This document shows, piece by piece, positions 1 to 38,973 of a stretch of 38,973 bases of DNA. Every line of letters starts with the position of its first letter. Positions within the stretch are counted from its first letter, which is position 1. Position numbers and translations under genes: made by a program. The stretch covers positions 1 to 38,973 of the forward strand of contig CAZWEM010000047.1 of NCBI GenBank assembly GCA_964632315.1, written 5' to 3'. The notes under the pieces were generated by a model that was not told the origin of the DNA, made no database searches, and saw only the letters and a program-made list of their open reading frames with translations. The DNA comes from an uncultured archaeon (GTDB lineage Archaea > Asgardarchaeota > Lokiarchaeia > Sigyniarchaeales > SOKP01).

Positions 1-101
1 TCGACACTCCGACCATTATAAAATAGAAGGAAAAAAATAAATACTTGAATACTAAAAAGAAAAAAAGAAATAATTAACTTATGATTGCCTTCTTTACCCT
101 T

Positions 102-215
102 TTATGGTCCTCCTTGGCCATCCGCTGGATACCAATTGGCCATTCCAACCCGAACAACATTTAAAAATGCGAATAATGTTATAATGAAGGTAAGAATTCT
201 ATAGCGCATCTTCAT
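102..215 (-). CDS. Small 37-aa putative secreted peptide precursor MKMRYRILTFIITLFAFLNVVRVGMA-NWYPADGQGGP (not in ORF track)
   Basis: Translated by hand. AGGAGG Shine-Dalgarno at 225-230 (minus), TTTAAATA TATA-like box at about 265-272 (minus), T-rich tract after the stop. Basic N-terminus, hydrophobic core, small residues at -3/-1 (G-M-A). Confidence 0.75.
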   Translation of the reverse strand: MKMRYRILTFIITLFAFLNVVRVGMANWYPADGQGGP

Positions 216-224
216 AGTATTTAT

Positions 225-275
225 CCTCCTATCTTTAAACTGATATTATTTTTAATCACTGAACTATTTAAAGTC
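225..275 (-). promoter_or_regulatory. TATA-like box and Shine-Dalgarno of the small peptide gene, in the divergent intergenic region
   Basis: Minus strand reads ...CTTTAAATAGTTC...AGATAGGAGGATAAATACTATG. Confidence 0.55.
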
Positions 276-323
276 CTAAAAATAAAACTATTTTAAATTC
301 ATTTGAATTAATTAATAACAAAA

Positions 324-3300
324 ATGCCCAATTTTCCTAAACTTAATTTCATTCAAGAAATTTCGAAAGATCTAGAATATTTGAATGAAAAGTATCAAAA
401 ACTTTTGAAAAAATTGAGTTTCTACTTAGGAATTAAACCCATAAAAAGCGAAATGAAATTTACACTTTCAAATATAAATTCTCCAGAAAAATCAATTCTA
501 ATTAATTTTGGAATAAAAAGACAAGTAAAAGATCAGAAAGTCTTCATTAGAATTTATAATGATTATAAAAAATTTTTAGAATTTATTGTATTGCGAGAAT
601 TGTTGATTTTATTTGTCGATAAAAAATTTTGGAAAAATAACTCTATAATTTTAATAGTAAATCAAATTGTAATGCAATTTTTAGTAAATCATCCACTAAT
701 GAATCAATGGCGTTCAAAAATCTGGAAAATTATTAGCCAAAATAAAAAATCAACAATATTATCAGACGAGTATTATCAATTGGAATCAATATTTAATAAT
801 ACTAATCTGAATAATTATCCAAATCCCTCTCAATTCTTTTTTCAATATTTAAACAAATATGGTCATTTGTTTCATAATACTAAAAGAACCTTTAGTTTTA
901 TATTGTTTAAAAATTACCAAGAAATGCTCCAATATTCACTATATAATGATAATTTGATTGAGACGTTAAGAATTTTAACTCTTATTTTTTATAAATCAAA
1001 GAATTTAATGAAACTACAAGATTACAAAAATTCTTTTACAATTCTAAAAAACCAAAATATTCTTGAAACACATTTAAGCTTTAGGAGATTTATTAGGAAT
1101 CTTCGTATTATTCAGAATAAAAGTTTTATCATTCCATCATATCAAATTAATTGGGCTTCAATAAATATAGCAATCATTATTATATTTATTGAATTCAATT
1201 CTAATCTGAATAAGAATGATGTTCTTCAATTTATTAATGAAATCCCATTCTTTGTTTCTCCAAAAAGTTCGATGATTAATTTTTCAGTAATGTGGGCTGG
1301 TTATTTCGTTATTCCATTTGATTATGTCAATGATTGTATCAAATTTATTAAGATGTTAAAGGAAAAAGGTGTAATAGTTAGATTTAAATTAATGTTAAGA
1401 GAATCCCATAGTCACTTTATTAATTTAAACTATTTTAAGGAAACTTTTAACAAAAAAGTTCTTCTAAATCCAAATCATTCTGATTATCGTGAGAATTTAG
1501 AGATAAATTTTTTTATTGAAACTGCTAAAATTAATAAAGTCAATCGATTATCAATACTTGAATTCCTAGTTCTTGATCGAATCAGATCCTACCGTGGATT
1601 GGGATTTGAGAATAAAGCAGAATATATCAAAATTTTCCGATCTGATCTTTTTAAAGAAATTTTAAATCAGAGAAATCTAATAAATGATTTAAAAAAGAAC
1701 CTTAAAAGAGTATTAACACAAAGTAATCTTAAAGAAAGATTGATTGAACTATTTATAGAGTATCAAAAGGAAGATTTTTTTTCAATTAAGAGAAAGATCT
1801 CTTCTTATCTTGAAATTTTAAAATATTTTGGGGAAGATATAGAAAATCGGAATTATACTAATATCGAATTTTTAAAAAATAAATTAAAAAATAAAAAACT
1901 TATACCTTCAATAGAATTCTACGTGTATTTAAAAGATGATTTGCTTAATGATTTTCTTACTACTTTTTTTGAAAATAAAGAGACCTTTAATGAAAAGAGT
2001 AATCTGTATAAAACATTTCTCGAATTGCTAAATTCATTCGCTAAATTAAAAATATTTAATCTTAATACAATCCGCATGATTATAAATGATGAAAAATTAA
2101 TCAATCAACTATTTCTCTCTAAAGAACGGAAGCTTAGTCAGATTTATAATAAATACAAAATTCAGGACATAAATTTATCTAATATAGAAGTAACTATAAA
2201 CAGTTTTATTGATTCAAAACCTCCAATTATAAAACCACTTTTGATTAGTACGATTAATACTAAAAAATATGAGAAAGATTACTTTCAATTACTTATAAAA
2301 GGAATCAAAAGTAATTTATTGAAATTAAATAATTTAAAGAAATTTTTTCCCCGTATTTTAATTGATTCCACTATAGATTTTATAACCGAAGAAAAAATCT
2401 TTTATGTGGAAATCTCATTACCTCCGCTAAATAAAACAGAAAAAAACACTTTTATTTCAATTTTATTAAGCTTATTTGGTTCAGATGATATTTACTTTGG
2501 GAGAAATCTTTTGTGGAGTGGTTTTTTTGGTGGGATTAAAATTTGGGATTTTTATGATGTTGAAAATAAAAATTTTTTTTATACTAAAGATCTTTTTAAT
2601 CAGTTTACCATATTTGCTAATAGCATTTTTAAGGCTAACGAAAATAATATGATTAAAGAAAAATTCCAAAATTTCAGAATTTTATTTTCTAACAATTTAG
2701 ATTTAATTGATTTTATAGATTCTGTAAACAAACGTAAATTATTAGAAAATGAAAGTTATAACCTTGAAGATCTTAATTTGCTTTATAATTTAAATCAAAA
2801 CCTTGAAGAGGTTATAAATGAAAATGAAAAATTAGTAATGAATAAGAAAGTATTTTTTTTTAAGAATCATGTTAAAAATTTAAGCTTTTTTCCTGCTTAT
2901 CATAGATTTGGTTTACAAAAATATATAACATACTTCTTTTCAAACAATTTAAATAAAATAGAGTTTAAAAATATATTAAATAACATTTTAAAAGTCCGAT
3001 ACCCGGCATGCATTGGTAAGTCTATTCCGTTTTTATTAGAATCTGTATTACCCATTGAAATATCTGATCCTCCATTTATGGATTATTTATTAGACCCAAA
3101 TCTGAAGTTACTCGAATTTTGTAGCTTTTTTATTAAAAGAACCATACAAATTTTTCATTTTGAAGGTAATTATACACCTCAAGGCTTGGATTATCAGATT
3201 AACATATTTAAAAGACATATTGAAAGCATCCTTTTTGAAAAAAATTATGAAGATAATCTTTTAAAGCCAAAGGTTTTTGATTTCTCCATAGATAAAGCAA

Positions 3301-3854
3301 TTTCTGAATATAGTTTTGAATCTCCGGAATTTAATGAACTATGTGAAATTTTTAGTTATCATTCCATCGATATAAAATCCTATATTGGAACTAAAAAAGT
3401 AAAAACAGTTGAAAGAATCCAAAACCTTTTGAAAAAGAAACTCATTTTCCCGTATATCAAGCTAAAAAATTTAGGCTTCCAAGAAAGCATTTACTTTATC
3501 ATCCCTAATCTAAACCAAGATTCGATGGAAACTCTCATGAAGATTTTTGGCTGGTTTAATTATGGTTTCATCCATGAAATTGAAGGTATTTATTTCATTC
3601 AAGGGTTTGAAGCACCAATTGATTTTGAGTATGGCTTGATGATGGAAATATACTTTCCAAAGTGTGAACTTGCGGAATTCAAGCAACTCTTTGATATGGT
3701 CTTTGAATACTTAGATATCGAGCATTATCTAATTTTAAAGGATTTTGTAAACGGGGACACCCTTGTTAAAAATGTGTACGAGGATCCCAACTTTTTTGAC
3801 CATTACCATCCATTGAGAAATGTTAAATATAATGGTAAAGATCACAATAAATAG
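324..3854 (+). CDS. Large 1176-aa protein with repeated Lrp/AsnC-like (wHTH + ligand-binding) modules; putative regulator
   Basis: Segments resembling the Lrp HTH-to-RAM junction recur: RRFIRNLRIIQNKSFIIPSYQINWASINI, FFPAYHRFGLQKYITYF, ERIQNLLKKKLIFPYIKLKNLGFQESIYFII. Assignment is by eye. Confidence 0.55.
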   Translation: MPNFPKLNFIQEISKDLEYLNEKYQKLLKKLSFYLGIKPIKSEMKFTLSNINSPEKSILINFGIKRQVKDQKVFIRIYNDYKKFLEFIVLRELLILFVDKKFWKNNSIILIVNQIVMQFLVNHPLMNQWRSKIWKIISQNKKSTILSDEYYQLESIFNNTNLNNYPNPSQFFFQYLNKYGHLFHNTKRTFSFILFKNYQEMLQYSLYNDNLIETLRILTLIFYKSKNLMKLQDYKNSFTILKNQNILETHLSFRRFIRNLRIIQNKSFIIPSYQINWASINIAIIIIFIEFNSNLNKNDVLQFINEIPFFVSPKSSMINFSVMWAGYFVIPFDYVNDCIKFIKMLKEKGVIVRFKLMLRESHSHFINLNYFKETFNKKVLLNPNHSDYRENLEINFFIETAKINKVNRLSILEFLVLDRIRSYRGLGFENKAEYIKIFRSDLFKEILNQRNLINDLKKNLKRVLTQSNLKERLIELFIEYQKEDFFSIKRKISSYLEILKYFGEDIENRNYTNIEFLKNKLKNKKLIPSIEFYVYLKDDLLNDFLTTFFENKETFNEKSNLYKTFLELLNSFAKLKIFNLNTIRMIINDEKLINQLFLSKERKLSQIYNKYKIQDINLSNIEVTINSFIDSKPPIIKPLLISTINTKKYEKDYFQLLIKGIKSNLLKLNNLKKFFPRILIDSTIDFITEEKIFYVEISLPPLNKTEKNTFISILLSLFGSDDIYFGRNLLWSGFFGGIKIWDFYDVENKNFFYTKDLFNQFTIFANSIFKANENNMIKEKFQNFRILFSNNLDLIDFIDSVNKRKLLENESYNLEDLNLLYNLNQNLEEVINENEKLVMNKKVFFFKNHVKNLSFFPAYHRFGLQKYITYFFSNNLNKIEFKNILNNILKVRYPACIGKSIPFLLESVLPIEISDPPFMDYLLDPNLKLLEFCSFFIKRTIQIFHFEGNYTPQGLDYQINIFKRHIESILFEKNYEDNLLKPKVFDFSIDKAISEYSFESPEFNELCEIFSYHSIDIKSYIGTKKVKTVERIQNLLKKKLIFPYIKLKNLGFQESIYFIIPNLNQDSMETLMKIFGWFNYGFIHEIEGIYFIQGFEAPIDFEYGLMMEIYFPKCELAEFKQLFDMVFEYLDIEHYLILKDFVNGDTLVKNVYEDPNFFDHYHPLRNVKYNGKDHNK

Positions 3855-4175
3855 GGATTTGACAAAATCATAAATTCAAAGATAAAATCCTTCTTAATAT
3901 CGGCATTTTACAATAGATTGCCAAGATTAGGAAAGTAGATCTTGATGGAAAGAAAATTTTTCTATTTAATCTTAGCAAATAAGTCATGATCATCCAGTTT
4001 ACTCAATTCTACAAGAAAAAATTTTTTGGGGGTGTATCACGGATTTCATTTTCATATTTAAAGGACCATTTTCACCAAAAATGTCAAACTTTAAAATGCA
4101 CATCTGAAGCTTCTTCTCACCAATTAAAAACGGACCCAAAACTTTAAAAGGCATACTCTGTCACAAAGTAGAATT

Positions 4176-4397
4176 ATGGCACTAGAGGCATTAATGATGG
4201 AGGATAAAAAGTTCCGTTGTCCAAGGTGTAGGAGGGAGAAAATTGTAGATCATGACACCGTGATAAGATGCGTGGTTTGTGATTTAGAATTTGATAAGAG
4301 TGATTTGGAAAGATTTGCAGAGGCGGATATTTTGGCGGTATCCGAAAAACGGGGAATCGCAAGGGTATTACTTGATGAGTTTTGGAAAGATAGGTAG
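4176..4397 (+). CDS. Small CPxC...CxxC zinc-ribbon protein
   Basis: CPRC-x13-CVVC; TTTAAAA TATA-like box about 30 nt upstream. Confidence 0.7.
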   Translation: MALEALMMEDKKFRCPRCRREKIVDHDTVIRCVVCDLEFDKSDLERFAEADILAVSEKRGIARVLLDEFWKDR

Positions 4398-4623
4398 AAG
4401 CTCAATAAGGGTAATATCCTTGTTTTTCCCTTAAATTTTTGATTTCTGAGTCTTAGGAAAAATCTCAAGAATGGCAATCATCGTTTTATTTATACTATTT
4501 CTATTATTTCCTCATGAAATTTTCTTGGTTACGCTAGTCAAAAAGTTTAAAATTTGATAATTTAATTGAATGATATAAGCACGAATAATAATAGAATGAG
4601 TTCTTTTTTGAAGGAGCCAAATA

Positions 4624-5634
4624 ATGCCAGAAGAGGATGAACCAAGCGAGGTATACGATTTTAAGGATTGGAAAGTTGCTGAGTTAAGAGATTTTGCCAG
4701 TAAGAATAACATTAAAATCCCAACAAAATCAAAGAAAGCAGATATCATTAAAATATTGGAAGAAGTAACGTCGAGTCCCGAGTTTGTAGACAGAACACAT
4801 GAGGCGATTTCTGATGAAGAATTAGAGACGGAATTAGTTGCAGGAGAGGAATTCGATCCCGCACTATTGACTAGAGACAAGATGGAGCTTAAATTTTGGC
4901 AGAAACCACCGTTCTCGAGCCTATTGGATCCCGAATTAGCGAAAGATTCAAACGTGGCCTTTTACGATTTATCATCGCTAGTCGACAAGTTTTTCAATAA
5001 CATGCTTGAGGAAGAACTCATTAATTACAAGATTTCTGGAATAGCACTAAAAACTTCTGCAGTACTGCATCACTATAAAATATCAAGCATCATTAGAGAA
5101 GAAGAGGAGATACAGAAGAAAGAAGAACTAGAGAAGTTAAGAGCGCGTCATGGAAGAACGATACCTAAAACATTACCACAACCCATACAACCTAAAATGC
5201 TGATCTCTACTAAGGATGAGTTATTTGAGGCAATGAGGTCTGCAATCATCGAAACGATGCAGAATAAGGAGAAATTAAAAAGAAGGCGATTACGGAGGTT
5301 AGAGGAGAAGAACAAGCGCGTTTTGATGCGTTCCAAAGCACAGTTGCCTCGAGAACTTTTAAAACACATAAGCGGAAAGGAGCAAACTGTTGAGGAGTTA
5401 CATGAAAGTTGGTTTAATAGAGTAAAAGCTAAGGTCGAATTCGACGATAAGGAAACCACTTTCTATGATTTAGCAGAAATTATTAAAAATGAAGAGCAAA
5501 GTCCAATTGGGAGAAAATTTGCGTTCGTGAGATTGTTTTTAGCATTGATGTTTTTATCAACGGGAAATAAAGTGACACTTTCTCAGGAATCGGATTTTAA
5601 AGATTTTTTGGTCGATTTGAAAGTAAAAAAGTGA
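4624..5634 (+). CDS. scpA: Kleisin ScpA (SMC complex) with an extra N-terminal HeH/Rho_N/SAP-like domain
   Basis: DLSSLVDKF...ISGIALKTSAVL N-terminal kleisin motif; C-terminal VRLFLALMFL...LSQESDFKDF wHTH; directly upstream of scpB. Confidence 0.85.
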   Translation: MPEEDEPSEVYDFKDWKVAELRDFASKNNIKIPTKSKKADIIKILEEVTSSPEFVDRTHEAISDEELETELVAGEEFDPALLTRDKMELKFWQKPPFSSLLDPELAKDSNVAFYDLSSLVDKFFNNMLEEELINYKISGIALKTSAVLHHYKISSIIREEEEIQKKEELEKLRARHGRTIPKTLPQPIQPKMLISTKDELFEAMRSAIIETMQNKEKLKRRRLRRLEEKNKRVLMRSKAQLPRELLKHISGKEQTVEELHESWFNRVKAKVEFDDKETTFYDLAEIIKNEEQSPIGRKFAFVRLFLALMFLSTGNKVTLSQESDFKDFLVDLKVKK

Positions 5635-5648
5635 GAGGAGATTAAACC

Positions 5649-6524
5649 ATGAGCGAGAGAGAAAACGATGAAGAGATGATCGATGAGGAATCAATTGAGG
5701 AAGAGAACTCAATTGAAAGTGAAATAGATGAAGAAGAAATGGAAGAAACGGATTTAGATGAATTGCGAGAAGAAAGTTTATCCGAAGAAGATGAAGAGTT
5801 GGATATTGAAGATTTGGAAGAAAATGTTACTGAACCTGAGGAGGATCTAACAGAGGAGGTTGGGGAGGAAGCAGAGGAGCTTGAATTAGAGGAGGATGAA
5901 GAGGAAGAGGATTTAGAAAGTGAGGAAGGTGATATCGAATCAGAAGAAGGAGAAATGGGAGATGCAGAAGCAGAAAAACCTCCTACCGAGGAAGATATAA
6001 GACAAATTAGCAAGAATTTGATAGAAGGGGCGCTATATGCATCAGGATCACCATTAGATATCGAAGAACTGTCAACTAAGCTTGAGATGCCTAAAAAACT
6101 CACCGAGGAATTAGTGAATGAATTAGCATTTGAATATCTAGAACGTGATTCTGCTTTGATAATCGCTCAAGTTGGCGAAAAGTGGCAAATGCAGCTTAAA
6201 CCGGAATACACCGAGCAAGTAAGCAAGTTTGCAAAGGGAGGTGGTATTGCCGAAAAATATCTTAGAACCTTAACAGTTATTGCATTAAAGCAACCAATCT
6301 TGAAATCTCTGCTAGTTAAGTTGCGAGGGTCTGGCGCCTATGAGCATGTAAAGTTTCTCATTGATAATGATCTGATTTCTGCAGTAAAAAAGGGGAGAAC
6401 TCACGAATTAACCACTACAGACAAGTATTCGGAGATGTTTGGGTTACCGAAAGAGATGGCGGAACTAAAAAGAGTCATGATTACTCAATTAGGAGTAGAA
6501 CCAGAGATTAAGAGAGAAGATTAA
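5649..6524 (+). CDS. scpB: SMC-Scp complex subunit ScpB with a ~110-aa acidic N-terminal extension
   Basis: IEGALYASGSPL, LRTLTVIALKQPI...LRGSGAYEHVKFL...TTDKYSEMFGL; GAGGAG RBS. Confidence 0.92.
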   Translation: MSERENDEEMIDEESIEEENSIESEIDEEEMEETDLDELREESLSEEDEELDIEDLEENVTEPEEDLTEEVGEEAEELELEEDEEEEDLESEEGDIESEEGEMGDAEAEKPPTEEDIRQISKNLIEGALYASGSPLDIEELSTKLEMPKKLTEELVNELAFEYLERDSALIIAQVGEKWQMQLKPEYTEQVSKFAKGGGIAEKYLRTLTVIALKQPILKSLLVKLRGSGAYEHVKFLIDNDLISAVKKGRTHELTTTDKYSEMFGLPKEMAELKRVMITQLGVEPEIKRED

Positions 6525-7243
6525 ATATTTTTAACTTGAACGTAATTTAAATAGACAATAATGCTAATTTTTAGAATTTGGTAAAGATGGATTAAGGGAT
6601 TTTTTATTAACCGTGATTTACCAATTTTTCGCCCCATACATTTAATAGAAACCTGTTTGATTCGGAAGCCGGATAAACATGACAAGATAAACATTTCTTG
6701 GGCATAATTGTGCGTTCCCTTGAGATTTTAAAGTAAAAAATTTCCTAAATCCCTGCTGAATGCTCTAAATGAGGATTGGACATCATGAACAGATTTTAAT
6801 CGAAACAGTACTCGAGAGATAAAGAATGAAACTAAAAAGTTTGCGAGATACTTGATCCACTTCTCTTTATATTCACTTCCTTTCAAAAAGCGATTTCCCA
6901 TAATTAAATCACTTTCTCCGTAAAGTAAAGGATTAATGAGGGAAGGAATTTGTTCAGGAGAGTATTATCCATCAGCATCTAATACCATAAGGATATCTGC
7001 GTTATTATCAATACAAAACTTAAGAACCTTACGAAACGTTAAAGCTAGCCCCATATTAAATGGGTTTGATAAAACTATCACTCCTTCATTTTGAGCAAGA
7101 AGACGTGTATTATCCGTACTGCCATCGTCAATGACGACTACCTGAATTTCGCAACCAGGAATGGATGGAATCAAGCGGATTACATTAACAATGCTTTTCT
7201 CTTCATTATAAGCGAGAATAATGATGAAAATTTTTTTCAGCAT
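6521..7243 (-). pseudogene. GT2 (DPM1-like) glycosyltransferase, 240 codons, with two in-frame TAA stops (6965-6967 and 6728-6730)
   Basis: IILAYNEE, IDDGSTD, DADG*YSPEQIPSLINPL...DLIMGNRF...DVQSSFRAFS...FLL*NLKG...GKSRL, all in one frame to the stop at 6521-6523. Confidence 0.85.
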
Positions 7244-7252
7244 AGGCTCTAG

Positions 7253-9850
7253 TCATTTAGATATATAGATCATGCCTTCTAAATCTTCATTTGTTTCACT
7301 ATGGTCGAATTTCTTGGGGATTTTAGACTTTGCAGTAGAATTTATTACTTCAAATTGGTTAATCCTCAGGGTTTCTTTAATATCAAGTGGTTGATCCAAT
7401 TGAAGAAGGGTAGAATTCTTTGTAGATATCACCACTCGAGAGATCTCTTGATTGAGAGGCATTTTCAGTATTGATTTTATATTTCTTAAAGCTTTTATTG
7501 TTAGAATGATTAATCTTCCTTTTTCTGACTTCTCAGATGGTATTTCGTCATATGATTTAGGCCAAGACTCGAAAAGAAGTGATTTTACTGGATAATAGGC
7601 TTTAAACAGTATTTTATGAATCTCTTCACAAATAAATGGCATGATGAAAGATAGAGTGGTTAAAACCTTATAAAAAAGGTTTAAAGCATTCATAATGGCA
7701 TTGTTCCTGGTTTTAGCATCGTCAGAATAAAATCTAAACTTAATTGCTTCGATATAATTATCACAGAGGTCATCCCGGAAAAAAGTTCGAAGAACCATCA
7801 ATCCTTCGTGCCAATTATATCGATCAAAATACTCAGTACTTTGCTTAAGGATTTGATTAAACTGGTCAAAGAAGTAAGATTCAATTTCTGTAAGATCAGG
7901 AATCTCAATTGATAAATTAGATAATTCCACGTTTTGAGCATTTAGGTACAAAAATCGATAAGCGTTCCACATTTTCGTTAAGAAACGAGAAGCACCCACT
8001 AATTGTTCAAAATTACGTTCATATTTATTATTAAATTTTGATTCTGGAAGGCGTTTTTGTTCTGCTAATATTTTTTCTTTGGAAACTGGCTGTTTTGATT
8101 GTTTATTAATCCAAGTAAATTCAAATGGATAATCATCTCCAAGCGATCCCATGGCTGCCCATTGTCTTATGACATCGACTCCAAAATCAGGCATCACCTC
8201 ATCGGGAGATACAATATTTCCATAACTTTTTGACATGTGTCTCCCGTCTGGCCCAGCTACCATCCCGTTTATCATTGTCTCTGTGAAAGGTATTTTCCCC
8301 GTAAGAACCCTACAGCGAAATAAAGTATAAAACATCCATGTCCTGATAATTTCATAACCCTGTGGTCGATGCATTTCTGCATCCATGTATATTCTTTTAA
8401 AGAAATCCTCCTCATCCAACCATTTTGATATTACAAGCGGTGTGATGCTTGAATCAATCCAGCAATCACAAACATCCTTTTCTGAAATAATTGACTCACT
8501 ACCACACTCTGGACATTTTTTCGATGGGGGAGCACTTTTGACTGGATCTATCGGTAGATCTTCTCTGCGAGGTGCTAAAATATATCCACATTCCTTACAA
8601 TACCAAAATGGTATGGGGGTACCAAACACTCTCTGACGAGATATGACCCAATTCCAATCAAGGCCTGTTGCCCAATCAATGAGTCTTTGCTTGTGTTTTT
8701 CCGGATACCATTTTATAGATTCCGCAGAATCAATTATTTCTTCTGAATAATCTTTTAGATTTATGAACCATTGATCAACGGGTAAATATTCAATAGGACG
8801 CCTACAGGATGACCTCTCAGAATGAATGATGACGCTATGCTCGTAATTTTCTACTTTTTCTATTAATCCCATGCCCTCAAGATCTTTTACGATTGCATCA
8901 CGTGCTTCAATTATCGTTAAACCTTGGTATTTGGAGTTAGCATTCATTTTACCATCTTCAGTAAAGATCTGAATTTCATCCAAATCATATTTCAACTTCC
9001 ACTTGATATCCATCTCGTCTCCATAAGTACACACGTAGACGATTCCAGTTCCAAAATTCATGTCTACTTCTGGGTCCATGTATATCGGAACTATTCGGTT
9101 TGCGATTGGAAGCTTAACTTTAGCAGCAGAGAGATCCAAATAGCGTTGATCATTAGGATTGATTAAAACTCCAACACAAGCTTCTATGTATTCCGGTCTC
9201 GTAGTTGCAATCGTGATAAATTCATTTTCTCTATCCGTCAAACCTAGTTTGAGGTACCATAATTTTCCGAGTTCATCTTGATATCCGACCTCTGCTTTAG
9301 CAACTGATGTTTCGCAATTGACACAAAAATGAGTTGGAAACTTAGCTCTATATAATAGCCCTTTTTCAAAGAATTCCAGAAGAGAGATCTGCACCTTTTT
9401 TTTGTACTGATCATCCATTGTACGGTAGGTATACGTCCAATCCGTAGAATACCCTAAATCATTCAATTGACTGGTCATATTTTTAATGTTCATTTCAACC
9501 CATTCAACGCATTTCTTCAGAAATTCATCACGATCATGTTTTGAAATGCCATAATTCTTCGTAACAGATAATTCAACTGGGAGACCATGACAATCAAAGC
9601 CTTGGGGAAAGTAAACGTTTGATCCTCTCATTCTCCGATATCTCGCTACGAAATCAATCCAAGAATGATTTAGGATATGACCCATGTGCAATGTTCCGCT
9701 AACAAAAGGCGGAGGAGTATCAATGGCTAACAATTTTCGACTATCAGTCATATCAAATTTGAATATGTTTTCTTTTCGCCAGAAATCAATCCATTTTTTC
9801 TGAACTTTGGTAAAGTTAAATCTTTTAGGAAATATATTTGCTTGAGTCAT
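7253..9850 (-). CDS. valS: Valine--tRNA ligase (archaeal type)
   Basis: DTPPPFVSGTLHMGH (HIGH), ATTRPE, WVISRQRVFGTPIP, HMSKS (KMSKS variant). Confidence 0.95.
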   Translation of the reverse strand: MTQANIFPKRFNFTKVQKKWIDFWRKENIFKFDMTDSRKLLAIDTPPPFVSGTLHMGHILNHSWIDFVARYRRMRGSNVYFPQGFDCHGLPVELSVTKNYGISKHDRDEFLKKCVEWVEMNIKNMTSQLNDLGYSTDWTYTYRTMDDQYKKKVQISLLEFFEKGLLYRAKFPTHFCVNCETSVAKAEVGYQDELGKLWYLKLGLTDRENEFITIATTRPEYIEACVGVLINPNDQRYLDLSAAKVKLPIANRIVPIYMDPEVDMNFGTGIVYVCTYGDEMDIKWKLKYDLDEIQIFTEDGKMNANSKYQGLTIIEARDAIVKDLEGMGLIEKVENYEHSVIIHSERSSCRRPIEYLPVDQWFINLKDYSEEIIDSAESIKWYPEKHKQRLIDWATGLDWNWVISRQRVFGTPIPFWYCKECGYILAPRREDLPIDPVKSAPPSKKCPECGSESIISEKDVCDCWIDSSITPLVISKWLDEEDFFKRIYMDAEMHRPQGYEIIRTWMFYTLFRCRVLTGKIPFTETMINGMVAGPDGRHMSKSYGNIVSPDEVMPDFGVDVIRQWAAMGSLGDDYPFEFTWINKQSKQPVSKEKILAEQKRLPESKFNNKYERNFEQLVGASRFLTKMWNAYRFLYLNAQNVELSNLSIEIPDLTEIESYFFDQFNQILKQSTEYFDRYNWHEGLMVLRTFFRDDLCDNYIEAIKFRFYSDDAKTRNNAIMNALNLFYKVLTTLSFIMPFICEEIHKILFKAYYPVKSLLFESWPKSYDEIPSEKSEKGRLIILTIKALRNIKSILKMPLNQEISRVVISTKNSTLLQLDQPLDIKETLRINQFEVINSTAKSKIPKKFDHSETNEDLEGMIYISK

Positions 9851-9876
9851 ATTAATTAATCCATTTTAGGTTAATA

Positions 9877-9981
9877 TGGTGGACCTGGCGGGAATTGAAC
9901 CCGCGGCCTCAAGAATGCGAATCTTGCGTTGCATGCTGGACATTTCTTCAATCCAATAATCTGCGACTAATCTACAGGCCC
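9877..9981 (-). tRNA. tRNA-Ala(CGC), CCA encoded, with a 30-nt D-arm intron
   Basis: Acceptor stem GGGCCTG/CAGGTCC with G3:U70; anticodon arm CAAGA-TTCGCAT-TCTTG; T arm GCGGG-TTCAATT-CCCGC; ends ACCA. Confidence 0.92.
9929..9958 (-). other. tRNA intron at non-canonical position (about 24/25), TATTGGATTGAAGAAATGTCCAGCATGCAA
   Basis: Removal restores the D stem GATT/GATC; intron stem TTGGA/TCCAG; relaxed BHB with central GCAG/ATGC and bulges AT^T and AA^C. Confidence 0.75.
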
Positions 9982-10059
9982 TTAGTAATTGTAATTAACG
10001 TAGGTGACAAAGAGATTGGGAATTAATATTTTTTTTGAAAAAATGCATTAAATTGGCAT

Positions 10060-12438
10060 TTAATATTGAGTACGAGCTATTATGTCATCTTGTGCTGATT
10101 TAGAGAGTTCATTAAACAGCACAGTGTATCCCGCGATTCTCACAACTAAACCTTGATATTGATTAGGATTGAGCTGAGCATCACATAGAGTCTCTTTACC
10201 AATTACATTCAATTGAAAGTGATATCCTCCTTTTACTTTGAAAAATGTTTTTATCATTGGCACAAATGTCTCGAGTTTTATCGTATTTGGGTGGAAATTT
10301 AGAGTTAATGAATTGCCATTTGTCATTAATTCATTTTCTAGTTTCATTATGGAATTTAATATCGCAGTTGGACCATTCTTATCCCGATTGTTTGTAGAAC
10401 CTACTCCATTAGATAAAGGATCCCTTGATTTCCTCCCATCAGCAGAAGCAGCCGTGAAAACTCCAAACGCCAGATGAAATGATGTTGAATAAATACCAGG
10501 ATTATAATACCCTCCCCTATAATTCTTATATTTCAAGAGTTCTTCACAAAAAAGTTTAGCTATGTCCTTGGCAATGTTATCAACGTAATCATTGTCATTT
10601 CCGAATTTTGGTACCTTATTTATGAATATCTGTCGCCATTCTTCGCCTTTTTTATCACGATAACGGCCCCTATAGTTTTTAGCTAGAATTTGTATCATTT
10701 CATCATAAGAAAGTAATTTTTCTTCAAAAACCACCTTTTTTAAAACAGCAAGACTGTCTGCAATCGTTGCAAGACCGATAAGTTGAGTGGTAGTAAAATC
10801 ATAAATTGCTCCTCCTTTAGTTACATCTAGACCTCGCTCAATGCAATCACTAGTAGTAGCAGATAAGAAAGGTTGGGGACTCAATTCCGCAATCGCTTGC
10901 TCAAGATAATTCATAGTTTCAACCATTTTTCCCATAAAATAGCGAATTTGAAGCGTTAATTCATCCCAAAGATCTTTATAGGTTTCAATCTTTTTGGAAT
11001 TTTTAATCCCGTATTCATTACGGGTGAACATATCTGTCCCATTATTTAGTGTGAGTTCAAGACATTTGACAATATTAAATTGTGTAGCATTAGTACAGCC
11101 AAAGGATTTATAAGGATGCCCTGGTTCTACGCAACCGATTGGGGCATACTCTCTAGCATCAGATAGAGAGTATCCAAGTTCATTTAACCCAGGGATCATC
11201 ACGCTATCATTGAATAGACCAATACTAACTCCTTCTTTTATAGCTTCGCCAGTTGCTTTAAATAGCTCTTCAGGCGTGTCTGGATTTATCCTTACTGAAA
11301 AAGCAGGTTGTACAGTTTTCAATTCTGCATAACATTCCAAAAATAAATAAGAAAGTTCATTAGTAGCGTCATTTCCATTTAGATTAACACCTCCAATTGT
11401 AAGATTTTCCGCTATAGGGGGCCCCTCCGCTGCAATAATGCCTTTTTGGAGCACAATGTTCCATAAAGTTGACAACTTAAGGTAGAAGCACTTTATCAAA
11501 AATTTAGCTTCTTCTTTTTTAATAGTTCCATTCTTAGTGTCATTTTCATAATAGGGATATAAAATTTGATCTAAACGACCCAAACTAATAGCAAAACCGC
11601 CATCCTCTATTCCTGATATTACTTGAATAAAAAATATGAGCTGTAATGCTTCTTTAAATGTTTTTGGAGCATTTTTTGAAATATTAAAACATAATTCTGA
11701 AATTTCTAATAATTCTCTTTTTCTCTTAGGATATTCTTCTTGATTAGCCATATTTTTAGCTAATTTTGAATATCTTTCAATGTATATTTTAGCACCCTTT
11801 AGGAGGATCTTAACTGTTTCTAAAAATCTTAGCTTTTCATCATCGTGTGAAAAATCACTTTCTTTTTCTTCAACTTCAGAAAGCAACCCGTCAAATCCAC
11901 CTTTAAAGACATTACTAAATCCCGGAAAAAAATGCCCTACTCCGTTTGTTATATCTGTATCAACAATATAGAGTAGCATTAACATTAATTCATTCAATTC
12001 AGGACTTAAATAGGAATTAAATCGAGATTTTACTGTATCTTCCTCATTCATCCAATATGGTATTATTTTTTCTCTTAAAATGTTCTTTTCATTTTCAGAT
12101 ATTAAAAAACTTTGAACATCTCTCGTATTATAATTTTCAAGATCTAATTCGATTGTATCCACTCTAACCTCGGGGAATAAAGCTGTTCCGACCAATTTCG
12201 TGGTACGATTTCCAACGATGAACTCATCTTCCCTTATCTTAATTTGTATGTTTTCCAAGATGTAAGCAATTGCTTTAGCAAATCTTATAGTAGAAGTTTC
12301 CCCTTTGGTTTTTTTATAAGATTCTGTAATCAATTCTGCTCTTTCAATACAAATCTCATGAGGTTGCGTTATTATCTGTTCCTTCATCCTATCAATACGT
12401 TCTGAATAATCCGGAGTACTCATGATTTCAGAATGCAT
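10060..12438 (-). CDS. Glycyl radical enzyme (PflD/dehydratase-like class, not canonical PFL)
   Basis: Single-Cys loop PIGCVEP; C-terminal LVVRIAGY glycyl radical motif; SLGRLDQILYPYY. Confidence 0.9.
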   Translation of the reverse strand: MHSEIMSTPDYSERIDRMKEQIITQPHEICIERAELITESYKKTKGETSTIRFAKAIAYILENIQIKIREDEFIVGNRTTKLVGTALFPEVRVDTIELDLENYNTRDVQSFLISENEKNILREKIIPYWMNEEDTVKSRFNSYLSPELNELMLMLLYIVDTDITNGVGHFFPGFSNVFKGGFDGLLSEVEEKESDFSHDDEKLRFLETVKILLKGAKIYIERYSKLAKNMANQEEYPKRKRELLEISELCFNISKNAPKTFKEALQLIFFIQVISGIEDGGFAISLGRLDQILYPYYENDTKNGTIKKEEAKFLIKCFYLKLSTLWNIVLQKGIIAAEGPPIAENLTIGGVNLNGNDATNELSYLFLECYAELKTVQPAFSVRINPDTPEELFKATGEAIKEGVSIGLFNDSVMIPGLNELGYSLSDAREYAPIGCVEPGHPYKSFGCTNATQFNIVKCLELTLNNGTDMFTRNEYGIKNSKKIETYKDLWDELTLQIRYFMGKMVETMNYLEQAIAELSPQPFLSATTSDCIERGLDVTKGGAIYDFTTTQLIGLATIADSLAVLKKVVFEEKLLSYDEMIQILAKNYRGRYRDKKGEEWRQIFINKVPKFGNDNDYVDNIAKDIAKLFCEELLKYKNYRGGYYNPGIYSTSFHLAFGVFTAASADGRKSRDPLSNGVGSTNNRDKNGPTAILNSIMKLENELMTNGNSLTLNFHPNTIKLETFVPMIKTFFKVKGGYHFQLNVIGKETLCDAQLNPNQYQGLVVRIAGYTVLFNELSKSAQDDIIARTQY

Positions 12439-12522
12439 AATTTTTCACAATTCCCTAATGATTCAATTCTAAATATATAACTGTAAAATATATAAATTTT
12501 GATCTTCAGTCGGGAAAGATTA

Positions 12523-12678
12523 TTATTTTTCTTTTGGAAAATATAATAAAGTGCGATTATATTCATTGTCTTTAAATCGTTTAATCGCTAAGTCAAGATA
12601 ATCTTTATTATTATCAATACCAATAAATTTACGCTTATGTAGGTTTTTGTTTTTATTAAGAACCATAATAATTCTCAT
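12523..12678 (-). pseudogene. C-terminal remnant of a DpnA-like (beta-class) DNA methyltransferase
   Basis: Hand translation ...NLHKRKFIGIDNNKDYLDLAIKRFKD... matches the RxFIGID...YLxxAxKR C-terminus of beta-class N4/N6 MTases. Confidence 0.8.
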
Positions 12679-12742
12679 TTTTAATATCCTAATGGAAAAA
12701 AAATAAAATTTATTTCATTGGGCATATAAAAGAAATATCCAA

Positions 12743-13096
12743 CTATGAATCATTGTATATTTTTTTAAAAAAATCTTGTTTTTGAATTAAATTAGCAATT
12801 CTTCCTTTAATCTTTTTTTTCATATTGATATAAATTGTTTTGTCATACCCACTTTTTTTTGATCCTTGTCGTAGATTTTTTAATTCTATTTCAGTATCAA
12901 TCTGCTGATTATACAATACTCCTGAATAAGATCGGGATAATAATTTTAATTTATCAATTTTTTCTTCATAACACCTCAACTTCCTTGAATAATACTCATA
13001 GGTAAGATTATAAGCTTCATCATTTATTAGATTCTTTGAATAGGCTTTCTTTAATTCAATTAGATGATATCCAAGTTTTTTTATTTGCTTTTTCAA
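12743..13096 (-). CDS. Hypothetical basic helical protein (possibly the -1 frameshifted continuation of 13093-13464)
   Basis: ORF only; its TTG start overlaps the upstream TGA. Confidence 0.5.
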   Translation of the reverse strand: MKKQIKKLGYHLIELKKAYSKNLINDEAYNLTYEYYSRKLRCYEEKIDKLKLLSRSYSGVLYNQQIDTEIELKNLRQGSKKSGYDKTIYINMKKKIKGRIANLIQKQDFFKKIYNDS

Positions 13097-13464
13097 CTTA
13101 AAAAAATCATATGCTTCGGAAATTTCAGCTCTACAATCATTAATCGCAAGATTATTTTCTTAATACATCTTTCATAAATATACACACATAAATGATTTAT
13201 TTGATTTTGATTAAAAAATAAGATTTTAGAAACTAAATAGAAGAGGTAATTTTTTTCATTTTCTTCAAATTGACTTAACCATTCATATAATCTCTCAAAA
13301 AACTTTTTTTGTGGTGGAGATATGATTGGTTGGTATGGTTCAAATTTGAAATCAACTAATGTATTTAAATTGAAAAAAAGATCATTATAGTCTTTCTCTA
13401 TTTTATCATTATTTAGATATAACTGTCTATTCCATTCTTCGACTAAATTATCTATATTTTCCAA
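13093..13464 (-). CDS. Hypothetical protein; FFERLYEWLSQFEENEK...KILFF resembles the N-terminal region of PRTase-like defence-associated proteins
   Basis: Motif resemblance by eye only. Confidence 0.45.
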   Translation of the reverse strand: MENIDNLVEEWNRQLYLNNDKIEKDYNDLFFNLNTLVDFKFEPYQPIISPPQKKFFERLYEWLSQFEENEKNYLFYLVSKILFFNQNQINHLCVYIYERCIKKIILRLMIVELKFPKHMIFLS

Positions 13465-13627
13465 ATTCCTTATTGAACTAGTTAAAAATAAATTTTTGAT
13501 TAAGGCTAATAATTACTATTATAAATTTCAAATTTATAAATCATTTTATTAATTAATTCCGATTCAATCTATTAAGATTTATTAACTGAGAGTACTAATA
13601 TTATATAATTGATAACGCAATTCAATT

Positions 13628-14461
13628 ATGTTAGAGCAAGAATATCGATTCGAAGCACGTCCATTTTTAAAATGGGCGGGGGGAAAGCGGCAATTAGTAA
13701 ACCAGATAGATCATTTTCTTCCAGATTCTTTCGATCTTTATATTGAACCATTTGTTGGAGCTGGAGCATTGTTTTTTTATATTAAACCAAAAAATGCAAT
13801 TTTAATTGATAATAATCCTGTTCTAATAAATGTATATCAAGTTATAAAAAATAATTTAGATGAATTAATCGATTTGCTAAAACAACACAAAAATGAAGAA
13901 GAATATTATTATAGTATAAGAGATGTGGATCGAAGTGTAACCTTTAAAAATTGGACTAAGATACAAAGAGCATCACGAATGATTTATTTAAATCGATGTT
14001 GTTATAATGGATTATATAGAGTTAATAGTAAGGGCCAGTTTAACGTTCCCTTTGGGAGATATAAGAATCCTAACTTCTGTGATGAGGAAAATCTTATAGC
14101 AGTTAGAAAAAATTTACAAAATGCTAAAATATTGCTAGCTTCTTATGAGGTCTGTTTGAAATATGCTAATAAGAATACATTTGTTTATTTAGATCCACCG
14201 TATTTTCCAATCTCAAACACTTCAAATTTTACGAGTTATACTAAAGATGCCTTTAGTGCCGAGGATCAGTCCAATTTGAAGAAAATCATAGATAAACTGA
14301 ATAAACTTGGAAGTAAAATTATGTTAAGTAATTCATATTGCGATTTTATTTTAGAACTATATTCAAATTATAACATAAACATTATTAAAGCTCGAAGAGC
14401 AATTAATAGTAATCCAAATAAGCGTGGAAAAATTAAAGAAGTTCTTATCACTAATTATTGA
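13628..14461 (+). CDS. dam: Dam/DpnM-family (D12, alpha-class) N6-adenine DNA methyltransferase, probably GATC-specific
   Basis: PFLKWAGGKRQL, YIEPFVGAGA, YNGLYRVNSKGQFNVPFG, YLDPPY, EVLITNY. Confidence 0.93.
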   Translation: MLEQEYRFEARPFLKWAGGKRQLVNQIDHFLPDSFDLYIEPFVGAGALFFYIKPKNAILIDNNPVLINVYQVIKNNLDELIDLLKQHKNEEEYYYSIRDVDRSVTFKNWTKIQRASRMIYLNRCCYNGLYRVNSKGQFNVPFGRYKNPNFCDEENLIAVRKNLQNAKILLASYEVCLKYANKNTFVYLDPPYFPISNTSNFTSYTKDAFSAEDQSNLKKIIDKLNKLGSKIMLSNSYCDFILELYSNYNINIIKARRAINSNPNKRGKIKEVLITNY

Positions 14462-14613
14462 TGGAAAATGTGATATATGCCATCATTAGAAAGGAAATAA
14501 GGGGGATCTGCGAAAATTAAATCGACACTCTTCTCATCGATTTGATTAAGTATTTCAATTGCATCTCCGAGATATAATGCAAAATCTTTTGATTCAAAAT
14601 AGGAGTTAAGCAT
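14455..14613 (-). pseudogene. N-terminal remnant (52 aa) of a DpnA-like beta-class DNA methyltransferase
   Basis: MLNSYFESKDFALYLGDAIEILNQIDEKSVDLIFADPPYFLSNDGI then stop; DxIFADPPYFLSNxGI is the DpnA-type motif IV region. Confidence 0.88.
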
Positions 14614-14719
14614 AGTTCTTATGAAGATATAATGTCTTTATTTTATTAACTTTAAAGTTTTATATTATCAAGCCTTTATTATTTCATCAACCTCATTAAA
14701 ATATTAACTCTTAAAAAAA

Positions 14720-15661
14720 ATGTCAAGTAAAGAAAGATTCGAAGAATTATTTACACAACACTTAATCAAAGATATCACTGAAGAAAAAATTGATATTGTT
14801 TTATCAGGACAATATGGAAAAGCTTTAGAGTTATTAAGAGATGCTGAGTCTACTGGACTATTTCCTGCTCTTGTAGGTCCTCCAGGAGTGGGTAAGACAA
14901 TATTATGCCGATATTTTGCTAGCTTAAGAGCCCAAGAAAATAAGAATAAATCGTTCTACTGGCTTACAATGGATGAAAGCATAAAACCCTCACATTTTGT
15001 GGGGAGCTTTGACCCCGCCATAACTTTAAAAAAGGGATTTACTCTAGATGCTTTTAATCCTGGACCTTTATTAAGTGCAATGTTAGAAGGAGGTACTTTT
15101 TTAGCAAATGAAATAAACAGAGCTACTGAATATTCTCAAAATACCCTTCTTGAACCTCTGGAGGAAGCATCTATTGGTATTCCTCATTTAGGAAGGATCA
15201 AGGCAGATGAAAACTTCTTTTTTATTTCTGCTATGAATCCGGAAGAACTTTCAGGCACTCATCGACTTTCTGAAGCTTTAAAGGACAGAATCAAAGTCTG
15301 GATCAAGCTGACATATCCTGATAAAGCCACAGAATTGGACATAATTAGGATTAATCTTCCGGAACACTTTACCGTTGAAGAGTCCGAGTTAGAACTGATC
15401 TATTCAATTATAAACGAAACACGGAGGAATAAGATTGATATTGAAGTACCAGCATCTATTAGAGCGGGAATAGCAATCGCTAAACTTATAGCTCGAAGGA
15501 GATTATTAGAAAAACAAGGAGAATTAAAGGAATCAATATCTATATATGAACACCTTTCTGAGATTACAAAACATGTTTTATTAGGGAGTATTAAACCAAA
15601 ACCAGGAGTTAAGGTGGAAAATATTATAGATAATATCATCCATAAAACAATAGGCGTTTAG
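14720..15661 (+). CDS. MoxR-family AAA+ ATPase
   Basis: Walker A GPPGVGKT; Walker B variant FLANEINRA; SAMNP; LSEALKDR. Confidence 0.88.
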   Translation: MSSKERFEELFTQHLIKDITEEKIDIVLSGQYGKALELLRDAESTGLFPALVGPPGVGKTILCRYFASLRAQENKNKSFYWLTMDESIKPSHFVGSFDPAITLKKGFTLDAFNPGPLLSAMLEGGTFLANEINRATEYSQNTLLEPLEEASIGIPHLGRIKADENFFFISAMNPEELSGTHRLSEALKDRIKVWIKLTYPDKATELDIIRINLPEHFTVEESELELIYSIINETRRNKIDIEVPASIRAGIAIAKLIARRRLLEKQGELKESISIYEHLSEITKHVLLGSIKPKPGVKVENIIDNIIHKTIGV

Positions 15662-15674
15662 GAGGTAAATCTAA

Positions 15675-18167
15675 ATGGGAGTTTTTCCAGAAAATCCCTG
15701 TGAGTTTGCTATCGATTTTATTCGTAAGATAAGAAGGCATCCGGATATTGTTCAAGTTCCTTCTTCTAGACAAGTTCTTTCAATCCCAAAACTTATCCTA
15801 TCGAGATATTATCGAAATGGTATGATAACTCCTAATGATTATATAGAAATTAGTATGGTAACTTCTTTTCCAGATAATCAAGAAATTGCAAAAGATATAG
15901 CTTTCGAAATTTTATTTCCAAACTATAAAAAAGACGTCATGCAATCGTTTTTTCAGGATGACTCGCAGGAGGAAGCAGATAAAGATCAATTGAATAAGGA
16001 AATTGAATCAGAATTAAATGAACTTCAGGAATTGTTTGAAGAAATAGAATTATCAAATTCGATCGATTCAGATGCAATTCAAGATCTTGAAGATTTTATC
16101 GATGATCTAAATGAAAAACGGGATGAAGAACCTTTTAAATCTGCTCTTCAGTTTTTCGATGATGACTCTGAATTATATAAAGAAGAAATTTCGTCATTAG
16201 AGAAATTGATTGAAGAAGCTAAAAAAAGGCTCAAACAGAAAATTAATTCATTAAATCCCGAGGATATAAGTGCTGCAGTTAAATTAGGATTAGAAGATTT
16301 GATTCAAAAAAATTCCATACGTGAATGGGAAAAATTAACTAGTCAAGCGCTAGCAGGTCAAGATGTTACAGCTGAACTAAACGAGTTACTTCAATCAGGT
16401 AAATTAGATGATTTACTCCAAACAATGAATTTTATGAATAAAACTTCTTCAAATGATTCAGTAAAAAATCAAATTGAAAAAATTAAAGATCAACTAAAAA
16501 GCCAAATTAAGAATTTAGACCAGTTATTTAATGCTGCCAAAACGTTAGGAGAAACACCTGAATTTGATCTTAATAACTTAATTGAAAATTCTATTGAAAA
16601 AAGCTCCTTCAATCATAATTTTAACCTAGCAAATTCCTTAGATCAGTATTTTGGAACAGATTTACGTTCGGAATTACTGAATAAAATGGCAGAAAAAAAC
16701 ATTTCTCAATCAAGCCTTTCCCTCGAAGATTTAACCAAAAATGCTTTCGCAAATAAAGCCTGGAACTCATTGTTAAACCAAGCACTCAAAAATGCCATAA
16801 AAGATGCTAATAGTAAAAATGTTAAATTTGAAGAATTTAAATCTCTCACTCACCAGCTTCAGCAATTAATGAATAGTTGTGCCAACCCACACTGTAGTCA
16901 AAAGTTAGCACAGAAGCTCCCCGATATTCTCTCAAAAACTTTGGAATCATGTGAGAATCCAGAGCAATTAAAAAATGCCACCGAATTCTTAAGAAAGCTG
17001 GGATTGGACCCAGACTCTGAAAAAATTAGAGAAATGGGAGAAAAATTGAAGATGCCTGAAGAAGAGATCTATGAATTAATTGAACCTAATTTTCAATTGT
17101 TAAATAAAATGATACAAAAGAAGTTGGGAGATTTTCAAAGAGTTACAAATTTAATGAATCAAATTCGAGATCAATTGAATCATGATAGATTAAAAGAATT
17201 AATGACCAGTGCTTTAGCCAATGATAATAGAGATGCCTTATCGGCATTGGGACATTTTGATTTAAATGAAGCCGTAAAGAATGCTAATCAAATAGGAGGG
17301 AAGGAAGGACAAGATAAGATGATTGCCTCCTTATCCGCTGGTACGGGAGAAAATCTTCTAAAGCAATGGTACATCCATAGATCGCAATTACCAAGCGATG
17401 CCAAGTTAAAGATTAAAGAATTAGCTAAAAAAATGCTTTTAGATCTAGGTATCTATTATTCCCGAGCTCGTTTAGGAAGTTCTACCACGGGACCTATGCC
17501 GATCAACATTGTTAGACCTTATACAATCGGAGATGATTTCGAAAATATAGATTTAGAGGAGACAATCTTCAATTTATTGGAAAAGGGAAAGGAAATAGAT
17601 CACATCGATTATGACGATTTCTATGTTTTTGAGACTGCAAAAGGATTACGTTCCGCTTGTGTCGAATTAGACATAAGCGGTTCAATGTCTGGAGATAAAT
17701 TAGCTTATATGGCCATCTGTGTCACAATGCTGATTTATGGATTGCGAAAAGACGAATTAGCAATTACTTTCTTTGAATCTGATACGCACGTTCTAAAAAA
17801 AATGACAGAAAAAATAGATCTTGATAAATTAGCAGATGATTTATTAACAATTTCAGCAATGGGAGGTACTAGAATACAAAGTGCCTTACAATGGGCTAGA
17901 ACTCAATTTAAAGAAAATGCAAATTCACGAGAGAAATTGAACATACTTTTTACTGATGCAGAAATTTATGATATTAGGGAAGCAATGGATGAATTGCGGA
18001 AATTTAGGTCAATGGGGATTGATTTTGTTCTCGTATGTCCAGAAGCATCCTTCAATCTTGATGAAGCAGAAAAAATGGTGAAGATCGCCGGCGGGCAATT
18101 ATTAACAATAAATGATTGGAATGAATTCCCTGAATTAATTTCTGACATAATAAAATCGAGATTTTGA
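15675..18167 (+). CDS. VWA-domain protein (MoxR partner) with a long acidic helical N-terminal region
   Basis: MIDAS DISGSMS, GGTRIQSAL, LFTDAE at the C-terminus; GGAGGT RBS. Confidence 0.88.
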   Translation: MGVFPENPCEFAIDFIRKIRRHPDIVQVPSSRQVLSIPKLILSRYYRNGMITPNDYIEISMVTSFPDNQEIAKDIAFEILFPNYKKDVMQSFFQDDSQEEADKDQLNKEIESELNELQELFEEIELSNSIDSDAIQDLEDFIDDLNEKRDEEPFKSALQFFDDDSELYKEEISSLEKLIEEAKKRLKQKINSLNPEDISAAVKLGLEDLIQKNSIREWEKLTSQALAGQDVTAELNELLQSGKLDDLLQTMNFMNKTSSNDSVKNQIEKIKDQLKSQIKNLDQLFNAAKTLGETPEFDLNNLIENSIEKSSFNHNFNLANSLDQYFGTDLRSELLNKMAEKNISQSSLSLEDLTKNAFANKAWNSLLNQALKNAIKDANSKNVKFEEFKSLTHQLQQLMNSCANPHCSQKLAQKLPDILSKTLESCENPEQLKNATEFLRKLGLDPDSEKIREMGEKLKMPEEEIYELIEPNFQLLNKMIQKKLGDFQRVTNLMNQIRDQLNHDRLKELMTSALANDNRDALSALGHFDLNEAVKNANQIGGKEGQDKMIASLSAGTGENLLKQWYIHRSQLPSDAKLKIKELAKKMLLDLGIYYSRARLGSSTTGPMPINIVRPYTIGDDFENIDLEETIFNLLEKGKEIDHIDYDDFYVFETAKGLRSACVELDISGSMSGDKLAYMAICVTMLIYGLRKDELAITFFESDTHVLKKMTEKIDLDKLADDLLTISAMGGTRIQSALQWARTQFKENANSREKLNILFTDAEIYDIREAMDELRKFRSMGIDFVLVCPEASFNLDEAEKMVKIAGGQLLTINDWNEFPELISDIIKSRF

Positions 18168-18171
18168 GCAA

Positions 18172-28045: not shown

Positions 28046-28606
28046 CTAATTAGAGGTAAAATATTTTCTCCAGTTTCTAATTATTTTTGATACAATTTTA
28101 AACAGTATATTCTCAGAATTAGTCAATTTTTTTTCTTCATCTAATGAAATATCTGTTTTAGAAAGTTTTAAAATCTTTATGAGACGATTATCAATATAAT
28201 TCGATGTGTAGGAGTTATAACGATCTAAATCGATTTTTGGTATCTTCCTTTCATTTACATTTTTCTCCATTATTACTCGATATTCTTTTAGTTTGGTTAA
28301 AAAATAGGGATCTTCTTGTTTAGTGAGTACTTCACCAATATTTACTTCATTTACAGCAAATCTTTGAATGTCTCTATCATCACATTTCTCATCAACACTA
28401 ATCGTTAAAACATTCCTTTCTATGAAAGGGAGTGCTGCAAAATATCTAATCTTGTATCTTTTTCCCTTTTCAAAAGGTCCGAAAGATTCTCCTAAAATAG
28501 AAAATCCTTCATGATTTTTTATACATTCAGTAAGAATCTCATTATTTTTAAAAATAAAATTTATACGTTTTAAAGCATCGTCTACTGGAATCTCAATTTT
28601 TAGCAT
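28046..28606 (-). CDS. gins23: GINS complex subunit, Gins23 (Psf2/Psf3-like, B-domain then A-domain)
   Basis: N-terminal beta domain FGPFEKGKRYKIRYFAALPF followed by helical RLIKILKLS...LTNSENILF...WRK; near mcm. Confidence 0.7.
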   Translation of the reverse strand: MLKIEIPVDDALKRINFIFKNNEILTECIKNHEGFSILGESFGPFEKGKRYKIRYFAALPFIERNVLTISVDEKCDDRDIQRFAVNEVNIGEVLTKQEDPYFLTKLKEYRVIMEKNVNERKIPKIDLDRYNSYTSNYIDNRLIKILKLSKTDISLDEEKKLTNSENILFKIVSKIIRNWRKYFTSN

Positions 28607-28722
28607 CTTGTAAGTACCAAATTTAATAATCTAAAATTCTTTTATAATAATTAAATATTTTTGACAAGAAAAAAAGCATTACTATGAAATAATTATTATC
28701 CATATTAAAGTGATATTAACTC

Positions 28723-31700
28723 TTGCTGGAGATAATAATTCTTATTTTATTTTTTCTATTTTTTGGAGTTGGATTTTTCTTAATTTATAAACAAGTTGCT
28801 TTGGTAAAGAAAGGGGAATTGGATTTCAAAGATAGACTGCAGTGTTTAATTTATGGCTTTTTATTTAGTGCTGGAATCATGGTAGTCGTATCTATGGGTT
28901 TTATATTCACTGATAATACGTTAAATCCTTTAATTCTAATTGGACCGTTATTCATTTGTCTAATATATATTTCAGTATATCCTTTAATCGATTTTTTATT
29001 TATAGCTTTAAGTAAAGACACTGATGAAGGGTTGACTCCTTTTCATAGTTTCTTGAGTGACCATTTCATTAATATTACAAAAAATTCATATATTTCAGCA
29101 CTGATGGCCTTAATTCTCTATTTAGTCATGATTCTTCCCCCAATTCTCCTTACAATGCTAAGATTACCATTTTCCATGTTATGGATCTCGTGGATGTTAT
29201 TCTACCCATTAATGATTTTAACCTACTATGGAAGTAAGGGATATATTGCTGGAATTTCAAACCAATATTATCATATTCCTGAAATGAAAAGGTCGTTATT
29301 TCTTAATTTTGAAGATCAAAAAAGAGGGATGAAACAGTTTTTTTCAGAACCTGGGCCCTTTATTGTATTTGGGATGATGATATTTGTTTTTGTGTGGGCA
29401 TGGATCTCACTCATTCAAACTGTAACCTTTTTCTTTACAAGATCCCTCGCTTTTTCCACCATGTCTTCATATTTTGTATATGTAACTCTTTTTTTTGGTA
29501 TAATTGGATACTTTACCCGATTTTGGGGAAGAAAAATAAAGTATCGTGGTATTGACATATATTTTGCAGCATATTTAATGACAGCAATAGGAATCAATGT
29601 ATTAGTTAATTTTTTGTTAGTAAATTATGTCGCTCTATCTCCTGTCTTCAATTCATGGGAATTTACTAAGACGATCATTCCCAATTATGCTAGTTTCGCG
29701 TGGGCAGCAATAATAGAAGAATGTACCTTGATCACATTTACTTCATACTTTTTAATTTCCAAGAAAAGTGAATTTAAGTATAAAATTAAATACTCAAAGA
29801 TAACTGAATCCGGAAAAACATTCGATCCAATACCTTTATTTACATTAATTAAAAATAAGGATCCAACAATATCAAGGTACGCTGAAGAGACTTTACGGTT
29901 AATGTTTGAGAGAATACCCCTAAAGTCTAAAGAAAAATTGAATGATTGGCGATTTAAAAATTCACTACTGGACGGAATTAGTGATTATAACGCGAATTCA
30001 AGGAGAATCTGTTCTAATATTTTAATACAATTGGAAAAAGACGCGCCAGACATTTTATTAAATTGGGTAATCGAAGCTTTCGAATCGCCTAATTATGATA
30101 AAAAAGTTCCCTTTTTGAAATCTCTATTACTATCTGATTCTGATATAATTAAAAAAATCCCACTAAAGATATTTCAAAATTTTCTTCAAGATCCTGAATG
30201 GAGAATTAGATTAGATGGAATTAAATTGATTAAGAAAGTTATTCATCTAAAACCTGAAATTTTATCAGGTTTAACTGTAAGTTTGCAAGGACTATCTGAT
30301 GACCCAAGTTCAAAAATCCAAGTAGAATTCTTAAGATTAATCTCTGAATCTAAGATAGATATTTCTCAGGAGTTAATTCTTCAAAAAGTGAGATCTCCTA
30401 AACATAGAGTAAGAGCAACTGCAATAGAATGCTTAGGAAAGTTAGATCTCGATCACATTGAAGAAGAACTGATTTCAGATCTTATTCCACTCTTAATTAA
30501 TTCAACATCTTCTGTAAAATCATCAATTTTACACTTAATTTCTAAAATTGGAAAGTTTGATAAATTCAACATCTCTATTTCATTCCTTTTTGATGCTTTA
30601 AATGATAATGATGAAGCTCTAAGGAATTCTGCAGTTAAAGCAATTACAAAATACTACTCTGACAATCCTAAAAAACTCGATTTAGATATTATTATTAAAA
30701 AAATTGATTTTAGTAAAATTGATACCATTAAAAGTGTTGTCTCTCTACTTGATAATCTGTGGGATGCAGATCCTGAAAAAGTCTTAACTACTTTTCTTAT
30801 ATTGATAAAAGTTGATAACTTAGAACTTAAGTCTAAGATATCAAAATTGTTAGTCAATCATTCTTTTAAGTTTCCCCGTTTAATATTAAAAAGCTTGTTA
30901 GAAGTAAAAGATGATTCTGGATTTGTTTCAAAAGGTATAATATCTAAAACGATAATTGAAATAACAAAAAAAAATCCACAAAAGATTATCCCTCTTATTT
31001 ATCAAAATTTAAAATCAGATGATTATGATATTCTCTTAAATGCTCTTGTCTCTTTAGACACCTTAATCGATCATTTTGATCTTGATCTTGATTTATATGC
31101 CATTATGGAAATCCTTAGAAAAGAAAATTCACCAAAATTAAAAGTAAAGGCTTCACAAATCATTTCAAAGATTGCAAGCCGAAGTCCAAGTAATGTAAGA
31201 CCTTTTATCGATGAATTATTCGCATTTGCTCATGAATTTGAATCCTCACCGAAAATTACATTAATGAAAAGCTTTTTGGAAATTTCTCAACAGTCACCAG
31301 ACATAATTCCAATTGATCCAGTTATCGAACACCTTATAGATGAAGAAGTTCTTGTGCGAGAGATATCTACAAAAATTTTAGGAAATATCGCTTATAAGGC
31401 TCCTTTTGTGATCAGAGATGCACTATTCCAAAGATCTCTAAATGATAAAGATTGGGCAGTACGAGATGCAGCAATAAAGAGTTTGGGAAAAATCGTTAAT
31501 TTAATTGATGAAAAAGAAGAAATCGTTAATGATTTGATTCCTTATATTGATGATAAAAGTGGTTGGGTAAGTAGATCTGTAATGAGCTTACTATCAGAAA
31601 TTCAAGATCTTGATGCTTCAAAAATTCCTTTTGAAAGAGTAATCAAAAATATTAGTAATACTGACCCAAAAGTAAGGCAAGGTCTTGCTGCTTTATTAAG

Positions 31701-32031
31701 TATTTATAATGAAAATATTGATAGCCTTTTTGATTATGCACTCCCCCTTCTTGGTGACAATGATAAAGATGTAAGAGCGAATATGATTAATTCACTTGTA
31801 AAAGTCATCCAAAAAGTTGGACTAAAGGCGCTCATTTCAAGATTATTACAAAACTTAAGCGATGAGACGTCCATTCGCATACAACAATCAATTTCATTGA
31901 TTATAGAACGTACTGTAAGATATGGGGATGAAAAATTAAGGAAACGGGCTCTTTCTCTACTTAAAATAAGGTGTGAAGTGTCTCAAGATCCGATAATTTG
32001 TGAAGTTTTCAACAAATTAAATGAAATATAA
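28723..32031 (+). CDS. Multi-pass membrane protein (roughly 8-9 TM segments in the first ~345 aa) fused to a long HEAT-repeat solenoid
   Basis: Hydrophobic N-terminal segments; repeated LxDxxxxVR motifs (LQDPEWRIR, LNDNDEALR, LNDKDWAVRDAA, LGDNDKDVR). Confidence 0.85.
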   Translation: MLEIIILILFFLFFGVGFFLIYKQVALVKKGELDFKDRLQCLIYGFLFSAGIMVVVSMGFIFTDNTLNPLILIGPLFICLIYISVYPLIDFLFIALSKDTDEGLTPFHSFLSDHFINITKNSYISALMALILYLVMILPPILLTMLRLPFSMLWISWMLFYPLMILTYYGSKGYIAGISNQYYHIPEMKRSLFLNFEDQKRGMKQFFSEPGPFIVFGMMIFVFVWAWISLIQTVTFFFTRSLAFSTMSSYFVYVTLFFGIIGYFTRFWGRKIKYRGIDIYFAAYLMTAIGINVLVNFLLVNYVALSPVFNSWEFTKTIIPNYASFAWAAIIEECTLITFTSYFLISKKSEFKYKIKYSKITESGKTFDPIPLFTLIKNKDPTISRYAEETLRLMFERIPLKSKEKLNDWRFKNSLLDGISDYNANSRRICSNILIQLEKDAPDILLNWVIEAFESPNYDKKVPFLKSLLLSDSDIIKKIPLKIFQNFLQDPEWRIRLDGIKLIKKVIHLKPEILSGLTVSLQGLSDDPSSKIQVEFLRLISESKIDISQELILQKVRSPKHRVRATAIECLGKLDLDHIEEELISDLIPLLINSTSSVKSSILHLISKIGKFDKFNISISFLFDALNDNDEALRNSAVKAITKYYSDNPKKLDLDIIIKKIDFSKIDTIKSVVSLLDNLWDADPEKVLTTFLILIKVDNLELKSKISKLLVNHSFKFPRLILKSLLEVKDDSGFVSKGIISKTIIEITKKNPQKIIPLIYQNLKSDDYDILLNALVSLDTLIDHFDLDLDLYAIMEILRKENSPKLKVKASQIISKIASRSPSNVRPFIDELFAFAHEFESSPKITLMKSFLEISQQSPDIIPIDPVIEHLIDEEVLVREISTKILGNIAYKAPFVIRDALFQRSLNDKDWAVRDAAIKSLGKIVNLIDEKEEIVNDLIPYIDDKSGWVSRSVMSLLSEIQDLDASKIPFERVIKNISNTDPKVRQGLAALLSIYNENIDSLFDYALPLLGDNDKDVRANMINSLVKVIQKVGLKALISRLLQNLSDETSIRIQQSISLIIERTVRYGDEKLRKRALSLLKIRCEVSQDPIICEVFNKLNEI

Positions 32032-32198
32032 ACTTGAGTCTTAAAATTAAATCACTAAATCTAATCTCTCTTTTTTCATTTAATTAAAATCGGATTACAA
32101 TTATTTGCAGTTTAATAAGCTTAAATCGTTAATATGTCGGATTAATATATGATAAAAAATATTTCTGGAATATTAATTATTCTTTATGGTGAATCGAA

Positions 32199-34328
32199 TT
32201 GACAATCCCTTCAAATAGTCCAAGCACTCCTATAAATAATGTACAACGGTTTGAAGATTTTTTAAGGTTCTTTGAAGAGAAACCAAGTGTTTACAAATAT
32301 CAAGAAGAAATAAATAATGTTTCTTCTAAGGGAGGAAATACTCTCATAATTCTTTTTGAAGATTTGCTTGCATTCGATTCACAAATAGCTGAAAAATTAC
32401 GAAAGGATCCGGAAACTCTTCTTGAAGATGCCGTAGATGCATTTAAAAATGTACTTAAATTTCAAGGAGGGAAAGTTACAGATCAAGAATATTTTGTAAG
32501 AATCTCCACAAGAGATGAAAAAAGTTCCTTGTCTGTACCTTTAAGAGGATTAAGAGCAAAAAATATTGATAATCTGATTCTTACTAAAGGAATCTTGGTA
32601 AGAAGCTCAGCAGTAAGGCCAAAATTGATTGAAGCCATATTTAAGTGTTCTTTATGTGGAAATGAAATAACTGTAGAACAATTTACATCTAGATTGAGAA
32701 TGCCAAAATTCTGTCCTAATAAAACTTGTAAAGCTAAGGCTCAATCTGATTTTCATCTTGTTTCTAAAATATCAAAATTTATCGACTGGCAAAGTATTAT
32801 GATTCAAGAAATTCCGGAGGATTTGCCACCTGGTCGAATTCCAAGATCAGTTCAAGCGATTTTAACCCATGACTTAGTTGATATAGTGAAACCGGGTGAT
32901 AGAATAAAGATAGTAGGCACATTTAAATCTGTAGTAGCTCAATCATCAAGAAATTTGAATAGTAATATATTTAAAACCTTTATTAGCGTTAACTTCATTG
33001 ATCCCGAAGATAAAACGGATGAATTCATTGAACTTTCAAAAGAGGATAAAGATATTATTGAAAAATTATCGAAAGAACCAATGATTCAGAAAAAAATATC
33101 AAGATCAATATCACCTACGATATATGGGAGGGATTCTCTTAAAATGGCCTCTGCCCTAAGCTTATTTGCGGGATCAAGAAAACCAAGGCCTGGAGGAGGA
33201 TTTAAAAGAGGGGATATTCACATATTGTTTGTAGGGGATCCAGGAACGGGAAAATCAGAGATTCTTAAAAGTGCAATAGAAATATCTCCAAGAGGATTAT
33301 ACGTATCTGGAAAAGGTTCAACAGGTGTGGGCTTGACAGCAGCAGTAATTAAAGACAGTGAAACAAATCAGATGAATCTTGAAGCAGGAGCGGTTGTTTT
33401 AGCTAATGGGGGTGTGGCAGCAATTGATGAATTTGATAAAATGGATTCTGGAGATAGATCTGCTCTACATGAGGCGATGGAACAACAAACAGTAAGCATC
33501 GCCAAAGCAGGGATAGTAGCGACACTAAAAGCGCAAACAGCTATAATAGCAGCTGCAAATCCACGATCAGGAAGATATGATAGATATAAAACTCCTTCTC
33601 AGAATATTAATTTACCACCATCGTTACTTTCTAGGTTTGATCTCATATTTGTAGTAGTGGATAGACCTAATCCCGCTGATGATGCTCAAATGGCTGAGTT
33701 TATCTTAAATAGTTCAATGATTGATCCAAAGAGTTCCACAGAGGATTTAAGTCAGATTACGGCTCCAATTCCCCCGGATCTTTTGAAAAAGTACATAAAG
33801 CATGCAAGAAGAACGTGTTTTCCTGTTTTAAGTAAAGAAGCTAAAGAACGAATTAAGGAGTTTTACCTTGAATTAAGAGGTCAATATGACAGTGAAGATG
33901 CTATAGTATCCATATTAGCCCGAAATCTTGATGCTTTAGTCAGATTAAGCGAATCATACGCTAAAATGGCTCTTAGAAGTAAAGTTTTGAAAGCTGATGT
34001 GGAAGAAATCGTTAAGCTTTTCAAAAGATATTTAAAAGATACTGGTTATGACGAAACTACTGGAAAAATTGATATGGACCGAATTTTGGTTGGGCAATCC
34101 AGAAGTACTTTGAATAAATTAGATAAATTGATGAATAAATTGAAGGAAATATATGAATCCAATAACTGGAGAGCCTTAGAAAAACAGAGCGTGGTTCAAA
34201 TATTGAGTTTAGAAGATGGTTTAGACGAACAATTTATCAAAAGTGCACTTGATGAGCTTGTTAAAGAAGGGACATTGTATGAACCGAAAAATAATTTGAT
34301 CAAATTTACCAATAAAGAAGGAGAATAA
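32199..34328 (+). CDS. mcm: MCM replicative helicase
   Basis: CSLC...CPNKTC Zn finger; GDPGTGKS; IDEFDKM; LLSRFDL; C-terminal wHTH; TTG start with GGTGA RBS; no intein seen. Confidence 0.97.
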   Translation: MTIPSNSPSTPINNVQRFEDFLRFFEEKPSVYKYQEEINNVSSKGGNTLIILFEDLLAFDSQIAEKLRKDPETLLEDAVDAFKNVLKFQGGKVTDQEYFVRISTRDEKSSLSVPLRGLRAKNIDNLILTKGILVRSSAVRPKLIEAIFKCSLCGNEITVEQFTSRLRMPKFCPNKTCKAKAQSDFHLVSKISKFIDWQSIMIQEIPEDLPPGRIPRSVQAILTHDLVDIVKPGDRIKIVGTFKSVVAQSSRNLNSNIFKTFISVNFIDPEDKTDEFIELSKEDKDIIEKLSKEPMIQKKISRSISPTIYGRDSLKMASALSLFAGSRKPRPGGGFKRGDIHILFVGDPGTGKSEILKSAIEISPRGLYVSGKGSTGVGLTAAVIKDSETNQMNLEAGAVVLANGGVAAIDEFDKMDSGDRSALHEAMEQQTVSIAKAGIVATLKAQTAIIAAANPRSGRYDRYKTPSQNINLPPSLLSRFDLIFVVVDRPNPADDAQMAEFILNSSMIDPKSSTEDLSQITAPIPPDLLKKYIKHARRTCFPVLSKEAKERIKEFYLELRGQYDSEDAIVSILARNLDALVRLSESYAKMALRSKVLKADVEEIVKLFKRYLKDTGYDETTGKIDMDRILVGQSRSTLNKLDKLMNKLKEIYESNNWRALEKQSVVQILSLEDGLDEQFIKSALDELVKEGTLYEPKNNLIKFTNKEGE

Positions 34329-34479
34329 CTACTTTTCTTTATTTTTAAAAAGGTTATGTTTTAATATTTTAATTTTACAATTTTATTTAATCATTAAATT
34401 ATACTGTGATTATAATTCCTGACTCACTAGATAATTCAAAGCAAGCTTTGATTGGAGAAACCACTGCTAAAATTAAAAT

Positions 34480-36333
34480 CTATAGATTTAACTTGAGATT
34501 ATCTAAGTCTAAATAACATAATTTACTTTTTTCAGGAATTCCCGATTTAGGGTTCCAATCCCTTAATTTATAATAACTTGATTTAAGTTTCTCAAAATCT
34601 GGAGCTCTATTTTTAATAGGCCCTTCTTTTAAAGGTTCTAATAAAATTTTAGGTATGTAATCTTCTTTAGCTGTTAATCCCATCTTATTATTAAACAACC
34701 TTTTTAAAGTAAAGATCCTTTCCCCCATCAATTTTATATCTTCTATTGTGTAATTATAACCCATTGAGAAATTAATCAATTCCAACATCAAACTGGGAGG
34801 AGGATTTGAGAAGAAACATGAAATGAGGCTAGAATATATACTTCTATAATCCTGTAGCAATATAGTCCCTCTTACGATATCTTTTTGGTTAGAGTTCATC
34901 AGAACTTTTTTAATTCCTAATTCCGAGAAATCAATATTAAAGTCATGTCTTAAAACTTTAAAAGAGTCTGCAGTAGTATGACAAGCTCCTCTTGGACTAA
35001 AAGCGTAAGTCAAAGCCATACCATAGCAATATCTTAAATCATGATAAGGAACTTCCAATTTATTAACTGTAGCGATCTCATCTTCAGATAACCCGAATTT
35101 TTTTCCAGTTTCACAAGATCCCTCTGCTAATAAATCACCTATTCCCTTTCTAAAGGCAATATTTCTAATCAATGTTTTTAAAGGCTCTGAAGAACCCCAT
35201 TTTAACTTTAAACCATCAAGATTCGCCTCTTTTTGGTTATGAATGTGATAAAGTAGAGATATAACTCCGCTCGTACTAATAGTATCTAATCCGTAATCAT
35301 TGCACATATCATTCGAGATGGCTATTGACTCTAAATCATCATTGAGTATCATTGAGCCAAATCCAGCAATAGTTTCATATTCTGGGCCTTCACATAAAGG
35401 AATAGTGTATTTCTTATTATCTATTTTGATAATCCTTCCACAACCGATGCTACAACCATAACAAGATTTATTCTTAACCAAAAATTTAGAATTTAAATTT
35501 TCTCCAGAAATTTTAGAGATATTATCCCATTTTCCTTTTGACCAGTATTTAATAGGTAAATCTCCAACAGAATATGATCCTAACACACCAGCACTGGTTC
35601 CCATCCCTCTTAAAATTTGAGTTATACTTGAATTTAAAATATGACTTATTGCTTTTTTACTACTCTCCTTGAACTTCTCAGGATTTGAAAGTTTTGGTTT
35701 AAAATTATTTCCTTTTACAAGTATTGCTTTCAAATTTTTTGAGCCCATAATTGCTCCCATACCTGTTCTACCGGCAGAACGGCCTTCTGCGTTAACATTT
35801 GCATATTTAACTAGGTTTTCTCCTGCTTGTCCTATGCATAAAACTTTAAATGATTCTGAAATCTTTTTCAAGTTTTTTCGTGATTTCTTTATACCCATTC
35901 CCCATAGATAATTTGCCTCTTGGATTTGAACGTCATCATTTGTAATCTTAATGTAAATAGGGCTGTCTGATTTTCCCTCAACGATTATTCCATCATATCC
36001 CGCTTTTTTCAATTCTACACCAAATGTTCCTCCACAGTTTGATTCCCCCCATAATCCAGTATATGGGGATTTTGAACATATGACAAATCTACTGACTGAT
36101 GGAGCTCTTGTTAAAGTTAGGGGACCGTTCATTATCATTATTACGTTTTCTTTTGATAAAGGAATTGTACTTTTATCGAGCTGATTAATCAAGTACCTAC
36201 AAGCATATCCAGTACCTCCTAAAAAAGCACCAACATAATCCAAATCCAAAGAAATTGACTGAATTAGGTCTTTACTTAAATTAATCTTTAAAATTTTCCC
36301 TGTAAACCCAAAATATTCATTATTTGTGTTCAA
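34480..36333 (-). CDS. aor: Tungsten-dependent aldehyde:ferredoxin oxidoreductase family protein
   Basis: KSPYTG, GRTGMGAIMGSKNLKAI, CYGCSIGC, EGPEYET, YGLDTIS, RGACH. Confidence 0.93.
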   Translation of the reverse strand: MNTNNEYFGFTGKILKINLSKDLIQSISLDLDYVGAFLGGTGYACRYLINQLDKSTIPLSKENVIMIMNGPLTLTRAPSVSRFVICSKSPYTGLWGESNCGGTFGVELKKAGYDGIIVEGKSDSPIYIKITNDDVQIQEANYLWGMGIKKSRKNLKKISESFKVLCIGQAGENLVKYANVNAEGRSAGRTGMGAIMGSKNLKAILVKGNNFKPKLSNPEKFKESSKKAISHILNSSITQILRGMGTSAGVLGSYSVGDLPIKYWSKGKWDNISKISGENLNSKFLVKNKSCYGCSIGCGRIIKIDNKKYTIPLCEGPEYETIAGFGSMILNDDLESIAISNDMCNDYGLDTISTSGVISLLYHIHNQKEANLDGLKLKWGSSEPLKTLIRNIAFRKGIGDLLAEGSCETGKKFGLSEDEIATVNKLEVPYHDLRYCYGMALTYAFSPRGACHTTADSFKVLRHDFNIDFSELGIKKVLMNSNQKDIVRGTILLQDYRSIYSSLISCFFSNPPPSLMLELINFSMGYNYTIEDIKLMGERIFTLKRLFNNKMGLTAKEDYIPKILLEPLKEGPIKNRAPDFEKLKSSYYKLRDWNPKSGIPEKSKLCYLDLDNLKLNL

Positions 36334-36458
36334 AATTCGAAAAATACCATAAATAGTTCAATTTAATAGATATTTAATAAAGTGGATAATTCATAATAAA
36401 CATTAAATTTTCTTTATACAAAGTATAAACTTAAAACTATAATTGATTTGAAGTTAAA

Positions 36459-37439
36459 ATGAAGGCTGCAGTATTTGTTGATACGAGAAGAATTGAATAT
36501 TATGGAGATTATCCAAAACCAATCTTAGGAAAAGATGATATTTTAGTTAAAGTCCACTATTGTGGGATTTGTGGTTCTGACATCACGAATTTCAAGTTAA
36601 AAATGTACCAAGTACCGTTGATTATGGGGCATGAATTTACTGGTGAAGTTTATGAGATTGGGGCTGATGTCGACGAGTTTAAAATTGGAGATCTTGTTTG
36701 TGGTATTAATGTTTCACTAGATATCAGCCAAGGAAACTTAGATGGGTTAGGAATATTTCAAAATGGAGGGTTTGCCGAATTTGTTAAAGTTCCACACAAG
36801 TATCTTTTTCATATTCCAGGTAATATCTCAACTAAGGAAGCAGTAATGATTGAATCTTTTGCGAATGCTTCAAGAGGAGTTAGGCTTTCTAAGATTCAAG
36901 AAAATCAAAAAATCTTCATAATAGGGGGAGGAAATATTGGACTTTGTTTTCTGAACTTTTTAATTAAAGAAAAAAATCCTAAGTATATCGTTATTATTGA
37001 ACCTCATGAATATTTAAGACAGAAGGCTATTGAAATAGGGGCTACTGATGCATTTCCTCCAACTATAACGAAGATTAAGAAATTCATAAAGAATCATTCT
37101 AAGCCCTCTTTTATTTTTGATTGTGCTGGAAATGAAAAAACAATTCTAATGGCTATTGATTTGATTGATCGAGGAGGTACAATCATTTTAGAGGGTGTCT
37201 ACAAGGGAAAAGCATCAATACCATTGTTTCTATTGAATTCTAAAGAAGCAACAATTAAAGGTGTTTTAGGTCATGATCGGCAAGATATTTTAAATTCAAT
37301 TGCTCTGTTTGAACAATCAAAGATTGATACAAAACATTTCATTACTCAAGAAGTTCATCTAAATGAAATTCAAACAGCTTTTAATAGATATGTTAATAGT
37401 AAAAAACGAGACTTTGTTAAAATTGTGGTTAAAATCTAA
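36459..37439 (+). CDS. Zn-dependent medium-chain dehydrogenase (threonine/sorbitol dehydrogenase-like) lacking the structural-Zn loop
   Basis: CGICGSD, GHEFTG, GGGNIG Rossmann motif; no CxxCxxC...C cluster. Confidence 0.88.
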   Translation: MKAAVFVDTRRIEYYGDYPKPILGKDDILVKVHYCGICGSDITNFKLKMYQVPLIMGHEFTGEVYEIGADVDEFKIGDLVCGINVSLDISQGNLDGLGIFQNGGFAEFVKVPHKYLFHIPGNISTKEAVMIESFANASRGVRLSKIQENQKIFIIGGGNIGLCFLNFLIKEKNPKYIVIIEPHEYLRQKAIEIGATDAFPPTITKIKKFIKNHSKPSFIFDCAGNEKTILMAIDLIDRGGTIILEGVYKGKASIPLFLLNSKEATIKGVLGHDRQDILNSIALFEQSKIDTKHFITQEVHLNEIQTAFNRYVNSKKRDFVKIVVKI

Positions 37440-37693
37440 TTACCATTATATTCAAAAGAAATTCTTCTATTAATTTTCCGAATAACCCTTTTTCATATAG
37501 GTAAAATATGGATGAAATATTCAAATCATTTCAACCAATAAATTTGCATGATGTTTTTTACTTTAACCATAAATATAGGAGAACTTGGATCTAAGTTTTT
37601 CTTCACGATAACTCAAAAATAGTATAAATATTAAATATCTTGAATCCAAAATAAAAATATTAAATGAAATTTCAAAACGTTGAGGTTTATTAA

Positions 37694-38785
37694 ATGGTTA
37701 CTGGAATTGTTTATGATGATATATATTTGGAGCATAGAATTGGTACTCACGTGGAAAGTCATATCAGATTAGTAACTATTATGAAATTACTTAAGGAAAA
37801 AGGACTTTTAGACAATGAAGATTTCACATTGATTAAACCCAGGAAAGCTAGTTTGAGTCAAATTAAATATGTTCATACAGAGAATTTAATCAAAGAAGTT
37901 AAAGATTTATGTGAATTAAGCCAAAAAACTGGGAGAATCCAGCAATTGGATATGGATACAGCTGTATCAGCTAAAACTTTCGAGGCATCACTCTTTTCGG
38001 TTGGGGGGAATTTAGAATGCATTGATGCTATTCTCTCAAAAAAAATACAAAATGGATTCGCTTTAGTAAGACCTCCAGGGCATCATTCAAACTCTTATAG
38101 ATGCGCCGGCTTTTGTATTTTTAATAACATTGCGATTGCAACTGAATATCTTATAAGGGAAAAAGGATTTAAAAGAGTTGCAATAATTGATTGGGATTGC
38201 CATCATGGAAATGGAACGCAAGATATTTTTTTTAATGGTACAGAAAGCGGCGAGGTAATTATAATTAATTCTCATCAAGATCCTACTTACTTTTATCCAG
38301 GATCGGGATTTTTTAATGAGATTGGAGCGGATAAGGGTGCTGGAAAAATAATAAATTTTCCAATGCCTCCGGGATCCGCTGATGATGCAATAATGACCTA
38401 CTTTGATGAGATAGCATCTCCAATTTTGAATGAATTCAAACCAGAATTTATTCTAATATCTGCTGGGTTCGACACTCACTGGACAGACAGGTTAACAAGT
38501 ATGGGTTGGACATATCAAGCTCCCGCACATTATTTAGAAAAAATAAAGAAAATTGCTGAAAAATACTCTAATGGAAGGATCCTGTTAACATTAGAGGGGG
38601 GATATGAGGTAGATAAACAAGCTATAGCCGTATATAATTGTTTACAAGTTTTAAATAATAGAACAAATAACTTAATAGAAGAAAAACCCAGAACATCAGA
38701 AGAGGATATCTTGAATTATATCAATACTAGTCTATTTCCAAAACTGAAAAATAAATTAAAAAAGTATTGGAATTGCTTTCAATAA
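37694..38785 (+). CDS. Histone deacetylase-family (class II-like/AcuC) Zn hydrolase
   Basis: RPPGHH, GFCIFNN, DWDCHHGNGTQ, SAGFDTH, LEGGY. Confidence 0.95.
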   Translation: MVTGIVYDDIYLEHRIGTHVESHIRLVTIMKLLKEKGLLDNEDFTLIKPRKASLSQIKYVHTENLIKEVKDLCELSQKTGRIQQLDMDTAVSAKTFEASLFSVGGNLECIDAILSKKIQNGFALVRPPGHHSNSYRCAGFCIFNNIAIATEYLIREKGFKRVAIIDWDCHHGNGTQDIFFNGTESGEVIIINSHQDPTYFYPGSGFFNEIGADKGAGKIINFPMPPGSADDAIMTYFDEIASPILNEFKPEFILISAGFDTHWTDRLTSMGWTYQAPAHYLEKIKKIAEKYSNGRILLTLEGGYEVDKQAIAVYNCLQVLNNRTNNLIEEKPRTSEEDILNYINTSLFPKLKNKLKKYWNCFQ

Positions 38786-38877
38786 TAGCAATTGTATTCT
38801 TGCATTAATTTATAAACATGTTTCACTATTTTAGTTACAAATCAATAAATTTTTTTATAGACAATAGGTAAAAATTT

Positions 38878-38927
38878 ATGTCGGACGAATATGAACGTGA
38901 TGACGACGAGGAATCTATGGGGGCGGT
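38878..38927 (+). CDS. Start of a truncated ORF (MSDEYERDDDEESMG...) at the contig end
   Basis: ATG with AGGT upstream; runs into poly-G. Confidence 0.4.

Positions 38928-38973
<46 letters not shown>

What the first reader, a model, noticed from the sequence alone, without database searches (positions are those of the whole stretch)
102..3854. Unannotated secreted micro-peptide divergent from a giant multi-Lrp/AsnC-like protein: candidate peptide signalling pair
Seen: a 37-codon ORF with a strong SD, a TATA-like box and a T-rich terminator. It is essentially a signal peptide plus an 11-aa tail NWYPADGQGGP, and sits head-to-head (108 bp) with a 1176-aa protein containing several Lrp-like HTH/ligand modules. 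Established: bacterial Phr/PapR/SHP pheromones are short signal-peptide precursors encoded next to their cognate regulators. Inference: an analogous archaeal peptide-regulator (quorum or kin signalling) system built on a different receptor fold.
Basis: partly seen in the sequence, partly recalled or inferred. Interest (0 to 1): 0.75.

Follow-up and report, generated by a model that had tools for sequence, protein, structure and literature searches.

The report
Asgard exported micropeptide and giant partner
A tiny unannotated gene for an export-signal-plus-11-residue peptide is a real, conserved partner of a 1176-residue Asgard-only protein built from a dead protease domain and four Lrp-like modules; it may be an archaeal peptide-plus-regulator system, but neither secretion nor sensing has been shown.

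Summary
The 37-codon ORF (102-215, minus strand) has a BRE/TATA box, a Shine-Dalgarno site and oligo-T terminators. It evolves under purifying selection. In this 4.45-Mb genome its family has exactly two members, each beside one of the two paralogues of the giant gene.

Across relatives, about 40 of 48 peptides of this type lie within about 1.2 kb of a giant-gene homologue, in three different arrangements, and peptide types track the giant-protein tree.

The giant protein has no Pfam or PDB sequence match. Its AlphaFold model (pLDDT 83) shows:
- an N-terminal zincin-like domain without HExxH;
- winged-helix plus RAM modules that match the tandem Lrp-like enzyme NirDL (Z 14.1).

So "Lrp-like" is right by fold, not by sequence.

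Limits on the signalling reading:
- two thirds of giant-gene loci, and most genomes with the gene, have no such peptide;
- a Cys-containing peptide subfamily is mostly unlinked;
- some loci add a B12-radical-SAM gene, which suggests peptide modification;
- co-folding gave only weak support;
- expression could not be tested.

A Zn-ribbon gene (4176-4397) is a further cassette member.

The scan found this system before in another genome (e1-3927904, e1-3927906). I found no published description.

The parts
102..215 (-). Micropeptide precursor gene (37 codons plus TAA). It has an n-region MKMRYR, a 15-residue h-region, a c-region ending G-M-A, and a predicted mature tail NWYPADGQGGP.
224..230 (-). 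Shine-Dalgarno AGGAGGA, 8 nt upstream of the ATG of the mini-gene.
   Evidence: GGAGG is conserved in the paralogous mini-genes
265..277 (-). Archaeal promoter of the mini-gene: BRE-like AGGAC followed by TATA TTTAAATA.
   Evidence: the TTTAAAT box is invariant in 8 of 8 A-type mini-genes
31..70 (-). Oligo-T runs (T7, T5, T7) downstream of the stop codon; likely archaeal terminators.
   Evidence: read directly
291..299 (+). TATA-like TTTTAAATT about 30 nt before the ATG of the giant gene, with no Shine-Dalgarno site. This implies a leaderless or short-leader mRNA and back-to-back divergent promoters.
   Evidence: read directly; inference
324..3854 (+). Giant cytoplasmic protein, 1176 aa (P0001). 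The family is restricted to one Asgard (Promethearchaeota/Loki-type) family.
363..938 (+). Residues 14-205: zincin-like (gluzincin) fold. The HExxH site reads L-R-E-x-x and there is no conserved His, Cys or Asp, so this is a presumed dead peptidase domain.
945..1523 (+). Residues 208-400: winged helix (208-272) plus a RAM-like beta-alpha-beta-beta-alpha-beta domain. This is Lrp-like module 1.
1554..2213 (+). Residues 411-630: long helical insert between modules 1 and 2.
2229..2624 (+). Residues 636-767: RAM-like module 2. Together with module 1 it superposes on the two Lrp-like halves of NirDL.
2691..3155 (+). Residues 790-944: helical segment plus a less canonical ferredoxin-like domain (module 3).
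   Evidence: secondary-structure pattern only
3291..3752 (+). Residues 990-1143: three-helix HTH-like segment plus a beta-alpha-beta-beta-alpha-beta domain (module 4). This is the most conserved part of the family.
4176..4397 (+). 73-aa Zn-ribbon protein (CPRC...CxxC). Homologues recur in 8 related cassettes, either after the giant gene or at the end of the peptide operon.

Best explanation
A lineage-specific cassette couples one or more mini-genes for an exported peptide to a paralogue clade of a giant cytoplasmic protein, plus a small Zn-ribbon protein and, in some relatives, a B12-radical-SAM enzyme.

Shown:
- The mini-gene is real, under purifying selection, and has its own BRE/TATA box, Shine-Dalgarno site and terminator.
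- The mini-gene and the giant gene are co-inherited and stay adjacent through rearrangements.
- The giant protein is soluble and basic. By predicted fold it is a zincin-like domain lacking the metal ligands, followed by winged-helix plus RAM (Lrp-like) modules; two of these pack like the tandem Lrp-like enzyme NirDL.

Inferred:
- The precursor is exported by Sec and cut after the conserved small-x-small site, releasing an 8-13-residue aromatic, Gly-rich, Pro-ended peptide.
- The giant protein is a single-chain Lrp-type DNA-binding regulator acting on the back-to-back promoters it shares with the mini-gene(s).
- It recognises the peptide or its precursor tail, perhaps in the disabled peptidase groove or at a RAM interface. 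In that case peptide level would feed back on transcription.

Whether the peptide acts outside the cell as a signal, is a modified product, or both, is open.
For: - Real gene.
- One-to-one pairing in the own genome: two giant paralogues and two peptide genes, each pair adjacent, with no other peptide hit among 108,871 short ORFs.
- Across relatives, 22 of 65 complete giant-gene loci carry a peptide within about 1.2 kb.
- From the peptide side, about 40 of 48 non-Cys-type peptides in 161 genomes are adjacent to a giant gene or its remnant. The giant genes plus flanks cover well under 1% of a genome.
- Three arrangements occur (divergent upstream, co-directional upstream, co-directional downstream), and peptide types follow the giant-protein tree.
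- Fold: model pLDDT 83, pTM 0.82. NirDL 4ch7 gives Foldseek E 2e-4 and Z 14.1, rmsd 5.1, 306 of 309 residues aligned. Lrp/AsnC regulators give Z about 5 with 142 of 150 residues aligned.
- Residues 14-205 have zincins as top matches: Z 7.7-5.7 with about 170 residues aligned, selecase probability 0.66, and M48, M78 and SprT among the Atlas rows.
- There is no transmembrane segment; pI is 9.2 overall and 10.3 for WH1.
- Co-folding of residues 1-770 with the precursor gave weak support: score 0.43, best of 3 controls 0.00. The mark was reached by 58 of 80 solved complexes and 2 of 110 mismatched pairs, but at 0.60 or under by only 7 of those 80 solved complexes and by both mismatches that passed. 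The runs agree in at least 51% of contacts, and the partner pLDDT is at least 39.
Against: - The pairing is facultative. 43 of 65 complete loci have no recognisable adjacent peptide, including a clade of about 40.
- 111 of 161 genomes have the giant gene but only 52 have any peptide. In the own genus the figures are 37/41 against 9/41.
- The conserved residues of the zincin-like domain (R91, E92, N113) are kept in the peptide-less clade too, so the core function of the family does not need this peptide.
- DNA binding is not shown, and there is no sequence match to any HTH or Lrp family.
- Lrp-like folds can be enzymes, as NirDL is.
- Modules 3 and 4 rest on the secondary-structure pattern only.
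- The zincin match is in the middling Z range.
- The co-fold support is weak, and no interface was reported.
- Export and cleavage were not tested (no SignalP, no expression data).
- B12-radical-SAM genes in some cassettes suggest maturation chemistry rather than plain sensing.
Confidence: 0.4

Rival explanations
1. RiPP-type maturation cassette. The mini-gene encodes a precursor whose C-terminal Gly/Pro-rich core is chemically modified (by the B12-radical-SAM enzyme where one is present). The giant protein would be a non-catalytic maturation scaffold or precursor-binding chaperone, with winged helices acting like RiPP recognition elements and the dead zincin groove holding the peptide, rather than a transcription factor.
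For: - B12-binding radical SAM genes sit inside peptide operons next to the giant gene. Examples are L072 (peptide, rSAM, peptide, Zn-ribbon), L095, and L175 (three peptides then rSAM, divergent from the giant gene). Others lie next to unlinked peptides (L116, L125, L120, L122).
- The same rSAM family directly flanks peptide-less giant genes in L014 and L035.
- The own genome has only 5 homologues of these rSAMs in 4.45 Mb, so the adjacency is enriched.
- Tandem precursor copies with variable tails (L004 has 4, L005 has 3) are typical of RiPP clusters.
Against: - No rSAM lies near either pair in the own genome, nor in L005, whose flank holds housekeeping genes. The window's far side is cut by the contig end.
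- The N-terminal part looks like a Sec signal peptide with a conserved -3/-1 cleavage motif, not like a usual RiPP leader.
- No protease, cyclase or exporter is conserved in the cassette.
- The zincin-like domain has lost its metal ligands.
Confidence: 0.2
2. Membrane micro-protein. The small protein is not cleaved. It stays as a single-pass membrane peptide with a tiny outside tail, and the giant protein merely regulates its gene or is linked for another reason.
For: - The hydrophobic parts are well conserved within peptide types across genera.
- In the C and D types the uncharged stretch is 21-23 residues, long enough for a transmembrane helix.
- Small hydrophobic proteins are common regulators of membrane complexes (general knowledge).
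Against: - In the window's type (A) and in type B the h-region is only 13-15 residues. It is followed by a polar or charged residue and a c-region with small residues at -3 and -1.
- The most conserved positions are the last five residues and the stop placement.
- In this AT-rich (23% GC) region the tail codons are GC-rich.
Confidence: 0.15
3. Cis-acting arrest or leader peptide. Translation of the mini-ORF stalls at the terminal G-G-P-stop and controls a neighbouring gene.
For: - The C-terminal Pro before the stop is nearly invariant (24 of 26).
- Pro-stop and SecM-type (...GIRAGP) endings are known stalling contexts in bacteria (general knowledge).
Against: - The mini-genes are divergent from, upstream of, or downstream of the giant gene, so no single cis arrangement is conserved.
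- Each has its own promoter and terminator.
- Tandem arrays of 3-4 copies occur.
- The conserved signal-peptide layout would be unexplained.
Confidence: 0.03
4. No functional link. The adjacency reflects shared ancestry of a chromosomal neighbourhood only.
For: Many loci are related by descent, so the counts are not independent. The flanks are otherwise housekeeping genes.
Against: - Adjacency survives changes of side and strand, and occurs at both unlinked paralogues in one genome.
- Other neighbours are not conserved.
- A decayed giant-gene remnant still sits beside a peptide in G106:C15.
Confidence: 0.04

Closest known systems
RRNPP-type peptide/receptor cassettes of Firmicutes and their phages (Rap-Phr, PlcR-PapR, NprR-NprX, Rgg-SHP, AimR-AimP)
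   Same: - A short precursor (about 37-41 aa) with a signal-peptide-like N-terminus.
- The conserved, presumably active part lies at the extreme C-terminus.
- The peptide gene is next to a cytoplasmic protein gene, either divergent or just downstream.
- Paralogue-specific peptide variants occur.
- Opp-type peptide-binding proteins exist in the genome.
   Different: - The partner has no TPR domain and no detectable sequence relation. It is a 1176-aa fusion of a dead zincin and four Lrp-like modules.
- The host is an Asgard archaeon.
- The pairing is facultative within the protein family.
- Export, processing, re-import and binding are all untested.
Lrp/AsnC (FFRP) transcription regulators, e.g. 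Sulfolobus tokodaii ST1022 (2e7w) and E. coli Lrp (2gqq)
   Same: - A winged-helix plus RAM beta-alpha-beta-beta-alpha-beta module (Z 5.0-5.3, about 142 of 150 residues aligned).
- The gene is divergent from a small neighbouring gene, as is common for Lrp-type regulators.
   Different: - No Pfam or PDB sequence match.
- Four modules in one chain instead of a 150-aa subunit that oligomerises.
- An extra zincin-like domain and a 220-residue helical insert.
- Ligand and DNA binding are unknown.
Siroheme decarboxylase NirDL / AhbAB (4ch7, 4czc)
   Same: It is the best structural match. Two Lrp-like modules in one chain form a pseudo-dimer (Z 14.1, rmsd 5.1, 306 of 309 residues aligned to model residues 209-767; Foldseek E 2e-4).
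   Different: - 5% identity.
- A 220-residue insert between the modules.
- No haem or haem d1 biosynthesis context in the window or in relatives.
- The protein is four times larger.
Gluzincin metallopeptidases (M1 aminopeptidases, thermolysin M4, the minigluzincin selecase 4qhj) and M78 ImmA/IrrE
   Same: - Residues 14-205 adopt a zincin-like beta-sheet plus active-site-helix fold (Z 7.7-5.7; selecase about 20% identity).
- A zincin joined to a winged helix recalls ImmA/IrrE-type regulators.
   Different: - HExxH is replaced by L-R-E-x-x and the third ligand position is Asn. No His, Cys or Asp is conserved.
- A profile search of 1.84 billion representatives finds only family members.

Membership tests
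RRNPP-type peptide-receptor system | A short signal-peptide-bearing precursor gene adjacent to its receptor gene | tested here: met
   108-bp divergent spacing in the window. Both pairs are adjacent in the own genome. About 40 of 48 non-Cys-type peptides are adjacent in relatives.
RRNPP-type peptide-receptor system | The receptor has a TPR peptide-binding domain (plus an HTH or phosphatase domain) | tested here: not met
   No Pfam TPR match. The model shows zincin-like, winged-helix and RAM domains, with no TPR solenoid.
RRNPP-type peptide-receptor system | The peptide is exported, processed, re-imported by Opp, and binds the receptor | not testable with these tools
   Only feasibility is shown: a conserved -3/-1 cleavage motif and 5-6 SBP_bac_5 genes. 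The co-fold gave weak support only.
Lrp/AsnC (FFRP) family | Sequence match to the HTH_AsnC-type or AsnC_trans_reg models | tested here: not met
   No Pfam family at E<=1 for the whole protein or for 30 C-terminal modules. No PDB sequence hit.
Lrp/AsnC (FFRP) family | Winged HTH followed by a RAM beta-alpha-beta-beta-alpha-beta fold | tested here: met
   Model residues 207-369 against ST1022: Z 5.3, 142 of 150 residues aligned. E. coli Lrp: Z 5.0. NirDL (two such modules): Z 14.1. Modules 3-4 are supported by secondary-structure pattern only.
Lrp/AsnC (FFRP) family | Sequence-specific DNA binding modulated by a small ligand | not testable with these tools
   The only indication is the basic pI (9.2 overall; 10.3 for WH1).
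Siroheme decarboxylase (AhbA/B, NirD/L/G/H) | Tandem Lrp-like modules forming the active pseudo-dimer | tested here: met
   4ch7: Z 14.1, rmsd 5.1, 306 of 309 residues aligned; Foldseek E 2e-4.
Siroheme decarboxylase (AhbA/B, NirD/L/G/H) | Sequence homology and a haem-pathway gene context | tested here: not met
   5% identity and no sequence hit. The neighbours are scpAB, arcTGT, Trm5, thermosome and similar genes.
Zincin/gluzincin metallopeptidases | Zincin fold (mixed sheet plus active-site helix) | tested here: inconclusive
   24 of the top 28 rows in the wide search are zincins, but with Z 5.5-7.7. Foldseek gives selecase probability 0.66 with E 0.34. Atlas TM scores are below 0.5.
Zincin/gluzincin metallopeptidases | HExxH motif plus a third metal ligand | tested here: not met
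   The aligned helix reads (I/L)-L-R-E-x-x in 46 sequences, Asn113 sits at the third-ligand distance, and no His is conserved.
RiPP biosynthetic gene cluster | A precursor peptide encoded next to a modifying enzyme | tested here: inconclusive
   None in the window (the contig ends 101 bp past the mini-gene) and none at the second own-genome pair. A B12-radical-SAM gene is present in L072, L095, L175, L116 and L125.
Sec/SPase I signal peptide | A basic n-region, a hydrophobic h-region, and a c-region with small residues at -3 and -1 | tested here: met
   By inspection and column counts: -3 is G, V, C, S or A in 26 of 26, and -1 is A, G or S in 25 of 26. No dedicated predictor was available.

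The most novel reading that the evidence does not exclude
A ribosomal peptide signalling system in archaea, for which I found no precedent. Sec-exported 8-13-residue aromatic, Gly-rich, Pro-ended peptides, with paralogue-specific tails that act as pherotypes, are taken up again. They are then sensed by a giant single-chain Lrp-type regulator that uses a disabled metallopeptidase domain as its peptide-binding pocket. This would be functionally analogous to RRNPP quorum sensing but built from unrelated folds, in the archaeal lineage closest to eukaryotes.
Probability: 0.17. Interest if true: 0.85.

Novelty: new variant of a known kind. Interest (0 to 1): 0.62.

Why it matters
As far as I know (my own knowledge; the three paper searches, turned up none), no ribosomal-peptide communication or peptide-regulator circuit has been described in archaea. 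Cell-cell interactions of Asgard archaea, which are syntrophic and related to the eukaryotic ancestor, are poorly understood.

This cassette offers a concrete, testable candidate: a small set of defined peptides, and a soluble partner protein with a confident model.

Even if signalling is wrong, three things are of interest:
- The giant protein is a previously uncharacterised, family-wide Asgard protein that fuses a dead zincin to four Lrp-like modules.
- The mini-genes are unannotated in public records.
- The optional B12-radical-SAM gene hints at archaeal peptide natural products.

Tried and rejected
- Pfam on the giant protein, on the peptide and on 30 C-terminal modules: nothing significant.
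- PDB sequence or profile searches with the whole family and with the C-terminal module: only noise.
- hhalign between the four modules: no detectable internal sequence repeat.
- ESM Atlas feature search on the N-terminal domain: no usable hit.
- Profile search of 1.84 billion representatives with the N-terminal domain: only family members, no relative with an intact HExxH.
Transcription is therefore untested and read laying was not used.
- A relaxed scan for other hydrophobic mini-ORFs beside peptide-less giant genes: nothing convincing.
- Class III (pilin-type) signal peptide: rejected, because there is no Gly or Ala after the basic n-region (read).
- Double-glycine leader: rejected, because the GG lies at the C-terminal end.
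- Several NG86 pairs (the three L034 pairs, L055 vs L048 and L060c vs L072) were shifted by one or more codons and are not used.
- Three paper searches found no description of the system. One candidate preprint mentions Asgard only for lactococcin homologues.
- The idea that the Cys-type peptides are the unlinked partners of the peptide-less clade: rejected. They are absent from the two largest genera that carry the giant gene and present in a genome without it.

Full report
**Observation**

The window is the start of contig C47 of a 4.45-Mb Asgard (Promethearchaeota/Loki-type) assembly.

On the minus strand a 37-codon ORF runs from ATG 215-213 to TAA 104-102. Its flanking signals are as follows:
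- AGGAGGA at 230-224.
- TTTAAATA at 272-265, with a purine-rich AGGAC just upstream.
- T7, T5 and T7 runs at 66-31, after the stop.
- 108 bp further on, on the plus strand, the 1176-codon ORF (324-3854) starts. Its own TTTTAAATT box lies about 30 nt upstream and there is no Shine-Dalgarno site.

So the two genes have back-to-back promoters. The contig ends 101 bp past the mini-gene, so anything beyond it is unseen.

**Is the mini-ORF a gene?**

Yes, on five lines of evidence.
- tblastn and an iterated HMM find the same kind of ORF in relatives. All have a basic n-region, a hydrophobic stretch, a small-x-small site and a short tail ending G-x-G-G-P then stop.
- The two nearest loci carry tandem arrays: four copies in L004 and three in L005.
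- The window peptide against its L004 orthologue has saturated synonymous change (pS 0.88) but pN 0.18, giving a ratio of 0.21.
- All eight A-type mini-genes have an invariant TTTAAAT box and a GGAGG site at fixed spacing.
- In the alignment of 26 peptides, position -3 is G, V, C, S or A in all. Position -1 is A, G or S in 25. The last residue is Pro in 24.

In the window's type the h-region is 15 residues. It is followed by Arg and the c-region V-G-M-A, which is the signature of a cleavable Sec signal peptide rather than a membrane anchor. Cleavage would release NWYPADGQGGP. No signal-peptide predictor or expression data were available.

**Is it linked to the giant gene?**

- In the own genome the giant family has two members, C47 and C16, which are 29% identical.
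- The peptide HMM, run over 108,871 short ORFs, has exactly two significant hits (E about 1e-14). One is beside each paralogue: divergent at 108 bp here, and co-directional 77 bp downstream at C16.
- Among 65 complete homologous loci from public genomes, 22 carry a peptide gene within about 1.2 kb. It may be divergent upstream, co-directional upstream or co-directional downstream.
- On a tree of the giant proteins the peptide types (A to E by tail) map to clades. A clade of about 40 loci has none.

Searching from the peptide side in the 161 genomes held for the class found about 100 peptide ORFs in 52 genomes. After fetching their contexts, the counts split by type:
- Non-Cys types: about 40 of 48 lie next to a giant gene. 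One of these (G106:C15) lies next to a 73-residue remnant of one, beside LeuRS.
- Cys type (tail x-P-G-C-x-E-x-x-P): about 50 ORFs, highly conserved, mostly unlinked, and also present in a genome that lacks the giant gene.

The giant family itself is confined to one taxonomic family. It is found in 110 of 134 genomes there and in 0 of 26 genomes elsewhere in the class. It is mostly single copy, and most carriers have no peptide. In the own genus, 37 of 41 genomes have the giant gene but only 9 of 41 have a peptide.

The pairing is therefore strong but belongs to particular paralogue clades. It is not a property of the whole family.

**What is the giant protein?**

There is no Pfam hit at E<=1 and no PDB sequence hit. 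The four modules show no detectable sequence similarity to one another. The AlphaFold2 model built from 46 homologues is confident (pLDDT 83, pTM 0.82).

- *Residues 209-767.* Foldseek's only significant matches are the siroheme decarboxylase NirDL (E 2e-4). VIA-align gives Z 14.1 with 306 of 309 NirDL residues aligned to this range. Single Lrp/AsnC regulators align to residues 207-369 at Z about 5.
- *Residues 14-205.* Folded alone (pLDDT 84), the N-terminal 272 residues give an almost pure list of zincin peptidases for this range: M1, M4, LTA4H, DPP3, M30 and M36, at Z 7.7-5.5 with about 170 residues aligned.
- *Residues 208-272.* The same N-terminal model gives winged helices (cullin WHB, Rpa2, MCM) here.
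- *Further zincin support.* Foldseek gives selecase probability 0.66. Atlas rows include M48, M78/IrrE and SprT. These scores are middling but consistent with each other.
- *Active site.* The helix that should carry HExxH reads (I/L)-L-R-E-x-x in all 46 sequences. Asn113 sits at the third-ligand distance, and no His, Cys or Asp is conserved. The domain is best read as a dead peptidase.
- *Remote homologues.* A profile search of 1.84 billion representatives finds only family members.
- *Residues 790-944 and 990-1143.* These repeat the pattern of helices followed by a beta-alpha-beta-beta-alpha-beta domain. I could not fold them separately.
- *Physical properties.* The protein has no hydrophobic window long enough for a membrane helix. 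It is basic (pI 9.2 overall; 10.3 for WH1).

**Other cassette members**

- The 73-aa Zn-ribbon gene after the giant gene (4176-4397; CPRC...CxxC) has homologues in eight related cassettes. They lie after the giant gene (L004, L005, L010) or at the end of the peptide operon (L009, L060, L072). The own genome has two further, unlinked copies.
- B12-binding radical SAM genes lie inside peptide operons in L072, L095 and L175. Others lie beside unlinked peptides in L116, L125, L120 and L122, and directly beside peptide-less giant genes in L014 and L035.
- The own genome has only five homologues of these enzymes, and none is near either pair.
- Other neighbours are housekeeping genes and are not conserved.

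**Mechanism**

The best-supported reading is a peptide-plus-dedicated-partner cassette. The giant protein would be a cytoplasmic, Lrp-type, probably DNA-binding protein that shares a bidirectional promoter region with genes for an exported peptide, and that recognises the peptide or its precursor.

A co-fold of residues 1-770 with the precursor passed the tool's mark only weakly:
- Score 0.43; best of 3 controls 0.00.
- The mark was reached by 58 of 80 solved complexes and 2 of 110 mismatched pairs. At 0.60 or under it was reached by only 7 of those 80 solved complexes and by both mismatches that passed.
- The runs agree in at least 51% of contacts, and the partner pLDDT is at least 39.

Opp-type binding proteins exist in the genome, so re-uptake is feasible. 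Nothing shows that it happens. The radical SAM association keeps a RiPP-like maturation reading alive. The conserved hydrophobic segments of some types keep a membrane micro-protein reading alive.

Similar peptide-senses-neighbour claims elsewhere in this scan were later priced at 10-25%. I put the full quorum or kin signalling reading at about 17%.

**Novelty**

- Three paper searches and one paper read found no description.
- The scan itself had already flagged and followed up the same system in another genome, the one holding L005 (e1-3927904 and e1-3927906). My results agree with those notes.
- This report adds: the dead zincin domain, the NirDL-like packing, the Zn-ribbon and radical SAM members, the unlinked Cys-type subfamily, and the finding that most family members lack a peptide.

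Noticed in passing
L117, L120-L127, L129-L163 (e.g. L125:5206-5331; L034:9727-9855): A separate, very conserved 36-40-aa mini-protein family with a tail x-P-G-C-x-E-x-x-P, an invariant Cys and a lipobox-like I-P-G-C. It occurs in 1-3 copies per genome across many genera and is unannotated. It is mostly unlinked to the giant gene, and sometimes lies directly after a B12-radical-SAM gene or beside a PurM/AIRS-like gene.
   Followed up: partly
window 4176-4397 (+): A 73-aa Zn-ribbon protein (CPRC...CxxC, then LEF.K.D...ILA.SEK) recurs in the peptide/giant-gene cassettes of relatives. The own genome has two more copies (C55:11844-12023 and C6:34974-35135).
   Followed up: partly
window 1-3900 versus the rest: The cassette is 21-24% GC (30% in its last kb) against 31-38% in the next seven kb (scpAB and the genes beyond). 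It sits directly upstream of scpA-scpB, where relatives noted elsewhere in the scan have smc. The contig starts here, so the position of smc in this genome was not checked.
   Followed up: no
L173:6371-7217 (G106:C15): A C-type peptide gene lies next to a 73-residue N-terminal remnant of a giant gene, followed by leucyl-tRNA synthetase. This is an apparent decayed cassette.
   Followed up: partly
L009, L057, L060, L069, L072, L029, L040, L055 mini-genes: Many mini-genes have no in-frame ATG before the hydrophobic region. They have a Leu codon followed by Lys at the expected start, which suggests frequent TTG initiation.
   Followed up: no
L005:5511-5636 versus L005:5776-5901: Two recently duplicated mini-genes differ by three non-synonymous changes and one synonymous change. 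Two of the three amino-acid changes are in the tail (D-G to G-S). This hints at tail diversification, but the numbers are too small to test.
   Followed up: no
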